DNA from: Nitrosopumilus sp. | GTDB lineage: Archaea > Thermoproteota > Nitrososphaeria > Nitrososphaerales > Nitrosopumilaceae | DNA length: 64,000 bases | Reading direction: 5' to 3' | Assembly (NCBI GenBank): GCA_965219345.1 | Contig: OZ244732.1 | Span: forward strand, 960,001 to 1,024,000 | In this document: positions 1-64,000 of the stretch, piece after piece | Layout of the letters: every line of letters starts with the position of its first letter | Position numbering within the stretch: the stretch's first letter is position 1 | Made by a program: the position numbers and the translations under genes | Notes under the pieces: model-generated | The model's input: the letters and a program-made list of their open reading frames with translations, nothing else | The model's database searches: none | What the model was told of the DNA's origin: nothing

Positions 1-133
1 ATGGCTTCTAACCGCACCAATAGAGAAGGAGCTGGTTTGGTTAGTCTTGGATAGTAGAAATACAATAAATTGATCTGAATTAGAAAAGATTATGAATATT
101 TGGAAAAAATTACAAAATTATAGTTTCAAGAAG

Positions 134-256
134 ATGGGAATAATTTTTCTAATCGTAGTTGCACTAGTTTTTCTTGGAATTTATGCCACATGCGGAAGTC
201 TCTACAAAGTGGATTGTCATGAGGTAATATTACGTAAATTCCCGAGAGGTTTTTAA
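134..256 (+). CDS. small membrane protein (40 aa)
   Basis: ATG134-TAA256, MGIIFLIVVALVFLGIYATCGSLYKVDCHEVILRKFPRGF; one hydrophobic helix; below the ORF-track size cutoff. Confidence 0.45.
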   Translation: MGIIFLIVVALVFLGIYATCGSLYKVDCHEVILRKFPRGF

Positions 257-281
257 CATGCCTTCTTTTCCTTAATTTTCG

Positions 282-826
282 ATGATGAAAAAAACATTGT
301 TTGGAATAATCATAGCAACTGTTATGATTTTTGGCGTATTTACAATAAGCCAGAATTAAGCATTAAGCGAAGAAATGGAAGACACGTCAGAACATGAACA
401 AGAAATGGAAGGCATGTCAGAACTGGAAGAAGAATCCGGCATACAATTTGTTGACACTGAAACAATTCCTTTGAAAGGAAAGTTAGCAAGTGGTGACTTT
501 ATCCTGTTAATGGATATTACTGGATTTGTTTCTGAGAGTAGACACGTTGCAATGAAGGTTCCATGCGGACCAGATGGTGAACAACTTTTGACAATTGTTT
601 CAGGAGCAGCACCTAATGCAGTTCCAATGAATATGGATTATGTTGCACTGTTGTCTGGCCCACCAAATTCGTGCGTGTTCCATGGTGAAATACCAGAGGG
701 AATAACCGATATTGCTTTGATGAATACATCGGACGACGATGTATGGTTCGTTGATCAAGGTAGTGCTGCTATACTATCATAATAACCATTGTTGGAGAAG
801 AAGCCGAACACGAAGAGCACATGTAA
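282..826 (+). pseudogene. secreted acidic/His-tailed protein, pseudogene
   Basis: Signal peptide MMKKTLFGIIIATVMIFGVFTISQN is in frame with ORF 375-782 but interrupted by TAA at 357-359; a C-terminal tail ITIVGEEAEHEEHM* continues in another frame at 782-826. Confidence 0.7.
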
Positions 827-878
827 ATTCATTCTTTTTTATTTTTTTTACATTTGATAGAACTGTAAACTAGAGTTA

Positions 879-1892
879 CTATGCTTTAGCTACTTTCATT
901 AGATTGGATATTTTGATATCCATTCCAAATCGCTTTTCGTGCTTTTTCATGTATAGGAATATTGCCATAAAGTCTGGTAATGCCTTGAAGAAGTTAAAGT
1001 CCTTGTGGATTTTTTTTCTAACGAAATTAAACACCTTAGCATATACCTTGAAGTGCTTATCAACTGCCTTTTCATATGCTGCAAAGTCATGCATATTTTC
1101 TAGGAATATATCCACACATTGCATAGATGGAATGATTCCTTCACCTAACATTGCAAAGACCGTACCAATTGATTCGCCAACACCAACTACCTTACCTGAA
1201 TAGAATGGTTTGCATCTATCTGGGGTTGCCAATCTAATTGGACGTCCTTTAGTTGCAAGTACTTTTCCTCCATATTTTTCCAAGAAATCATCAGTGGCTT
1301 TGATGTGATTCTTTTTGTAATCACCAGCTCCAATATGTGCCCATTTCTCCCCTAATGGAAAGTACCAAAAGTATCCAGACATTCCAGGGAATGGTTCCAA
1401 GTAAAAGTCATCAAATGGTACGCCATTCTCATATTCCACCTTGTACTCATATGTTGGCAAGAAGAAATCTTCTTTTAATTTTGGTAGATAAATTCTATGA
1501 AATCCTGTGCAATCAACTATCATGTCGTACTCTTTTTCTAGCTCTTCCAGCTTTGGTGCTGTTCCATAAAGTACCTTAGAATCTTTGATAAAATCTTTGA
1601 TTAGTCCTAATTTGTTATATGTACATAATCCATGCAGTCCGATATCAAATCTTACACCACTTCCCATCTTTACTTTCATGGTTTTTCCGTCATGAATCAT
1701 AAAGTCATCAAAATTTCTGCCAGTCTTTTCGCAGAACTTGTCTAGCTCTGACTTTATTGTCCCCCAAGCGCAGATAGAGTCGTGTCTCTCTTCCACCATT
1801 CTTTCATATCCTACAACTTCATGTTCAGAGTCTTTTAGTCTGGCCATCAGATAAGATCCTGCTACTCCCATACCCATTACTGCTATCTTCAA
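879..1892 (-). CDS. geranylgeranyl reductase-like FAD-dependent oxidoreductase
   Basis: N-terminal GMGVAG Rossmann motif, GYFWYFP and VGES..GEGI motifs of the GGR family. Confidence 0.8.
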   Translation of the reverse strand: MKIAVMGMGVAGSYLMARLKDSEHEVVGYERMVEERHDSICAWGTIKSELDKFCEKTGRNFDDFMIHDGKTMKVKMGSGVRFDIGLHGLCTYNKLGLIKDFIKDSKVLYGTAPKLEELEKEYDMIVDCTGFHRIYLPKLKEDFFLPTYEYKVEYENGVPFDDFYLEPFPGMSGYFWYFPLGEKWAHIGAGDYKKNHIKATDDFLEKYGGKVLATKGRPIRLATPDRCKPFYSGKVVGVGESIGTVFAMLGEGIIPSMQCVDIFLENMHDFAAYEKAVDKHFKVYAKVFNFVRKKIHKDFNFFKALPDFMAIFLYMKKHEKRFGMDIKISNLMKVAKA

Positions 1893-1959
1893 GGTATTTT
1901 GCGATTAATCACACCTAATAAAAATACATTTAGTGAGTAAACCAAAAGTTTAGTTACCT

Positions 1960-2694
1960 ATGAGGAAAAATGACAAAATGTTGATTAATAGATTTAATAA
2001 AATTTTCATTATTACTGCGATGTCATTATTTGTCGTATCTTCATTAGCTTCTGAAGCTTTAGGTTATGGTGGCCCTCCAGAACAAAGCAGTACTAACAAT
2101 TTCACTGTAGCGATATACTCTGATAAAGAATCATACAATCTTGGAGAAACAGTAACATTTTCTGGAAGTGTTAACAAGTATGATGAGGACAGAAATTTAC
2201 GGATCTCAATCTTTGATTCTAGTAACAAGTTTATTGCAACTCAGAAAACTCCAGTCAACGTTGATGGCACATTCTCTCACAGTGTAATACTAAATGAGAA
2301 ATTTTCTGATGGAAACTACATAGTTAAAGCTCAGTATGGAAGTTCAAAGACAACAGTAGAAAAAATGTCATTTGTGATAAATTCCAATGGTGCATCTATG
2401 GAAGAACAATTATCTGCTGGTCAAGTCCCTGATTGGATTAAATTTACTGCAGGTGTTTGGGTCGATGGAAACTCTTCAGATGGTGAATTTATTAGCGCAA
2501 TTAAGTTCCTTATTGAAGATAAAATTATTGTAATTCCACCAACTACACAAGGTTCAAACGGAGAATCTAATCAAGTTCCATCATGGATTAAATTCACTAC
2601 GGGTGTTTGGGTCGATGGAACATCTTCAGATGGTGAATTTATTAGCGCAATTCAATTCTTGATCAAAGAAGGAATTATGAAAATATCAAATTAA
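1960..2694 (+). CDS. secreted protein with Ig-like domain and two thaumarchaeal 'VPxWIK..AGxW' C-terminal repeats
   Basis: Signal peptide; tandem QVP(D/S)WIKFT(A/T)GVWVDG.SSDGEFISAI repeats typical of Nitrosopumilus surface proteins. Confidence 0.8.
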   Translation: MRKNDKMLINRFNKIFIITAMSLFVVSSLASEALGYGGPPEQSSTNNFTVAIYSDKESYNLGETVTFSGSVNKYDEDRNLRISIFDSSNKFIATQKTPVNVDGTFSHSVILNEKFSDGNYIVKAQYGSSKTTVEKMSFVINSNGASMEEQLSAGQVPDWIKFTAGVWVDGNSSDGEFISAIKFLIEDKIIVIPPTTQGSNGESNQVPSWIKFTTGVWVDGTSSDGEFISAIQFLIKEGIMKISN

Positions 2695-2838
2695 CTTAAA
2701 ATTTTAATTTAATTACAAACATATCTGGAAAAAAGAATTTGAGCCTGATTATTTGCGCTCAGAATCATATTTCTTGTGACATTTAGAAGAATAAAACAAA
2801 TGGTTCTAATAGTGACTAAAAAGACCTAGGAATCTGAT

Positions 2839-2988
2839 ATGAAATATCTATGCAGAACCTGTAAAACGAAATGTGATGATATTCCAATACATATGATTGA
2901 GGTACACAAATTTTCAAAATCAATTGTGGACTCACAACTCAAATCAAACCCAAATTCTTTTAAAAATGCCTTTGAAAAATTAGCATAA
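2839..2988 (+). CDS. C2H2-type zinc-finger microprotein (49 aa)
   Basis: MKYLCRTCKTKCDDIPIHMIEVHKF...; CxxC...HxxxxH; ends 13 nt before the eRF1-like gene. Confidence 0.6.
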   Translation: MKYLCRTCKTKCDDIPIHMIEVHKFSKSIVDSQLKSNPNSFKNAFEKLA

Positions 2989-3001
2989 TTATAGACCTAC
3001 A

Positions 3002-4075
3002 ATGCAAGCAAAACTTATGAAAAACAATCTGAAATCTTTAGAGATCTCCTCAGCAGAGTGGTATTCTCTAAATCAGTTTCTATATCAGATAAAACAGATT
3101 GACTCTCCATGTGTGTCGGTATACTATCCATATGGTAAGGGGAAAGAGACCATCTCTTTACTCCAAGAGACAAACAGGAAAGAGTCATTTGAAAGAATTG
3201 AATCAGCAATTGAGAAAAGAATCATACATCTTAGGAAGAATCCTTCGTCAGTAGGCAAGTTTGCAAAGACTCTATGTATTTTTGGATGGATAAAGAATGG
3301 CAAAGTACACACCAAAGAAATTGGAACCTCCAAGAGACTTCCCTACATCTACATGGCAAGCAAAAAACCATACATCAAACCATTCCGTGATATTCTCAAA
3401 ACCAATCATGATGTTTTACTAGTAACTCTTGATCAAAAATCTGCAAGAATACAGAAATTTCACGGGAGTCAGATAATTCAAGAAGCTAAACTTGGAATTG
3501 ATCTCCGAAGTAGACATAGAAAAGGAGGACAGAGTCAGGGAAGATTTCTAAGGGCAAGACAAACAAAGATTCATGTCTTCTTTAAGAAAGTTGCAACCAA
3601 AGTCAGAAACATGGATTCTAATTCTGAGTTGATACTGTTAGGTGGAATAGGTCCTGCAAAGACAGAATTTTACGGAGAACTAGACTCGGAACTGGTAAAA
3701 AAATGTCGATTTGTACAAGACTTGTCTTTCTCTACTCCTATTCATGATATTCACAAGAAGATAATTCATCACTTGTACCAGTATAGAAGACGATATGTCG
3801 CACAAATAATTGAAAAATACGAGAAACTATTCAAAGATGGACTAACTGCGAAAAGAAATGATGTTATCTACAAGGCATTAGAGATTGGAGCCGTAGATAC
3901 GCTTATTGTTTCTGTAGACTATCACACCAACTCCCAATTCAAAAGTATAATGAAGATGCTAGAGATTGCTAGAAATAATTCCACTAGAATAGAGTTTGCA
4001 GTATCTCCAAAAATTATTGAAAAACTAGATCTTCATAATTCTGTTCTAGCTATACTTCGATACAGAATAAAATAA
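3002..4075 (+). CDS. aRF1/eRF1 paralogue (archaeo-eukaryotic release-factor superfamily)
   Basis: HRKGGQSQGRF catalytic loop, CVSVY N-terminal strand, ALEIGAVDTLIV domain 3; no NIKS motif. Confidence 0.8.
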   Translation: MQAKLMKNNLKSLEISSAEWYSLNQFLYQIKQIDSPCVSVYYPYGKGKETISLLQETNRKESFERIESAIEKRIIHLRKNPSSVGKFAKTLCIFGWIKNGKVHTKEIGTSKRLPYIYMASKKPYIKPFRDILKTNHDVLLVTLDQKSARIQKFHGSQIIQEAKLGIDLRSRHRKGGQSQGRFLRARQTKIHVFFKKVATKVRNMDSNSELILLGGIGPAKTEFYGELDSELVKKCRFVQDLSFSTPIHDIHKKIIHHLYQYRRRYVAQIIEKYEKLFKDGLTAKRNDVIYKALEIGAVDTLIVSVDYHTNSQFKSIMKMLEIARNNSTRIEFAVSPKIIEKLDLHNSVLAILRYRIK

Positions 4076-4107
4076 TCATTTTTAACCATTGAATTATATA
4101 TTTTTCC

Positions 4108-4359
4108 ATGGATTTCATGTTGGAAGAAGAATTGATAGACTTGATGACATTTTGCCTGCAAAATCCAGATTCTGCAGAAATTAATGATAAACATTCAAGA
4201 ATCACTGAGATTGGTCATGAACTTTATGCTGATGGTGGAGTTGATGCTTTGGAGAACTTTGCTTTTGTTTTAAAAAATCGAATTACACAAGAAATAGATA
4301 AAGATCCATCCTCGATGCGTTCGCTATGGAATGGTCTAACTGATGAATGGAAATACTAG
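4108..4359 (+). CDS. hypothetical protein
   Basis: 83-aa ORF with clean start and stop. Confidence 0.7.
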   Translation: MDFMLEEELIDLMTFCLQNPDSAEINDKHSRITEIGHELYADGGVDALENFAFVLKNRITQEIDKDPSSMRSLWNGLTDEWKY

Positions 4360-4361
4360 TT

Positions 4362-4715
4362 TCATAAATCGAATGTAACGTCCAAGAATTCTCCAATTTC
4401 CTTGAATGTGAAATTATGTGAATCATTGAGTGTTTTGATAATTAGTGATATCTCTGCATTATAATCCCAAGAAAAATCATCTCCCATAAGATATGGGTAC
4501 ACTTTTTCTTCCCTTATTCCGTATGATTGCAATATTTCATAATGACTTGCAAACAATTTTTCTCTACTCAAATGAACAGCTGGATCATCACTCTCACACG
4601 CTAATACACCAAGCGCAGACTTGCCAACTACTTCATCTGTGTTGTCTTTGAATTTAATTAAATGGTTAGTAATTTGTGGAATGGTTGTCTCCTTTAGTAT
4701 CTGGCTAATCTTCAT
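4362..4715 (-). CDS. hypothetical protein
   Basis: 117-aa ORF ending in LNDSHNFTFKEIGEFL. Confidence 0.7.
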   Translation of the reverse strand: MKISQILKETTIPQITNHLIKFKDNTDEVVGKSALGVLACESDDPAVHLSREKLFASHYEILQSYGIREEKVYPYLMGDDFSWDYNAEISLIIKTLNDSHNFTFKEIGEFLDVTFDL

Positions 4716-5046
4716 TATTTTGCGATTCGTTTAATGTCTAATAAAAATAATGTCAGTTAATCTTTAAATTCATCAATTCTAAGAGTATTTTTTCATGATC
4801 AACTTCTAGTTCTGTACTAAGCAAGACAAAAGACCCGTCTCTTAACTCTCTAGTTATTCGTTTTACCTTTTCATATATTGTAACTGAATATATTGATCTG
4901 CCTATTGATGAGAAAAGGAGTTCTTTTCACTTTGTAATAGGCGCTGCCTTAATACTACCTAAACTTCAATCAAACCCACAAATTAGGAACAAATTAATTC
5001 TATACTATTTATTGCCCATATTTCTTGGATTAGTGATTCTATTTGG

Positions 5047-5253
5047 TTGATTCACCAATTTTTAATATTGGGAAGTGCTACCAAAAACATGGCTGACACA
5101 TCTAAAAAAAAACAGGATGTGTTAGAAGAAAAACGTGTTCTAGATCTGTATAATTGTAAAGATATTCCACTACAATACGAAATTAAACCTAGAGGTACTA
5201 TCGAATTCGTCGAATCTGATGAAATAAAAAAAGAAGATTTTTTAGATGATTAG
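5047..5253 (+). CDS. hypothetical small protein (probable start ATG 5089)
   Basis: ORF track; MADTSKKKQ... start follows an AT-rich promoter-like stretch. Confidence 0.45.
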   Translation: MIHQFLILGSATKNMADTSKKKQDVLEEKRVLDLYNCKDIPLQYEIKPRGTIEFVESDEIKKEDFLDD

Positions 5254-5300
5254 TAAATATTTATTAAAATTGACAATTATTATAAATTTACAAGCAGTAA

Positions 5301-5573
5301 TCAAAAAAATTTGGTAAAACCGCCAGTTATTATGATGGTGAGATTTGCAAATTTGATTTGAACATTCTTAGCTGTGTCATTTCCTATATTAAACAAGTTA
5401 AAATTAATTGTTGCATCATTGTCATCATGATAAATAATTCCCGTATCTTTAGTTAAAATGATCTTTTCTAATGAAGATACTAATTTTGGTCCTCCTTCTG
5501 CAGCATATATGGGATTTGACAAGGTGATTGATACTAGTAATAATAAGATTATTGATACGACCATTCTTTTCAA
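5301..5573 (-). pseudogene. truncated secreted protein (signal peptide + partial Ig/CARDB-like strand)
   Basis: Signal peptide then FNLFNIGNDTAKNV; ends abruptly. Confidence 0.45.
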
Positions 5574-5583
5574 TTTTTTTCAC

Positions 5584-6648
5584 TTATTTTGGTATATTAA
5601 ATAATGACCATATCACACGATGATCAGATATTGCCCATTTTGTATATGCTCTAAATTGTGATTTTCTTTTAGTATTGTATAATTTCTGAAAACATACAGT
5701 ATCAAAAGCAAAAATTTGTGCTTTGTGTTCCTTTGTTACTTTAATTTTCTTAGAAAATGGTTCTGAGACAACAAGTTGATCATAATATGCATTATTATTG
5801 ATGTTAGAACCCTTTTTGATTTGTTTGTCTTTGAGTTTGTTTGAATCATCATTAATTGTAGAATCTGATTTAATTACACTTCCTTTTCCAATATGCTCAT
5901 GGTAGCGTAGTGGAGCTAGATGTTTTCTCTTTAGTCTTTTGTATACTGCATCTGTTTTTTCCATTCTTGGTACATTAAAATCTCCTAAAAGTAAAATATT
6001 ATGAGAAAATAATTCATTCTTATCTTTTTTTAATAATTTTTCAATCCAACTTGTAAGTGAATATATTTCTAATACTCTTTGTTGAAATTGACGTGTCTTT
6101 TCACTCTTTTTTCCATAATAGATATGTGAATTATATGTAGTAAAAGTTGTTGAATTAAATTTCCAAGATGCCAAGTATGACGGTCTATCATACCCTCTGA
6201 ATTTTACTGATTTTCCATTAAACTTTAATGATTTTCTTTGAGATGGTGGAATTGTTAATTCTCCAATATGATTTAACAATTCTAATCGTTTGGGTTTGTA
6301 GATGTATGTCATCCGTTCCTTGTTTCCTCCCGTATCGCTGAATAAGCATACATGAGTTCTTTTTAATATATTCATGATTTTGTTCAAACCAGTCATATTA
6401 GCATTAACTTCTTGTATGGCGATTAGATCAAATGGTTTTATGATTTCTGCAATCAAATTATAACAAGAATTTGTTCTTTCTTGGACATCAAAATTTGCTA
6501 TATTCCAACTTCCTATCAACAATTGATTTTTCTTTGGTTTTGAAATTCCTTCAGGGATTGCCTTGCGTTGTAATTTACGAATGGCTTTGATCTCTACTTT
6601 TTTATTAAAATTATATGTAAATGTTTTAGGTCTACAAAAAGGAGGCAC
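5584..6648 (-). CDS. endonuclease/exonuclease/phosphatase (DNase I-like EEP) family protein
   Basis: SWNIANF, DLIAIQEV, NSHIYYG, LLGDFN, YYDQL and ISDHRVI motifs. Confidence 0.9.
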   Translation of the reverse strand: MPPFCRPKTFTYNFNKKVEIKAIRKLQRKAIPEGISKPKKNQLLIGSWNIANFDVQERTNSCYNLIAEIIKPFDLIAIQEVNANMTGLNKIMNILKRTHVCLFSDTGGNKERMTYIYKPKRLELLNHIGELTIPPSQRKSLKFNGKSVKFRGYDRPSYLASWKFNSTTFTTYNSHIYYGKKSEKTRQFQQRVLEIYSLTSWIEKLLKKDKNELFSHNILLLGDFNVPRMEKTDAVYKRLKRKHLAPLRYHEHIGKGSVIKSDSTINDDSNKLKDKQIKKGSNINNNAYYDQLVVSEPFSKKIKVTKEHKAQIFAFDTVCFQKLYNTKRKSQFRAYTKWAISDHRVIWSLFNIPK

Positions 6649-6844
6649 ATTATAGTTAATTTTGTACTAGTACTAAACTCTTCAGGTATTACTTACTTGA
6701 AGTATTATTTCATGAAATTACTTTATCGTTTATTAAAACAGAAGATTCACTCTTTGAATTTATTTGATCGATGTTAATCCATTTTGGTGGAAATGGATGG
6801 ATTGAATAAAGTTCTTTTAATTGTTTAACATCCTGTAAGAACCA

Positions 6845-7252
6845 TGCTTGGAAAAAACAATACAAAGCCAAGAATTTACTGCACAAGGAAACAGAACACC
6901 ATAGACACATTCACCTTTCAGGGGATATGAACAACAACCAGATGGAATCCTTTAACGGAAACACACTAAGAATGAGAGAGAAAATTGTTAGGGGAATAAA
7001 GAAAGACGATTCTGCAATACTCAAGTTTTTCAGGATCTATGTAGATTGGATTCCAGTCCTAGGGGAATAAAGAAAGACGATTCTGCAATACTCAAGGGTA
7101 TGCAGCTTCACCACAACTACATTAGACCACACTAAGGATTGGATGGTGATACACCCACTGACGGGGCAGGAATCAGGGTTATGGGTGATAATAAATGGAA
7201 GACGATAATTCAGAATGCGGTAAAATCTGATCTACCGAGCTGTCCCAAGTAG
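6845..7252 (+). pseudogene. IS6-family DDE transposase 3' remnant
   Basis: AWKKQYKAKNLLHKETEHHRHIHLSGDMNNNQMESFNG...HHNYIRPH*GLDGDTP...NKWKTIIQNA; homologous to the C-terminus of 47953-49095; internal stop and a 71-bp insertion/duplication. Confidence 0.85.
6989..7096. repeat. 37-bp exact direct repeat flanking a 34-bp unique insert
   Basis: TAGGGGAATAAAGAAAGACGATTCTGCAATACTCAAG at 6989-7025 and 7060-7096; insert at 7026-7059. Confidence 0.95.
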
Positions 7253-7474
7253 AATTATCTACCACTGATGTACCAGTTCAGGTTTTTGTGATATAACTGG
7301 GTTTTGAACATAATAGTTACTAAGATATAATTTGAGAGACTATAAAAGATGATTTAATGTGAATGTGTTGTTCATACTCCTGAAAATCTACCTAAATATT
7401 TTTTCAGATCCTATCTTATGTCTTCATAAAACATCAAATAAGATAAATCATATTTAGTATCGGTTTTATTTTGT

Positions 7475-8263
7475 TTATGAATCCAGTAATTCGGATTTTT
7501 TCTTTTCAAAGTCTGTTTCGGTGATAACATCCATTATCATCATATCATACCATTCCCTGATTTGGATTCGTTTATCTTCATCACTCATCTGGGTTGATTT
7601 TAGATTGTCTGCAGTCTGTTTGATTTTTTTAGTAGCATCCATACTTTTCATTTTGATTTTTTCAGTAGAGATTTTCTCACTTGTTTTTTTACCAATATCT
7701 ATCACACTTGAAGCAGTTTTGTTAGAATATTGTTTTAATTTATCAGTAATGTTTCGTTGTGGTAGTATGGCTTTTTTCCATTCTCTTTTTGATTTGTAAC
7801 CACAGGCCTTTAGATTGTATTGTGTCGTCCACTTGAACATAAAATAAACTACAATAAAGATAGAGCCAAGAAAGATAACTGTATGATACAAAACAATTAA
7901 CGAAAATGAAATTAAAAATATAAAATCATCCAAATTTCCACTGTGAGGAAAGTAATCATAAATCAACTCACTAAGAAAAATCTCTAGATGATAGTGGGGT
8001 TCAATGTAAAGTGAATACCCAATACTTTCAGTTATGGTCATATCTTGATCAATTTCAAGAGGATATAAAATATAATCAAGAATAAACCAGACAGTTAGAA
8101 AAACTACAAATAATGGTATCCATTTTCTTGTCTTATGCATTTTGCTTGTCCAAAGTAGTGCAAATATTGAACATGAGAAAAAACAAGCCCAAAACCTAGA
8201 TAGTGGTTGTTGTGGTTTGGCTTGATCTTCTGTGATTTTTGGATCAGCCATATATTTGAGCAA
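7475..8263 (-). CDS. membrane protein with C-terminal SHOCT-like domain
   Basis: About three TM segments; C-terminus IREWYDMMIMDVITETDFEKKKSELL. Confidence 0.7.
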   Translation of the reverse strand: MLKYMADPKITEDQAKPQQPLSRFWACFFSCSIFALLWTSKMHKTRKWIPLFVVFLTVWFILDYILYPLEIDQDMTITESIGYSLYIEPHYHLEIFLSELIYDYFPHSGNLDDFIFLISFSLIVLYHTVIFLGSIFIVVYFMFKWTTQYNLKACGYKSKREWKKAILPQRNITDKLKQYSNKTASSVIDIGKKTSEKISTEKIKMKSMDATKKIKQTADNLKSTQMSDEDKRIQIREWYDMMIMDVITETDFEKKKSELLDS

Positions 8264-8415
8264 AAATTAGAGAATAAAAACAATACTACACTTAAATTAT
8301 TTTTATTCCTGTTAAAAAATAGGAAAATTGAGGGTTAATTGTATCTATGACAACCCTAATACGACTTGCGATCTAATATCTAATCGATTTTTGATCGTCA
8401 TGTTTTTAATTAATA

Positions 8416-9480
8416 GAGATTATGCGTAATCGATCATAATATCCGCACAATACGTGGTTTTACGATACACACGCACGTCAGCGGCAGAACGGCTTGCAGC
8501 CAGATAATCCGCACAACACATGAACAAAAACGCCAGAATCCAAAATGCAATGCGCAGCCCTGCAGCACCGCCACGTGCTCCGAAATCACATCGTCAATCC
8601 GGTGGCACTTGCTGCCACCCGCGGCGCTAACCAAGAAATCTTCTGCGTAGCTTGGGACTTCCCCTGTGAAGCGTCTTCATCAGGTGCAGGTTTACCAGGC
8701 CCGCAACGACATTCATCTCGCAGTTGAGCTCGTCCTCGGTGCCGCCGTACGGCTCTGTCATCCTGGCATACTGCTTTATCCTGCCTATGCTGTTCTCCAC
8801 TGTCACCTTGATGCCGCCTACCTTCTTGTTGCGCTTCTTTTGCTCATCTGTCAGATTTCGGGCCTCCCCCTCCTTTCCCTTTCTTCTTCTTGGTCTTTTG
8901 TACGGCATGATTACGTTTGCGCCCAGAAGATCCTTTTGCATTCCCTGATACCCAAGATCCATGTATGCGGTAAACCTCTCGCTTTTTGGATTGGACCCGT
9001 CGTGCATTTTTTCAGCCCACCTGCCAAACGGAATCGGATCTTCCCTGAGCAGTGTTATGTCATGGGTCTTTCCAACGACGGTGCTGCCGATTCCCAGGAT
9101 GATGTTGTTTGTAGCGGACACTGGTTGTGTTGAACGTATGCCTCTTTTTCTTGCCTGAATACATCTCCTTTCTTCTGTCCTTCTTGCCGGAACGGCGCAC
9201 GGGTATGTGGGTGCCGTCGACCAGCAGCGTTCCTGCGCCCCTGCATTCACTGGGATGTTGATGCCATGTCTGGTCTTCCACAGGCCGCGCTCAAGATCCA
9301 GCTCCTCGTTTTTCTGCTCCAGCTCCTTGCCTTTCTGCCCCAGGGTCTTCTTTAGTTTTTTGATCTCCTGTTGCAGCCTGCGTATGGTTTGATCAGATGA
9401 ATCTGGCATTTGATGTGTGGCATGATCGTGTCTGATCTAAACTTATCGGCGTGGGGTTTGGAGGGATTACGCATAATCTC
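8416..9480 (-). mobile_element. IS5-like (DDE_Tnp_4-type) insertion sequence, degenerate
   Basis: Perfect 16-bp TIR GAGATTATGCGTAATC / GATTACGCATAATCTC flanked by TA on both sides; GC-rich relative to host. Confidence 0.85.
8627..9409 (-). pseudogene. IS5-like transposase, frameshifted
   Basis: The LLVDGTHIPV..YSGKKKRHTFN motif lies in another frame (9060-9281) than YMDLGYQG and VENSIGRIK. Confidence 0.8.
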
Positions 9481-9549
9481 TATTATTGGAGAATATATAA
9501 AATCACATAATAAGAGAGTAGAATCCAAAGAAATAAGTCCGAATTCTGT

Positions 9550-9611
9550 ATCAAATTATAACAAGAATTTGTTCTTTCTTGGACATCAAAATTTGCTATA
9601 TTCCAACTTCC
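9550..9611. repeat. 62-bp exact copy of 6452-6513 (5' part of the EEP gene)
   Basis: ATCAAATTATAACAAGAATTTGTTCTTTCTTGGACATCAAAATTTGCTATATTCCAACTTCC is present at both sites in the same orientation. Confidence 0.95.
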
Positions 9612-9887
9612 CAGATATTATGTAATTTCTGATTTAGAATCAGGTGATGCTGCTGATATATCACTACAGGTATCTGCTGCTCTAATTGATGACTTGTATA
9701 GAGGACCAGCAACACAAACAATTACATCAATTGTTGAATGTAATAGTTAATCTTTTTTTCTTTTTATTAATTTAAATTAAACATGAAACAATATTTTAGA
9801 TTGTATTGTTTTATTTAATATCAGAAATACTACTCTATCAAAATAAAAAACTAATAACTTTATAATTTGGATAAAATAATAAAACCT

Positions 9888-9976
9888 GTTGGCGTCGCCA
9901 AGCATGGTATGGCGTGAGTCTGATAAACTCAAATCTGATACCTTCGGATTCGCCGGTTCAAATCCGGCCGCCAACG
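9888..9976 (+). tRNA. class II tRNA with Ser-type body and GAT (Ile) anticodon
   Basis: Acceptor GTTGGCG/CGCCAAC, D-arm GCC-AAGCATGGTAT-GGC, anticodon stem TGAGT/ACTCA with loop CT-GAT-AA (9922-9924), 7-bp variable arm AATCTGA/TCGGATT, T-arm GCCGG-TTCAAAT-CCGGC, discriminator G; TTTATAA box ~25 nt upstream. Confidence 0.9.
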
Positions 9977-10030
9977 GGTTTATGCTAAATGTAATATTCA
10001 CTATTATAAAAGATCATAGTATCAATTAAT

Positions 10031-11221
10031 TGTGGGATCCTGAAAGTAGTATACCCCCTATCTGACATCGTATTCCTCTCCCGTTTGTTCGTCAATAACT
10101 GTTTGTCCTGGGGATGGCATCTTTCTGGTGAATGCCCGCGCCGGTGTCTCTAGGTTGTCCAGATCAAGTGACATGTGTGGCCGGTCGTGGTTGAACCATT
10201 CCACAAACCGCTCCACGGGATCCGTCTTTGGTTTCGTGTTGAACGGTCCGCCCACACGGTCCGTCTCGGATCCTGCTGAACGCACCGTTCTGTAGGCCGA
10301 CTCCTCCTCGAAGAGGTGCAGTTTGCGCTGGAGTTCACCGTGAACCCTCTCGAGCTTGCCGTTTGTCTGCGGGTGTCTTACACGCGCCAGGATCTGCCTG
10401 ATGCCCAGCGACACCAGCTCCAGCTCAAATTCGGAGGCGCCTTTCTTCTTGTACTGCCCCTCGTTGGCGTAGAACTGGCTGCCGCGGTCAGTCAGAATGG
10501 ACGCGGGTTTGCCGTGCGCCTCCATTGCTGCCCTGAGAACCTCGATTGCGTGCCTGGAGGTGGCCTGATCAAAGACGCCGTATCCGACAATAAACCTGGA
10601 GGCGTCATCCAGATAGGCGATAAACCACCTTCCGTCATCCAGCTGCTTGTAGTCTGTGTGCCACATCGAGTTGGAGTAGGTGCGCTCAAAGCGGATCCAT
10701 TTGCGCCTCTTGCTCTTCTTGGGCTGCCTTGCCGACAGGTTGTTGTCCCTCATTATGCCGTGTACGGCATTGTGAGGGATATGTATTCCCTCTTCCTCCT
10801 CGATCAGTCGCTCCGTGCGGACGGCCCCCTGGCGGTGCCTGCAGTGTGCAGAGAGGACCGCAGTGTTCCCTGCGACCCGGAAGACCATTCTCGGGCCTGC
10901 CCATGCTAGCCGGGTAGACTATCCTGTCAGGTTCCACACCCTTGTACCTGGCCCACAGTTTCTTTACCCAGATCTCGGAGATGCCCATGGTATCTGCAAT
11001 CTGCCTGTTGGTCGTTTTGCCGGCCTTCTTCTGCAGGATTATCCACTTTACCTTTGACTCGTCAAGTTTTCTCATGACCCTGATGCGGCGCCTTCCGATA
11101 TGTCTCCACCTCTGTGTGCGCTTTAGGAACCCACGTACCATCATCTCAATTCTGCGTCTTGCTTCAGTCAGTATGCGTCCCTCCTATTTTGAGGGGGGTA
11201 TACTACTTTCTGGACTATACA
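10031..11221 (-). mobile_element. IS481-family insertion sequence (1,191 bp)
   Basis: TGT...ACA ends, 28-bp imperfect TIR (17-bp core GAAAGTAGTATACCCCC), 15-bp TSD ATAGTATCAATTAAT at 10016-10030 and 11222-11236. Confidence 0.93.
10058..11144 (-). pseudogene. IS481 transposase (rve/DDE), frameshifted near 10862
   Basis: The HTH N-terminus is in ORF 10686-11144; WHTDYK, LDDASR, LTDRGSQF and PQTNGKLER are in ORF 10058-10888. Confidence 0.85.
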
Positions 11222-11248
11222 ATAGTATCAATTAATGATTTAACCATA

Positions 11249-11549
11249 ATGAATATATTAATTCGTAAAGCAACACAAAAAGACATACAGACTATATTGG
11301 AACTATTATACGAGTTAGGATGTCCAATGCAAAACTCATTAATGTGAATCTCACTGATGCAAATCTCCATAATGCAAATCTTACTAATACAGATCTAACC
11401 AATACAAAATTCCATAAGCAAACCTCTCTTATGCAGACCTTAGTGGTGCAAACCTCTATAGATCAAACCTCTCTTATGCAAACCTCATGGGTGCAAAACT
11501 CACTGGTGCAGGCCTTAAGGATACAGCATTAAATAAGAAATTTTACTAA
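11249..11549 (+). pseudogene. chimeric remnant: GNAT N-terminus fused to pentapeptide-repeat fragment
   Basis: MNILIRKATQKDIQTILELLYELG, then (frameshifted) ANLHNANLTNTDLT and ANLSYADLSGANLY pentapeptides. Confidence 0.7.
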
Positions 11550-11634
11550 TTCGACAAAACTTCATTGGTCATTTAAATTACAAAGAAAATTTCAAAATAG
11601 TTTCTTTAAATAACAAAATCGATGTCCATTATTA

Positions 11635-12291
11635 TTGGGTCTAAGAGAAATTGAACTTCAAGAAGAATATCGTTCAGATAGAAATGATATTGCATCGGAA
11701 TTTTTCTTTCCTTGCCTAAGTAATTGTATCGAGTATGATAGATGTGTTGACTTTTTGTCGATTCAGACGTTAGCCACAATCTCTATGGCATTTGATAATT
11801 TTGTTGCGGGTAAAGCAAAATTAAGAATTGTTACAGGCCACAGATTTAGAGCAGCAGATCTTGATCTATTTACAAAACTCTTTGATGCGAAATACACGAA
11901 ATCGTTTGAAGGAAAACAAATCAAAAACACCAAAATTGAAAAAATTGCAAGATTTTTTGACAATGGCCAAATTGAATTAAAGATTGCAATCCCAAACTCA
12001 GAAGAAGTTGCAGATTCATTCTCAGAGAGAATTGGGATATTTAGAGATGAGCATGATCAGATTGTTGCATTTACTGGTACCTCTAGTGAATCATTCTCTA
12101 CTCAGACAATAGATTTTGAATCCGTAGATGTGTTTACGTCATGGAATGACAAATCACGGGTTGAAAGAAAGATGAAAGATTTTGAGGATCTGTGGGAGAA
12201 CAAGACGAAATATGTGCAAGTTTATGATTTTATGTATGCAATAAAAAACAATCTTTTAAGATATTCATCTGAATGGGTATTACAAGATTAA
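11635..12291 (+). CDS. stand-alone PLD-like domain resembling the N-terminus of restriction/SF2 helicases
   Basis: EEYRSD..FFFPCL..YDR, RIGIFRD..IVAFTGTS, FESVDVFTSW; the HxK motif is degenerate. Confidence 0.65.
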   Translation: MGLREIELQEEYRSDRNDIASEFFFPCLSNCIEYDRCVDFLSIQTLATISMAFDNFVAGKAKLRIVTGHRFRAADLDLFTKLFDAKYTKSFEGKQIKNTKIEKIARFFDNGQIELKIAIPNSEEVADSFSERIGIFRDEHDQIVAFTGTSSESFSTQTIDFESVDVFTSWNDKSRVERKMKDFEDLWENKTKYVQVYDFMYAIKNNLLRYSSEWVLQD

Positions 12292-12851
12292 AGCTGAAAT
12301 GACTCTTCTAATCTAGCTTTGTTTTCATAGAAATTCATTCTATTGATTTTATAGTAGATAACTTCACCACGACGTTCAATGACTGCAATAATTGGTTCTT
12401 TTCCCATCTGAGTGATCTCTTCAATCTTTTTCTGTAGATTGCCCATCTTTTCTTGTTGGCCCTCATTAAGGCCGAAGATTAGAAATTTTGCACCCTTTTC
12501 GCCAAAGTGTCCTCTTTCATAAACTCTAAAGTCCGAACCAAACCCAAAACCGTCCTTTACAACATAACCGCGATTTCGAAGATCTCGGTATATCAAAAAT
12601 TTGGTTAGAATTTCAGGATTTATTTTTTGACAAAGACTCATGAAAGAGTTAAAATCAATCTGTTTTTTTCCTTTCTTTAGGGTTAGTCTTTTAGCGTATA
12701 ACAGGTAAAGAGTTTCAAATTGTTTTAGGAGTAATTTTCCTTTTTCAATTTCCCCATATCCCTTTTGCTCAAGTTCATGAATCATATTCTTATCAGAGAT
12801 GTAAGTCTGACTTGAAATCATCTCACCCTTGACCAAAGGAGTTTCTTCCAT
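12288..12851 (-). CDS. endA: tRNA-splicing endonuclease
   Basis: IYRDLRNRGYVVKDGFGFGSDFRVY motif. Confidence 0.9.
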   Translation of the reverse strand: MEETPLVKGEMISSQTYISDKNMIHELEQKGYGEIEKGKLLLKQFETLYLLYAKRLTLKKGKKQIDFNSFMSLCQKINPEILTKFLIYRDLRNRGYVVKDGFGFGSDFRVYERGHFGEKGAKFLIFGLNEGQQEKMGNLQKKIEEITQMGKEPIIAVIERRGEVIYYKINRMNFYENKARLEESFQL

Positions 12852-12950
12852 GATGAAGAGAAAGCCAAAGGATTTCCATATAAGCATTGGATAACATGAA
12901 TAAATGCTGGGTTAACCGTTAAAATATGGGCATTCTTGTTTTAGGATGTC

Positions 12951-13460
12951 ATGCATGGTGCAAATTATAGAAGAGGAGTTGGGCAAGCTTTTACTAGAAA
13001 GGAGTACATCAAAGGTAAACCACAGATAAAAATTGCAAAATTTCAAGGTGGTAAAAGAGGAACATACCAATATCGTGTTCAATTAAGTCTAAACGAAAAG
13101 ATTCAGATCAGACATATGGCAATCGAGTCAACCAGATTAGCAGCAAACAAGACATTGGAGAAAACAACTGGAGAAACAGGTTATTATTCCAGACTAAGAA
13201 TTTATCCACATATTCTTCTAAGAGAAAACAAACAGATTGCAACTGCAGGTGCAGACAGAATTTCAGAAGGAATGAGAAGATCATGGGGTAAAGCCACAAG
13301 TTTAGGTGCTAGAGTCAAACAAGGTCAATGTATAATGGAGTTATACGTAAATGGTAATGATCATTTAGAGGCAGCAAAGAAAGCTCTCAAAGGCGCATGT
13401 GTAAAATTACCTGGCACACCAACAATCTCAATGCTTGAATGGAACAAACCATCACCATAA
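12951..13460 (+). CDS. rpl10e: 50S ribosomal protein uL16 (L10e)
   Basis: YPHILLRENK..AGADRISEGMRRSWGK. Confidence 0.95.
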   Translation: MHGANYRRGVGQAFTRKEYIKGKPQIKIAKFQGGKRGTYQYRVQLSLNEKIQIRHMAIESTRLAANKTLEKTTGETGYYSRLRIYPHILLRENKQIATAGADRISEGMRRSWGKATSLGARVKQGQCIMELYVNGNDHLEAAKKALKGACVKLPGTPTISMLEWNKPSP

Positions 13461-13715
13461 ATTTTCTAAATTAGATTTCTTGGTTTTGATAAATTCTAAA
13501 AACTCTTCAAATTCTTCTTTAGTTGGCTCTCGATTAAGAATTCTTTTGGATTGATAGTAAAAGGAGTTGTAAATTCTACCCACTACAATACCTAAAGCAA
13601 ATGATTTTGAACCGTCAATGTTTGATAGAAATTGAATTAATTGTTTGATTTCATCCTTATTCGAAACTGTATCTTGAATTTTTTCCTCCATCTTCTTTAG
13701 AAGAATTTTATCCAT
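13452..13715 (-). CDS. conserved thaumarchaeal hypothetical protein
   Basis: GRIYNSFYYQSKRILNREPT motif; clean ORF. Confidence 0.75.
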   Translation of the reverse strand: MDKILLKKMEEKIQDTVSNKDEIKQLIQFLSNIDGSKSFALGIVVGRIYNSFYYQSKRILNREPTKEEFEEFLEFIKTKKSNLENLW

Positions 13716-13778
13716 ATTGTATCTTAATTGAAATAGTTAAAAACAGTTTAATATCCAAATTTAGCCTCTAGGATTGTT

Positions 13779-13855
13779 GCAGTTATAGTACAGTTTGGTT
13801 AATATTCTAGCTTGCCAAGTTAGTGACCCGGGTTCAAATCCCGGTAACTGCACCA
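13779..13855 (+). tRNA. tRNA-Gly(GCC) with encoded CCA
   Basis: GCAGTTA/TAACTGC acceptor, CTAGC-TTGCCAA-GTTAG anticodon arm, CCGGG-TTCAAAT-CCCGG T-arm, ACCA end. Confidence 0.95.
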
Positions 13856-14286
13856 TCTATCTTTGATTTCTTTGCTAGCCCATTATGAATAATTTCCAGT
13901 GCATCATGAGCTTTTTCTGGACGAGGCAATTGAATCATAAACACATTGTCCTTTCCGTAATGAGAATGTGGAGAAGAGAGAGCAAGCATGGATGTTTTTG
14001 CAAGAGATTCAAAAAATGAAAGATCAGATTTTGCGTTAACTAGAAATTTTTCAACAATATTTCCTCTTGAAAATGTTAAAACAACTTCAACAAAAACATT
14101 TCCTTGCCCATCGTGGAGAATTTTTAGATCAGTATTAATCGATAAAGGTTGTCCAGCAACTTTTGAGAGCATATCATCGTATTTTTCTTCTTCAATTACA
14201 ATACATGGGGTGTTCTTACCATCAAAATCAAAAGTGGTAATTCCATCATGGACTTGGTCTAACAGTCTCTTTAATTCATCAGACAT
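13834..14286 (-). CDS. hypothetical protein
   Basis: 150-aa ORF coupled to the antiporter; 3' end overlaps tRNA-Gly. Confidence 0.75.
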   Translation of the reverse strand: MSDELKRLLDQVHDGITTFDFDGKNTPCIVIEEEKYDDMLSKVAGQPLSINTDLKILHDGQGNVFVEVVLTFSRGNIVEKFLVNAKSDLSFFESLAKTSMLALSSPHSHYGKDNVFMIQLPRPEKAHDALEIIHNGLAKKSKIDGAVTGI

Positions 14287-15625
14287 TTTCTTTCTTTTCT
14301 ACTACAGGTATTATTCTATCACCAGCTTTCATCAAAAAGGGAGTAAGAATTGCGGTAATTATGGAAATCATACCTATCAAAGGGAATAAGAAAGCACTAA
14401 CTGCACCCATATCTACTCCAACCTTTACAATTACAATCGAGAATTCGCCTCTTGGAGCTGCTAAGGAAAATGCAGAACGGAGTGCTTTGCCACGTTTTTG
14501 TCTAAATATGATATTCCCAATCATATTACCTCCAAACTTCATGCCAGTGGCAACTGCAATCAAAACAATGGCTATAACAATATAATTTTCAAGCTGGGAA
14601 GCATCCATCAGTGCACCAACTGAGATAAAGAATATGGCTACAAACATGTCTTTTATTGGACTTGAAAGAAGTTTTGAAACTTCGGCTGATCTGGATTCGG
14701 CAACAAGTACACCTGCTAAAAATGCTCCAATTGCTACAGATAATCCCACAATGTTTGCAAATAAGGCATATCCAAAACAGAGACCAAGAACACTGAGCAG
14801 TAAAATTTCACGATGTTCTGTAGCTGCAACTCTATCGATTAGTGGAGGAATTACACGGGTTCCAACAGTAAACGTTCCAACAATAAGAGCAATTGCAACT
14901 GTCACTACTGCAATAATGGATTCTATAGATACAGTTCCAACTAAAGCAATAGATTGCAATGAAGAAATTAGAATAACCGCAATCACATCTTCAACAATTA
15001 AAATACCTAGGACAAGTAAAGAGGACTCTTTTTTGATTTGCCCCGTATCCTCAAAAATTTTAACAATAATTGCAGTACTTGATATTGATAGTGCCGCTGA
15101 AATAAATAATGCATCCATAAATTGAAGCCCAAGCACACTAGCAACGTAAAATATGACGCCCATTGTTGAAAACAACCCTACAGTCCCAATTCCAACTGCT
15201 TTACGACCAATGCTTTTGATTTTTGAATATGGGAATTCAATACCTATTACAAAAAGAAGCAAGATGACACCAATTTCAGCAAAAAGATTCAATGCCTCAG
15301 TATCAGATAAAATTCCTACAGCTCCTAAAACTTCAGAATTAGGGCCGCCTTCGGGTAAAAGCCACGACCAAAATGGTGACAGAGGACCAAGCAACATTCC
15401 TGCAAAAAGATAGCCAATGATCAAAGGTTGTTTTATTTTAAAAAATGCAAGTGTAACTACAGCACCAATAATCATGATAAAAGCTAAATCAGTAACAAAA
15501 CTCGTGTGAGGAAGTTCAGGAGTAATCTGTTCAATTAAACTGGTGACAGTGTTATTTAGAGTGCTTTGAATCCCACTTGAATCTAGTTGAAGTGGAATAT
15601 TTTGCATAATATTATTTTTAAGCAA
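14279..15625 (-). CDS. CPA2 cation:proton antiporter (KefB-like)
   Basis: AEIGVILLLFVIGIE, SISSTAII, GILIVED, GAFLAG and PRGEFS motifs; multiple TMs. Confidence 0.9.
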   Translation of the reverse strand: MLKNNIMQNIPLQLDSSGIQSTLNNTVTSLIEQITPELPHTSFVTDLAFIMIIGAVVTLAFFKIKQPLIIGYLFAGMLLGPLSPFWSWLLPEGGPNSEVLGAVGILSDTEALNLFAEIGVILLLFVIGIEFPYSKIKSIGRKAVGIGTVGLFSTMGVIFYVASVLGLQFMDALFISAALSISSTAIIVKIFEDTGQIKKESSLLVLGILIVEDVIAVILISSLQSIALVGTVSIESIIAVVTVAIALIVGTFTVGTRVIPPLIDRVAATEHREILLLSVLGLCFGYALFANIVGLSVAIGAFLAGVLVAESRSAEVSKLLSSPIKDMFVAIFFISVGALMDASQLENYIVIAIVLIAVATGMKFGGNMIGNIIFRQKRGKALRSAFSLAAPRGEFSIVIVKVGVDMGAVSAFLFPLIGMISIITAILTPFLMKAGDRIIPVVEKKENV

Positions 15626-15850
15626 ATTTGTTTAAAAATGATTATTCGCTTAAAATTTAGAAATTAAATGATAGAATATTAAATAATTGAAGACAGGCTC
15701 AATATTATGATCATCATGTTTAATCCCTTTATTCCAAGTTAATCATAATCCAAATGCAGAGTGATGATTAGGTCATCTGAATAAAATGTAGAGATATGAC
15801 CTGGGGTATCTGACTGCATAATTGGTTACGTTGTAATTACCCAATTATTA

Positions 15851-15875
15851 ATAGTACGGTATCATACCGTACTAT
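15851..15875. promoter_or_regulatory. perfect 25-bp palindrome (putative operator) between TATA-like box and ATG
   Basis: ATAGTACGGTAT-C-ATACCGTACTAT immediately before ATG 15876. Confidence 0.7.
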
Positions 15876-15983
15876 ATGATTCAATGCGAATTTTGCACGA
15901 GAGGATTTATTGAAACAGCAAATGGTTTGGCTGAAAAGACCTTTCATGAACTACTTCATGAACCACAAGTTGTAAACAAGTAA
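15876..15983 (+). CDS. C2H2 zinc-finger microprotein (35 aa)
   Basis: MIQCEFCTRGFIETANGLAEKTFHELLHEPQVVNK*; CxxC...HxxxH; T-rich tract downstream. Confidence 0.65.
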   Translation: MIQCEFCTRGFIETANGLAEKTFHELLHEPQVVNK

Positions 15984-16044
15984 CTCTTTACATTTTTTAT
16001 TTTAGAGCTAACTTTTTTATCATTAAATTTTTAATTTAATTCAT

Positions 16045-17433
16045 ATGGCTAAAAAGACTGTAAAGAGAAAAACAACCAAAGTAGCAAGCCAAACAAGAAA
16101 AATTACAAAAAGGGAGCCAAGTCAGTCTGTATTACTTAAGAATGTTGCATCATTTTCGGATTCTAACAAGGCTTTGCAAAAAGAGATCAAAGTTATGTCA
16201 AAAATTTTTGGTGAAAATCAAAAGGTCCTAGTATCAATGAAAGGAATGATAGATTCTCTATCATCTACATTAGAACACATTCAAAAACAATCTAAACAAA
16301 TCAACATCATAGAAGCAGATACACAAAAACTATACTCTGGATTAAGTCAAGTAAGAACACAATCTAACCTGGTCAATAAGATCAATGATCAAACTGCTAA
16401 ATTACAAGGAGAGGTAAACAGAATCTCTGATTTTCAAAAATCATCAAAGTCAGTATCTCAACAAGTAACAGATAGTATGGATTCAATTAAAAATAATTCT
16501 CAAATGATTATCAAAATTGCTCAGAGGATTGATGATGTTAGAGATGATCTCAGGAAGGTTTCTGGAAAAACAGACTCATTTTTAGAAATTAGTTCTGAAA
16601 TGAGTAAACTGAAAAACAGCATAGAAGGGATTTCAGGAAAAACCGGAGGAACAGGAACTCAAATTATTGAAAGTCTCAAACAAGAACTTGGAAAAATTGT
16701 TGATGGTACATCCTTTACATCAAATCTTAATGCCGAATTAGAGGCAATTAAGATCACAATTGATGCAATATCTTCCAAAGCCTCAAAAATTGATTCATTG
16801 GGAGGTGTAATTGATGGCCTCAAACAACAATTTGATACTATTGCATTAAAGGCAAATTCTGTAGAGGGTTTGAGCCTAGAATCTATCAAAGAACTTGAAG
16901 GTAAAATAAATAGAATCGAACAAAAAATGGCGTCGGTTTCAGACATTGTAAAAAGACAGGATGCATCGACTGTAGAATTTCATAAAAAATCTGAAAAATT
17001 ATTTGAAGAGATGCAAGCAGTCAAAAATGTTACAAGCAAAGCAACAAGTGATTCATCACAGGAGATGATGGCATTGTTGAAGCTTTCAGAATATCAATCA
17101 AACATCAGAATGAATGCAGAATCAAAGTATGGGGATTCAAAAGATCTTGAAAAGATGGCATCACAAACTGCGGATATTGTTAATCTTTTTGATAGAATTT
17201 CAATAGAATCGGGTGATAAGATTCCACTCCCTCACGAAGTGAGACAATGGGCTATTAGTAAAATTTTTGATTGTGCAGATAAATGGGAGATTCGATTTAG
17301 TGATATCTATTCAATTTTAACAAATGCAATTGGAAGAGACATGTTTAAAGAAACTGTGAGAATTCAGCAAGTTAGAGACATTTATGGAATTAGAGCAGTA
17401 GATGAAATTAGAAATGATCTAAATATTTCTTAA
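16045..17433 (+). CDS. long coiled-coil protein
   Basis: Heptad-rich 462 aa with basic N-terminus. Confidence 0.8.
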   Translation: MAKKTVKRKTTKVASQTRKITKREPSQSVLLKNVASFSDSNKALQKEIKVMSKIFGENQKVLVSMKGMIDSLSSTLEHIQKQSKQINIIEADTQKLYSGLSQVRTQSNLVNKINDQTAKLQGEVNRISDFQKSSKSVSQQVTDSMDSIKNNSQMIIKIAQRIDDVRDDLRKVSGKTDSFLEISSEMSKLKNSIEGISGKTGGTGTQIIESLKQELGKIVDGTSFTSNLNAELEAIKITIDAISSKASKIDSLGGVIDGLKQQFDTIALKANSVEGLSLESIKELEGKINRIEQKMASVSDIVKRQDASTVEFHKKSEKLFEEMQAVKNVTSKATSDSSQEMMALLKLSEYQSNIRMNAESKYGDSKDLEKMASQTADIVNLFDRISIESGDKIPLPHEVRQWAISKIFDCADKWEIRFSDIYSILTNAIGRDMFKETVRIQQVRDIYGIRAVDEIRNDLNIS

Positions 17434-19502
17434 ACTCCTAGTTCATCAGCTTCTTTGAGTTGTTCTTTCTTTCTTTTTAATGCAGAAAATATTGCCATAA
17501 TTGCAACAATCCAGATTACACTATACAATACGTTTGGAGCACTAACATACATGTACGGAGTTGCATCCATAATGTTGATCCTTAACTGTAAAGCCCTATC
17601 ACTAACATCTATCATTCCTGTATGATATGCAGAGCTATCCTTTGGAACAGCTGAGATTTTCTCAACACCTGCAAGCATAAAGTTCACATCATTTTGTATT
17701 CTAAGGAAGTTTGTAGAGTCTGTAGGAAACATCCAAACGGGATTTTTGGAGATGACTTCCCCATTTGCATTTGTTGTTTCAAGTAAATTGGGATTTTCCA
17801 TAACAATATCCAGATCTGCTTGAATTGCCACCAAATGGGCACGAATTGCAACAGGATCAGACGAACCAATAATTCCATCAAGATGTCCTCTCATTCTATC
17901 AAGAGGGTAAATGTCTGTGTTGTAGCCAGTGATTGCCATAAATCCTCCAAAAACAATAATTCCAATTATTCCAATTATGGAAAGTTTGTAAACAATTTTT
18001 GCCATTTTCTCGTTCTTGGTCATAACATGGTTATCACTTGATTTATTTCTTTGAAATCGCGTATGAGATAGGCTCATGTAGGCAATGTAAAAAAATCCAA
18101 CAGTTTGCAATCCAATAATCGGTACAAATATGGGATTGTTTGAAAATATTGAGATAAAGATTGCTATTATTCCATATACGCCAAAAAATATTTCCAAAAG
18201 AGTAGTCTGGGAAAAAGGTAAATTATATGCCTTGTCTCGCCAATCATCATCTTTTGTTATGATTCCATATTTTGGAGTTCTAAGAAATTCATTTTTCTTT
18301 CCAAGTACTGCATCAAAGACTGCAACAGTATTATTTACTGACAGTCCAGCATTGTAAACCAGTAATGCAGGTAGTATCTTTGCTTTTGATTTCCATGACT
18401 TGTGATACATACTCTGTATAATCACGAGGTATGCACCTGGCCCCATTGCAAGATATGCTGCAATTGTTATGGCAGGAAGAAAACTAACCACATAAAGATT
18501 AACTTGTCCTGCTAACAAAATTGGCAATGCCAAAAATTGTATCAGCATTAATGGATAAACTATATGACGAGTCAGTTGTATGAATGCTTGAATCTTTGCT
18601 TCAACTGCAACCTTTCGTTTAATGGCAATATCAAAAAGTAGCTTTATTGCACATTGAACAGAGCCTTTTGCCCATCGGAATTGTTGTCTTTTAGCTGCAT
18701 TCATCTGAGCAGGGAGTTCCGCATCAACTACAATGTCAGGCAAGAATACACATTTCCATCCTTTCATTTGTGCTCTGTAACTAAGATCAAGGTCTTCAAC
18801 TAGCGTGGCAGTATGCCAACCTCCGGCATCTTCAATACATTCACGTTTCCAAATTCCAGCAGTACCATTGAAATTCATGAAGAGATGCGAATTGCTTTTT
18901 GCTTTTTGTTCAATGAGAAAATGAAAGTCGAGAGCAAGTGCTTGGGCTTGAGTAATCGCAGAATAGTTTTCATTTACATGCCCCCAACGGCATTGAACAA
19001 GACCAATGTTTGATTTTGAAAAGTAAGGAATTGCTCGTTTGAGAAACCATGTTGGAGGAATAAAGTCAGCATCAAATATGGCGACAAATTCGGAATCTGT
19101 TGTCTGCATAGCGTGTTTCAGAGCACCTGCTTTGTACCCATTTCTTGTTCCGCGTCTTACATGTTCAATTAGGAATCCTTGCTTTTTGTAACCACTGACC
19201 ACATTTCTAACCAATTCAACAGTATCATCATCAGAATCATCTAACACCATAATTCTCATTTTCGCTTTTGGATAATCCAAGTTGCATACTGAATCGACGA
19301 GTCTCTTTGCAACATACTTTTCATTGTATATTGGAAGTTGAATTGTAATTGACGGGGTTCCCACATCAATAGTAGGCAAAACATCTTTTCTTTTTCGAGA
19401 AAGAAATGCCAGATAGTAAAAATTGCAAGTATATGCAATAATTATGATGGCTGCTACAATAAACAGATCAAAAATAATTTGGGTGAAAGGATTGATTGCC
19501 AT
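17430..19502 (-). CDS. GT2 glycosyltransferase, cellulose synthase-like (CslA/C type)
   Basis: QLPIYNE, GYKAGAL, FDADF, VEDLDL, QQFRW motifs; TMs. Confidence 0.92.
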   Translation of the reverse strand: MAINPFTQIIFDLFIVAAIIIIAYTCNFYYLAFLSRKRKDVLPTIDVGTPSITIQLPIYNEKYVAKRLVDSVCNLDYPKAKMRIMVLDDSDDDTVELVRNVVSGYKKQGFLIEHVRRGTRNGYKAGALKHAMQTTDSEFVAIFDADFIPPTWFLKRAIPYFSKSNIGLVQCRWGHVNENYSAITQAQALALDFHFLIEQKAKSNSHLFMNFNGTAGIWKRECIEDAGGWHTATLVEDLDLSYRAQMKGWKCVFLPDIVVDAELPAQMNAAKRQQFRWAKGSVQCAIKLLFDIAIKRKVAVEAKIQAFIQLTRHIVYPLMLIQFLALPILLAGQVNLYVVSFLPAITIAAYLAMGPGAYLVIIQSMYHKSWKSKAKILPALLVYNAGLSVNNTVAVFDAVLGKKNEFLRTPKYGIITKDDDWRDKAYNLPFSQTTLLEIFFGVYGIIAIFISIFSNNPIFVPIIGLQTVGFFYIAYMSLSHTRFQRNKSSDNHVMTKNEKMAKIVYKLSIIGIIGIIVFGGFMAITGYNTDIYPLDRMRGHLDGIIGSSDPVAIRAHLVAIQADLDIVMENPNLLETTNANGEVISKNPVWMFPTDSTNFLRIQNDVNFMLAGVEKISAVPKDSSAYHTGMIDVSDRALQLRINIMDATPYMYVSAPNVLYSVIWIVAIMAIFSALKRKKEQLKEADELGV

Positions 19503-19556
19503 ATGCCTAATTTCTCAGAATTACTATTTGCTATTTATACTTGCAAAAAATTGAAA

Positions 19557-20504
19557 CTATTTTGCTTCAAAGATTTTGATTGCTTGTGGTGGACAAACAC
19601 CTTCACAAGCAAGACAAAAGATACAATCTGGTTCTTTTGACATCAATGGTTTTTGGTCAGATCCAGGATTTCCTGGAGTGTCAAACCACTCATAAACTCC
19701 TACAGGGCATGCTTCAATACATCCACCATCTGCAATACAGATATCATAATCTACTGAAACAAATTCTCCCCAAATGCCCATAATTCCATTACTTGTACCT
19801 CTTCGTCCCCAAGTTTTGATTGAATATCCGGCTGCATCGTATGATGCAGATTTTTTCAGTTTTGATTTGTATTCAACATCAATTGGACCTGGTTTGGCAC
19901 CATCTGGAATTTCCATAACTCCTTCATCTTCTTCACCTTCTTCTTCTGTTACTTCAACAGCTTTGGCTTTTGCGCCAAGGACAATTTTTGCCAAAGGAGT
20001 AAGTTCTTCAAGTTTTTGAATGGCAGCAATCTCAGAGATCTTTTCAGTTCTAACATAGTAAGAAATCATCTTGTCGGCTAAGATAGTATTACGTAAAATA
20101 GTATCAATTATCATTTTTGCAAAATGATCAGCTTTCTTTCTATAATCCAGAACCCAGTTTGGGTCACCAAATTTTTCAATTGGAAAAATTTGATAGATAA
20201 TATCAACTACTTCACCAGTTACAATTTCAACTGTAATAGATAACTCAACTTGTTCGTATCCTTTTGCATCAGGATCTTTCATGTTTTGTTCTTGCCAGCG
20301 ATATGTTGCAAAAATTCTGTCAGCATACATATCCATTTCAAATGCCTTTTTGAGACCATCATGGATTGATTTTATTTCTGCTGGATCTTCGAGTTTAACT
20401 GGTAGTCTGTAAAGTCCAATTTTGTATCCATGTAATGGATAAACACCACGTTTTGCAGTTGGGGCTTCCATTGACCACACTCGATCTTTTAATAGTAATG
20501 ACAT
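19557..20504 (-). CDS. ferredoxin-domain protein (C-terminal 7Fe-type, Zfx-like)
   Basis: CIADGGCIEACP and CIFCLACEGVCP motifs. Confidence 0.85.
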   Translation of the reverse strand: MSLLLKDRVWSMEAPTAKRGVYPLHGYKIGLYRLPVKLEDPAEIKSIHDGLKKAFEMDMYADRIFATYRWQEQNMKDPDAKGYEQVELSITVEIVTGEVVDIIYQIFPIEKFGDPNWVLDYRKKADHFAKMIIDTILRNTILADKMISYYVRTEKISEIAAIQKLEELTPLAKIVLGAKAKAVEVTEEEGEEDEGVMEIPDGAKPGPIDVEYKSKLKKSASYDAAGYSIKTWGRRGTSNGIMGIWGEFVSVDYDICIADGGCIEACPVGVYEWFDTPGNPGSDQKPLMSKEPDCIFCLACEGVCPPQAIKIFEAK

Positions 20505-20540
20505 CCGATTTTTGTACCTCGAATTTAGTTAAAAAGGTTA

Positions 20541-20852
20541 TCAGTCATCATCTTCAGGACAAGTGAGTTCTCTAAGTTCAATGTATTTTTTTTCCATTGC
20601 TTCTGCATGCGTCATTACTTGTGATAAATCATAAGAATTCTTGGAAAAATACCATCTTATAGGAACCCAATGCCCAATACCATCCATATCATGAATCATT
20701 CCCTTATCAGCTTTGACGTTTAGTTTTTCGTCTATGGATGTCTCTTTTACAGTAAGACCTCTTTTTGTTTTGTCTTCCATGACAAGATCTGTTTCACCAT
20801 CTTTGATAAAATAAAAAGTGCCTTTCTTTAGAACAGGAAGGTCTAAAAGCAA
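20541..20852 (-). CDS. hypothetical protein coupled to sulfurtransferase
   Basis: Clean 103-aa ORF directly after rhodanese. Confidence 0.75.
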   Translation of the reverse strand: MLLDLPVLKKGTFYFIKDGETDLVMEDKTKRGLTVKETSIDEKLNVKADKGMIHDMDGIGHWVPIRWYFSKNSYDLSQVMTHAEAMEKKYIELRELTCPEDDD

Positions 20853-20853
20853 T

Positions 20854-21699
20854 TTATTTTTCCACAGGATTTCCTATCATGTTACCCCATTCAGTCCAAG
20901 AACCATCATAGTTCCGAACCATTGGATATCCTAACAGATATTTTAGAACAAACCAACTATGTGATGATCTTTCTCCAATTCTACAATAACATATTACATC
21001 TTTGTCTGGAGTCACACCTTTTGGTTCATAATTTTGTTTTAATTCTTCAACTGCTTTGAATGTTCCATCAGCATCATTAACTGCAGTTGCCCATGGAATG
21101 TTATTTGCACCAGGGATATGTCCGCCTCTTTGCGCATGTTCCGTTGGGTATTCTGGAGGAGCAGTAATTTCGCCAGAAAATTCAGCAGGTGATCTTACAT
21201 CAACCATAACAGAATCTTCTTTTCCTAATGCTCTACTAACATCAAACAGATAAGCACGTAATCCTTCATCTGGAGGTTGTGCATTGTATGTCGTTGATGT
21301 CATTTGTGGTTCGTCAGTAGTGTAATCTTTACTTTCTAATTCCCATTTTTTTCTTCCACCATTCATAATCTTTAGATTTTCATGTCCATAGTATTTGAAA
21401 ACCCAGAAAACAAATGCTGCAAACCAATTGTTAAAGTCACCATAAAGAATTACTTCACTATCTGAAGTAATTCCATTTTTTGACATTAATGCTTCAAATT
21501 GTTTTTTGTCAATGATATCTCTTGTAACTGGATCATTAATGTCACGTTTCCACCAGATGAGACTGGCACCATTAATATGACCTTTTTGATATCCATTTAC
21601 TGGATCATAATCAACTTCTACTAATTTCCTATTTTCATTAGGAGGATTTTTTGATACCCATTCAGTATCTACCAAAACTTCTGGATATGCGTAACTCAT
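20854..21699 (-). CDS. thiosulfate sulfurtransferase (tandem rhodanese)
   Basis: GHIPGA, CYCRIGERSS, NYDGSWTEW. Confidence 0.93.
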   Translation of the reverse strand: MSYAYPEVLVDTEWVSKNPPNENRKLVEVDYDPVNGYQKGHINGASLIWWKRDINDPVTRDIIDKKQFEALMSKNGITSDSEVILYGDFNNWFAAFVFWVFKYYGHENLKIMNGGRKKWELESKDYTTDEPQMTSTTYNAQPPDEGLRAYLFDVSRALGKEDSVMVDVRSPAEFSGEITAPPEYPTEHAQRGGHIPGANNIPWATAVNDADGTFKAVEELKQNYEPKGVTPDKDVICYCRIGERSSHSWFVLKYLLGYPMVRNYDGSWTEWGNMIGNPVEK

Positions 21700-21787
21700 A
21701 ATTTGTACGGATGTGTTTCCATACTTAATTGTTTTTCAAATACGTAAAAAATATCATTTTTATGTAAACAGAATTCAGAAGAACTGC

Positions 21788-22603
21788 TTGAAACTTGGAA
21801 ACGTTGCAGTGGTAAGTAAAGTAGGTTCGAAAGAATCTGAACAAGCTGCAAAAGATGTTGTAAAAAAGCTTTTGGCAAAAAAATCCACAGTCTATACAAT
21901 TTCACCAATTGAAGTAAAGGGAGCAAAAAAAATTGATACGTTAGAAGAATTAAAAAAGATGAAACTAGACCTTGTAATTACTCTTGGTGGAGATGGCACA
22001 ACTCTTCGGGTTTTTAGAAACTTAGAAAATGAAATACCAATTCTAACAATCAATGTTGGAGGAAATAGGGGAATTTTATCAGAGATAACAATTGATAAAG
22101 TGGATGAAACAATAAATCAAATTTTAAAAGACAAGTTCTTCCTAGACAAAAGAACAAGGGTAGTTGCATCTTGTGGAGGAAAAGAATTTCCACCAGCATT
22201 GAATGAGATCTACATTAGTAGAACAAACTTGACTAAAACTGCAGAAATTAAAATAAAATTTCAAAATGATATCGTAAAACAAAAAATGGATGGAGTAATT
22301 ATTGCAACTCCCAGTGGATCTACAGGTCACTCATTTTCATTAGGAGGACCAATTTTGCATGAAAGTTTGGATGTTCTAATTATCACTCCTGTTGCACCAG
22401 TATACAGATTAGAGTCAATTGTAGTTCCAGATGAAAAGATTGAGATTACATGTTCTCATGACTGCAATATTGTGATGGATGCACAAGTGATTAAAGCTGC
22501 AGAATATGAAGAACCAATAATTATTAAGAAATACAAAAAACCAGCAGTCTTTGTGAGACTAAAAAAACGAGGACTGAGACAAATGAGTAAACTTGGATTT
22601 TAG
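21788..22603 (+). CDS. nadK: NAD kinase
   Basis: GGDGT, ALNE and DGVIIATPSGSTGHSFSLGGP; TTG start inferred. Confidence 0.92.
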   Translation: MKLGNVAVVSKVGSKESEQAAKDVVKKLLAKKSTVYTISPIEVKGAKKIDTLEELKKMKLDLVITLGGDGTTLRVFRNLENEIPILTINVGGNRGILSEITIDKVDETINQILKDKFFLDKRTRVVASCGGKEFPPALNEIYISRTNLTKTAEIKIKFQNDIVKQKMDGVIIATPSGSTGHSFSLGGPILHESLDVLIITPVAPVYRLESIVVPDEKIEITCSHDCNIVMDAQVIKAAEYEEPIIIKKYKKPAVFVRLKKRGLRQMSKLGF

Positions 22604-23072
22604 GATTTTAGATGCTAGTGCATTTTATGCAGGAGTTCCATTTAGATCATATAATGATTATTACACCACATCTCTTGCTTATGATGAAATCAAACACATA
22701 AAGAAAAATTATGACGCTCTAGGAACTTTGCTTGAAACTAATAGGCTAAAAATTAGAGAGCCTGACAAAGAATCAACAGAGGCCGCAATAAAGGCATCAA
22801 AAGATACTGGAGATTTTCCTCAGTTATCAAAACAAGACATTTCAATTATTGCATTATGCATTGAAATGAATGGTGAAATAATTAGTGATGATTTTGCAAT
22901 TTCAAATGTAGCAAAGAATCTAGGTTTGAAGATATCGCCAATTATGACTCGGGGAATAAAAGATGTGGGAAAATGGGTTCACTATTGTCCAGCATGTAGA
23001 ACTAATCATACTAATAAAACAGAGTGTCCAATGTGTGGAACGCCATTAAAAAGAAAATTACTCAGGGAATAA
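22593..23072 (+). CDS. nob1: NOB1-family PIN endonuclease
   Basis: ILDASAF, LSKQD, SDDFAISN, CPAC..CPMCG zinc ribbon. Confidence 0.9.
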   Translation: MDFRILDASAFYAGVPFRSYNDYYTTSLAYDEIKHIKKNYDALGTLLETNRLKIREPDKESTEAAIKASKDTGDFPQLSKQDISIIALCIEMNGEIISDDFAISNVAKNLGLKISPIMTRGIKDVGKWVHYCPACRTNHTNKTECPMCGTPLKRKLLRE

Positions 23073-23103
23073 CTGCTCTTTACACCATTCAACAAACGAA
23101 CTA

Positions 23104-23790
23104 TCATGTATCATGCAAAGTTTTTTGGTTAGACTTTCTGAGAAATTTACTTTTGGATTCTAACATTTTTTTAATTTTCTTTGCTCTTGCCTCACCTAAT
23201 CCTTCAACTTTTGCCAGGTCAGTGGTTGTTGCAGTAAAAACTCTGAAGGGAGTTCCAAATTTCTCAAGCATTCTAACTGCAAATTTCTCCCCTATTCCGG
23301 GCAAACTGCAAAGAACTGAAAGTTGTTGTTTTTGTAAATCGGAAGATTTTTTGATCTTCTTCAGGTAAGGTCCACTAGGAGAATCTTTTCTTGAACACAA
23401 TGAAACTAGTAATTTTGCTGTATGAACTGCGTTAGGAGTAGGAATCACTGGGATTTTAAAATCAAGAACAACAGTAGAAATAGCCCCATAGAATATCAGT
23501 GGATTCTCAGTGATTTCTTCAATTTCATCAACATTTCCCTCTACCAATACAATAGGGTGTTGAAAATGTTCTTTGAGTCTGGAACACTGATCAAAGAGTC
23601 TTCCATCAAAAACAGATGACATTAGATCACGAATACTTTTTCGCTCTACAACAGTTTCTGGTGCAACAATGTAATCGCCTATCGGAAGTGTTTTCATCTC
23701 AACGTTCAAACCAACTGATTTTAGAAGTTCGGGAATTCCACTTTTTCGCTCCCGTTCATCTACAATTATCCGAAGATTTTCTAATTTCAC
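23104..23790 (-). CDS. xpf: short XPF/ERCC4 structure-specific nuclease
   Basis: VDERE, GDY, VERKS, tandem HhH (LPGIG, VEGLG). Confidence 0.9.
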   Translation of the reverse strand: MKLENLRIIVDERERKSGIPELLKSVGLNVEMKTLPIGDYIVAPETVVERKSIRDLMSSVFDGRLFDQCSRLKEHFQHPIVLVEGNVDEIEEITENPLIFYGAISTVVLDFKIPVIPTPNAVHTAKLLVSLCSRKDSPSGPYLKKIKKSSDLQKQQLSVLCSLPGIGEKFAVRMLEKFGTPFRVFTATTTDLAKVEGLGEARAKKIKKMLESKSKFLRKSNQKTLHDT

Positions 23791-23842
23791 CTATACTGTT
23801 TGTAAGGATTTGTTAATATCTATTTGAAATTGGTGTCAGAGA

Positions 23843-24232
23843 TTACTTTCTAGGATTATTTTCTGCTGGTGGAGAATTTGTAGAGCCAGTTTTCATCATT
23901 TCAGTAATTTTTGATTCTTGTTCTTTGAGAGCTTCTTTGACACGAGCTTCCTGCTTTTCAAGAACTGTCACACGTGTTTTTGCCATTTCTTGTTTTTCTT
24001 CTAATTCATCAATCAATTCTTTTTTTGTTGATTTAATCAAGACAGTACCAGCGTGTTTGAAGACAGCATCACCATCTGCTACTTTCTTTAATTCCTCAAG
24101 GGCTTTTTCTGTTTCTGCTTTTTCCATTTCAAGATGTTGTTTTTGAGTCATGATGGATTGAAGATTTTGTTGAGATTGTTGTAATTTCATTAGTTGTTCT
24201 TGAAGCCATGGAGGCATTTGTCCAGTAGACAT
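23843..24232 (-). CDS. pfdB: prefoldin beta subunit
   Basis: Coiled coil with VFKHAGTVLI; exosome superoperon context. Confidence 0.92.
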   Translation of the reverse strand: MSTGQMPPWLQEQLMKLQQSQQNLQSIMTQKQHLEMEKAETEKALEELKKVADGDAVFKHAGTVLIKSTKKELIDELEEKQEMAKTRVTVLEKQEARVKEALKEQESKITEMMKTGSTNSPPAENNPRK

Positions 24233-24255
24233 TATTAATCAAAAATTTTATTTCA

Positions 24256-24501
24256 TTATATCTTTACCGATTCAATTGAATCATAACTGACTTGGATTAG
24301 TCTAAGTGTAGAGTTAAGATTTGCTCGCAAGTGAGGCAAGTGTTCGGATTCTACTGAAATGCTTATCTTTTCATTGAATTTTATCTCAGTCTTTACAGGG
24401 TTTTCTGGATAAAATTCGTTATCAGTATTTACAGAATCATAAATTGCCTTTGTTTTGTCTTTTGCATCAATTATGATTTTTGCACTAAAGTTTAATGTCA
24501 T
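24256..24501 (-). CDS. pcc1: KEOPS subunit Pcc1
   Basis: LRANLNSTLRLI motif; context. Confidence 0.85.
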   Translation of the reverse strand: MTLNFSAKIIIDAKDKTKAIYDSVNTDNEFYPENPVKTEIKFNEKISISVESEHLPHLRANLNSTLRLIQVSYDSIESVKI

Positions 24502-24697
24502 ATGCTGTTCCAGCTACTTTGAAGCTGCATTTTTTACAAGACCAAATTCCTACAGCATCTCTACCAAATGTCTTTGAGCTACATTCAGGACAGGTTCTCT
24601 TTTCTTTTAATTGAAAATGGATTTTTGTATACTGCTTCCTAATCTTAATTCCATATCTTGCGCCTAATCCTTTAAGAGATTTTTTTGCTTTTGCCAT
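24485..24697 (-). CDS. rpl37ae: 50S ribosomal protein eL43 (L37Ae)
   Basis: GARYG, CPEC, GIWSCKKC..VAGTAY. Confidence 0.95.
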   Translation of the reverse strand: MAKAKKSLKGLGARYGIKIRKQYTKIHFQLKEKRTCPECSSKTFGRDAVGIWSCKKCSFKVAGTAYDIKL

Positions 24698-24698
24698 T

Positions 24699-25517
24699 TT
24701 ATTGACTTTCCTGCTGAACTTCTTTTAGTTTTTCCCTTATTTTTGCGCCAACTCTAACAGAAATTTCTCCACACTGAACAATTTCATCTTGTGTGAATCC
24801 ATCAAAACCACCTTTTTGCAAGGCGCAAATATTTCCATCAGAATCACTAGTAATTGTAATTCTTGCATCCATACTATCCCATTCATCCCCATTTGGATCA
24901 ACCACAATATGACTGCCAATCTTTGCCATAGTTACAGATACTGGAATTGTTGAAATTGGCAATGGAGAATCTTCACCATCAACTAGTGTTGCTTTATCAT
25001 CAACCCAATTCCATTTTGGAGTTTTTGATGTAAGTAATGCAGCAGTAGAAGCATAAGAGCATGCATCAAAAAGATTTCCATCATAATCAACAACTACATT
25101 ATCTGCAAATACACCAATGACAGATTTGTCTTGTTCAATAACTAATTGGGCAACATCAATCATGTGACTTTCTCTAATTCCTCTATCCACAACTCTTGCC
25201 AATTCAATAACATGGGGTTGTGGAGGTCCGGTTTCAACAGTAGGATGTGAAAGTGGTAATAATTCAGCAGTACAAATGAGAAGACCTTTGTCGCCAGAAT
25301 CCGGGAATGGTCTATCTGGTTGAATTTTTACTCCGCATATGGTTTCAGTATCACCAAGTCGTACTCGTGCAGAACCATTTGCTTTAGGAATTGCATTAGT
25401 TTCAATAGACAATTCTCTTGCCTCATCTAACGCTCGCCCATCTACTCTTTTTCCCTGTTCCAATAATTCAAGAATTTGTGTTCTCTTTAATTCATCTAAA
25501 ACAGATTTTGATGCTAT
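24699..25517 (-). CDS. rrp42: exosome subunit Rrp42 (apparent ATA start)
   Basis: RNase PH fold: GKRVDGR, IELARVVDRGIRES, DYDGNLFDA; frame open to ATA at 25517. Confidence 0.93.
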   Translation of the reverse strand: MASKSVLDELKRTQILELLEQGKRVDGRALDEARELSIETNAIPKANGSARVRLGDTETICGVKIQPDRPFPDSGDKGLLICTAELLPLSHPTVETGPPQPHVIELARVVDRGIRESHMIDVAQLVIEQDKSVIGVFADNVVVDYDGNLFDACSYASTAALLTSKTPKWNWVDDKATLVDGEDSPLPISTIPVSVTMAKIGSHIVVDPNGDEWDSMDARITITSDSDGNICALQKGGFDGFTQDEIVQCGEISVRVGAKIREKLKEVQQESQ

Positions 25518-25519
25518 TT

Positions 25520-26254
25520 CTAATCGCCTCTATTTCCAAAGTATTTGTCGTTAAGTGCTTTCTTTTGTAAATCATAAACAATTTTACAGCCTTCAACTCC
25601 AACGGACACACATTTCTTGTATTCTTCAGGAGTTAGAACACCATCTAATTGCAATAACGTGATTTTTTCAAGACTTGGCATGTAGCCTATTGGCATATCT
25701 GCTTGACCTGCTTGATCTTCTTCGTTATTAACATCCAAAACAATAGTATCTGCAACCTTTCCAGAAGCGCATGCTGCAACCATATCCCTCATTGGGATTC
25801 CAGCATCTGCTAATGCAACAGAAGCTGCAGAAAGTGCAGCACAACGGGTTCCACCATCTGCTTGCAAAACTTCGATAAATACATCAACTGCAGTTCTTGG
25901 GAATTTTTCTAACATTACTGCAGGCTCTAATGCTTCTTTGATTACTTTGGAAATTTCAATCTCTCTTCTTGAAGGGGCTGGATTTTTTCTTTCACCAACA
26001 GAAAATGGTTCCATATGATATCTAACTCGTAAAATTCCAGTATCAGTGTCAGACATGTGTTTTGGATGAACATCTCTTGGACCAAATATACCAACTAGTA
26101 TTTTGTTATCACCAAATTCAATGTAAGCAGAACCATCCGCGTTTTTTAGTCCACCAGCTCTAATCGTAATTTTTCTTGTTTCGTCGACTTTTCTTCCATC
26201 ACAACGAATTCCATTTTCGTCCAATAGGACCATTGTTGCTTCTCTTCCACCCAT
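25520..26254 (-). CDS. rrp41: exosome subunit Rrp41
   Basis: RCDGR, NADGSA, EVLQADGGTR. Confidence 0.95.
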   Translation of the reverse strand: MGGREATMVLLDENGIRCDGRKVDETRKITIRAGGLKNADGSAYIEFGDNKILVGIFGPRDVHPKHMSDTDTGILRVRYHMEPFSVGERKNPAPSRREIEISKVIKEALEPAVMLEKFPRTAVDVFIEVLQADGGTRCAALSAASVALADAGIPMRDMVAACASGKVADTIVLDVNNEEDQAGQADMPIGYMPSLEKITLLQLDGVLTPEEYKKCVSVGVEGCKIVYDLQKKALNDKYFGNRGD

Positions 26255-26934
26255 TATGATTCACTCTTTGATTCTAACATTTCTTTTACCTGATCAATCA
26301 AATTAGCAACGTGTGCTTTTTCATCTACCATTTTAATAGCTTTTTTAACCTTTAATAATCCCTCGGGGGATTCACAGGAAACCACTACCCAACCGTTTTG
26401 TCCAATTGTTACTGCAGCATTAGTTGCCTGTTCTATCATCTGAATCATGCTACCTCTCTTTCCTATTAGGCGTGGAACCTTACTTGGGGAAATTTTAACC
26501 AATGCTCCAGAGTCTATTTTACCTAAATCTCTATCAGAAATTGTGATAAGTGGATCTCGTGTTCTATCAAAATTAGCAATTCTTGCAGCAACAAGATCTC
26601 CTGATTTTAGTTTTGATGTAAGTTCATCAGCATGAGCAGAAAAGTCTCGTCCAAAGACATCTTGTGCAGGTAAGAAACCAACATAACAAGAATTGATATC
26701 TAATTCCCAGGATAGTGATGTATGAGAAATGACTTTACCAATGACCAAGTCATCAATTTTTGGAATATATTTTCCAGTTAGTGGAATTACTCTAACAGAA
26801 TCATCATAAATTTCAGAAATTCCAATAGTTGTCGAAATTATCTTATTTCCTTCTAGTACAACATTTTGTTCAGGTCTAAAAGGTCCTGTAGTTACTAAAT
26901 CACCTGGAATAACGTATTTTCTTTTATTTTCCAT
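26254..26934 (-). CDS. rrp4: exosome RNA-binding subunit Rrp4
   Basis: YIPKIDDLVIG S1 domain, KVPRLIGKRGSM KH domain. Confidence 0.95.
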   Translation of the reverse strand: MENKRKYVIPGDLVTTGPFRPEQNVVLEGNKIISTTIGISEIYDDSVRVIPLTGKYIPKIDDLVIGKVISHTSLSWELDINSCYVGFLPAQDVFGRDFSAHADELTSKLKSGDLVAARIANFDRTRDPLITISDRDLGKIDSGALVKISPSKVPRLIGKRGSMIQMIEQATNAAVTIGQNGWVVVSCESPEGLLKVKKAIKMVDEKAHVANLIDQVKEMLESKSES

Positions 26935-27620
26935 TATTGAATTACCTCAACTGAAGCAGAGCCTTTGGTAATAGAACCCAATCTATCGATCACGTTTGGC
27001 CTTGCTGCAGCAGGTATTTCTAGTATTGCTTTTAGAGAACCGTTATTTTGCCATTCTTCTTTTTTCAGAGAACCTACTGATTTGAGAACAGAGTAAGACT
27101 GAGATGCATATTGTGCAGGAACTATAATTTCTAATTGTAGATTCTCAGATTTTAGTGCAATGATAGAACGCAATTTTTCAACAATATCTTGTACTTGTTC
27201 ATCCACACTTTTTTGAGGATCAACTGAAGCTCGGGCATCTTTCATAGCTTGTTCTACTCTCAATGGAGGATGAGGTAAGTGAGTTTTAGGATCCACATAT
27301 GTTTTGGCAATAAATTCAACAATCTGTTTTCTCTTTTCATCAATCATTTTTCGTCTTTGATCAGTTGTAAGGTTCAGAACACCTTTCTGAAGGATTATCT
27401 GAGCAATTTCAGTCTGGTCTTCAGTTTTGAAAGCCTTGAGTAATTTTTCATTTCCAGGTTTTGTGCCTTTTCCAGAATCAGTATAAATTTCATCTGAAAT
27501 CAAGACTGCAGAAACGTCTTTTTTCTTGCCCAACTTGTAATCCAATGCTGGATCAGGCTTTACCAAAATCTCAAATTTTTCACCCTCAAAGGAAAATCTT
27601 ACTACTGTAACATCTGCCAT
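26934..27620 (-). CDS. ribosome maturation factor SBDS
   Basis: KFEILV, LTTDQRRKM, DPKTHLPHPP. Confidence 0.95.
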   Translation of the reverse strand: MADVTVVRFSFEGEKFEILVKPDPALDYKLGKKKDVSAVLISDEIYTDSGKGTKPGNEKLLKAFKTEDQTEIAQIILQKGVLNLTTDQRRKMIDEKRKQIVEFIAKTYVDPKTHLPHPPLRVEQAMKDARASVDPQKSVDEQVQDIVEKLRSIIALKSENLQLEIIVPAQYASQSYSVLKSVGSLKKEEWQNNGSLKAILEIPAAARPNVIDRLGSITKGSASVEVIQ

Positions 27621-27680
27621 TTCTAAAACATGTATGATAATTTGGTATTTATCTATACATAAAACTAGCTAGATATTTAT

Positions 27681-28346
27681 GTGGACTTTGAAGATTTTCT
27701 TCAAGATTTGTCATCCCTAGAAATAATCAGTAAAGATAGTCAAAAAATTTCTGTAAAGCTAAAAGGAGTTCCCATGCAATACGCAAATGCCCTTAGACGT
27801 ATCTGTCTAAACGGTGTTCCGGTCTTTGCAATTGATACAGTAGACATTATAGAAAATTCTTCCGTATTACCAGATGAAGGTTTAGCACACAGATTAGGAC
27901 TAATTCCAATAACAACTGACTTGTCTAGATTTAATGAACCATCCAAATGTGATTGTGATAGTGAATCTGGTTGTTCAAACTGTAAAGTCATGTTAGTTTT
28001 AGACTCAGGAGAATCAGATATGACAAGAACCGTTCTTTCAAATGAATTATCCTCTGAAGATGATTCAATAAAACCAATTTCAGATAAAATCTCAATTGTT
28101 CAACTAGCTCCAGGTCAACGAGTTAAAGTTGAATGTTACGCTAGACTGGGACGCGGAACAAATCATGCTAAATGGAACTCTGCAAATGTTTCAACTCTTA
28201 TTGAGACAGACAAAAAAGATGAAAGCGTTCTCACTGTAGAATCAACTGGTGCTCTCAGTCCAGAGCAAATTATTCTTGCAGGGGCTGATGAAGTTAGTAA
28301 TAGATTAGGTGAATTCAAAGATATGATCAGTCAAATCGAAGAATAA
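27681..28346 (+). CDS. rpoD: RNA polymerase subunit D (Rpo3); alternative start TTG 27708
   Basis: ANALRR, NSSVLPDEGLAHRLGLIP, HAKW. Confidence 0.95.
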   Translation: MDFEDFLQDLSSLEIISKDSQKISVKLKGVPMQYANALRRICLNGVPVFAIDTVDIIENSSVLPDEGLAHRLGLIPITTDLSRFNEPSKCDCDSESGCSNCKVMLVLDSGESDMTRTVLSNELSSEDDSIKPISDKISIVQLAPGQRVKVECYARLGRGTNHAKWNSANVSTLIETDKKDESVLTVESTGALSPEQIILAGADEVSNRLGEFKDMISQIEE

Positions 28347-28389
28347 TTAAGCATACACATTATATTTGGGTTTTAAACGCATTATTCAC

Positions 28390-28737
28390 ATGACAAATCA
28401 AGTAGTTATGCGCATGGCAAGGGATCTAAAAAAGGCATCAATCAAAAATGATGCTCCGATTTGGGCAAAATTGGCAGAATATGCACTCAAGCCATCCATT
28501 GCAAGAAGAGATATCAACTTGAAGAGAATTGGTCAACTAACAAAAGAAAACGATATGGTAGTTTGTCCCGGAAAAGTTCTTGGAACAGGTAATGTTCCTC
28601 ATAAAATCACATTATGCTCATTTTCAATTTCAAATTCTGCTGCAAGTAAAATCATTGATAACGGTGGAAAACTAATTAGTTTTTCAGATCTGATTGAGCA
28701 AAATCCTACTGGAAAAGGAGTGATGTTACTTGGCTAG
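28390..28737 (+). CDS. rpl18e: 50S ribosomal protein eL18
   Basis: APIW, VCPGKVLGTG. Confidence 0.93.
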   Translation: MTNQVVMRMARDLKKASIKNDAPIWAKLAEYALKPSIARRDINLKRIGQLTKENDMVVCPGKVLGTGNVPHKITLCSFSISNSAASKIIDNGGKLISFSDLIEQNPTGKGVMLLG

Positions 28738-29194
28738 TCAAGAGACAGTTGTCAGAACAGATAGACCAATAGTTGTTGATGCAACGGACCATATTGCTGG
28801 AAGATTATCATCAAATGTCGCAAAATTACTAATCCAAGGAAACAGGGTTTCAGTTGTAAATTGTGATAAAATTATGATGAGTGGAACAAGAAGTAATCAA
28901 ATTAAAGAATATAGGGAATTTTTGGAAATTAACAGTATTATTAATCCAAAACATGGGCCTGTCCACTACCGAAGACCTGATACAATTATGGCAAAAATGA
29001 TTCGTGGAATGTTACCATATGATAGAAAACCATCAGGTAAAGAATCACATCAAAGACTGAGAACTTACATTGGTTCGCCAAAAGAATTAAAATCGTTAGA
29101 AAAAATTCAATTCGAAAAAGCAAAAATTAGAAAATCTGCATCAAATTACACTGCGATGGCAGAATTATGCAGAGTAATAGGATGGACTGAATGA
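28730..29194 (+). CDS. rpl13: 50S ribosomal protein uL13
   Basis: VDATDHIAGRLSS, RRPD..IRGMLP. Confidence 0.95.
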   Translation: MASQETVVRTDRPIVVDATDHIAGRLSSNVAKLLIQGNRVSVVNCDKIMMSGTRSNQIKEYREFLEINSIINPKHGPVHYRRPDTIMAKMIRGMLPYDRKPSGKESHQRLRTYIGSPKELKSLEKIQFEKAKIRKSASNYTAMAELCRVIGWTE

Positions 29195-29640
29195 CAACTC
29201 CAAAAACTGAAATTTATTTTGCAACTAGAAAAACATCTAGTGCACACGTATACATAACAAAAGGACAAGGTAAAGTTAGAATTAACAATGTTCCAGTTGA
29301 GATGATTCCACAAGAAACTGCTCGTGAAGTAATTTTAGCACCATTAGAAATCACAGGTGATTTGAGAGATAAAGTAGACATTTCTGTTAGAGTTAGAGGA
29401 GGAGGTTTTATGGGACAAGCCAGTGCTGTTGCAACTGGAATCTCAAGAGCACTTACAGGATGGACAAAATCCAAAAAAGATCCAAAGGAGCATCCATTCC
29501 CAAAATCTACTAGAGAAGATCTTAGAAAACGAATCACAGAATTTGATAAATATCTAATAAGTGGAGATGCCAGACGAAAAGAACCAAAGAAATTTGGCGG
29601 ACCTGGTGCCAGAAGAAGAAAACAAAAATCATACCGTTAG
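29191..29640 (+). CDS. rps9: 30S ribosomal protein uS9
   Basis: VRGGGFMGQ, EPKKFGGPGARRRKQKSYR. Confidence 0.96.
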   Translation: MTTPKTEIYFATRKTSSAHVYITKGQGKVRINNVPVEMIPQETAREVILAPLEITGDLRDKVDISVRVRGGGFMGQASAVATGISRALTGWTKSKKDPKEHPFPKSTREDLRKRITEFDKYLISGDARRKEPKKFGGPGARRRKQKSYR

Positions 29641-29643
29641 ACT

Positions 29644-30363
29644 GTGAAGGCTATAATTTTGGCAGGCGGCAAGGGAACTAGAGGCAAACCTTACACTGAA
29701 TATTTCCCAAAAGCAATGACTCCCATTAACGGTAAGCCATTGATTGATTATGTGATAAAATACCTAAAATCATTCAGTTTTGTAAGGGAGATTATAATAA
29801 TTTCAGATTTTAGTGGGTTAGGAGGACAAATCAAAAACTATTACGGAAATCAAAAAAATATCACGTTTGTCCAAGATTCACAAAGTGGTACAGGAGGAGA
29901 TCTATTACACATTGAGAAAAAACTCAAAGGTGAATCAGAATTTTTGTTATGGTTTGTAGATAACTTGTGTGCAATAGATCTAAAAAAGATGAAAGAATTT
30001 TTCAGAGAAAAAAATAGTTCTGCATGTGTTGCAACTAGAACAAAAAGAAGCGAAGAGACAGGATTTGCAATTGTAGAAGACGGAATCATAAAAGAGTTCA
30101 AAGAAAAACCAGTTATGAAATTACAGTTATCTGAATGTTTGGGCATTTACATTATTGGAAAAGACATCATTAAACGAATCAAGGCAAAACAAAAACAAAA
30201 TGAGATTAATTTGTCATATGATATTTTACAACAGCTATCAAAAGAAGGAAAAATTAGCGCTTATGACATTGGAGACAAAGAATGGATTGATGTAGAATCG
30301 CCTATGGTTTTAGAAAGAAATGAAAAAATGGTAAAGAAAATCATAAAACAGATGGGACTTTAG
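29644..30363 (+). CDS. sugar-phosphate nucleotidyltransferase family protein
   Basis: AIILAGGKGTR..PKAM. Confidence 0.88.
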   Translation: MKAIILAGGKGTRGKPYTEYFPKAMTPINGKPLIDYVIKYLKSFSFVREIIIISDFSGLGGQIKNYYGNQKNITFVQDSQSGTGGDLLHIEKKLKGESEFLLWFVDNLCAIDLKKMKEFFREKNSSACVATRTKRSEETGFAIVEDGIIKEFKEKPVMKLQLSECLGIYIIGKDIIKRIKAKQKQNEINLSYDILQQLSKEGKISAYDIGDKEWIDVESPMVLERNEKMVKKIIKQMGL

Positions 30364-30925
30364 ACTCTCTTTCAAATTCAGATATTTTATCTTCAAATTG
30401 TAAAGTTTGTGAAATATCATCCAAACCTTCCAAGAGAATTTTTTTCTTATAAGGATCTATCTCAAATGATATCTCATCAGAAGGAGTTTTGATGATTTGT
30501 TTTTCAAGATCTACACTAATGGTGTCTAATTCTTGTTGTAGTTTCCCAACTGTTTTTTGATCTAATAAAATTGGCAAGAGTCCATTTTTGAAGCAGTTGC
30601 TAAAGAAAATATCTGCAAAAGAAGGGGCAATAACTACCGTAAAACCATAGTCTAAAAGTGCCCAAACTGCATGTTCACGGCTAGAACCACACCCAAAATT
30701 GTCTCCTGTGACTAGAATTTTAGAATCATCATATTTGGAATCATTTAAGATAAAATCAGATTTGGGCATCTCTTTTTCATCATATCTCCAATTATAAAAT
30801 AAAAATTTGCCAAATCCAGATTTTTGAACTAATTTCAAGAACTGTTTTGGAACAAGTTGATCAGTATCTACATTTACTTTATCAAGTGGAGTGACGATAC
30901 TTGTTACTTTTTTAAAAGATTCCAT
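30341..30925 (-). CDS. leuD: 3-isopropylmalate dehydratase small subunit (bacterial type)
   Basis: [24 protein letters not shown]. Confidence 0.93.
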   Translation of the reverse strand: MESFKKVTSIVTPLDKVNVDTDQLVPKQFLKLVQKSGFGKFLFYNWRYDEKEMPKSDFILNDSKYDDSKILVTGDNFGCGSSREHAVWALLDYGFTVVIAPSFADIFFSNCFKNGLLPILLDQKTVGKLQQELDTISVDLEKQIIKTPSDEISFEIDPYKKKILLEGLDDISQTLQFEDKISEFERESKVPSVL

Positions 30926-30926
30926 T

Positions 30927-32342
30927 TTATTTCAAATCCAATTCCCTAACATCTACAAAATGTCCTTTAATTGCAGCAGCAGCTGCCATCACTGGACTAA
31001 CTAAATGAGTTCTTCCACCAGTTCCCTGTCTACCTTCAAAATTTCTGTTGGATGTACTAGCACATCTTTCACCAGGAGATAAAATATCAGGATTCATTCC
31101 AAGACACATACTACATCCAGCTTCTCTCCATTCAAAATTGGCATTAATGAAAATTTTATCAAGACCCATTTCTTCAGCTTGTTTTTTTACCATCTGAGAA
31201 CCTGGAACAACCATAGCTCGAACGTTTGTTGAAATTTTTTGGTCTTTGATTACTTTGGATGCTTCAATAAGATCTTCTATTCTTGCATTGGTACATGAAC
31301 CAATAAACACCCTATCAATTTTGATATCAGTAATTGGAGTTCCTGGTTTAAGGTCCATATAATCAAGTGCTTTTTCAGCTCCTTTCTTTTGATTAGGATC
31401 ACCATTTGAGAATTCATCAGGAGATGGAACTGATTCAGTTACATCACAAGTCATTCCAGGATTTGTACCCCAACTAACTTGAGGTGCAATATTATCTATA
31501 TGCAAAGTAAATTGTTTTTCAAATTTTGCATCACTATCTGTGTTTAGATGTTCCTTCCAATAATCTACAAGAGATTCATAGTTTTTTGGGGTGTATTGCT
31601 TCCCTCTAAGATAATCAAAAGTATGCTCATCAGGTGCAATTAGTCCTGCACGTGCTCCAGCCTCAATTGACATGTTGCAAATAGTCATTCTTTGCTCCAT
31701 GGATAAATCAGTGATTCCTTGACCACGATATTCAATTACAGTGCCAGTTCCGCCTCCAGTTCCTATATTTTTGATAATTGAGAGTACGATATCCTTGGCA
31801 GTAACTGAATGAGGATTCTTTCTTTTTCCTTCTATTCTAATTTCAAATGGTTTTGGTTTTTCTAGCCATAGAGTTTGAGATGCCAATACATGCTCAACAT
31901 CACTAGTTCCAATTCCAAAAGCTAATGCTCCAAAAGCACCATGAGTTGATGTATGACTATCGCCACAAACAATTGTAGAGCCAGGTAAAGTGATTCCTAA
32001 CTGAGGGCCAATTACATGGACAATTCCTTGATTAGGACTGTTAATATCAAATAATTTGATTCCAAAGTCTTTACAGTTTTTTTCCAAAGTCTGGATTTGT
32101 ACTGCAGAAGATTGATCTAATATTGGAAGAGACCTATCATTTGTTGGAACATTATGATCCATTGTGGCAATGGTAAGATCAGTTCTTCTAACTTTTCTTT
32201 GATTCAAACGTAATCCATCAAATGCTTGAGGAGAGGTTACTTCATGTACAAGATGTCTGTCAACATAGATTAGAGAAGGGCCATTTTGTTTTTCAACAAC
32301 AACATGAGAATTCCATACTTTTTCAAAAAGAGTTTGTCCCAT
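30927..32342 (-). CDS. leuC: 3-isopropylmalate dehydratase large subunit (bacterial type)
   Basis: [44 protein letters not shown]. Confidence 0.95.
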
Positions 32343-32343
32343 T

Positions 32344-32835
32344 TCAATCCTGATCTGGCTTGTACTTGAAGAGACCACCAGCAGTGATTATCTTTCCAAT
32401 AATTTCCGAAAAAGGTTTCATTTTGTATGTCTGATTTTTGGTAATGTTTTTAATTTCATTGGTAGATAGTGTAATTTCTATTTCATCACCTTCAGAAATT
32501 CCATCATATGCATCCCCATCAATCTCAATTGGTAGTAAAAATGCCCCATCAACTGCATTTCGATAAAAAATTCTGGCAAAAGATAATGCAAGTACAGCCT
32601 TTACTCCAGAGTGAGACAAAGCAATGGGAGCATGTTCACGAGATGAACCACATCCAAAATTTCTTCCAGATAAAATAAAATCACCTTCTTTTACCTTAGA
32701 GTGAAAATCAGGATCCAATCCCTCCATGGCATGAGTGGCAAGTTCAGCATAATCATGAATTTTTAGATATTGGCCTGGAATGATTACGTCAGTATCAATA
32801 TTGTCTTGTGCATATTTTATGATATTACCTTTCAT
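32344..32835 (-). CDS. LeuD/HacB-type aconitase-family small subunit (archaeal type)
   Basis: [24 protein letters not shown]. Confidence 0.9.
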
Positions 32836-34109
32836 TTCAAGTCCCTTGGATCAGTAATTTTTCCAGTAACTGCTGATGCTGCTGCGACTAGAGGAGATGA
32901 AAGATATGTTTGTGATTCAATATGACCCATTCTGCCTGGGAAGTTTCGATTTGTAGTACTGATACAGATTTCATCTTTTGCCAAGACACCCATATGAGCA
33001 CCACAACATGCTCCACAAGTTGGAGGTCCAACTGTTACACCAGCATCTAAGAAAATTTTCAACAGGCCATTTTCCATAGCACGTTGATAAATTGAAATTG
33101 CTGCAGGTAAAATTTCAGTTCTAATCTTTACTTTTCTTCCCTTGAGAATTTTTGCAACTGCTACCAAATCTTCGTATTTTGCACCAGTACAAGATCCAAT
33201 GTACGATTTATCCAATTCAACAGAGGGAGCTTCTCTTACAACTGAAATATTTTCAGGAGAAAATGGTTTTGCAACAACAGGTTCCATCTCTGAACTTTCA
33301 TATTCAAATACTTTGGCATATTCGGCATCGTCGTCACCATTTACCAAATTGACATTTGTAGCTCCTCTACTAGTAAGATAATCAATCACTTTTTGATCTG
33401 GTTCAACAATCCCATTCTTTGCACCTGCTTCAGTAGTCATATTACATAATGTTAGTCTGCTTTCTACAGACATTTCATCAACTCCACTTCCACCAAACTG
33501 CATGGTTCTATATGCACCGCCATCAGTTCCTATATCCCCAATTATTTTTAGGATCAAGTCTTTGGCCATGACATGATCCGGTAATTTTCCATTGATCCTA
33601 AAGTAGTAAGTTTCTGGAACCTTAAACCAAATCTTTCCATTCAACAATACATAAGCAACATCAGTATGTCCTAATCCACAAGCAAATGCACCCAAAGCAC
33701 CAGTTGTGTTAGTGTGAGAATCACCACCAACATAAACGTCACCAGGCATTACTAAAGCCTCTTCATGAGATAAGGTATGGCAAATGCCATATTGTCCCAT
33801 GCCATATTTGAAGTGTTTTTCAATTCCATAATTTTTTGTAAAGTTTGATAATTTTACAATGTTTTCTGCTGAAACTTTTTCTGCGGAAGGAACAAAGTGG
33901 TCTTCTGCTACCCAAACTTTTGTAGGATCCCATAACTTATTAACTGAAATTCCTTGATTCTTTAGTTTCTCAAATACCTTGATGACTCCTGGCCCCGAGA
34001 CATCATGAAGCATCACCTTGTCTACATTGGCAAAAACAACATCATCAGGAGAGACTTGGGTTTTTCCAGATGCGCGTGCAAGAATCTTCTCAATAATATT
34101 CATAAACAA
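32832..34109 (-). CDS. LeuC/HacA-type aconitase-family large subunit (archaeal type)
   Basis: GICH, GGDSHT, IGSCT, CGACCG, STTNRNFPGRMG. Confidence 0.92.
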   Translation of the reverse strand: MFMNIIEKILARASGKTQVSPDDVVFANVDKVMLHDVSGPGVIKVFEKLKNQGISVNKLWDPTKVWVAEDHFVPSAEKVSAENIVKLSNFTKNYGIEKHFKYGMGQYGICHTLSHEEALVMPGDVYVGGDSHTNTTGALGAFACGLGHTDVAYVLLNGKIWFKVPETYYFRINGKLPDHVMAKDLILKIIGDIGTDGGAYRTMQFGGSGVDEMSVESRLTLCNMTTEAGAKNGIVEPDQKVIDYLTSRGATNVNLVNGDDDAEYAKVFEYESSEMEPVVAKPFSPENISVVREAPSVELDKSYIGSCTGAKYEDLVAVAKILKGRKVKIRTEILPAAISIYQRAMENGLLKIFLDAGVTVGPPTCGACCGAHMGVLAKDEICISTTNRNFPGRMGHIESQTYLSSPLVAAASAVTGKITDPRDLK

Positions 34110-34176
34110 AAAAGCTTGTTCTACAGATTAAAAGCTTTTCAGAACAATAAAAAAGAAAAGGTGGGCTCGGAATATT

Positions 34177-34953
34177 ATGCAGTTAACTGTGTTACCACTC
34201 TTAGCAGAGAGAATGGAAGAAAAATTTGATGTTTTCGAGGTCTTATTTGAAACATTAGAAAAGAACAACACAAAATTACAAGAAGGAGATGTTTTAGTAA
34301 TTTCAACAAAATACATCTCAAATTCACAGGGGAGAATTATTGAACTACAAAAAATCAAAATATCAGATGAAGGTTCAGAAATTTCAAAAAAGTTTCAGTT
34401 AAAACCCGAAATTGCTGAAATTATAATCAGGGAATCTGATAAAATTTTTGGCGGTATTGGTGGATTTGTAATTACATCAGCTGACAACATAATGGCACCA
34501 AATGCTGGAATTGATAAATCTAATGCAAAAAAAGGAAGAGTGATTCTATATCCAACTAATCCATACCTTATTGCAGAACAGATTCGTAGAAAAATTTTCT
34601 TAAAATTGTTTATTCATGTTGGTGTAATTCTAGTTGATAGTAGACTAATGCCAGCAAGGATTGGAACATCTGGAGTTGCAATAGCATGTGCTGGAATTGA
34701 ACCGGTTTTTGATATGAGATCAAAAAAAGATCTTGATGGGAATCCATTAAAAGTAACATTTCAAGCCGTAGTTGATAATCTTGCAACAATTGCAAATCAT
34801 AAGATGGGTGAAGGCGCAGAGTCAAAACCATTTGCAATAGTTAGAAATTCAGGTGCAAAACTCACTGATAGAAAAATAAATCATTCAGAGATGGCAATAT
34901 CTCCAGATCAATGTGTTTACGTTAGAGGATTATCAAATCCCGTAAAGAGTTAG
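34177..34953 (+). CDS. cofE: coenzyme F420-0:L-glutamate ligase
   Basis: GDVLVISTK, PNAGIDKSN, MGEGAE. Confidence 0.9.
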   Translation: MQLTVLPLLAERMEEKFDVFEVLFETLEKNNTKLQEGDVLVISTKYISNSQGRIIELQKIKISDEGSEISKKFQLKPEIAEIIIRESDKIFGGIGGFVITSADNIMAPNAGIDKSNAKKGRVILYPTNPYLIAEQIRRKIFLKLFIHVGVILVDSRLMPARIGTSGVAIACAGIEPVFDMRSKKDLDGNPLKVTFQAVVDNLATIANHKMGEGAESKPFAIVRNSGAKLTDRKINHSEMAISPDQCVYVRGLSNPVKS

Positions 34954-35000
34954 AATTCTGGTTTGTTCGACTTTAAATAGAGGTATTTTGGGAACGGATT

Positions 35001-35555
35001 ATGGAATATCTTACCACATACCCAAAAACAATTTCATTTCTTGATGGATTAAAACACAAGATTGATGTTGATAGTAAGAACGGGGTTGAACAACTTCATG
35101 TTGTGGTAAAGAAGAGTTTTGAAGAATTGATGAAAATTTTTTCAGAAGAAGGATTCACTAAAGTAAAATTAGAGCACAAGCAACCAGGACAAATTGGAAA
35201 CGGACTTAATCTAAAGTTAAAAAAACCATGGGAGATGCACATTAGAATGGTTGATCTCAAAAAAGGATTAATTGGAATTCATGCAGAAGTAGAGGTTTCA
35301 AGAGACTATCTTCAACATTTGTTCTCTCAGAGAACCCCAGTTATTTACGAGGTAGAAGAGATTCTAAAAAAATACCAAGTAGAGTCTAGCATTTGGCATG
35401 ATAAAATAAAGAAAAACGTTCATGTAATTTTAGATAACTATAAAGTGAAACTTGCAACTCCAGGTATTCCAGTATTTGCATGGAAACCAATGTTATTTGT
35501 GATTGGAACAATTGCTGCTTTTTATGGTTGGAAATATTTCAACACAATCTGGTAG
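35001..35555 (+). CDS. conserved hypothetical protein with C-terminal TM
   Basis: PWEMHIR..AEVEVSRDY; clean ORF. Confidence 0.8.
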   Translation: MEYLTTYPKTISFLDGLKHKIDVDSKNGVEQLHVVVKKSFEELMKIFSEEGFTKVKLEHKQPGQIGNGLNLKLKKPWEMHIRMVDLKKGLIGIHAEVEVSRDYLQHLFSQRTPVIYEVEEILKKYQVESSIWHDKIKKNVHVILDNYKVKLATPGIPVFAWKPMLFVIGTIAAFYGWKYFNTIW

Positions 35556-35556
35556 T

Positions 35557-35889
35557 TTAAACACCCAGAGTTTCAGCTTTGCTTAATTCTAAAAATACCT
35601 TATCTCCAACTGCAAGACCCATCTCTTTGTATTCGTGCATTTCAAGTTTTAATTGAGTGATATTTCCCTGCATTCCCATACCTGGGCCCATACCGCCAGC
35701 TAACATTTTGTTCAGATCCTTCATCATGTCATTCATGTTTGTAAATCCCATGACCTTAGGGCTGCCAAAAGCAGGTGGTGGGTTTTGCGTTCCTTCTTTG
35801 AGATCTTTCATTGAGGATAATGAGACTACTACATATGGTGCTCCATCAGGTGCTGCATCAATACTTTTTACTACATATTCTTTCTTCAT
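35557..35889 (-). CDS. conserved hypothetical protein
   Basis: MKKEYVVKSID... ORF; start inferred. Confidence 0.75.
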   Translation of the reverse strand: MKKEYVVKSIDAAPDGAPYVVVSLSSMKDLKEGTQNPPPAFGSPKVMGFTNMNDMMKDLNKMLAGGMGPGMGMQGNITQLKLEMHEYKEMGLAVGDKVFLELSKAETLGV

Positions 35890-35994
35890 GTCTGAAATAA
35901 CTAACTCATGACATATAATTTTAATTTTAAGGTGAATTTGACCCAATATCACTTGGTTTGAAGCTTTAATTACAATTTTCATGATTTTAAATTA

Positions 35995-36528
35995 TTGCCA
36001 GAAAAGTTGAATACAACATTACGGTATTACGGAATTTCGCCATGGGAAATTGAAGTTCTTTATGGATATCTAAATTCTCATTTTACGATCATTCAAGATG
36101 AGATTGAACCAAACGATGAGGATTTTGTGAGTTTTTTAGAGATGGAAATTCCTCTTCCGTTTAATGAAGCATTTTTTCAATGGTTTGATTTCAAACGCTG
36201 GGAAAAAATCAAAGCAGTTTTCAAAGAGATTAAAAGAAGAAGAGGTGGTAGAAATGCTTTAAAAATTAAAATTAATTTTTCTGGAGATCCAAGAATTGTT
36301 TTTACTGTTGATAGTGAAGATAGGCATTGGTTCAATAGTGCTGTGGACAAGATTGATTTTGTTTTAGAATTATTGCCATATCACCTTAATCCTGAAAAAC
36401 TACCATCAGGAATTTCAGAAATAATTTACAAGTTTGATTCAAAATCAGGTAGATGGCGCCTTAGCACAAAATCATCTGAAAATAAGAAATATACTTTCAT
36501 AGAAGACTCCTGGAAACAGATTACTTGA
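35995..36528 (+). CDS. hypothetical protein
   Basis: 177-aa ORF. Confidence 0.75.
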   Translation: MPEKLNTTLRYYGISPWEIEVLYGYLNSHFTIIQDEIEPNDEDFVSFLEMEIPLPFNEAFFQWFDFKRWEKIKAVFKEIKRRRGGRNALKIKINFSGDPRIVFTVDSEDRHWFNSAVDKIDFVLELLPYHLNPEKLPSGISEIIYKFDSKSGRWRLSTKSSENKKYTFIEDSWKQIT

Positions 36529-36961
36529 GATCTTTCTGTAACGGTTCTAATAATTTATGGAGTTCTTTGTATTTTGATTCTATAAATTCCAAAGCAGAAC
36601 CTAATCTCTTGGATTTGCCATACTTGTAACGAATAAGTTCACGATGATGCCAGTATGTTTTTCCTTCATCAACTAAGAGAGTTGTAAAATAATCTGTTCC
36701 TTTCAAATTATCAGGAAGTTTTACATCATGAGGAAATAACATATCTACGATAAACCACTCATCCCCGTCAGGGTAATCAGAGCCAGTATCTACATCAAAA
36801 AATATGTGAAGTAGATCAGACTGCATTAGGCCATCATCATTGATAGAAGGATGTTTTATTGATGATTTTTTAAAATCTAGATTAATCAGCTGAGTTTCAA
36901 AGAAATACTTGATAATTGATCTTCTAAATATTTTATTTGGCTCATTTATGTTCAATAGCAA
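36521..36961 (-). CDS. hypothetical protein
   Basis: 146-aa ORF downstream of korB. Confidence 0.7.
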   Translation of the reverse strand: MLLNINEPNKIFRRSIIKYFFETQLINLDFKKSSIKHPSINDDGLMQSDLLHIFFDVDTGSDYPDGDEWFIVDMLFPHDVKLPDNLKGTDYFTTLLVDEGKTYWHHRELIRYKYGKSKRLGSALEFIESKYKELHKLLEPLQKDLK

Positions 36962-37003
36962 AATAATCTACAAACTAGTCTATAACTTGTTAGGTACCTA
37001 GTT

Positions 37004-37966
37004 TCAAACTTGTAAGGAATCAAGAATTTTTGAAACATCTGTTATAGGTATTCCATTTTCTGAAATCTTTTGTTTGGCAGGAGGGTTTTCAAGATAATTT
37101 GGAATTTTATCTTTCAAACGAATTGTGAATGGAGAAATGAGTTCGTTTTGATAAAATACGCCTGTTGGTATCTTGGTTCCCCATTCTAAAGATTTGATCA
37201 GGGCTTGAGATAGTTTTTCATTTACTTCAACCTCGTTGTCATAATGCACTAAAGGATCAAACTGAGTATCCTCAAGTTTGTAAATTCTGGAATGTCTCTC
37301 TATTGATTCTTGGGCCAAATCTACGCCAGCATACCAATCTCTTGTATTGATATCATTGTAAGTAGGACATGGTTGCAAAACATCAAGAAATGCTAGGCCT
37401 TTGTGTTCTACAGCCTTAATTATCAAATCTTTGAGGTGTTTGACATCATAAGAATAACCCCTGGCAACAAATGTAAAACCACTTGCTACAGCCAAACCGA
37501 TTGGGTTGACATCATAATTTGTATTTGGAGAAGGCAATGATTTTGTCTGTTCTCCAAGTTTTAGAGTGGGAGATGCTTGGCCCTTTGTTAGCCCGTAAAC
37601 ACCATTATCAAAAATTATGTAAGTCATGTCTACATTTCGTCTTCCAGCTGCAACAAAATGACCAGCCCCTATTCCTAGCCCATCACCATCTCCACCAACT
37701 GCCACTACTGTCATCTCAGGATTTGCTAGCTTGCCACCTTGGGCAAAAGTAAGAACTCTGCCATGCAAAGTATGAACTCCGTATGTATTGATAAAGTGAG
37801 AAGTTTTTCCAGAGCATCCAATACCTGAAAAAATTGTTGCCTTGTCTCTTTCTATTCCCATTTCTGCTAATGCCATCTGTAATGCATTTACTATTCCGAA
37901 ATCCCCACAACCGGGACACCAATCATTATGTACGTCGGTTTTGTAGTCGGCAAGCTTAAGCGCCAT
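37004..37966 (-). CDS. korB: 2-oxoacid:ferredoxin oxidoreductase beta subunit
   Basis: [30 protein letters not shown]. Confidence 0.95.
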
Positions 37967-39863
37967 GAGTTAGAACCTCCCTCTTGTCAGCTTTGTTTTC
38001 AACAATTTTCTTAAGTGAATCATAAATTTCAGTGCTAGTCATTCCTCGTCCTGTATATTTTAGTATAAAATAATCAATATCCTTAAGGACATTTTGTTTA
38101 AAGATTTGACCTAATTGTCCTGAATGATTTGCTTCAATGTCAATTATTATTTTTGTGTCCTTGAGAAGAGAGTTTACATAATCAGTTGGAAAAGGATGAA
38201 TTAGTTTAATTTGAATAAATCCAATGTCGATTCCTTCTTTTTTTAGCATAGAGATGGCATCTAAGATAGGACCTTTTGTAGAACCCCAAGAAACTATGGT
38301 ATGTTCATGTGCACCAAAAGAGACTGCTTGCTCCTCATCAGGGATTCTTTCTAATGCTAAATCTAGTCTGGACATTCTTTTGTCCATCATCTGAATTCTC
38401 CCTACGGGATCTTCAGAGATATGGCCATATTCATCAGATTCATCGCCTGTATTCCAAAAAATACCGTTATCCAGCCCAAGGCTAGATCTAGGAGAAATGC
38501 CATCATCAGTAAAGGCAAATCTCTTGTATTCACCTTCAACTTTGTCTAGTAGTTTGCCTCTGTCAATTGTAATCTTATTTGGCTCAAATCTTTTGCATGT
38601 CACAACAGAACTTGATAGAAATTTGTCCATCATATGAATAACAGGAATTTGAAAAACATCCGCATAGTTAAAGCATCTTCCCGTATCATAGAAACTTTCT
38701 TCGATATCTCCTGAAGCATATACAATCTTTGGAAAGTCTCCAGCACCTGCATGAACTGCAAAAAGAAGATCATCCTGTCCATGTCTTGTTGGAAGACCTG
38801 TTGATGGTCCACTTCTTTGATATAGAGTAATCACAATAGGGACTTCATTAATTCCAGCCCATCCTATTGCTTCAGTCATTAATGCAAACCCGGGACCAGA
38901 AGTTGACGTTGAGGAACGTGTACCAGTTAATGCGGCACCAATCATCATTCCTATGGCAGAGATCTCATCCTCAGTCTGGATTACAGCTGTAGAACCAGGC
39001 CTGTCATCTTGAATTTGTAAAATTTCATTTGATTCCAGGTGGTTGCTTTCATCAGAAGCTGGAGTGATTGGATAATATGATTGAAATCTACAGCCTGAAA
39101 CCATTTTTCCAATTGAAGTTCCGTAATGACCCTGAACAAGAATGGTGTAAGGTTGTTTTGTGGTTCCTGTTAAACTATGTTCAAAGTTTTCAAATTTGGA
39201 AGCATAATTGTAAGAGTAGTTTGCCGCTTGTTTGTTTATCTCTGCAATTTGGGGTTTTTTTGAAAATATCGTATCAATTGAATGAAGTAAAAAATCAGAG
39301 GGCATTTTGATTAATCCCAAAGACAGTGAGACGCCAATTACATTATACATTCTAACCAGACCACGTAATTTTGGATTGTCTACCTCTTGAGCAAGGTTTT
39401 CTAGAATTTTCTTAAAAGATACCGGGTAAAGAGTGACGCCTTTTTCTTTTGCAATCTCAAGAACCCCACCTATAGTAAATGGCTTATTTTTTGATTCAAG
39501 AAATTTGTCTAGTCGTTCTTTGAATGGAGAGTCAAGGGTACGAACCCTGTCTGTATCAACATCTTCTAATTCAGAATCATAGATGATTCCACCATTAGCA
39601 GAAACTTCATCAAAATGACGAAAAATTGTTTCAGCATCAAATGACGCCATTAACGTTACATCATTAACATTTGAATGAATTTTTTGATCAGATACCCTTA
39701 CTGTAAAGTAACTGTGCTCACCTTTGATATTTGAATAAAATTCTCTTTTTCCAAATATTTGGTATCCCATCTCTGCACATACACGAGAAAAGATATTTGC
39801 ACCTGATTCTACTCCACTGCCTTGTGGACCTCCAATTAGCCATGTAAAGTCAACTAAACTCAC
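37956..39863 (-). CDS. korA: 2-oxoacid:ferredoxin oxidoreductase alpha subunit (gamma-alpha fusion)
   Basis: [37 protein letters not shown]. Confidence 0.95.
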
Positions 39864-39912
39864 AGCAAGTCACCTTTATTTTGAATAGTAATAATCTGTC
39901 TTGTCAATTTGA

Positions 39913-40071
39913 TTAGCCTCCGGTTGCCGCATCAAATAATGCACATTCACATTTGTCACGTTCCCCACAATAAGGACAGACACAAGCACACTTTTCGATA
40001 GAACTTCCACATTCTACACAAATGGCAAACTCTTCTTCTTCTTCTTCTTCTTCTTTAACTTCAGAAGACAT
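39913..40071 (-). CDS. small Cys-rich zinc-binding protein (52 aa)
   Basis: MSSEVKE8FAICVECGSSIEKCACVCPYCGERDKCECALFDAATGG. Confidence 0.7.
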   Translation of the reverse strand: MSSEVKEEEEEEEEFAICVECGSSIEKCACVCPYCGERDKCECALFDAATGG

Positions 40072-40119
40072 GAATGATTTACAAAGAAATCGTATAAATG
40101 GTTTGAGATAAACCTGAAG

Positions 40120-41091
40120 TTGATGAAAAAGAAAGTGTTTCTTACAAGAACATTGCATGATTTTGCATTAAAGGAATTAAAAAAAAGATATCAGATAGAA
40201 GTTCATTCTGGAAAAATTCCTATCCCTCAAACTAAGCTACGAACAAAAATTAAAGAAATTGATGGACTGATCTGCTTTCCATACGATGAAATCAATAAAG
40301 CAACAATAGACTTGGCCAAGAATCTAAAAGTGATTAGTACCTACAGTGTTGGTTTTGATCATATCGACATTAAACATGCCAAGAAAAAGAAAATTCATGT
40401 TGGTTATGCCCCAGAAGTATTAACAGATGCAACTGCTGATCTTGCATTCTCACTATTACTTGACATATTAAGAAGAGTCTCAGAAGGGGATAGAATTACT
40501 CGAAGCGGGAAATGGAAGGTAATCTATGGGGCATATGATTATGTGGGACTGGATCTTCAAGGTAAAACTCTCGGCATTTTGGGCCTGGGCAGAATTGGAA
40601 AGACTCTTGCCAAAAGAGCAAAGGCATTTGACATGAAATTAACGTATAACAGTAGGAAACGTGTCTCCAAGGCTAGAGAGAAGACATTAGGAATAAAATA
40701 CGTCTCATTTGAAAAACTAATCACACAAAGCGATATTATTTCAATTCATGTGCCGCGCACAAAAGAAACAGATCATATGTTTGATGTGAAAATTTTTAGA
40801 AAAATGAAAAAATCAGCATTTTTGATTAATACGTCCAGAGGAAAAATTGTTAATGAAAAAGATCTTGTGACGGCATTAAAGAAAAAAATGATTGCAGGAG
40901 CTGGATTAGACGTATTTGAGGCAGAGCCAATAAGTGAAAAACATCCATTGGTAAAATTACAAAATGTTGTACTGGCGCCACACATAGGAAGTTCAACAAA
41001 AGAGACTAGGGCCAAAATGGCAGAAATTACTGTTAAAAATCTGAATCTTGGAATGAATGGAAAAAGACCGATCTACTCAGTAGGGTATTGA
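40120..41091 (+). CDS. gyaR: D-2-hydroxyacid dehydrogenase / glyoxylate reductase
   Basis: GILGLGRIG, LINTSRG, AGLDVF, LAPHIGS. Confidence 0.9.
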   Translation: MMKKKVFLTRTLHDFALKELKKRYQIEVHSGKIPIPQTKLRTKIKEIDGLICFPYDEINKATIDLAKNLKVISTYSVGFDHIDIKHAKKKKIHVGYAPEVLTDATADLAFSLLLDILRRVSEGDRITRSGKWKVIYGAYDYVGLDLQGKTLGILGLGRIGKTLAKRAKAFDMKLTYNSRKRVSKAREKTLGIKYVSFEKLITQSDIISIHVPRTKETDHMFDVKIFRKMKKSAFLINTSRGKIVNEKDLVTALKKKMIAGAGLDVFEAEPISEKHPLVKLQNVVLAPHIGSSTKETRAKMAEITVKNLNLGMNGKRPIYSVGY

Positions 41092-41287
41092 TTTTCACGC
41101 ATGAGTTGCAATCAAAAAAATGTTGAGTTTTTATATCTAAATTTCAAACCAGTATTAGATTGAAAAAATTCAAACATACAAACGAAGAATTAGAATTAGC
41201 TAAGTTACAATCTGAAAAAGAGAAGAAGGAAAAAGAATCTAAAGAATAATGTTTTTTCTCCTTGTCTTTTTCAGACAAGGTTTTTTT

Positions 41288-41662
41288 TTAAAAATTAATT
41301 TTAGAAGAATATTTTTGGTTTAATTCGTCATAGACTTTTTTTCTTTCAGAAATTACTATTCTAGATTCATCGTACATTTTCGCAAAAAATGCTGCTAAAA
41401 CACGATCCTTATTCTCATTGAAGAATCTTACGCTAAAACTAGTACGTTCAGGCTTTTCTTCCCGTACAAATTCTGCTGATTTTATCAATTCTGAATCAAT
41501 ATGCATGTGTGCTGGACCATCATTATCACCAATAGTAATCCACTTTTCTTTTTGTCTAATGCCAAGAGAATTGCTTTTAACCTCGCTGACGGCACCTTCA
41601 TTTCTTACGATAAGCAAAATATCGTCAATTCTGACTAAATCAGATAATAAATCAAAAAGCAT
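41288..41662 (-). CDS. ChuX/HutX-like haem-binding carrier protein
   Basis: LLIVRNEGAVSE..AHMHI..SFSVRFFN pattern. Confidence 0.65.
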   Translation of the reverse strand: MLFDLLSDLVRIDDILLIVRNEGAVSEVKSNSLGIRQKEKWITIGDNDGPAHMHIDSELIKSAEFVREEKPERTSFSVRFFNENKDRVLAAFFAKMYDESRIVISERKKVYDELNQKYSSKINF

Positions 41663-41701
41663 TAGATGTTCTTGAAGTTAAAGTTATTTCAGTATTTAGA
41701 A

Positions 41702-41971
41702 TTATTTCATATCAATTTGGACAAAATCATCCGTATCTGCATGAATGCAGTCAGTTCCAACTGCTTTTAGAGGTGAAAAACTAATTTTGCCATCATGAAC
41801 CTTTCCTTCATTTTGAAGAATTCCAATTTTGCCAGATACAATTTGTTTATGCTTTTCACAGGTCACTCCAACCATGTATTCATCCGGATCGGAAATAACT
41901 GATACGACAAATTCAGGAGGGTTGACACATTGTTTTCCCTCTTCTAATACTGAGCACTTGTCTGGAAGCAT
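41702..41971 (-). CDS. conserved hypothetical Cys/His protein
   Basis: CVNPP..GVTCEKH..GTDCIH. Confidence 0.75.
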   Translation of the reverse strand: MLPDKCSVLEEGKQCVNPPEFVVSVISDPDEYMVGVTCEKHKQIVSGKIGILQNEGKVHDGKISFSPLKAVGTDCIHADTDDFVQIDMK

Positions 41972-41997
41972 AATCGAATTTCAACTGCTATGGGATA

Positions 41998-43320
41998 TTA
42001 AGCTTGATTGATTACATCATCAAAATTCCAAATGGATTCTTTAGAATTTTCCTTGTAATCTAAAAATCCTTTTTCTTGAAGTTTTTGAACGATAAAAGCA
42101 GAGTATGCTGGAGCGCCAGTTGCACCGGGAGAATTATAGTTGATTATGTTGAAGGAATGTTCATTTTCAAGCTCCATCACATCCAACAAAAATTTTCCCT
42201 GAGGGGCGATAATCGGAGAGCGAATACCTGCGGTTCCTTTTTTTGAGAAAAATTCAGGTTTTACTTTTGGAATAAACCTTTGTACGCGACTGATCATTGC
42301 AGTTTTTGAAATAGAACTGAGCCATTCTTTTGAAATTAGGGACAAGAATTCAGGATTAGAAAATAGTTTTTTTGCATTACCGGCAACCACATCTTTCAGT
42401 TTTGAAAGTGAGGTCCCTAAATCTCCAATGTACCCTTCATAAGTTTCTGGGCTTGGGACTGGAACTGCATTTGGACCGACCTCTGCTTGACCATTTGCTT
42501 TTTTTATCCAATGTGGGTCCAAGAACGGATATCCTTTGAATTCTGCCACGGTGTAAATTGATGTTTTTACAAGGTCACTGTATTGAGGATCTGCAATCCA
42601 ATATTCGCCTCTAAAATGAAGATCAGAGTATTCTGTTGCAAGACCTAGCATCTGTGCAACATCTAAAGAATTTCCCCCTGCACAATTAATCACAAGATTT
42701 GCAGAAACATTTGAACCATCATTAAAAATTATTGAAGAATCTTTTTCATTTCTTTTAATGTCTTTCACATTTTTTTCTAAAAGAAAATTTGTTCCTAGTT
42801 TTTCTGATTCTTTTTTTATTTCATTTGTAAATATGCCAAAGTCAGAAGACACCTCACGCTTACAATAAACTGCAGAGTGACACTCTACATTAGGTTCCAT
42901 TTTAGAAACGTCTTTGCCATCTAAAAGTTCTAGATCTTGCGAAGGAATTCGGTTTTCATCACCCCATTGCATAAATTCTTCAAGACTTTTGTGTTGTTCC
43001 TCATTTAGTGCTAATTCCAGTACGCCAGTTCTTTCCCATGGAACATTTGCTTTTTTTGCAAGTTTTTCCCACATATCATAGGAGATTAGAGCTGATTTTG
43101 CAAGAACTTTTTTTGTTTTAGGATCAAGATAAAATGGAGAATGCACTACACCAGTATTTCTGCTGCTTGCATGCATAGAAACATTTGACTCCTTTTCAAT
43201 TACACACAAATTTACGTCATAAAGTGATGAAATCCAATAAGAGATACTAGTACCTAAGATACCTCCACCGATAATGGCAATATCATATTTTGACACAACT
43301 AAATCAGATAATCCAGACAT
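41998..43320 (-). CDS. FAD-dependent oxidoreductase, L-2-hydroxyglutarate oxidase-like
   Basis: IIGGGILG, HASSRNTGVVH, FRGEY, SPGATGAPA. Confidence 0.88.
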   Translation of the reverse strand: MSGLSDLVVSKYDIAIIGGGILGTSISYWISSLYDVNLCVIEKESNVSMHASSRNTGVVHSPFYLDPKTKKVLAKSALISYDMWEKLAKKANVPWERTGVLELALNEEQHKSLEEFMQWGDENRIPSQDLELLDGKDVSKMEPNVECHSAVYCKREVSSDFGIFTNEIKKESEKLGTNFLLEKNVKDIKRNEKDSSIIFNDGSNVSANLVINCAGGNSLDVAQMLGLATEYSDLHFRGEYWIADPQYSDLVKTSIYTVAEFKGYPFLDPHWIKKANGQAEVGPNAVPVPSPETYEGYIGDLGTSLSKLKDVVAGNAKKLFSNPEFLSLISKEWLSSISKTAMISRVQRFIPKVKPEFFSKKGTAGIRSPIIAPQGKFLLDVMELENEHSFNIINYNSPGATGAPAYSAFIVQKLQEKGFLDYKENSKESIWNFDDVINQA

Positions 43321-43321
43321 T

Positions 43322-43995
43322 AATGGATTTTGAAATTAAGAATGGTGTTGGGAGGGAGATCTGTCACCTTTCCCAAACCAAAGGTAACAGAAACACAATC
43401 ATCGCCGTGACAATTGGAATGCAGATAAGATCAAACGGAAGTCGTATCGAACCATCTGCTTTATTGATACATACCCGCTTCCAATGGCAATTGCATTTGG
43501 TGTAGCAGTTCCAACTGGCATCCAATCAAAGAAAATTATCTCACCTCCTGCAATCGAATCACCTAGAGAAACAAAAAGTGCATCAGGTGCAGTACCAATC
43601 AGAGTTGCCATCCCTCCCAGACTGGCAGCATATGCAACACACAGTATCAGACATGTTGCAAATCTTTTTTTTGTGTAACATTTACTTGTGATATCACGGC
43701 AATTGCAATTGGAAGGATTAGCAAGGTGGTTGCGGTGTTTGTAATCCAAGCACTCATGCATCCCGTGACAATTATGAATCCTAAAACGATATTTTTTGGT
43801 TTTGTTCCTACTATTTTCAGAGTGTTTAATGCAAATCGCTTGTGAAGATTTACTTTTTCTATTGTCTTTGCAGTCAGAAACCCACCCATCAGTAAAAATA
43901 CCAACCTGTCATCATACGCAGAAATTACCTTGTCAATGTCTGCCACATTAAGCAGTGGAAATACAAATAATGGAATTGGCGCAGTAACATAAAAT
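43322..43995 (-). pseudogene. SLC13/DASS di/tricarboxylate:Na+ symporter, fragmented
   Basis: FLLMGGF, SAWITNTAT, YAASLGGMATLIGT and MPVGTATPNAIA motifs in different frames with internal deletion. Confidence 0.88.
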
Positions 43996-44542
43996 GGGAT
44001 GGTAAGTTATCTACTGCAGTATTGAATCTGTCGGTAGCTTCAAGACCAGTTTCAACAGCTAAACGGTATTTTCTATCATATGTACCAATAGTGGCAAAGT
44101 ATGAACGCTCAGAAGTACTAGAATCTTGGGAATAACTTGCATCAACTTCAGCATCAACTTCAGCATCAACTGCAGGTGAAGAATAAGACAGTCCTGCTGA
44201 AACAGACAGACTACTAGATAGTTCTTTAATTGACATATGCACATGTTTAATCACTTGATAATCATCAGTACTATCAAGGACCAAACTTTCAGATACAAGG
44301 TAATGACTGTCACCGATTTGCACTTCAATAATATCATCATTATCAAAATCAAATAACGCAATTGGAACTGGATTATCTTTGGAAATTCCTAGTTATGTCA
44401 ACACCATAAAATTGACTGATTCTAGGTATTAGAAGAGCGTCAGAAGTTGAAACAGAATCTAGTTCGGTATTCATGACTGGCGCAGAACTTTTCAAACAAG
44501 TGGAAAAAATGATAGAAAAAAATAACCAGGAAATAAACTCAT
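43996..44542 (-). pseudogene. MACPF/perforin-like protein N-terminal remnant
   Basis: Signal-like N-terminus, GVDIT / PIALFDF, SSSLSVSAGLS..ASYS, FNTAVDNLPSHF; frameshift near 44390; truncated before the GTH motif. Confidence 0.55.
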
Positions 44543-44640
44543 TACGTCCAAACTATCACCCATTTTAACAGATTCTGCGAAATTAATATATGATGTTAAT
44601 TAAAACATAATTTGAAAGAAATTATAGTAGTTCTCAAAGT

Positions 44641-45183
44641 TTATTGTTGAACTGATGATTTAATTAATTCAGGAAATCCTGCCTGTTTTAGTCCTATATC
44701 ATTTTGTAACTGTTGTATTCTAGAGGCATAATGAAATGCATTTTTGTAATCACGATCTAATTGGGCTTTTTTGTATTCTGCCCAGCATTCCTGTAACTCA
44801 TTCCATATTTCACTAATATCAAAGCCAGATTTTGTTTGAATTGGTTTATCGAATTTGATCATAGTTTCGATGAAAAAAATACTATCCTTTGTCAAGTGTA
44901 AAATTTGATTAAGTAATTCGTCAAAATGAAAATTATTGAGCGGAATTTTTTTATTAAATTCAGTTAAAAAATAAAATTTTGAAAAACCAACTTCTGGAAT
45001 CCTATATCTAGTTGAATGTGACTTTCCCAATTCTTCCAAATTGTTTAACGAGTCTTGTACCTGTCTTGGAGAATAATGATTTTCCAATATGATTTCAATT
45101 GCCGCTTCATGTCTCGGAGTTATTTTTGGGCGATTTGATGAATCATAGAATATTTTTAGAATTTCTTGTTCAATTTCTCGCAT
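44641..45183 (-). CDS. hypothetical, probably chimeric (wHTH-like fragment + small helical protein starting MIKFDK)
   Basis: Two compositionally distinct halves joined by an AT-rich linker. Confidence 0.45.
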   Translation of the reverse strand: MREIEQEILKIFYDSSNRPKITPRHEAAIEIILENHYSPRQVQDSLNNLEELGKSHSTRYRIPEVGFSKFYFLTEFNKKIPLNNFHFDELLNQILHLTKDSIFFIETMIKFDKPIQTKSGFDISEIWNELQECWAEYKKAQLDRDYKNAFHYASRIQQLQNDIGLKQAGFPELIKSSVQQ

Positions 45184-45362
45184 TATTTAATTGACATTTT
45201 ATTTAAAGTTGAATTTTTCGCAAAAAATTTCTATTTTTCATACCTAATTCTTTACTTTTTACGTTGAGCTAGGTTTTTATGCTTTAATCCGTGAGCAATG
45301 TATAGTCAGTTCATAGATCTATGTATACTAGGATCTTTGATCTAACTAGAGGTTGATCATAG

Positions 45363-45959
45363 ATGGTAAAATTCAAAACAAAAGAAGAAAATATGCAATT
45401 ACGGTACATGCTAGAGAATCCAGCATTTACTCAAAGACAGATGTCTAGAGATATTGGCATCAATCATGGGGCAAGAATTAGTAGTTTTGTAAGATGGCTT
45501 GAGAGTTTCAAATTTGTTAAAAAAACAATTGACGAGAAAGGAAAACCAATTTACCAAGTTCCATCCAGACAAGCATTACTAGCTTTCTACAATCGATTTC
45601 GAGATATGCAAAATGAAAAAATTGGAACTTATACCATTGGTCCTGATCCGGATTTTACAATGAAATATCTAAGTAAAAATGGAGGAATAATGTGTTTAAC
45701 AAGTGCACTGAAATTTTATGATGATTATGCAAGAGATCCTGAATTACATGCATATGTAGAAAATCCATCATTACTTGAAGAAGTCCAGTCTTCAGAAGGC
45801 AAAATAAAAGTTCATCTATATTGGTACAAATATCCTGACGATTCAAGAATGGAAGACGAAGTTAAGATTACATCACCAACTAGAACAATAATGGATCTTT
45901 ATTGTAGCAATATGGCATATTTGGCTGAGCGTTTAATCTCCCGAAAGTGGTATCTATGA
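45363..45959 (+). CDS. AbiEi-like type IV antitoxin (wHTH + C-terminal domain)
   Basis: FTQRQMSRDIGI HTH; CLTSAL, ITSPTRTIMDLY. Confidence 0.75.
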   Translation: MVKFKTKEENMQLRYMLENPAFTQRQMSRDIGINHGARISSFVRWLESFKFVKKTIDEKGKPIYQVPSRQALLAFYNRFRDMQNEKIGTYTIGPDPDFTMKYLSKNGGIMCLTSALKFYDDYARDPELHAYVENPSLLEEVQSSEGKIKVHLYWYKYPDDSRMEDEVKITSPTRTIMDLYCSNMAYLAERLISRKWYL

Positions 45960-46684
45960 GTTATGATGATTATGATAAAAAATTTACGGATGTAAGCTTT
46001 GATGAATTAAAAAAATTTTTGAGATGGATGAATGAAAAGAAGGGGATATACCCCATAATTATTGGAGGTTGGGCAGTATACGCCTACAAACAGGCACTAG
46101 GTTCAAAGGATATAGATGTAGTAATGCCAACAGACAAAGATCTTAATGACGTACTATTAACGGAATATTTTCCTGCTAACGGATATGATGTAAAAAAAGA
46201 TCAATTTTTCAATCCAAAATATTATGTAAAAGAAGTAGAAGATAAAGGCAGGACAAAAGAAATTATTGTGGATGTATTTATCGGCAATTTTTCAAAAGAG
46301 GATGAAGAAGGATTAGGAATAAAATTCCACTGGGAAGAAGTTATGAAACATCAAGAGCTGAAGGAATTGGGAAGTCTTTCGTTATACGTCCCAAAGCTCG
46401 AATTATTGGTATTTTTGAAGGTTGTAGCCTCACTAGAACGTACTTCAAAGTATGATAAAACAGGCGATCCCAATATTCCTTCAAAAATTTGGAAGGATTA
46501 TTATGACATTGCAATATTGATTTCATTGAACAAGTTAGACAAGGAATTATTAAGTAAATTTCTACAAGAGTCTAATGTTCAACAATATGTAGAAAGGTTT
46601 CTTTTGGGATACAAAACAGATTATTCTAAAATTTTAGATGATTTAGGCATGACATATCAAAATTTAGAGGGTTGTTTCAATTAA
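45947..46684 (+). CDS. AbiEii-like nucleotidyltransferase toxin
   Basis: IIIGGWAV..SKDIDVV pol-beta NTase motif, LVFLK, KDYYDI; overlaps the antitoxin. Confidence 0.78.
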   Translation: MVSMSYDDYDKKFTDVSFDELKKFLRWMNEKKGIYPIIIGGWAVYAYKQALGSKDIDVVMPTDKDLNDVLLTEYFPANGYDVKKDQFFNPKYYVKEVEDKGRTKEIIVDVFIGNFSKEDEEGLGIKFHWEEVMKHQELKELGSLSLYVPKLELLVFLKVVASLERTSKYDKTGDPNIPSKIWKDYYDIAILISLNKLDKELLSKFLQESNVQQYVERFLLGYKTDYSKILDDLGMTYQNLEGCFN

Positions 46685-47343
46685 AGCAAAGAAGCTTTCA
46701 ATGTAATTGTTAGGTGTATATCAATAACGTGCACGGGATTTAAAAGAATAGTTTGACACCTTCAATGTATTTTCATATCGGAACTGGGGAGTTAACGGGA
46801 TCTGATTCCTCCTGGGAAACGTTGGGAGCTGGAACAAGGAATCTGCAAGCCCCAACTTTACACTGCCACCTTTGTAAAATATTACGTTCTGCATTGGTAT
46901 CACTTATTGCAGGAATGAAGAATAAAATCAGTAATGGGATACTATTTTTTATTCAATTCATCAAGAGTCTATAATATCCAAATAGATTGTATCATCAGAA
47001 CGAGAATACATTGCTTTGTAGTCCTTATTGCTTCCCATTATAGCTCCTTGTGCATTCATGACTTCTTCTTCTTCTGTTGCATCAGCATCTAAAAATTTCA
47101 ACCATACACGATTAAAACAAAGCATAAAGTGTTCTTGACTTCTAATTCGTGAAATTTAGATCTAAAATCTTTTGGTTTTTCTAGATTAACCATCTCTGAG
47201 CTCGGCTACAAAATCTTTAAAACAATTTGACTTTGTAGTAGCCTCTCCTAGTGTTTTTTTGAAAGCTTCTAATTCTTCTTTTGTGCTGGATTCAAATATT
47301 TCTCGCATATTGTGTATTATTCCAGTAGTCGGAAATATGCCTC

Positions 47344-47878
47344 TTAGGCAGATCCTCCGACATCATACGGTTGACCCGCCATCCTGCATAATTCCAACGC
47401 AGCCATTGCCGTAGCATATGCGACAAGTGCCAGGGTTACCCGATCATAATTTGAATCTGTTCGGTACTGCTCCACTGCCCATGCATTGTACATGAACATC
47501 GAGACGTGAAACATGATTCCCCTAAATGACGCATTGCGGCTTGTTGTCCTCGGACGCACCTGCTCGACCTGCTTGTATCCTGTCTCTATTCCCCACCTAC
47601 TCTTGTACTCATCTGGAAGCGTCTCAATCTCTTCTAATGCCTTGGCTGGGGAAAGGTTGGTGGCAAAGACATTGTATCTTTCCGTGATGTCAGCATCAGG
47701 ATCGTCTATCTTTTTTGATGGCGTGATTATCAATGTAAATGTGGCAGACTGACCTGCTGCGTTTCTGATGGCGTACTGTGAGACTGCCTTGCGTGATTTA
47801 TCGTGGTGCTCCCGTATCATCCTCTTTATCCCCGCGTTCTTGACTGCAGGCATCAGGAACTTGCATCTATGTTCTGAT
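47344..47878 (-). pseudogene. ISH3-type transposase, C-terminal part
   Basis: FATN and YKSRWGIETGYK (YREK-type) motifs. Confidence 0.88.
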
Positions 47879-47952
47879 GGTTCTGTAACGTTATCGTTAC
47901 CTGAAAACACGATCTTCTAAGGATTGAGATTTTACAAGCTAAAATGATGATA

Positions 47953-49095
47953 TTATTGATATTGACTAAGTGAGGCGTTTTGAATGATGGTCTTCCACTT
48001 GTTATTTCCATCAACTAGAATACCAGCTAATTCGGCTGGAGTCTTCTTGCCAATTCCACCATGCTTCTTTGAGAAATTGTAAAATGTCTGAAATCCGTCA
48101 AAGAGAGGACTGTCCATCTTTTTTATTCCCCTGTATGATACTTCCCTGTCTCTGATTGTACCGTTCAATCGCTCCATTCTGTTGTTGTTTTTGTCGCCTT
48201 TCATGTGGATATGGCGTATATGTTTCGTGTCTTTACATAGGAAATTCTTGGCCTTGTAGTTATTTTTCCATGCCTCATGGAAATTATGAGCTCCATCAGA
48301 GATTAGGGTTTTTGGTATCTTGTCTGCAATCATCATGGCTTCCCTGAACATTGGGTTTACATTTTCAGTACCTTTTGTATTTGCCACATATTGGGTAATC
48401 ATAAATCTGGTCTCATGGTCTAACATGGAATACTGGAGTTTCATATTGCCTTTTATCTTCATAAAAATCTCATCTGTTCTCCAAGTTTCAGATACCCTTG
48501 GAACTATGCCCTTTACGTAATCTGCAACCATCTTAGAGTATTTTTCAATCCATCTGTATACTGTCATGTGAGATACCTTGATGTCCTCCTGTTCAAAAGC
48601 ATCTGCAATATCCCTGACACTCATTCCTGCAAAGTACGATTGTAAGGCACGTGTAATTAGTACGTCCTTTGATCTCATTTTCTCAAAACCTAAATTTAGT
48701 GTGAATATCTTCTTACAATCCTTGCATTTGTATTGCTGGGTATTGCCTTTCCTGTTTTTTCTGATTCCCTTTTTGGTTAACCTGCCTGATGAACAGAACT
48801 TGCATAATGGGAGTTTTGACTGATCCATCATTCTAAATTCCTGTCTGGTATTACTTTGATTCTTTTTGATTAGTTCCAGTACAATCTTGATGTGCTTGCA
48901 GTCTGATTTTCTTTTGATGTGGTCTGGACAATCGCAAATTAACCCACCATCTGTCCTTGATATGATATAGTGAATCTGTGGTATGCTTTGTGATCTTACG
49001 CTGAATTTTTCAGGACTGAACTGTTTTACACAGTTTGGTTTTTCCATCATTTGTCTGGCTCTCTGGGTTCTTGGGTTCATACAATAAGGTATCAT
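47953..49095 (-). CDS. IS6-family DDE transposase with N-terminal SWIM and zinc-ribbon domains
   Basis: CDCPD..CKH, CKFC..YKCKDC, HTH, WRTDE, LISDG, NNNRMERLNG; uninterrupted. Confidence 0.92.
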   Translation of the reverse strand: MIPYCMNPRTQRARQMMEKPNCVKQFSPEKFSVRSQSIPQIHYIISRTDGGLICDCPDHIKRKSDCKHIKIVLELIKKNQSNTRQEFRMMDQSKLPLCKFCSSGRLTKKGIRKNRKGNTQQYKCKDCKKIFTLNLGFEKMRSKDVLITRALQSYFAGMSVRDIADAFEQEDIKVSHMTVYRWIEKYSKMVADYVKGIVPRVSETWRTDEIFMKIKGNMKLQYSMLDHETRFMITQYVANTKGTENVNPMFREAMMIADKIPKTLISDGAHNFHEAWKNNYKAKNFLCKDTKHIRHIHMKGDKNNNRMERLNGTIRDREVSYRGIKKMDSPLFDGFQTFYNFSKKHGGIGKKTPAELAGILVDGNNKWKTIIQNASLSQYQ

Positions 49096-49180
49096 TTACG
49101 GTAATATAAACATAAGGTAATAATTAAGGTATCAATACAATAAGGTAATAATAAATACCAGTACCTTATTTGATACCTTA
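49085..49180. promoter_or_regulatory. TAAGGTA heptamer array in divergent promoter
   Basis: TAAGGTA at 49085, 49113, 49125 and 49141; inverted TACCTTA at 49162 and 49174. Confidence 0.7.
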
Positions 49181-49347
49181 TGGTAGAGTCTACAAAACTG
49201 CAAGCTGCAAATATAGCCAAGTCACTTAGAGCTACTGTGCCTATGTCAATAGTCAAACAACTTGAATTGAACGAAGGCGATTATCTCGAATGGGATTTGG
49301 ACAAAGACAGTAAGGGTTGGGTTGTCAAGGTGAGGAGGAGAAAGTGA
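49180..49347 (+). CDS. AbrB/MazE/SpoVT-family DNA-binding protein (55 aa)
   Basis: MVESTKLQAANIAKSLRATVPMSIVKQLELNEGDYLEWDLDKDSKGWVVKVRRRK; below the ORF-track cutoff. Confidence 0.85.
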   Translation: MVESTKLQAANIAKSLRATVPMSIVKQLELNEGDYLEWDLDKDSKGWVVKVRRRK

Positions 49348-49354
49348 GATCAAT

Positions 49355-50224
49355 TTGATCAATTCAAAACTTAAACGTAAAGGAGTAAGGGTAAATGTAA
49401 CATTGAGACAAAAGACAAAACTCAAAGTTGATTTGGATAAAATCTACAATGAGAACTGTCTTAAGACGATGGCAAAAATGCCTGATAATTTTCTAGACCT
49501 TGTGATTACATCTCCTCCTTATGATAACATGAGACGATATGATGGCAATACCTTTTGTGAGTTTGAGCAGATAGCTGCGGAATTGTATCGTGTAATAAAA
49601 GTAGGCGGAGTCGTTGTATGGGTTGTAGGTGATCAGACTAAGAGTGGTGACGAAAGCGGGTCATCGTTCAAACACGCTTTGTATTTTAAAAAAATTGGTT
49701 TTAACCTGTTTGATACGATGATATATCTAAAACCCCCTCGTGGTGCAGTGGGAAATAACAAGACATACTGGCAGACATTCGAGTACATGTTTGTATTGTC
49801 AAAAGGACTGCCTAAAACAATCAATCTGCTAATGGACAGAGAAAACAAGGATGCAAGAGATGGTGATAACGGCACAAAGCGTCTGCATAACGGCAATCTG
49901 AAAAAACTAAGACGTGGAGGATATGAAAAAAATGGCAGAAGAACCAACGTATGGCAGTATAATATCGGCAATGGACATTCCGCAACCGACAGTTTCGCAC
50001 ACAAACACCCTGCAATCTTTCCTGAAAGTCTGGCAGAAGATCATATTTTGTCGTGGAGTGATAAGAACGATATCGTGTATGATCCATTTATGGGATCAGG
50101 AACCACTGCAAAGATGGTAATGCTAAACAAGCGTCACTATATTGGCAGTGAGATAAGCAAGGATTATTACAAGCTCGCAAATGACCGAATAAAGGATTGT
50201 CAGACCCAGATGCGACTAAGTTAA
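49355..50224 (+). CDS. beta-class amino-DNA methyltransferase (SPPY, likely m4C)
   Basis: LVITSPPY (motif IV), HPAIFP, VYDPFMGSGTT (motif I). Confidence 0.93.
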   Translation: MINSKLKRKGVRVNVTLRQKTKLKVDLDKIYNENCLKTMAKMPDNFLDLVITSPPYDNMRRYDGNTFCEFEQIAAELYRVIKVGGVVVWVVGDQTKSGDESGSSFKHALYFKKIGFNLFDTMIYLKPPRGAVGNNKTYWQTFEYMFVLSKGLPKTINLLMDRENKDARDGDNGTKRLHNGNLKKLRRGGYEKNGRRTNVWQYNIGNGHSATDSFAHKHPAIFPESLAEDHILSWSDKNDIVYDPFMGSGTTAKMVMLNKRHYIGSEISKDYYKLANDRIKDCQTQMRLS

Positions 50225-50616
50225 AATGGTGTCGAGAGTGCAAACGGGATAAACTGGGAATACATTTTGCCAAGAACCAGTTTGGAAAAGATAACAGAAT
50301 ACTACGCAGACCTGTCTGCAAGGAATGTTATGCCAAAAAGAAGACAATAGACCCAAAGCTAAGGCGTGAATATTTAAAAAAACATCCTGCACCTGCAATA
50401 GGCAAGAGATTTACCTGTCCAATATGTCAAAAATCAAAAATCAGGGAACACAATAACGAGGTAAACCTTGATCATAACCATAAAACAGGCAAGATTAGGG
50501 GATGGATATGTAGCAGCTGTAACACAAGCATAGGCAAATTCAATGAGGATGTGAACGTCCTTGAAAGGGCAATCAAGTGGCTAAAGGGAACATTGCTGTC
50601 CTTCTTCTTCTTGTGA
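50197..50616 (+). CDS. Hpy99I-like / endonuclease VII-fold (beta-beta-alpha-Me) type II restriction endonuclease
   Basis: CREC..F.KNQ..RPVCKEC, FTCPIC, LDHNHKTGKIRGWICSSCNTSIG; overlaps the MTase stop. Confidence 0.8.
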   Translation: MSDPDATKLKWCRECKRDKLGIHFAKNQFGKDNRILRRPVCKECYAKKKTIDPKLRREYLKKHPAPAIGKRFTCPICQKSKIREHNNEVNLDHNHKTGKIRGWICSSCNTSIGKFNEDVNVLERAIKWLKGTLLSFFFL

Positions 50617-50720
50617 AGCGACGGTACTTAACACGGATAATCAGGCGACGCTAACTTAGCAATACCTTGAATCAATCCTTAGAAGATCGTGTTTTCAGGT
50701 AACGATAACGTTACAGAACC

Positions 50721-51435
50721 GTTCTGATACAAGATTGATTATTTCAGTAGAGTAGAACTCGCGGTCCATCAGCAGCAGCCGGGCCCGTATCCTGTAACCC
50801 TTGAGTTTTTGTACGAATTTACGCACAAAATCGGCATCATCCACGCTGCGCGTTACCTGCATGCACTCCAAAATGGCAGGAACCCGTTCTGCTACCACAT
50901 GCATTGTTGCGTAACACTCGAACTTACTTGTACCGCCCTTTGGTTTGGATCTTGTCAAATGTGACATGTTGTCCTTGTCATGCCTTGGTATCAGGTGCTT
51001 GTCTATTGCTACTAGTACGCCTCCCTTGTATCGGCATGTATTCTTGGCAAGTCTTGCGGTGCGTGTGAGCATGTCCCTGCAGAGTTTGTCTGCACTGCCT
51101 GATCCCAGCGAGTTTATCCTGTTGCGAAACCACTTGGGTGATGGCATCTTCTTTTCTGCGTGCTTGAGAAGCCTGATTGCTTCCTCGGAAGCTATGTTGG
51201 ATTCAGACATCTTCATCAGTATGGCTACAAACTCGCTTACCCCATATTGAGCATTCTTCCTAGTAGAGAATCCTATGGATGAAGACTCTAGTATTGCTGA
51301 CAAGGTATTAAGTATCCTTTCTCCAATCTTGTTACGGTGTACCTGCCCACCTTTTTGCACTAACACTAAGGTGGGTAAGGGCACTGTAGATAATAGATCT
51401 GTATGATCGAAAAATGTTAACGCATCAGAGAGCAT
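50721..51435 (-). pseudogene. ISH3-type transposase, N-terminal part
   Basis: VAIDKH and LLMDREFYS motifs; joins the C-terminal part in frame (INLVSE|HRCKF) after removing the nested element. Confidence 0.88.
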
Positions 51436-51529
51436 CTGTTGGCTGGTTTTATGGGGACATTTCCGACTACTGCATTCAATATAGGGTTAATAAATATGAA
51501 CCACTTTCCTTGATAAAGAGACTAATTAA

Positions 51530-52313
51530 TTCTCATCTTTGAGTGTCTTGACTGTAAAAAGAAATTCTCTACAAACTTTGGATTTGAAAATATGAGATAT
51601 GACTATACCGTCATAACAGGAGCTCTACAAATGTACTATTCAGGTATGAGTGTAAGAGACATTGAAAATCACTATGAAATGCTGGGAATTGAAGTAGACC
51701 ACAGTTCTATCATGATTGGATTTGTAAATATTCTATAATGGTTAGCAAGTATCCAAATGAGATAGTTCCTAGAACCAACGAAAGAGTAATGGTAAGAGCC
51801 GATGAGGTTTGGATTAAGGTAAATGGCAAACAGAATTATTTGTTTGCCTCAATGGAAGATGATAGTCGTCATTGGCTAGCTAGCGATATGGCAGATACAA
51901 AGTTTCAACACAATGCAGACAATCTATTAAAGCTCACAAAGGAAGCAATAGGCAGAAATCCAGTTTATTTTGTAACTGACGGATTACCAGCTTGTTGTAT
52001 GAAATCATCAAAGAAAGTGTTTGGAAAAAAGACACTTCATACTAGGCATATTCACATTCAAAAGGATATGAACAACAACAAAATGGAGAGGATGAACGGA
52101 GAAATCAGAGACAGAGAGAAAGTATTCAGAAGTCTTAAGAAGATTGATACACCTATCATTGATGGTATGAAAGCCTATTACAATTTCACAAAAAAACATG
52201 GTATATTGAAAGGAAAAACTCCAAGTGAGGAAGCCTTGATTAAAGTAGATGGGAAAAATAGATGGAAAGCTATCATTGAGAACGCTAGTCTTTACAGGGA
52301 GAATTCGGTCTGA
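51530..52313 (+). pseudogene. IS6-family transposase, frameshifted
   Basis: FECLDCKKKFSTNFGF and YYSGMSVRD lie upstream in another frame; ADEVWIK, VTDG and NNNKMERMNG in ORF 51738-52313. Confidence 0.85.
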
Positions 52314-52347
52314 TTTACCACTTGATAACCCAACAAAACCAAAGAAT

Positions 52348-55300
52348 ATGATTAATATAGCTATATTTTCTGAGAAATATGTGAATATTAATTACAAAAA
52401 CATATTGTGCCTTATGGCGCTGCTTTTTGTAGTGTATGGCACGACGACACTAACTGTATATGCTCAAACTGATAACCCACCGACAATCATCGCAGCTTCT
52501 GTGACCTCGACTACCGAGATAGTCCTGACGTACAGCGAGAACATAGAGGTCCCAACCACAAACGGCACGGGATTCGCCCTTTCCACCGGAGGAACGGTGA
52601 CGGCAAACACTGATCCCGCCGGCTCGGGCAACGTCATAACGCTTACCGTCTCCGGCATCACCAACACATCCGATACTCCGGCCATAACCTACACCGAATC
52701 ACTTGGCACCGTGGCAGACAGTGCATCAAACCAGGCGGCAGACCAGATCTTTGACCGCACAACCGATGACGCGCCGCCAACGGTATCTTCCATTGCAACT
52801 TCCGGCACATCAACAGTTGACGTCATACTGTCCGAAGACGTCATATACAACTTGGCAGCACCCGAAGATTTTGTGCTGTTTGTGCAGTCTGGCAACACGC
52901 TCACCTCCATGACTATAGGTGAAATCACGGCCGTTGACAACACGCTTACCCTTGACCATGACGCTACGCTTGCTAGTGATGATGTCATCAATCTGGAATA
53001 CAACAAAGCCACGGGCAGCATAGATGACATTATTCGTCCATCCTTTGTCGACTCTTTCTCAGTGGCATCACAAGAATTGTTCCCGCGAGATCTGGCCTTC
53101 TCCAACAACGGTACCAGGATGTTTGTTACGGGTGATGACGGCAATGACGTAAACGAGTACGCATTATCCGCCCCATTTGACATATCCCCCGCCACCTTTG
53201 TCGACTCTTTCTCGGTGGCAGATGAGGACCAAACCCCGATAGGCCTGGCCTTCTCTGCTAACGGAACCAGGATGTTTGTCGTGGGTGATGACAGCAATGA
53301 AGTATACCAGTACACACTAGCCGCCCCCTTTGACGTATCCAATGTCACCTCTGACAGCTCCTTCCTAGTGTCAACAGAAACGACATCCCCGCGGGGCCTG
53401 GCCTTCTCCAACGACGGAACAAAGATGTTTGTCCTGAGTTTCGCTGACAGTGTCGTATACCAGTACACACTAACCACCCCCTTTGACGTATCCACTGCCG
53501 TCTCTAGCTCCTTTTTCTCAGCGGCTTCACAGGACTCAATCCTAATTGGCCTGGCCTTCTCTGCCGACGGTACCAGGATGTTTGTTGCGGGTAGTCATAA
53601 CGATAAAGTATACCAGTACGCGCTGACTGCCGCCTTTGACGTAGGCACTGCCACCTTTGTCGACTCCTTCTCAGTACGTTCACAGGATGGCACCCCGCGG
53701 GGCCTGGCCTTCTCTGCTGACGGAGCAAGGATGTTTGTAGTGGGTGATGATAACGATAACATAAACGAGTACGCGCTGCCAAAACCATTTACGTTGTTCC
53801 CACAGCCAAACTCGCTTGCCAGCTTTACGGCAACCTTGGTCGAAAACAACATTCCATCAGATACGACCCCGCCAACAATCACCGCAGCTTCTGTGACCTC
53901 GGCTACCGAGATAACCCTGACATACAGCGAGAACATAGACGCCGACAGCACGGACGGCGCAGGATTCACCCTCTCCGTCGGACAAGTGACGGCAAACACC
54001 GATCCCGGAGGTTCGGGCAACACCATAACACTTACCGTCTCCGGCATCACCAACACATCCGATACTCCGGTCATAACCTATGCCGAATCACTTGGCACCG
54101 TGATAGACACCGCATCAAACCCGGCAGCAGACCAGACCTTTGACCACACAACCGATGACGCGCCGCCAACCGTGTCCTCCATTGCAACTGCCACGATGTC
54201 AATAATTGACATCGTGCTGTCCGAGAACGTCGCATACAACTCCGCGGCACCAGAAGACTTTGTGCTGTCTGGCACCATATCCCCAGACTCGGCCGTGACC
54301 GCAATCGCAGTCATTGCAGACACGGTCACCCTTTTCCTTGACGGCATGCTTGCTCATGATGATGTCATTAACCTGGCATACACCAGAACCACGGGCAGCA
54401 TAAATGACATTCCTTCTCCTCCGTCCTTTGTTGACTCTTTCTCCGTGTCCTCACAAGACGGAAGACCGCAGGGTCTGGCCTTCTCCAACGACGGAACAAA
54501 GATGTTTGTTGTGGGTGATGATAACGATGAGATAAACGAGTACACACTATCCATCCCCTTTGACGTATCCACCGCCACCTTTGTCGACTTTTTCCCAGCG
54601 GCTTCACAGGACTCATCCCCGCAGGGTCTGGCCTTCTCCAACGACGGAACCAAGATGTTTGTAGTGGGCAATATCGGCGATGAGATAAACGAGTACACAC
54701 TATCCATCCCCTTTGACGTATCCACCGCCACCTTTGTCGACTTTTTCCCAGTGGATTCACAGGATACAATACCGCGAGACATAGCCTTCTCCAACGACGG
54801 AACAAAGATGTTTGTTGTGGGCAATGACGACAATGACATAAACGAGTACACACTGTCCGCCCCCTTTGACGTATCCACCGCCACCTTTGTCGACTCTTTC
54901 CCAGTGGCATTACACGCATCATCCCCGCGGGGTCTGGCCTTCTCTGATGACGGACACGGGATGTTTGTTGTGGGTCACATCAATGTCGTAGTCAAGTACG
55001 AATTAACCGCCCCCTTTGACGTATCCACTGCCTCCCATGTCACCTCCTTCTCCGTGAAATCACAGGACGGCGTGCCATCGGGCCTGGCCTTCTCCAACGA
55101 TGGTACCAGGATGTTTGTTCTAGACAATGGCAACGATGCCGTACGCGAGTACGCGCTGTCGGATCCATTTACGTTGTTCCCACAGCCAAACTCGCTTGCC
55201 AGCTTTGCGGCAACCTTGGTCAAAAACAACATTGCACCACCAGATACGACCCCGCCAACAATCACCGCAGCTGCCGTGACCTCCCTTACCGAGATAGTCC

Positions 55301-58300
55301 TGACGTACAGCGAGAACATAGACGTCACAACCACGGACGGCCAGGGATTCACCCTCTCTGACGGGCAAGTGACGGCAAACACCGATCCCGCAGGTTCGGG
55401 CAACACCATAACCCTTACCGTCTCCGGCATCACCAACGCATCCGATGCTCCAAACGTGATTTACAACGCATCCGACGGCACCGTAGCAGACGGCGCATCA
55501 AACCAGGCAGCGAACCAGACATTTACCGATACGACCGACAGTACAGCTCCGACCGTGTCCTCCATTGGCACTGCCGGCATATCAACAATTGATATCGTGC
55601 TGTCCAAAAACGTCACAATAAACGGTGCGGCACCCGGAGACTTTGCGCTGTCCGGCACCATATCCACGGATCCGGCTGTAACTGGAATCACGGCCCTTAA
55701 CGACACGGTCACCCTTTCCCTTGACGATATGCTTGATGGCAATGATGTCATTAACCTGACATACGACAAGACCACGGGCAGCATAGATGACATTCCCGTC
55801 CCTCCGTCCTTTGTCACCTCCTTCCCGGTATCCTCGCAGGACTTGACCCCGCAGGGCCTGGCCTTATCCGCTGACGGAACAAGGATGTTTGTCTTGGGCA
55901 GCGGAGGCGGTGCCGTACACCAGCACACGTTGACTGCTCCCTTTGACTTGTCGACTGCCAGCTATGACAACATAGCGTTCTCAGTGACAGATCAGGAACC
56001 AGCCCCGCGGGACGTGGCCTTCTCCAACGACGGAACCAAGATGTTTGTCCTGGGTGACGGAAACAATGACATAAACGAGTACGCATTATCCGCCGCCTTT
56101 GACATATCCAATGTCGCCGGCACATCGGATGTCTCCAATGTCACCTCCTTCTCCGTGGCATCACAGGAATCATCCCCGCAGGGCCTGACCTTCTCTGCCG
56201 ACGGATCCAAGATGTTTGTAACGGGTTTTAACGGCGGTGACGTACTCCAGTACGCATTATCCGCCCCCTTTGACGTATCCACTGCCAGCTATGACAACAT
56301 CTCCTTCACGGTATCCCTCCAAGACTCAGACCCGCGGGACGTGGCCTTCTCTGCTGACGGATCCAAGATGTTTGTAGTGGGTTCCAGCAGTGACTCGGTT
56401 CACGAGTACACACTAACCGCCCCCTTTGACGTATCCACTGCCTCCCATGCCGACTCCTTCTCCGTGGAATCACAGGACGGCGCGCCATCGGGCCTGGCCT
56501 TCTCCGGTGACGGTACCAGGATGTTTGTCACGGGCGATGACAACGATGCCGTATACGAATACTCGGTATCCGAACCGTTTACTTTATTCCTACAGCCAAA
56601 CTCGCTTGCCAGCTTTGCGGCAACCCCGGTCAAAAACAACATTTCACCGTTTACAATCATTGCATCCTCCCTGACCTCGGCTACCGAGATAGTCCTTACG
56701 TATGACGAGAACATAGACGTCAACGCCACAGACGGCACCGGATTCTCCCTCTCCGTCGGGCAAGTGACGGCAAACTCCGATCCCGCCGGTTCGGACAACA
56801 CCATAACCCTTACCGTCTCCGGCATCGCCGCCGGCTCCGATACGCCGGATGTGACCTATACCGCATCCGACGGCACCGTGACGGACAATGAATCAAACCC
56901 GGCACCAGACCAGACCTTTATCGATACGACCGGCGGTACGACGCTGGCCGTGTCCTCCGCTGCAACTGCCGGCACATCAACAATTCACGTCACGCTGTCC
57001 GAAGACGTCACAATAAACGGTGCGGCACCCGGAGACTTTGCGCTGTCCGGCGACATATCCACAGACCCAACCGTGACCGGAATCGCCGCCATTGCCAACA
57101 CGGTCACCCTTTCCCTTGACGATACGCTTGATCATGACGATGCCATCAGCCTGACATACGACAAAACCACGGGCAGCATAGATTACATTCCTCTTCCGCC
57201 CTTTGCCGGCTCCTTCCCAGTAGATTCACAGGACAGGACCCCGGTAGGCCTGGCCTTCTCCAACGACGGAACAAAGATGTTCGTCACAGGCAGTCAAAAA
57301 GATAGGGTATACCAGTACGCGCTGACTGAACCGTTTGACGTATCTTCTGCCAGCTACAGTAGCAAGTCGTTCTCCGTGGAATCACAGGACGAAGATCCGC
57401 GGGGCCTGGCCTTCTCCAACGACGGAACAAAGATGTTTGTTTCGGGTGATGACGGCAATGACATAAACGAGTACGCGCTATCCGCCCCCTTTGACGTATC
57501 CACTGCCTCCCATGCCGACTCCTTCTCGGTATCCTCGCAGGACAATTCCGTGCGGGGCCTGGCCTTTTCTGCCAACGGAACAAAGATGTTTGTTGTGGGT
57601 GATGGCAACAATGCCGTATACCAGTACGCGCTGTCCGCCCCATTTGACGTATCGAATGTCACCGGCACATCGGATGTCTCCTTTGTCACCTCCTTCTCCG
57701 TGTCTTCACAGGAGAAATTCCCATTTGGCCTGGCCTTCTCCGATGACGGAACCAGGATGTTTGTAGTGGGTAATGACATAAACGAGTACATACTGTCCGC
57801 CCCCTTTGACGTATCCACTGCCCGCTTTGACAGATCCTTCCCGATAGATTCACAGGACTCGGAACAGACCGACCTGGCCTTCTCTGCTGACGGAACAAGG
57901 ATATTTGTAGTGGGTAATGGCAATGATTCCGTATACCAGTACGCGCTATCGGATCCATTTACGCTATCCCCACAGCCAGACTCGCTTGCCAGCTTTGCGG
58001 CAATTTCAGTTACAAACGACATTCCGGACACCACCCCGCCAGCAATCACCGCGGCCGCCGTGACCTCGGCTACCGAGATACTCCTGACGTACAGCGAGAA
58101 CATAGACGTCGCAACCACGGACGGCCAGGGATTCACCCTCTCTGACGGAGGAACGGTGACGGCAAACACCAATCCCGCCGGTACGGGCAACACCATAACC
58201 CTTACCGTCTCCGGCATCACAGCATCCGATGCTCCAGCTATAACCTATACCGCTCCACCTGGCTCCGTAGCAGACACCGCATCAAACCAGGCGGCAGACC

Positions 58301-61300
58301 AGACCTTTACTGGCACCACCCCGCTGCCGGATGATACCCCGCCAGCAATCACCGCGGCCGCCGTGACCTCGGCTACCGAGATACTCCTGACGTACAGCGA
58401 GAACATAGACGTCAGCACCACAAACGGCACGGGATTCTCCCTCTCTGACGGACAAGTGTCGGCAAACACCGATCCCGCCGGTACGGACAACACCATAACC
58501 CTTACCGTCTCCGACATTACCGACACATCCGATGCTCCGGCCATAACCTATACCGCTCCACCTGGCACCGTGACAGACACCGCGTCAAACCCTGCAGCAA
58601 ACCAGACCTTTACCGGCACAACCGATGACGCCCCCCCAACCGTGTCCTCCATTGGCACTGCCGGCATATCAACAATTGACATCGTGCTGTCCAAAAACGT
58701 CACAATAAACGGTGCGGCACCGGAAGACTTTGTGCTGTCTGGTAACATAACCGCAGACCCGGTCGTAACCGGAATCACCGCCGTTGCCAACACGGTCACC
58801 CTTTCCCTTGACGACACGCTTGATCATGACGATGACATCCTCCTGGCATACACCAGAACCACGGGCAGCATAGACGAAGGTCCTTTCGCCACCTTTGACA
58901 GCTCCCTCCCGGTGGCATCACAGGACATAATGCCGTTTGGCATAGCCTTCTCCAATGACGGTATGAGGATGTTTGTTTCGGGTGTCCATAACAGCGCCAT
59001 AAGCGAATACGCGCTAACCGCCCCCTTTGACGTATCCACTGCCACCTTTGACAGCTCCCTCTCGGTGGCCTCCGAGGATCTGACCCCACACGGCCTGACA
59101 TTCTCCAACGACGGTACCAGTATGTTTGTCGTAGGTTCCTTTGATCAGGACATAAACGAGTACGAATTAACCGCCCCCTTTGACATATCCGATGCCACCT
59201 TTGTTGATTCTCTCCCAATAGTCTCAAAAGACGCAGAGCCACAGGACCTGGCCTTCTCCAATGACGGTACCAGGCTGTTTGTCACGGGCAGTGACAACGA
59301 TGCCGTACACCAGTACGCGCTGGACACCGCCTTTGACATATCGACTGCCTCTGCTGCCTCCTCCAGTTTAATCTCTTTTTCGGTGGAATCACAGGACGAC
59401 TTCCCGATAGGCCTAACCTTCTCCAATGACGGATACGGGATGTTTGTAGTGGGCAGTACCGGCGGCAACGTACACCAGTACGCACTAACCGCCCCATTTG
59501 ACATATCGACTGCCTCCCATGCCGGCTCCTTCCAGCTAGGTTCCCAGGGCACATTACCCAGGGGCCTAACCTTCTCCGATGACGGATCCAGGATGTTTGT
59601 AGTGAGTGATGCCGTACACGGGTACGCCCTGTCCGAACCGTTCAAGCTGTTCTCACAGTCGGCCTCCCTTGCCAGCTTTGCGGCAACTATAGTTACAAAC
59701 AACATTCCGCCGGACACTATTCCGCCAGCAATCACCGCGGCTGCCGTGACCTCGGCTGCCAGCATAACCCTGACGTACAGCGAGGACATAGATGTCAGCA
59801 CCACAAACGGCATGGGATTCGCCCTTTCCACCACCGGAGGAACGGTAACGGCAAACACCGATCCCGCCGGTACGGACAACACCATAACCCTTACGATCTC
59901 CGGCATTACCGACACATCCGATACTCCGGATATAACCTACACCGCATCCGACGGCACCGTGGCAGACAACGCATCAAACCCGGCGGCAGACCAGACCTTT
60001 GCCGGCACAACCGATGACGCCCCCCCAACCGTGTCCTCCATTGCAACTTCCGGCACATCGACAAGTGCAATTGACATCATACTGTCCGAAGACGTTACAA
60101 TAAACGGTGCGGCACCCGGAGACTTTGTGCTGTCTGGTAACATAACCGCAGATCCGGTCGTGACCGGCATCACGGTTGCCGCCGCAGCTGCCGACACGGT
60201 CACCCTTTCCCTTGACGGCACGCTTGATCATGATGATGTCATCCTCCTGGCATACACCAGAACCACGGGCAGCATAGGTGACGGTCCTGCCGCCCACCTT
60301 GCCGGCTCCTTCCCGATAGACTTACAAGACTCATCCCCAATAGGCCTGGCCTTCTCTACTGACGGAACCAGGATGTTTGTCGTAGATCTCTCTGACAATG
60401 CCGTATACCAGTACGCATTAACCACCCACTTTGACGTATCGACTGCCACCTCTGTCACCTCCTTCTCCGTGTCCTCACAGGACATAAATCCGCGGGGCCT
60501 GACCTTCTCTGCCACCGGAACAAAGATGTTTGTTCTGGGCAGTGCCGGCGGCGGTAACGTACACCAGTACGCATTAGCCGCCCCATTTGACATATCCAAT
60601 GTCGCCGGCACATCGGATGTCTCCTTTGTCACCTCCTTCTCGATATCCTCACAGGACATAAATCCGCGGGACCTGGCCTTCTCTGCTGACGGAACCAGGA
60701 TGTTTGTCGCAGGCATTGGCAACAGTGCCGTATACCAGTACGCATTAACCGCCCCCTTTGACGTATCGTCTGCCAGCTTTGACGACACCTCCTTCCCGGT
60801 AGTCCGACAGGACAGAAACCCGACCGGCCTGGCCTTCTCTGCCAACGGAATGCAGATGTTTGTCACGGGCGATGACGGCAATGACATAAACGAGTACGCG
60901 CTGGACACCGCCTTTGACGTATCCGATGCCGACTTTGTCGGCTCCTTCTCTGTGGAATCACATGACTCATCCCCGGCAGGCCTGACCTTCTCCGGTGACG
61001 GAATGCAGATGTTTGTCGCAGGCAGTGACAGCAATGCCGTATACCGGTACGCGCTGCCCGAGCCGTTTATGCTATTCTCACAGCCAAACTCGCTTGCCAG
61101 CTTTGCGGCAACTACAGTTACAAACAACATTGCATCGCCATCGCCACCACCGGATGGCACTGATCCCCCAATAGATGATACCGTTCCACCGGAAATCACC
61201 GCGGCCGCCGTGACCTCGGCTACCGAGATACTCCTGACGTACAGCGAGGACATAGACGTCACAACCACAAACGGCGAAGGATTCACCCTCTCTGACGGAG

Positions 61301-64000
61301 GAACGGTGACGGCAAACACCAATCCCGCCGGTACGGACGACACCATAACCCTTACCGTCTCTGGCATCACAACATCCGATGCTCCAGTTATAACTTACAT
61401 CGCTCCACCTGGCACCGTGGTTGACGCGGAATCAAACCCGGCAGCAGACCAGACCTTTACCGGCACAACCGATGACGCGCCTCCAACCGTGTCCTCCATT
61501 GCAACTGCCAGCACATCAACAATTAACATCGTGCTGTCCGAAAACGTCACAATAAACGGTGCGGCACCGGAAGACTTTGCGCTGTCCAGCACCATATCCA
61601 CAGACCCGGCCGTGACCGGAATCACCGCTGTTACAAACAACACGGTAGCCCTTGCCCTTGACGATACGCTTGACAGCAATGATGTCATCCTCCTGGCATA
61701 CACCAAGACCACGGGCAGCATAGATGACATCCCTCTTCCGCCCCTTCTCAGCTCCTTCCCAGTAGGTATGCAAGACCAGGCACCAACCGGCATGGCCTTC
61801 TCTAATGACGGAACAAGGATGTTTGTAGTGAGTATTGGTAGTGATAGCGATAACGATGCCGTACACCAGTACACACTAACCGCCGCCTTTGACGTGTCCA
61901 CTGCTACCTTTGTCGACTCTTTCTCAGTAGGTTCACAAGACACAGTCCCGCGAGGCGTGGCCTTCTCTGCTGACGGAACAAAGATGTTTGTTGTGGGTAG
62001 TTTCGACAATAACATAAACGAGTACACACTAACCGCCGCCTTTGACGTGTCCACCGCCGCCTTTGTCGACTCTTTCTCAGTGGCATCACAAGACATACTC
62101 CCGCTAGACATGGCCTTCTCTGGTGACGGAACAAAGATGTTTGTCTTGGGCGGTGCTGGCGATGACATAAACGAGTACACGCTATCCGCCCCCTTTGACG
62201 TATCGAATGTCGCCGGCACATCGGATGTCACCTTTGTCGACTCTTTCCCAGTGGCATCACAAGACAGATCCACGCAGGGCCTAACCTTCTCTGCTGACGG
62301 AACGAGGATGTTTGTAGTGGGTAGTATCAACGGTGCCGTATACGGGTACGCACTAACCGCCCCCTTTGACGTGTCCACTGCCACCTTTGTCGACTCTTTC
62401 TCAGTGACATCACAAGACAGATTCCCGCGGGGCCTGGCCTTCTCTGCTGACGGAACGAGGATATTTGTCTTGGGTAGTGACAGCGAGAACGTACACCAGT
62501 ACGCGCTATCTGAACCATTTACGCTATTCCAACAGCCAAACTCGCTTGCCAGCTTTGAGGCAACCCTGGTCACAAACAACATTGGATCGCCACCACCGGA
62601 TGACATTGATCCCCCAATAGATGATACCGTTCCACCGGAAATCATCGCGGCTGCCGTGACCTCCCTTACCGAGATAACCCTGACGTACAGCGAGGACATA
62701 GACGTCACAACCACAGACGGCCAAGGATTCACCCTCTCTGACGGACAAGTGACGGCAAACACCAATCCCGCCGGTACGGACAATACCATAACCCTTACCG
62801 TCTCCGGCATCACGGCATCCGATGCTCCAGCTATAACCTATACCGCTCCACCTGGCACCGTGGTTGACAGCGCATTAAACCCTGCAGCGAGCCAGACCTT
62901 TACTGACACCACCCCGCTGCCGGATGACACCGTTGCCCCAGCAATTACCGCAGCTGCCGTGACCTCGACTACCAGCATAACCCTGACGTACAGCGAGGAC
63001 ATAGACGTCACAACCACGGACGGCCAGGGATTCACCCTCTCCGTCGGACAAGTGACGGCAAACACCAATCCCGCCGGTACGGGCAACACCATAACCCTTA
63101 CCGTCTCCGGCATCACGGCATCCGATGCTCCAGCTATAACCTATACCGCTCCACCTGGCACCGTGGTTGACAGCGCATTAAACCCTGCAGCAAACCAGAC
63201 CTTTACTGACACCACCCCGCTGCCAGATGACACCACCCCGCTGCCGGATGACACCGTTCCGCCAACGCTGACCGTGTCCTCCATTGCAACTGCCGGCACA
63301 TCGGCAATTGATATCGTGCTGTCCGAAGACGTCACAATAAACGGTGCGGCACCCGGAGACTTTGCGCTGTCCGGCGACATATCCGCAGACCCAACCGTAA
63401 CTGCAGTTGCCGCCGCCGCAGACACGGTCACCCTTACCCTTGACGGCACGCTTGATCATGACGATGTCATCCTCCTGGCATACACCAGAACCACGGGCAG
63501 CATAGATGACATTCCTGCCGCTTCTGCCTTCCCTGACGGCTCCTTCTCGGTACGTTCACAAGACCCAACACCAAACGGCCTGGCCTTCTCTGCTGACGGA
63601 ACAAGGATGTTCGTCACGGGCAATAACTTCAATGCCGTATACCAGTACGCATTAACCGCCCCATTTGACGTGTCCAATGTCACCGGCACATCGGATGTCT
63701 CCCATGTCGACCGTTTCCTGGTAGGCTCACAGGACACATCCCCGCGGGACGTGGCCTTCTCTGCTGACGGAACAAAGATGTTTGTAGTGGGTTCCAGCAG
63801 TGACTCGGTTCACGAATACGCATTAACCACCGCCTTTGACGTATCTACTGCCACCATTGTCACCTCCTTCTCCGTGGAATCACAGGACACATCCCCGCGG
63901 GGCCTGGCCTTCTCTGCCAACGGAACAAAGATGTTTGTCGTGGGTTCCAGCAGTGCCTCAGTTCACGAATACGCATTAACCACCGCCTTTGACGTATCGT
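52348..64000 (+). CDS. giant secreted repetitive surface protein (>3,880 aa, 3' end outside window): Ig/SwmB-like domains plus five-blade beta-propeller modules
   Basis: Frame 1 reads as one protein from ATG52348 (or GTG52381) to the window end; signal peptide ...LCLMALLFVVYGTTTLTVYA|QTD; 38 copies of a ~51-aa PxGLAFSxDGTxMFV..YxLxxPFDVS repeat; markedly more GC-rich than the core genes. Confidence 0.93.
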   Translation, partial: MINIAIFSEKYVNINYKNILCLMALLFVVYGTTTLTVYAQTDNPPTIIAASVTSTTEIVLTYSENIEVPTTNGTGFALSTGGTVTANTDPAGSGNVITLTVSGITNTSDTPAITYTESLGTVADSASNQAADQIFDRTTDDAPPTVSSIATSGTSTVDVILSEDVIYNLAAPEDFVLFVQSGNTLTSMTIGEITAVDNTLTLDHDATLASDDVINLEYNKATGSIDDIIRPSFVDSFSVASQELFPRDLAFSNNGTRMFVTGDDGNDVNEYALSAPFDISPATFVDSFSVADEDQTPIGLAFSANGTRMFVVGDDSNEVYQYTLAAPFDVSNVTSDSSFLVSTETTSPRGLAFSNDGTKMFVLSFADSVVYQYTLTTPFDVSTAVSSSFFSAASQDSILIGLAFSADGTRMFVAGSHNDKVYQYALTAAFDVGTATFVDSFSVRSQDGTPRGLAFSADGARMFVVGDDNDNINEYALPKPFTLFPQPNSLASFTATLVENNIPSDTTPPTITAASVTSATEITLTYSENIDADSTDGAGFTLSVGQVTANTDPGGSGNTITLTVSGITNTSDTPVITYAESLGTVIDTASNPAADQTFDHTTDDAPPTVSSIATATMSIIDIVLSENVAYNSAAPEDFVLSGTISPDSAVTAIAVIADTVTLFLDGMLAHDDVINLAYTRTTGSINDIPSPPSFVDSFSVSSQDGRPQGLAFSNDGTKMFVVGDDNDEINEYTLSIPFDVSTATFVDFFPAASQDSSPQGLAFSNDGTKMFVVGNIGDEINEYTLSIPFDVSTATFVDFFPVDSQDTIPRDIAFSNDGTKMFVVGNDDNDINEYTLSAPFDVSTATFVDSFPVALHASSPRGLAFSDDGHGMFVVGHINVVVKYELTAPFDVSTASHVTSFSVKSQDGVPSGLAFSNDGTRMFVLDNGNDAVREYALSDPFTLFPQPNSLASFAATLVKNNIAPPDTTPPTITAAAVTSLTEIVLTYSENIDVTTTDGQGFTLSDGQVTANTDPAGSGNTITLTVSGITNASDAPNVIYNASDGTVADGASNQAANQTFTDTTDSTAPTVSSIGTAGISTIDIVLSKNVTINGAAPGDFALSGTISTDPAVTGITALNDTVTLSLDDMLDGNDVINLTYDKTTGSIDDIPVPPSFVTSFPVSSQDLTPQGLALSADGTRMFVLGSGGGAVHQHTLTAPFDLSTASYDNIAFSVTDQEPAPRDVAFSNDGTKMFVLGDGNNDINEYALSAAFDISNVAGTSDVSNVTSFSVASQESSPQGLTFSADGSKMFVTGFNGGDVLQYALSAPFDVSTASYDNISFTVSLQDSDPRDVAFSADGSKMFVVGSSSDSVHEYTLTAPFDVSTASHADSFSVESQDGAPSGLAFSGDGTRMFVTGDDNDAVYEYSVSEPFTLFLQPNSLASFAATPVKNNISPFTIIASSLTSATEIVLTYDENIDVNATDGTGFSLSVGQVTANSDPAGSDNTITLTVSGIAAGSDTPDVTYTASDGTVTDNESNPAPDQTFIDTTGGTTLAVSSAATAGTSTIHVTLSEDVTINGAAPGDFALSGDISTDPTVTGIAAIANTVTLSLDDTLDHDDAISLTYDKTTGSIDYIPLPPFAGSFPVDSQDRTPVGLAFSNDGTKMFVTGSQKDRVYQYALTEPFDVSSASYSSKSFSVESQDEDPRGLAFSNDGTKMFVSGDDGNDINEYALSAPFDVSTASHADSFSVSSQDNSVRGLAFSANGTKMFVVGDGNNAVYQYALSAPFDVSNVTGTSDVSFVTSFSVSSQEKFPFGLAFSDDGTRMFVVGNDINEYILSAPFDVSTARFDRSFPIDSQDSEQTDLAFSADGTRIFVVGNGNDSVYQYALSDPFTLSPQPDSLASFAAISVTNDIPDTTPPAITAAAVTSATEILLTYSENIDVATTDGQGFTLSDGGTVTANTNPAGTGNTITLTVSGITASDAPAITYTAPPGSVADTASNQAADQTFTGTTPLPDDTPPAITAAAVTSATEILLTYSENIDVSTTNGTGFSLSDGQVSANTDPAGTDNTITLTVSDITDTSDAPAITYTAPPGTVTDTASNPAANQTFTGTTDDAPPTVSSIGTAGISTIDIVLSKNVTINGAAPEDFVLSGNITADPVVTGITAVANTVTLSLDDTLDHDDDILLAYTRTTGSIDEGPFATFDSSLPVASQDIMPFGIAFSNDGMRMFVSGVHNSAISEYALTAPFDVSTATFDSSLSVASEDLTPHGLTFSNDGTSMFVVGSFDQDINEYELTAPFDISDATFVDSLPIVSKDAEPQDLAFSNDGTRLFVTGSDNDAVHQYALDTAFDISTASAASSSLISFSVESQDDFPIGLTFSNDGYGMFVVGSTGGNVHQYALTAPFDISTASHAGSFQLGSQGTLPRGLTFSDDGSRMFVVSDAVHGYALSEPFKLFSQSASLASFAATIVTNNIPPDTIPPAITAAAVTSAASITLTYSEDIDVSTTNGMGFALSTTGGTVTANTDPAGTDNTITLTISGITDTSDTPDITYTASDGTVADNASNPAADQTFAGTTDDAPPTVSSIATSGTSTSAIDIILSEDVTINGAAPGDFVLSGNITADPVVTGITVAAAAADTVTLSLDGTLDHDDVILLAYTRTTGSIGDGPAAHLAGSFPIDLQDSSPIGLAFSTDGTRMFVVDLSDNAVYQYALTTHFDVSTATSVTSFSVSSQDINPRGLTFSATGTKMFVLGSAGGGNVHQYALAAPFDISNVAGTSDVSFVTSFSISSQDINPRDLAFSADGTRMFVAGIGNSAVYQYALTAPFDVSSASFDDTSFPVVRQDRNPTGLAFSANGMQMFVTGDDGNDINEYALDTAFDVSDADFVGSFSVESHDSSPAGLTFSGDGMQMFVAGSDSNAVYRYALPEPFMLFSQPNSLASFAATTVTNNIASPSPPPDGTDPPIDDTVPPEITAAAVTSATEILLTYSEDIDVTTTNGEGFTLSDGGTVTANTNPAGTDDTITLTVSGITTSDAPVITYIAPPGTVVDAESNPAADQTFTGTTDDAPPTVSSIATASTSTINIVLSENVTINGAAPEDFALSSTISTDPAVTGITAVTNNTVALALDDTLDSNDVILLAYTKTTGSIDDIPLPPLLSSFPVGMQDQAPTGMAFSNDGTRMFVVSIGSDSDNDAVHQYTLTAAFDVSTATFVDSFSVGSQDTVPRGVAFSADGTKMFVVGSFDNNINEYTLTAAFDVSTAAFVDSFSVASQDILPLDMAFSGDGTKMFVLGGAGDDINEYTLSAPFDVSNVAGTSDVTFVDSFPVASQDRSTQGLTFSADGTRMFVVGSINGAVYGYALTAPFDVSTATFVDSFSVTSQDRFPRGLAFSADGTRIFVLGSDSENVHQYALSEPFTLFQQPNSLASFEATLVTNNIGSPPPDDIDPPIDDTVPPEIIAAAVTSLTEITLTYSEDIDVTTTDGQGFTLSDGQVTANTNPAGTDNTITLTVSGITASDAPAITYTAPPGTVVDSALNPAASQTFTDTTPLPDDTVAPAITAAAVTSTTSITLTYSEDIDVTTTDGQGFTLSVGQVTANTNPAGTGNTITLTVSGITASDAPAITYTAPPGTVVDSALNPAANQTFTDTTPLPDDTTPLPDDTVPPTLTVSSIATAGTSAIDIVLSEDVTINGAAPGDFALSGDISADPTVTAVAAAADTVTLTLDGTLDHDDVILLAYTRTTGSIDDIPAASAFPDGSFSVRSQDPTPNGLAFSADGTRMFVTGNNFNAVYQYALTAPFDVSNVTGTSDVSHVDRFLVGSQDTSPRDVAFSADGTKMFVVGSSSDSVHEYALTTAFDVSTATIVTSFSVESQDTSPRGLAFSANGTKMFVVGSSSASVHEYALTTAFDVS

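Follow-up and report, generated by a model that had tools for sequence, protein, structure and literature searches.

A predicted serine-type tRNA with an isoleucine anticodon and its mobile-DNA-associated family in Nitrosopumilus

The DNA analysed here is a 64,000-nucleotide stretch (hereafter the window) that covers C1:960001-1024000 of a Nitrosopumilus sp. genome of 1.91 Mb in two contigs. It carries two tRNA genes predicted by ARAGORN, a normal tRNA-Gly(GCC) at 13779 and a tRNA-Ile(gat) at 9887-9977. The latter is an accessory class II tRNA of 89 nt with a long variable arm, lying on the plus strand at 9888-9976 (tRNA positions 1-73), and was also recovered by our own covariance models and by Rfam RF00005 (9888-9976, 56.1 bits, E 2.1e-9, model positions 1-71 of 71), whose alignment treated 18 nt of the variable region as an insertion. 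Direct reading of the sequence gave a 7-bp acceptor stem (GTTGGCG/CGCCAAC), a D stem (GCCA/TGGC) that has 4 bp when A13-U22 is counted rather than the 3 bp of the preliminary description, a 5-bp anticodon stem (TGAGT/ACTCA) and a canonical T arm (GCCGG-TTCAAAT-CCGGC). The anticodon GAT occupies 9922-9924 within the loop CTGATAA (sequence and family alignments A1 and A4), just as first described. The variable region of 20 nt at 9933-9952 is composed of the 7-bp stem AATCTGA/TCGGATT, the 5-nt loop TACCT and one unpaired C, and the 3' strand of its stem, CCTCGGAT, is the portion conserved across the family (alignment A4). The discriminator G73 is the G at 9976, all 21 pairs are standard, and none of the tertiary nucleotides (U8, A14, G18G19, U33 and GTTCAAATC) is missing. 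ARAGORN, Rfam and direct reading agree with the initial account of a class II cloverleaf with a 7-bp variable arm, one unpaired base and G73, and the gene is intact and well formed.

Compared with shuffled sequences, the folding energy of the tRNA gave z = -5.04, and none of 200 shuffles was equally good. The centroid structure was the cloverleaf, and the minimum-energy fold departed from the cloverleaf through pairing between GAGUCUGA and the variable arm's 3' strand. A tRNA pseudogene with broken stems or lost conserved nucleotides was ruled out by the intact stems and conserved bases. Hallmarks of tRNA-Sec are a UCA anticodon, a 9/4 fold and a long D stem, and this identity was likewise rejected given the GAU anticodon, 7/5 fold and 4-bp D stem. 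ARAGORN with introns allowed found no intron in the tRNA. The possibility, raised in the preliminary description as fatal to its proposal, that the variable arm is a non-canonical intron whose removal leaves a class I tRNA was excluded: none of 28 loosely defined bulge-helix-bulge motifs was able to remove the arm or lay between the anticodon and T stems. The shortest homologues keep 13-14 nt in the variable region (alignment A4).

The TATA-like element TTTATAA is located on the plus strand at 9859-9865, 29 to 23 nt before the tRNA start. Its hexamer TTTATA at -29 shares the register of the TATA-like hexamers of 17 of 34 standard tRNAs in this genome under a strict pattern, which bears out the reported TATA box, albeit as weak evidence because the DNA is AT-rich. 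The leader AAACCT (9882-9887, plus strand) is complementary to G73 plus the trailer GGTTT (9976-9981, plus strand) as part of the inverted repeat I8, whose arms at 9882-9894 and 9969-9981 are 92% complementary, so the suggested 6-bp complementarity of the AAACCT/GGGTTT flanks is real. This complementarity is retained in the homologue from G036 and, with a change at -1, in that from G009, and the resulting 13-bp leader/trailer helix might hinder end processing. The downstream flank (9977-10021, plus strand) is common to the G036 homologue and includes ATAAAAGAT at about +30; the homology ends where an insertion sequence (IS) starts (alignment A5). Between the window tRNA and its homologues, only about 40-60 nt of flank are shared per side. 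Antisense RNA masking the tRNA was considered and rejected, as the longest exact complements within 400 nt of 16 family members were 0-10 nt and stood in inconsistent places, as AT-rich DNA would give; a 7-nt stretch complementary to the anticodon loop, at 9819-9825, does not exceed what chance would produce.

An IS copy flanks the gene on either side, both copies on the minus strand. The upstream copy (8406-9486) contains a DDE_Tnp_4 transposase ORF at 8627-9409 (Pfam PF13359, E 5.5e-6) and has other genome copies at 87-95% identity. The downstream copy (10022-11225, GC 0.56) begins 46 nt after the tRNA, contains an rve-type transposase ORF at 10058-10888 (Pfam PF00665, E 9.3e-14) and has five further genome copies at 99% identity plus an 83-nt fragment. 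A genus-syntenic block follows at 11541-16000: most of 30 relatives align from 11541-11645 up to 16000 and the others from further in. None of these 30 relatives aligned at that place over 4720-11540, and no tRNA was present in G007, G036 or G009 in the DNA that precedes the conserved block. The comparison of the syntenic locus called for in the preliminary description thus yielded no counterpart, and the DNA left of 11541, tRNA included, is a mosaic specific to this genome. Tblastn of 17 window ORFs against 15 homologue loci gave no matches.

The genome encodes 52 tRNAs as predicted by ARAGORN with introns allowed. The standard tRNA-Ile(GAU) at c871288 is, as had been stated for tRNA-Ile in general, a class I molecule with A73, about 75 nt long with a 5-nt variable region, and the window tRNA has exactly the same CTGATAA loop, including A37 after U36. 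The genome's own Ile, Phe and Leu tRNAs carry A73. Four genuine serine tRNAs were located: Ser(UGA) at c315551, Ser(CGA) at c1745779, the intron-containing Ser(GGA) at 183137 and Ser(GCU) at C1 1091906-1091989 (ARAGORN and covariance model R1), the last being the decoder of AGY codons that was expected elsewhere. Neither ARAGORN nor Rfam nor a stem-loop scan revealed a class I Arg(CCU), but these scans also miss Trp, Glu(UUC), Pro(CGG) and Leu(UAA), genes that presumably contain non-canonical introns.

A DNA search of 61 related genomes revealed near full-length homologues in G009 (two copies, 88-89% identity), G014 (80%), G036 (78%) and G015 (73%). ARAGORN assigned four of the five as class II 'tRNA-Phe(gaa)' and made no call for the G015 fragment. 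An exact-pattern scan of 185,579 species genomes returned 19 stretches, comprising eight class II GAA tRNAs (one truncated) from records titled Nitrosopumilus sp., Nitrosarchaeum sp. or Nitrososphaerota archaeon, one class II ACG tRNA from a Nitrosopumilus sp. record, six bacterial Leu/Ser tRNAs and four stretches without a call. Metagenome contigs scanned in the same way yielded 36 matches, of which eight were archaeal-type GAA tRNAs, one (L178) was a GAU tRNA and the remaining 27 were Leu, Ser or Cys-anticodon tRNAs of other organisms. A viral origin was considered and set aside, since no stretch of the viral contig collection matched the family pattern.

Because the homologues carry GAA, the GAU of the window tRNA arose at position 36 (9924) and not at position 35 (9923). 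The body of L178 is that of the GAA copies L169 and L184, so an independent A36U switch occurred there. GAA/GAU switches on one body therefore recur independently, in the window tRNA, in L178 versus L169/L184 and in a tRNA array of genome G084. The origin originally suggested, a one-step mutant or miscall of Ser(GCU), finds no support, as the closest relatives carry the Phe anticodon and differ from the window tRNA at base 36.

An assembly or sequencing error in a Ser(GCU) gene, which appealed in that GAU is one letter away from GCU, has a negligible chance of being right. The standard Ser(GCU) is present elsewhere in the genome and the homologues carry GAA. A 475-letter public contig spans 9582-10056 with no differing letter at word depths of 70.7 (run X1) and 13.4 (run X4), so that no other letter was seen at the suspected base 9923; these two runs belong to a single study and could be the very samples behind the assembly, and rare variants are lost in contigs. 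Contigs from runs X5 and X6 contain the flanking IS and upstream parts only and stop short of the tRNA. Within the limit set by that loss of rare variants, the error explanation is already refuted.

The window tRNA is not a lone oddity; it belongs to a mobile-DNA-associated family that occurs across the genus. ARAGORN identified eight class II, G73 tRNAs with non-serine anticodons in this genome (hereafter extras). These are two GAU copies, namely the window tRNA (C1 969888, plus strand) and one with a different body 18 kb away (C1 c951659); two UAU copies (C1 903934 and C1 1038939), the second with T-stem mismatches; two CCU copies (C1 1235417 and C1 1718375); and two CAG copies (C1 c1220106 and C1 1730533). 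A degenerate long UCU copy with a poor T stem lies at C1 334078. With the covariance model R1, built from the extras and the Ser tRNAs, the four Ser tRNAs and eight extras ranked above everything else in the genome, and the window tRNA scored 88.4 bits.

A genus survey with R1 (71 genomes at least 90% complete, E <= 1e-15) found exactly four matches in 45 genomes, which were the four Ser tRNAs wherever inspected, fewer than four in eight genomes and more than four, indicating extras, in 18. The highest counts were 11 each in this genome and G084, followed by eight in G093, seven in G083, six in three genomes and five in eleven. Anticodons were read in 12 genomes, 11 of them picked for extras or homologues and G018 as a blank, and the resulting tally is not a random sample because the genomes were mostly chosen for having extras. 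All 38 extras in these genomes carry G73 and none has a serine anticodon: GAA occurs in 16, GAU in seven, CAG in four, UAA in three, UAU and CCU in two each, and UCU, CUU, AUC and UGU in one each. A35 is present in 32 of the 38, and therefore codons with a middle U are read. Eight extra copies lie within 34 kb in G084, where all eight ARAGORN tRNAs of a 40-kb island are class II with G73, and two GAU copies lie 1.1 kb apart in G093. From these sequence comparisons, a family with predicted mismatch of body and anticodon emerges that is found across the genus, patchy and old, with an anticodon that was switched repeatedly.

Selection acts on the cloverleaf of this family. When 13 distinct members were aligned (21 pairs, 273 cells), 98.9% of the cells showed standard pairing, and 48 cells, spread over 16 of the 21 pairs, carried changes on both sides. 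Of 500 shuffles, not one reached any of five covariation measures; this control overstates the case because the family sequences are related. The count of doubly changed pairs and a slid control are free of the relatedness problem, and sliding the partners by 1-3 columns lowered pairing to 36-51%. Both the 7-bp acceptor stem and the 5-bp T stem covary across the family. In the anticodon loop, C-U-G-A-N-A-A is maintained, three columns not varying at all and another three reaching at least 90%, and GAU is the anticodon of one of the 13. The family members are not decaying pseudogenes.

The amino acid identity of the body was assessed with a Ser model (R2, 13 genuine Ser tRNAs from seven genomes) and a Leu model (R3, 12 genuine Leu tRNAs from four genomes). 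Among held-out genuine tRNAs, Ser(GGA) scored 88.3 bits on the Ser model and 50.7 on the Leu model, and the Leu tRNAs L094 and L101 scored 64.1 and 56.0 bits on the Ser model versus 111.2 and 107.4 on the Leu model. The window tRNA scored 72.8 bits on the Ser model, about 15 bits under the held-out Ser(GGA), and 56.0 on the Leu model. The second GAU copy (c951659) scored 62.1 versus 46.7 bits, the CAG copy at c1220106 61.8 versus 57.3 and the CAG copy at 1730533 58.8 versus 54.5, and two family members, L003 and L030, scored slightly higher on the Leu model than on the Ser model. The discriminator is G73 in all 13 aligned Ser tRNAs of the genus and A73 in all 12 Leu tRNAs. According to passages of PMC9976931, G73 and G30-C40 are strong identity elements of archaeal SerRS, and G73 is an antideterminant of archaeal LeuRS. 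Besides G73, the window tRNA has the G30-C40 pair and a Ser-like D arm. Its anticodon GAU is none of the serine anticodons (NGA or GCU). Judged by class II architecture, G73, G30-C40 and the model scores, its body is serine-type, in agreement with the preliminary description. The pairs G1-C72 and C2-G71 are invariant in the 13 genuine Ser tRNAs (G1, C2, G82 and C83 of alignment A6). The window tRNA contains G1-C72 and has U2-A71 at the second pair, and the extras vary there; they may be poor SerRS substrates because pair 2-71 deviates from the invariant C2-G71. One SerRS-like gene (423-aa frame, 153.5 bits; PF00587 match at C1 857672-858217) was recognized among five PF00587 matches in the genome, and no second SerRS copy was seen among them, so that a second SerRS or a dedicated synthetase gained no support from this PF00587 search.

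The family is tied to strain-specific DNA rich in IS or in restriction-modification genes. An IS240/IS6-like DDE transposase gene (PF13610) follows both CAG copies after 49 nt, and the tRNA-plus-transposase unit is 77% identical overall with 85 of 86 positions identical in the tRNA alone. Seven of the 30 IS240-like transposase loci of this genome lie within 200 nt of a tRNA, and all of the adjoining tRNAs are irregular, namely five class II extras and two ARAGORN 'tRNA-???' predictions whose anticodon loops have 8 nt; the 41 standard tRNAs all lack an IS240-like neighbour at that distance. In relatives, extras have the same transposase family beside them at six of 30 loci. The transposase may lie upstream of an extra, downstream or convergent to it, at varying distances, and the nearest IS240-like gene to the window tRNA is 2668 nt away. 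Extras also adjoin genes of defence and mobility, among them those for DNA methylases, for nucleases of the HNH and GmrSD types, for a tyrosine integrase and for a TrbL-like protein. The G084 array, in DNA with a GC content of about 0.50, is accompanied by three N6_N4 methylases, MmeI-like and Eco57I-like enzymes, a HaeIII endonuclease, a T2SSE ATPase and a transposase. Codon usage of this island differs from that of host genes, with UUC at 0.42 versus 0.26, AUC at 0.39 versus 0.19, CUG at 0.33 versus 0.10 and AGG at 0.27 versus 0.15. Two extras are damaged on the 3' side, where the acceptor strand that should follow the T loop is gone in L031 and contains mismatches in L096.

A biosynthetic and decoding route can be proposed in which the window tRNA is a functional accessory tRNA that travels with mobile DNA and puts serine at isoleucine codons. 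An A36-to-U change in the GAA lineage gave this copy its loop CUGAUAA. The gene would be transcribed from its own TATA-like promoter and its product, after processing, would be charged by the genome's single SerRS, which ignores the anticodon. The seryl-tRNA would then compete weakly with tRNA-Ile(GAU) at AUC and AUU, leading to the insertion of serine. Recurrent GAA/GAU switches on one body fit a scaffold whose charging ignores the anticodon, and a scaffold that is chargeable by SerRS whatever its anticodon would explain these switches, the diversification of only this body type and the absence of serine anticodons in extras. Expression, serine charging, Ile-to-Ser decoding, use on the ribosome and benefit are all deduced here from sequence, and the full chain is held with moderate confidence. 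Strong translational use would be hard to reconcile with long-term retention because serine at Ile and Phe codons should be harmful.

If the anticodon rather than the body determined charging, the window tRNA would be an extra tRNA-Ile that is charged by IleRS and serves the GC-richer codon usage of mobile DNA, with the GAA, CAG and CCU copies serving likewise for Phe, Leu and Arg. IleRS, PheRS and ArgRS do lean heavily on the anticodon, the CUGAUAA loop with A37 is identical to that of the genuine tRNA-Ile, and the island genes favour the matching codons UUC, AUC, CUG and AGG over host genes. This cognate supply is nevertheless unlikely: the class II serine-type body of all extras is left unexplained, all 38 carry G73 where the genome's own Ile, Phe and Leu tRNAs carry A73, and GAA and GAU bring no new decoding capacity. 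The CAG and UAA members fall outside it altogether because LeuRS ignores the anticodon and G73 blocks archaeal LeuRS, as stated in part of PMC9976931. A role of the gene or RNA for mobile DNA and not for translation, as a landing site of a transposase or integrase, as a promoter and processing signal for the adjacent transposase or as a decoy for a tRNA-cutting enzyme, gains from the setting described above. IS240-like loci adjoin irregular tRNAs (seven of 30) and no standard tRNA (zero of 41), the transposase family recurs beside extras in relatives (six of 30 loci), both CAG copies keep the order of tRNA, about 50 nt and transposase with the tRNA (85/86) better preserved than the unit (77%), the 3' acceptor damage of L031 and L096 is what T-arm recombination would give, and extras stand among methylases and restriction genes. 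A DNA target, however, needs neither compensatory changes in four stems nor a conserved anticodon loop, and this RNA-level covariation speaks against such a role as the sole one, as do the 2668 nt between the window tRNA and the nearest IS240-like gene and the varying orientation and distance of the transposase elsewhere. Service to mobile DNA in place of translation is considered unlikely.

It is also conceivable, and quite improbable, that the window copy, a GAA-family gene altered by a chance A36U change, has recently become crippled or neutral and is silent or disappearing. GAU appears in just one of 13 aligned members, two IS copies enclose the gene with one of them 46 nt away, and other extras look decayed, such as the long UCU copy with its poor T stem and the second UAU copy with its T-stem mismatches. 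Against neutrality, the stems and conserved nucleotides of the window tRNA are all intact, an independent A36U switch took place on another body in the metagenome contig L178, and GAU ranks second among the anticodons of the wider family (seven of 38).

Among known systems, phages and other mobile elements carry accessory tRNAs whose anticodons match codons favoured by the foreign genes and whose bodies normally match their anticodons. The extras resemble them in that their anticodons match codons enriched in the genes of the GC 0.50 island, and differ in the mismatch of body and anticodon and in the lack of any stretch with the family pattern in the viral contig collection. In Candida, tRNA-Ser(CAG) combines a serine-type body with the leucine anticodon CAG and is the basis of a fixed codon reassignment. 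This genome similarly has two G73 class II CAG copies beside a genuine A73 tRNA-Leu(CAG), whereas its genuine cognate tRNAs have been retained and the extras occur sporadically as accessory genes (18 of 71 genomes).

Natural tRNAs whose body and anticodon disagree are rare and have been described in bacteria (allo-tRNAs) and eukaryotes (nev-tRNAs and human variants). Bacterial allo-tRNAs, according to sections of Mukai et al. (Nucleic Acids Res 2017, PMC5389517) and of a review (PMC7609411), have serine identity and non-serine anticodons, with UAU the commonest and the body setting the amino acid; transposon-related genes and toxin-antitoxin systems are found in their vicinity, and decay is seen in some of the copies. 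The definition in the former text is bacterial and includes an 8/4 or 9/3 acceptor/T geometry (PMC5389517). The present family shares the predicted serine-type identity, non-serine anticodons and mobile-gene neighbours, but it is archaeal with a canonical 7/5 geometry, mostly carries GAA and GAU and is neighboured by IS and restriction-modification genes. Nematode nev-tRNAs are presented in excerpts of PMC3333845 and PMC4300185 as class II, multi-copy and lineage-restricted tRNAs whose anticodons, Ile(UAU) among them, belong to neither Leu nor Ser, and in the former as carrying A73 in 115 of 115 and being leucylated. They likewise unite a class II body with mismatched anticodons in a multi-copy, lineage-restricted family. 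Nev-tRNAs are of the A73/leucine type, eukaryotic nuclear and not known to be tied to mobile DNA; here, in contrast, G73 is present in every copy and the Ser model scores higher for the window tRNA. The human tRNA-Ser-AGA variant G35A puts Ser at Phe codons, as reported in part of PMC12993449, so a Ser tRNA with a Phe-reading anticodon mistranslates and the mechanism works in cells. The human variants of that excerpt are recent point changes of core genes, whereas the present family is old and diverged with its fold kept.

The literature searched (main texts) contained no archaeal family of serine-type tRNAs with non-serine anticodons, and the extras would thus appear to be an archaeal counterpart that follows allo-tRNA-like logic and for which no published description was found. 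Table S2 of PMC6563490 lists tRNA genes that serve as integration targets and could bear on novelty. What distinguishes the family is that it is kept by selection, repeatedly switched in anticodon and spread patchily with mobile DNA through globally important nitrifiers. If its members are serylated, they would provide a handle on the mistranslation tolerance of a streamlined archaeon, on whether tRNAs serve mobile elements as weapons or for codon supply and on how codon reassignments start.

Anti-viral and proteome-diversifying roles of the window tRNA, as put forward in the preliminary description, are speculation. A broader and doubtful extension of the serine-insertion reading is that the mobile DNA of ammonia-oxidising archaea holds a diversifying arsenal of 'missense' tRNAs on a common serine-charged scaffold, with anticodons switched among Phe, Ile and Leu codons, as a conflict tool, and that IS240-like transposases specifically home to or ride with them. 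Such tRNAs would harm AT-rich, Phe/Ile-rich competitors, either viruses or the host in the manner of an addiction module, more than the GC-richer element itself. Were it true, the arsenal would constitute an RNA-based toxin/defence class and a prokaryotic parallel to eukaryotic tRNA-targeted transposition. The link of the extras to one transposase family is a separate lead, and cultured relatives exist.

Besides the window tRNA, contig C1 of the source genome carries, outside the window, seven more class II tRNAs with G73 and non-serine anticodons. They comprise one GAU copy (c951659-951747), two UAU copies (903934-904018 and 1038939-1039023), two CCU copies (1235417-1235498 and 1718375-1718455), and two CAG copies (c1220106-1220191 and 1730533-1730618), and a degenerate long UCU copy lies at 334078-334162. 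A genuine A73 tRNA-Leu(CAG) (c491459) is present on this contig alongside both class II CAG copies. A class I tRNA-Arg(CCU) did not turn up anywhere in the genome with ARAGORN, with Rfam, or with a scan for stem-loops, and the only CCU anticodon arms recovered were those of the two class II G73 copies; the tRNAs for Trp, Glu(UUC), Pro(CGG), and Leu(UAA) were also missed, probably because of non-canonical introns, so a class I tRNA-Arg(CCU) may equally have escaped detection.

The IS240/IS6-like DDE transposase family is represented by thirty loci on contig C1, three of them inside the window (window positions 6867-7219, 47962-49080, and 51529-52304) and the other 27 elsewhere. At seven of the thirty, a tRNA lies no more than 200 nt away, and all seven tRNAs are irregular; none of the 41 standard tRNAs of the genome has an IS240-like neighbor. 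Two genes of class I length with an 8-nt anticodon loop (787949-788026 and 1438222-1438294 on C1), which ARAGORN reported as 'tRNA-???' with the loops marked tcgt and tccg, each have an IS240-like transposase fragment 150 or 23 nt away and may be further irregular accessory tRNAs. The second, small contig of the genome (41,585 bases, GC 0.359) yielded neither ARAGORN tRNAs nor IS240-like matches.

Alignment of the flanks (A5) showed that in one subfamily, seen in the flanks of G068 (locus L141) and G090b (locus L127), the motif AGATCGC stands on both sides of the tRNA, upstream at a distance of about 115 nt and downstream at about 130 nt. In the same alignment, a ATAAAAGAT-like motif about 30 nt past the tRNA was common to most family members. 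Taken together, these two sequence motifs suggest, tentatively, that a short module of about 300 nt may be mobile.

Downstream of some intact extras, at distances from a few hundred nt up to about 1300 nt, are weak tRNA-like matches (L159 13269-13351, L160 9361-9445, and L161 7674-7756 and 9384-9466) that score 27.7-35.7 bits with the covariance model of genuine Ser tRNAs and may be partial duplicates arising from recombination. The L031 tRNA (3354-3442) has a different sequence in place of the 3' acceptor strand, starting directly after the T loop, and in the L096 tRNA (1501-1584) the 3' acceptor strand is mismatched to the 5' strand; both states are what a recombination event inside the T arm would be expected to produce.

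L159 and L160 together form a 40-kb island (G084:C2:186001-226000) in a related genome with 11% contamination according to its quality figure, and the GC content of the island is about 0.50 versus about 0.33-0.36 for the genus. Eight class II G73 tRNAs (one CAG, two GAU, and five GAA) are interspersed there with methylase and restriction enzyme genes, and each of the tRNAs lies directly beyond the 3' end of a minus-strand gene.

In the window tRNA, UCUGA is present twice within window positions 9916-9952, once in the anticodon stem-loop and once in the variable arm, on its 5' strand. The conserved 3' strand of the arm, UCGGAUUC, can therefore pair with either site. The minimum-energy fold (-37.8 kcal/mol) pairs UCGGAUUC with the anticodon side, and the arm 3' strand CCTCGGAT is still conserved in homologues that lost the arm 5' strand.

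Two genes near the window tRNA encode an eRF1/Pelota-like protein (window positions 3002-4075) and EndA, the endonuclease that splices tRNAs (12288-12887); EndA belongs to the conserved syntenic block, and the nearness therefore looks coincidental. The sequence pattern that detected the family members also picked up, at 470-518 of L166, a class II tRNA whose anticodon (GCA) is that for Cys; L166 is a very AT-rich metagenome contig (GC 0.24) of another organism.

Follow-up and report, generated by a model that had tools for sequence, protein, structure and literature searches.

Boundaries and gene content of the element

The 64-kb window, by which we mean the whole stretch of DNA that was analysed, contains a compact element of 2842 bp, measured from the outer edge of one terminal inverted repeat (TIR) to the outer edge of the other (47879-50720). 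A repeat search delimited two TIRs of 49 nt, one on the 3' side of the transposase gene (47879..47927, + strand; tip GGTTCTGT) and one on the cargo side (50672..50720, - strand), whose arms are 100% complementary and 2744 nt apart. Both are directly abutted by a copy of the 8-bp target site duplication (TSD) GTTCTGAT, read from the sequence at 47871..47878 on the left and at 50721..50728 on the right. Four open reading frames (ORFs), all of them open, lie between the TIRs. They encode a transposase of 380 aa (47953-49095, - strand) and, divergently, an AbrB/SpoVT/MazE-like small protein of 55 aa (49180-49347, + strand), a beta-class N6/N4 DNA methyltransferase of 289 aa with the motifs SPPY and DPFMGSGTT (49355-50224, + strand) and an Hpy99I-like beta-beta-alpha-Me nuclease of 139 aa with a TTG start (50197-50616, + strand). 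Perfect 49-bp TIRs with an internal palindrome, an exact 8-bp TSD and an intact transposase with divergent AbrB, methyltransferase and nuclease genes had all been described in a first-pass annotation of this DNA, and all were recovered.

The palindrome, GTAACG-TTAT-CGTTAC, occupies TIR positions 7-22. Tips related to those of this element bound 40 other elements, and the palindrome was rejected as a feature of the family, being carried by only four of 82 element ends, namely those of this element and of its closest sister, element B. It is probably not essential. Across the same 82 ends, TIR positions 1-7 are conserved by construction of the search pattern, while T8, T13, T16 and G18 are conserved beyond that pattern.

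The element has split an ISH3-family insertion sequence (IS) of about 1.3 kb (47323..51472, - strand), which was recognized with the NCBIfam ISH3 model and has its own 19-nt inverted repeat (IR) according to the repeat search. The two halves of the target transposase, 47344-47910(-) and 50695-51435(-), match complementary parts of this model (profile positions 164-296 and 24-174, respectively), the E-values for the two halves being 9.8e-20 and 2.4e-18. In an empty-site test, 700 bp of the left flank and 900 bp of the right flank each aligned to three intact paralogues of the target IS in the same genome. One of them (C1:1516950-1518250) is 100% identical to the flanks, and the other two are 99.5-99.6% identical. 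In all three, the two flank alignments share exactly 8 bp, and the 8-mer is thus present as a single copy at the empty site, which rules out chance and fixes the boundaries of the element.

The whole 2842-bp unit, including its cargo, was inserted in one event into the ISH3-family IS, with an 8-bp duplication. The insertion is young, and all four genes are intact; the three paralogues with a single 8-mer bear out the earlier statement that the insertion was recent and that the target reconstitutes cleanly. A foreign origin was also considered on the basis of base composition, but there is no such signature, the GC content being 38.5% for the element and 39.1% for the window.

The transposase and the adjacent AbrB-like gene

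[quoted passage not shown] The triad D208, D267 and E308 is invariant across 46 transposase sequences. The match to Pfam DDE_Tnp_IS240 (PF13610; 2.7e-13, 50.7 bits for a cut-off of 27) indicates an IS240/IS6-type catalytic domain. Among the NCBIfam transposase families, IS6 gives the best score, with the match covering positions 1-202 of the profile, and IS481 comes next at 48 bits. The TIR tip GGTTCTGTAAC shows the GG tip and the CTGT motif, as in the IS6 family. With regard to the earlier assignment to this family, the IS240-type catalytic domain, the 8-bp TSD and the GG tip all agree with it, but the NF033587 (transpos_IS6) scores of 97.1 and 98.9 bits fall short of the curated cut-off of 125, as do all 24 IS6-like matches of the genome, of which the best reaches 122.7 bits.

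The N-terminal region had also been described as SWIM/zinc-ribbon. The CxC...CxH pattern is indeed conserved, with C54, C66 and H68 invariant and C56 at least 90% conserved in the 46 sequences. Nevertheless, the Pfam SWIM model did not match residues 1-140 even at E<=10. A SWIM-like site is thus possible, given the residue pattern. The AF2 model of the transposase had a pLDDT of 84.4, and a fold search with this model gave the ISCth4 transposase (E 5e-7) and retroviral integrases as the best PDB matches. These are generic RNase-H-like transposases and integrases, and the same search gave no identification for the N-terminal domain. In a PDB sequence search, the transposase matched nothing at E<=0.01.

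The 55-aa protein matches Pfam MazE_antitoxin (PF04014; 3.7e-06, 27.2 bits for a gathering cut-off of 24.7). The divergent region between its gene and the transposase gene (49085..49180) contains, by motif count, six copies of TAAGGTA/TACCTTA in about 100 bp, compared with a genome background of 0.068 per kb, and these copies overlap the start codons of both genes. Analogous iterated motifs are present in the four other AbrB-type elements. The protein had been proposed to be the controller of the restriction-modification (R-M) system, a role that is not upheld by the distribution of its homologues. These recur just upstream of the transposase gene, and divergent from it, in element C of the same genome and in the related elements L034, L052 and L084, all of which carry unrelated cargo, and four further loci without defined ends show an AbrB-like gene in the equivalent place. 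Given this shared position and the iterated motifs beside the transposase gene in elements with other cargo, the AbrB-like gene is, as judged from gene arrangement, a backbone gene of the IS that heads the cargo operon rather than a cargo-specific C protein.

If the AbrB-like protein were instead a dedicated C-protein analogue of this R-M system, it would delay restriction after entry and would not be part of the transposon backbone. This could explain why its gene comes first in the AbrB-methyltransferase-nuclease operon, 8 nt upstream of the methyltransferase gene, and why a homologue also precedes a methyltransferase gene in elements C and L052. We consider such a role improbable. In L034, no gene follows the AbrB-like gene, which is placed between the TIR and the transposase gene, and the cargo, a Panacea antitoxin pair, is found beyond the transposase gene; in L084, the AbrB-like gene is located upstream of an ORF that is not R-M related. 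The gene and its iterated motifs are also fixed relative to the transposase gene, although the transposases are only 46-48% identical. Moreover, elements B, D, G and H of the same genome carry R-M cargo but have other small ORFs where the AbrB-like gene would sit. Such non-homologous small ORFs fill this slot in further elements as well. For those of type 2, the idea that they are divergent AbrB proteins found no support (hhalign probability of 0.5%, no Pfam match).

The methyltransferase-nuclease pair and related elements

The methyltransferase matches Pfam N6_N4_Mtase (5.1e-39) and the PADLOC model MTase_II (1.3e-49), and its best PDB matches are N4-cytosine methyltransferases, in the C-terminal part only. 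The nuclease gene overlaps the methyltransferase stop by 28 nt, and in-frame stops are found just upstream of its TTG start. Comparison of 50197-50616 to Hpy99I confirmed the earlier description of the nuclease as Hpy99I-like: PDB 3fc3 is matched with an E-value of 3.5e-18, residues 10-130 of the query aligning to residues 76-196 of the 200 residues of Hpy99I. Within this 121-residue alignment to 3fc3_A, the DHNH motif, the CxxCN motif and all four CxxC pairs are identical to those of Hpy99I, in agreement with a beta-beta-alpha-Me catalytic motif and two Cys4 zinc sites. As the match begins at residue 76, the nuclease is devoid of the Hpy99I N-terminal domain (about residues 1-75), and some 65-75 N-terminal residues of Hpy99I are missing from it. 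Pfam Endonuclease_7 (1.3e-18), PADLOC REase_II (1.5e-20) and T4 endonuclease VII are also matched. Adjacent genes of the methyltransferase and restriction endonuclease types, as present here, correspond to the gene content of a type II R-M system. The sequence CGWCG is only mildly under-represented (205 and 196 observed vs 245 and 247 expected, a ratio of about 0.8), too weak a sign of avoidance to be informative, and two sites are located in the element.

Because the nuclease is without the Hpy99I N-terminus and the top PADLOC model for the methyltransferase is that of an orphan enzyme (oMTase, 1.5e-88), the pair could be non-restricting. The unit would then be mobile, with an orphan or epigenetic methyltransferase and a truncated HNH/EndoVII-type nuclease that serves in nicking, homing or junction resolution, or that is inactive. 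The match to T4 endonuclease VII and the broken methyltransferase gene of sister element H are consistent with this. So is the metagenomic record: of 80 loci with relatives of the nuclease, many on short contigs and the best 48% identical, none had this methyltransferase or this transposase nearby, and independent copies of the AbrB-methyltransferase-nuclease unit were accordingly rejected (0/80). We nevertheless regard a non-restricting pair as unlikely. The genes are in the classic order of methyltransferase followed by nuclease with the 28-nt overlap, both ORFs are intact within a very young insertion, and the nuclease, which is matched by the REase_II model, has retained all eight zinc cysteines as well as the catalytic DHNH...N motif. 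Textbook examples of complete systems are found in sister elements, including MmeI, BglII-like, MunI and CfrBI enzymes (the last three each with a methyltransferase) and a type III Mod and Res pair.

Six TIR-bounded elements with long transposases were found in this genome (A, B, C, D, G and H, A being the present element). Together they amount to 22.2 kb, or 1.2% of the genome. All six carry R-M genes, and the cargo, which includes MmeI-type, BglII-like and EcoRI-methylase plus HNH genes among others, is different in each; sister elements whose transposases are 83-84% identical carry unrelated R-M systems. As an enrichment control, four of the 13 PF01555 methylase matches above the cut-off in the genome fall inside the six elements. 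Exact 8-bp TSDs flank three of the six (A, B and H), C has a 7-bp repeat only, and D and G are without a TSD. Element B has empty-site paralogues of its own. Solo and MITE-like TIR pairs are also present, at C1:1084819-1085197 and C1:1169890-1170009.

In other Nitrosopumilaceae genomes, 35 more elements of 1.9-7.0 kb were delimited. This census is partial and biased towards the search pattern, since 41 of 78 loci yielded no TIR pair by the tip-pattern method. R-M genes are present in 16 of these 35 relatives and account for 29 of their 106 cargo ORFs, while cargo annotation gave no recognizable R-M gene in the other 19. The view that a cargo-carrying lineage exists in thaumarchaea was therefore substantiated by cataloguing what lies between the TIRs, with R-M genes in 6/6 elements of this genome and 16/35 elsewhere. 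The cargo common to element G and L067 is 74.6% identical at the nucleotide level and their transposase DNA 70.9%, which indicates that cargo and backbone diverged together. Evidence for virus-borne copies was not found: a search of 2.9 million viral contigs returned a single short transposase fragment.

The presence of solo and MITE-like TIR pairs, and of an internal TIR-like site in three of 41 elements (in L048, such a site bounds a core of 1558 bp), raises the question of an accidental structure, in which an IS6-like IS came to lie beside a resident R-M operon, the distal TIR is the solo end of another copy and the cargo is immobile. This is contradicted by the empty-site paralogues, in which the inserted unit is exactly TIR-to-TIR plus 8 bp and lies within another IS. 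No internal TIR-like site was found in element A itself, exact 8-bp TSDs surround the whole cargo-bearing unit in 25 of the 35 relatives, and L076 and L078 are one cargo-bearing unit at two sites of a single genome, in copies that are 99.7-99.9% identical. An accidental structure is thus extremely improbable.

Taken as an inserted unit, the element has an IS6-type DDE transposase, the GG..CTGT tip, the 8-bp TSD and the methyltransferase-nuclease pair. Its TIRs enclose, besides one transposase, passenger genes that have no relation to transposition, which is what defines a transporter IS, and its designation as such is well supported. We conclude with good confidence that it represents an autonomous transposon belonging to a divergent IS6 branch with an N-terminal extension, a "transporter IS" in ISfinder terms, and that its lineage is widespread in Nitrosopumilaceae, carrying mainly R-M and other defence cargo.

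Proposed working and comparison with known systems

Transposition, methylation, cleavage and DNA binding are activities that we infer for the proteins of the element from their sequences. The DDE transposase would bind the TIRs, which have the tip GGTTCTGT, and the unit may move by IS6-type copy-in, in which a cointegrate is followed by homologous resolution, or possibly directly. The AbrB-like protein is predicted to bind the divergent region (84 bp) at its six TAAGGTA repeats, through which it could co-regulate the transposase gene and the AbrB-methyltransferase-nuclease operon. The beta-class methyltransferase (SPPY; N4-C or N6-A) would protect the host, and the nuclease, probably translationally coupled to it, would cut unmodified DNA. 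The pair may thus provide both host defence and post-segregational stabilization of the element.

The first-pass annotation had proposed spread by simple insertion. This does not follow from the data, as IS6-type cointegration and resolution likewise end in a single copy flanked by a TSD (PMC7986276). Cut-and-paste movement in place of replicative cointegration would fit the single chromosomal copy with its clean TSD, the size of the elements (2-7 kb units, unlike the 0.8-kb IS26 type) and the extra N-terminal domains of the transposase, which are absent from classical IS6. Nevertheless, the DDE core is IS6-like, and the two copies kept in one genome (L076 and L078) fit copy-in without proving it. 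We therefore view cut-and-paste as the less probable route, although a real contender.

A broader reading, which we put forward tentatively as having slightly less than an even chance, is that this Nitrosopumilaceae-wide IS6-like clade acts as a dedicated, modular shuttle for defence genes. Its members would share a fixed cargo slot in an arrangement of TIR, small DNA-binding regulator and its iterated operators (in some cases accompanied by a tRNA-like gene), transposase and TIR. Complete R-M systems (types I, II, IIG, III and IV), pairs of toxin and antitoxin genes and uncharacterized genes would be swapped between near-identical backbones, and the clade would be a main route by which R-M systems are gained, lost and exchanged in ammonia-oxidizing archaea. 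Cargo might perhaps be captured through alternative outer TIRs.

IS6/IS26 elements are the textbook minimal ISs, which move cargo only as pseudo-compound transposons. A clade that routinely encloses complete R-M systems within its own TIRs changes this picture. The R-M systems of ammonia-oxidizing archaea, which are abundant worldwide and from which few plasmids or viruses are known, are patchily distributed, and the elements offer a concrete vehicle for this pattern. They also represent a compact natural system for studying cooperation between selfish addiction modules and transposons, consisting of a single transposase, a small regulator with clear operator-like repeats and cargo that can be exchanged. 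In addition, about 1,500 database proteins named only "DDE-type integrase/transposase" are flagged as markers of such elements, the number of homologues of the transposase being about 1,565.

With regard to the individual proteins, the nuclease shares with Hpy99I (PDB 3fc3, 3gox) a homologous beta-beta-alpha-Me catalytic and zinc-binding region, but it is without residues 1-75 and has 139 aa compared with 200 aa, and the methylase with which it is paired belongs to the N6/N4 beta class. The AbrB-like protein resembles the C proteins of type II systems in being a small protein of DNA-binding type, encoded first in the operon and next to repeated operator-like sites. In contrast to C proteins, its fold is AbrB/SpoVT and not HTH, and its gene is linked to the transposase and not to any one R-M system.

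The IS6 family is characterized by target repeats of 8 bp and by IRs that have a GG tip and the conserved motif cTGTt (Varani et al. 2021, PMC7986276). The element agrees with the IS6 (IS26) family in its IS240-type DDE core with HTH, its 8-bp repeats, its GG tip and the CTGT in the IR, and an N-terminal zinc-finger (ZF) extension, as found here, is also described for IS6 clades h and i (PMC7986276). In contrast, IS6 members measure 0.7-0.9 kb, with a single ORF and IRs of 15-20 nt (Varani et al. 2021, PMC7986276), whereas this element measures 2.8 kb (1.9-7.0 kb in its clade), with four ORFs, that is, at least three extra genes, and TIRs of 49 nt, and its score with the NCBIfam IS6 model does not reach the cut-off. 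The available text of the same review names ISDsp3 as the only IS6 member that carries a passenger gene, whose function is unknown, and names archaeal clades from Halobacteria, Thermococcales, Methanococcales and Sulfolobales (PMC7986276); the host range found here is Nitrosopumilaceae. Our full-text search of the literature found no description of IS6-type elements that carry R-M genes, and none of IS6 members in Thaumarchaeota. Krupovic et al. 2019 (PMC6563490) do not use the whole word "IS6" in their main text (0 occurrences), although the family might be listed in their figures and supplementary tables.

Furuta, Abe and Kobayashi (2010, PMC2853133) described transposon-like R-M units in Xanthomonas oryzae and Neisseria gonorrhoeae that are bounded by TIRs and flanked by an 8-bp TSD. 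These units resemble the present element in having R-M genes inside inverted repeats and an 8-bp duplication demonstrated by empty-site comparison. However, they are isolated cases in which the transposase is absent or a degenerate COG3677-type one, whereas here the transposase is intact and the R-M cargo of an entire lineage is interchangeable; as far as the available text of that study goes, no archaeal case was left after its screen (PMC2853133). Tn7-like transposons are likewise a transposon lineage with variable cargo rich in defence genes, and defence systems dominate what they carry (Benler et al. 2021, PMC8649781). In contrast to those large, multi-gene and site-specific transposons with TnsABC(D), the elements found here are of the IS type, with a single transposase and a length of 2-7 kb.

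Element A and its insertion site

The inverted repeat arms (TIRs) of element A, a TIR-bounded unit at window 47879-50720, extend over 47879-47927 and 50672-50720. As the first-pass annotation had claimed, they are perfect over 49 nt and both contain the palindrome GTAACG-TTAT-CGTTAC, and the 8-mer GTTCTGAT directly adjoins both arms as an exact target-site duplication (TSD). The flanks are parts of a ~1.3-kb ISH3-family IS, the transposase halves of which match complementary parts of NCBIfam NF033541. The genome has three intact copies of this IS at other sites, one of which matches both flanks at 100% identity; in every one of these uninterrupted copies, the alignments of the left and the right flank share exactly 8 bp. 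The 2842 bp from TIR to TIR therefore constitute one inserted unit, whose insertion produced the 8-bp duplication and was recent, as had been proposed. All of its genes are intact.

The target 8-mer resembles the TIR tip GGTTCTGT next to it (the two together at window 47871-47885), and at another transposase locus, L049, the reverse complement of the TSD ACAGAACT is a tip-like word. Two such cases among 28 exact TSDs may be coincidence or point to a weakly preferred target. Window 51538-52313 (+), 66 bp past the end of the interrupted ISH3-like IS and in a nest of IS debris, holds another IS6-like transposase, split over two frames; it aligns to query residues 122-179 and 182-376 with 40-50% identity.

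The transposase of element A (47953-49095, minus strand) is a 380-aa DDE protein (Pfam DDE_Tnp_IS240, 2.7e-13). Its best NCBIfam transposase family is IS6, matched over profile positions 1-202; the score of 97 bits falls short of the 125-bit cut-off. N-terminal to the HTH and DDE core lie two patterns conserved among 46 homologues, a CxC...CxH motif and a CxxC...CxxC ribbon. The initial SWIM label corresponds to the first of these patterns, and a SWIM domain was not called by Pfam. The AlphaFold model (pLDDT 84.4) matches the ISCth4 transposase and retroviral integrases, which at the level of the predicted structure is a generic RNase-H-like fold.

Three genes are divergent from the transposase. 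They encode a 55-aa AbrB/MazE-like protein (27.2 bits, cut-off 24.7), a 289-aa beta-class N6/N4 methyltransferase (5.1e-39; SPPY ... FMGSG) and a 139-aa nuclease, whose gene overlaps that of the methyltransferase by 28 nt. The nuclease is Hpy99I-like, in agreement with the first-pass annotation: it aligns to Hpy99I (3fc3) with an E of 3.5e-18, and the DHNH, CxxCN and four CxxC pairs are identical. As the alignment begins at Hpy99I residue 76, the Hpy99I N-terminal domain is absent. The methyltransferase would methylate and the nuclease would restrict, each with sequence specificity. Given this missing domain and the 'orphan' model as best match of the methyltransferase, the pair may instead be non-restricting.

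Related elements in the host genome

The host genome (1.91 Mb, 36% GC) contains six TIR-bounded elements, A included, with transposases of 364-387 aa that are 46-84% identical to that of A. Element B (C1:1847202-1851771, 4570 bp, TSD TTGACGAG) encodes a protein of 906 aa in which all five Pfam domains of MmeI occur; IS630-like copies supply empty-site paralogues for this element too. Element C (3380 bp, a 7-bp repeat only, no 8-bp TSD) carries a BglII-like REase and a MTase, and element D (3978 bp, no TSD) a MTase and a 428-aa protein of unassigned function. Element G (4169 bp, no TSD) carries an EcoRI-type methylase, a DUF262/HNH protein matching the PADLOC REase_II model (2.8e-132) and an Mrr fragment, and element H (3244 bp, TSD TCATATCA) a methylase interrupted by stops. 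As a control, Pfam PF01555 methylase matches were counted genome-wide: 4 of 13 above the cut-off lie inside the six elements, whose combined length is 1.2% of the genome, and several more lie at most ~2 kb from transposase fragments.

PF01555 matches outside the six elements, at most ~2 kb from IS6-like transposase fragments or just outside element G (G000:C1:1233578-1234540, 794795-797298, 1765674-1766654 and 1224004-1224294), may be decayed cargo-bearing elements. A 41-aa fragment at G000:C1:649341-649526 adjoins a TIR-like tip at 649341 and shares 83% identity with the C-terminus of the Hpy99I-like nuclease; it looks like what is left of the cargo side of a related element. Element B has, between its small ORF and its MmeI-type gene, an ORF of 82 aa (L020:2531-2779; G000:C1:1848732-1848980) that is largely four tandem copies of FTKTLQRLYKD, a 33-bp tandem repeat in the DNA. 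Short IS6-like elements (983-985 bp, ~220-aa transposases) also occur, as do MITE-like pairs of related TIRs lacking TSDs at G000:C1:1084819-1085197 (379 bp) and C1:1169890-1170009 (120 bp). The outer ends of these pairs, at 1084819(+) and, 85 kb away, at 1170009(-), are near-identical along 50 nt and may be the trace of a rearrangement.

Cargo and the divergent small ORF across the lineage

Cargo carriage, enriched in R-M genes, was found to be lineage-wide. Searching one genome per species with a profile gave 78 loci, all from Nitrosopumilus, Nitrosopumilaceae or Nitrososphaerota records. At 37 loci the transposase proved to be flanked by inverted repeats with tips matching G[GA]T[TA]CTG; L036 and L040, whose flanks are reverse-complementary as parts of longer repeats, were excluded, leaving 35 elements. 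The tip-pattern search gave no TIR pair at the other 41 loci, many with truncated genes or at contig ends, and the census is limited to, and biased towards, elements that the pattern could find. TSDs are exact 8-bp repeats in 25 of the 35, with one mismatch in two and three or more in eight. Together with those of the host genome, the 41 delimited elements span 1855-7034 bp (median 3332), and none is transposase-only.

The 35 elements hold 106 cargo ORFs that do not overlap and reach 70 aa or more; 29 of these are R-M related, distributed over 16 elements. They include IIG enzymes, MTase + HNH, MunI + MT-A70, CfrBI + MTase, two further pairs of REase_II + MTase, HsdM + HsdS, two type III Mod + Res pairs, EcoRI-methylase + HNH + GmrSD, and an MmeI gene interrupted by a different IS. 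A Panacea antitoxin pair, NurA and DUF4760 are among the remaining cargo, and 19 elements carry only genes without assigned function.

L076 and L078, which occupy two sites in a single genome, are cargo-bearing copies with 99.7-99.9% identity. Between element G and L067, cargo and transposase are both shared, at ~71-75% nucleotide identity, so cargo can stay with its backbone through divergence; A, B and C have transposases 83-84% identical and different cargo. The elements would transpose by a copy-in route, or possibly by the simple insertion first proposed. An internal TIR-like site occurs in only 3 of the 41. In L048, such a site bounds a 1558-bp core of small ORF and transposase (element positions 1611-3168) within a 3168-bp TSD-flanked element with an additional NurA-domain gene, which hints at cargo capture by use of an alternative outer end.

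AbrB-like homologues lie 85-240 nt upstream of, and divergent from, the transposase gene in C, L034, L052 and L084, and in the same position at four more loci without defined ends. In L034 no gene follows, the cargo being on the far side of the transposase. The AbrB-like gene is thus not cargo-specific, and its earlier designation as controller of the R-M system was not supported. In all five AbrB-type elements the intergenic region holds 4-7 copies of a short motif that touch the start codons of both divergent genes: TAAGGTA in A (six copies; genome background 0.068 per kb), ATAGGTAA in C and L034 (four), TAGGTAA in L052 (four) and AGGTTAT in L084 (seven). The AbrB-like protein would exert control through these operator-like motifs. 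In nearly all elements, an ORF of 47-76 aa runs divergently from the transposase (e.g. L057:5709-5882, L038:5714-5932, L097:5619-5801). These ORFs fall into four apparently unrelated types: AbrB-like, 'WKKD...IPKP', 'YLYYxYY...YCG' with a coiled coil (weak Arm/AP2-type matches) and zinc-ribbon. We infer that this slot is a regulator module of the IS, heading the cargo operon.

ARAGORN also identified tRNA-like genes inside several elements (L023:2208-2294, minus strand; L024:2460-2546, L049:5875-5960 and L085:5873-5960, plus strand; L084:7232-7315; L097:7141-7227), and none within window 44000-54000 around element A. Those of G and H are called as Leu-CAG and those of L049 and L085 as Ile-TAT, and four are co-directional with the transposase, 40-50 nt upstream of its start. 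A promoter signal, a processing signal or tRNA cargo are all possible.

Comparison with known systems

Database names of 1,565 transposase homologues are generic only, and no description of R-M cargo inside an IS6-type element was found in the literature searched. Where consulted, Krupovic et al. 2019 (PMC6563490) present the IS of thaumarchaea as elements of 1-2 genes, with no occurrence of 'IS6' as a whole word in the main text, and the portion of Furuta et al. 2010 (PMC2853133) used here describes no archaeal R-M unit with TIRs and TSD, and two bacterial ones with an 8-bp TSD. The IS6 family, as treated in the part of PMC7986276 used here, has 8-bp repeats and lengths of 700-890 bp; its IRs, 15-20 bp long, show a GG tip and the motif cTGTt. 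The family includes the ZF-extended clades h and i, and a passenger gene is given for 'a single member, ISDsp3'.
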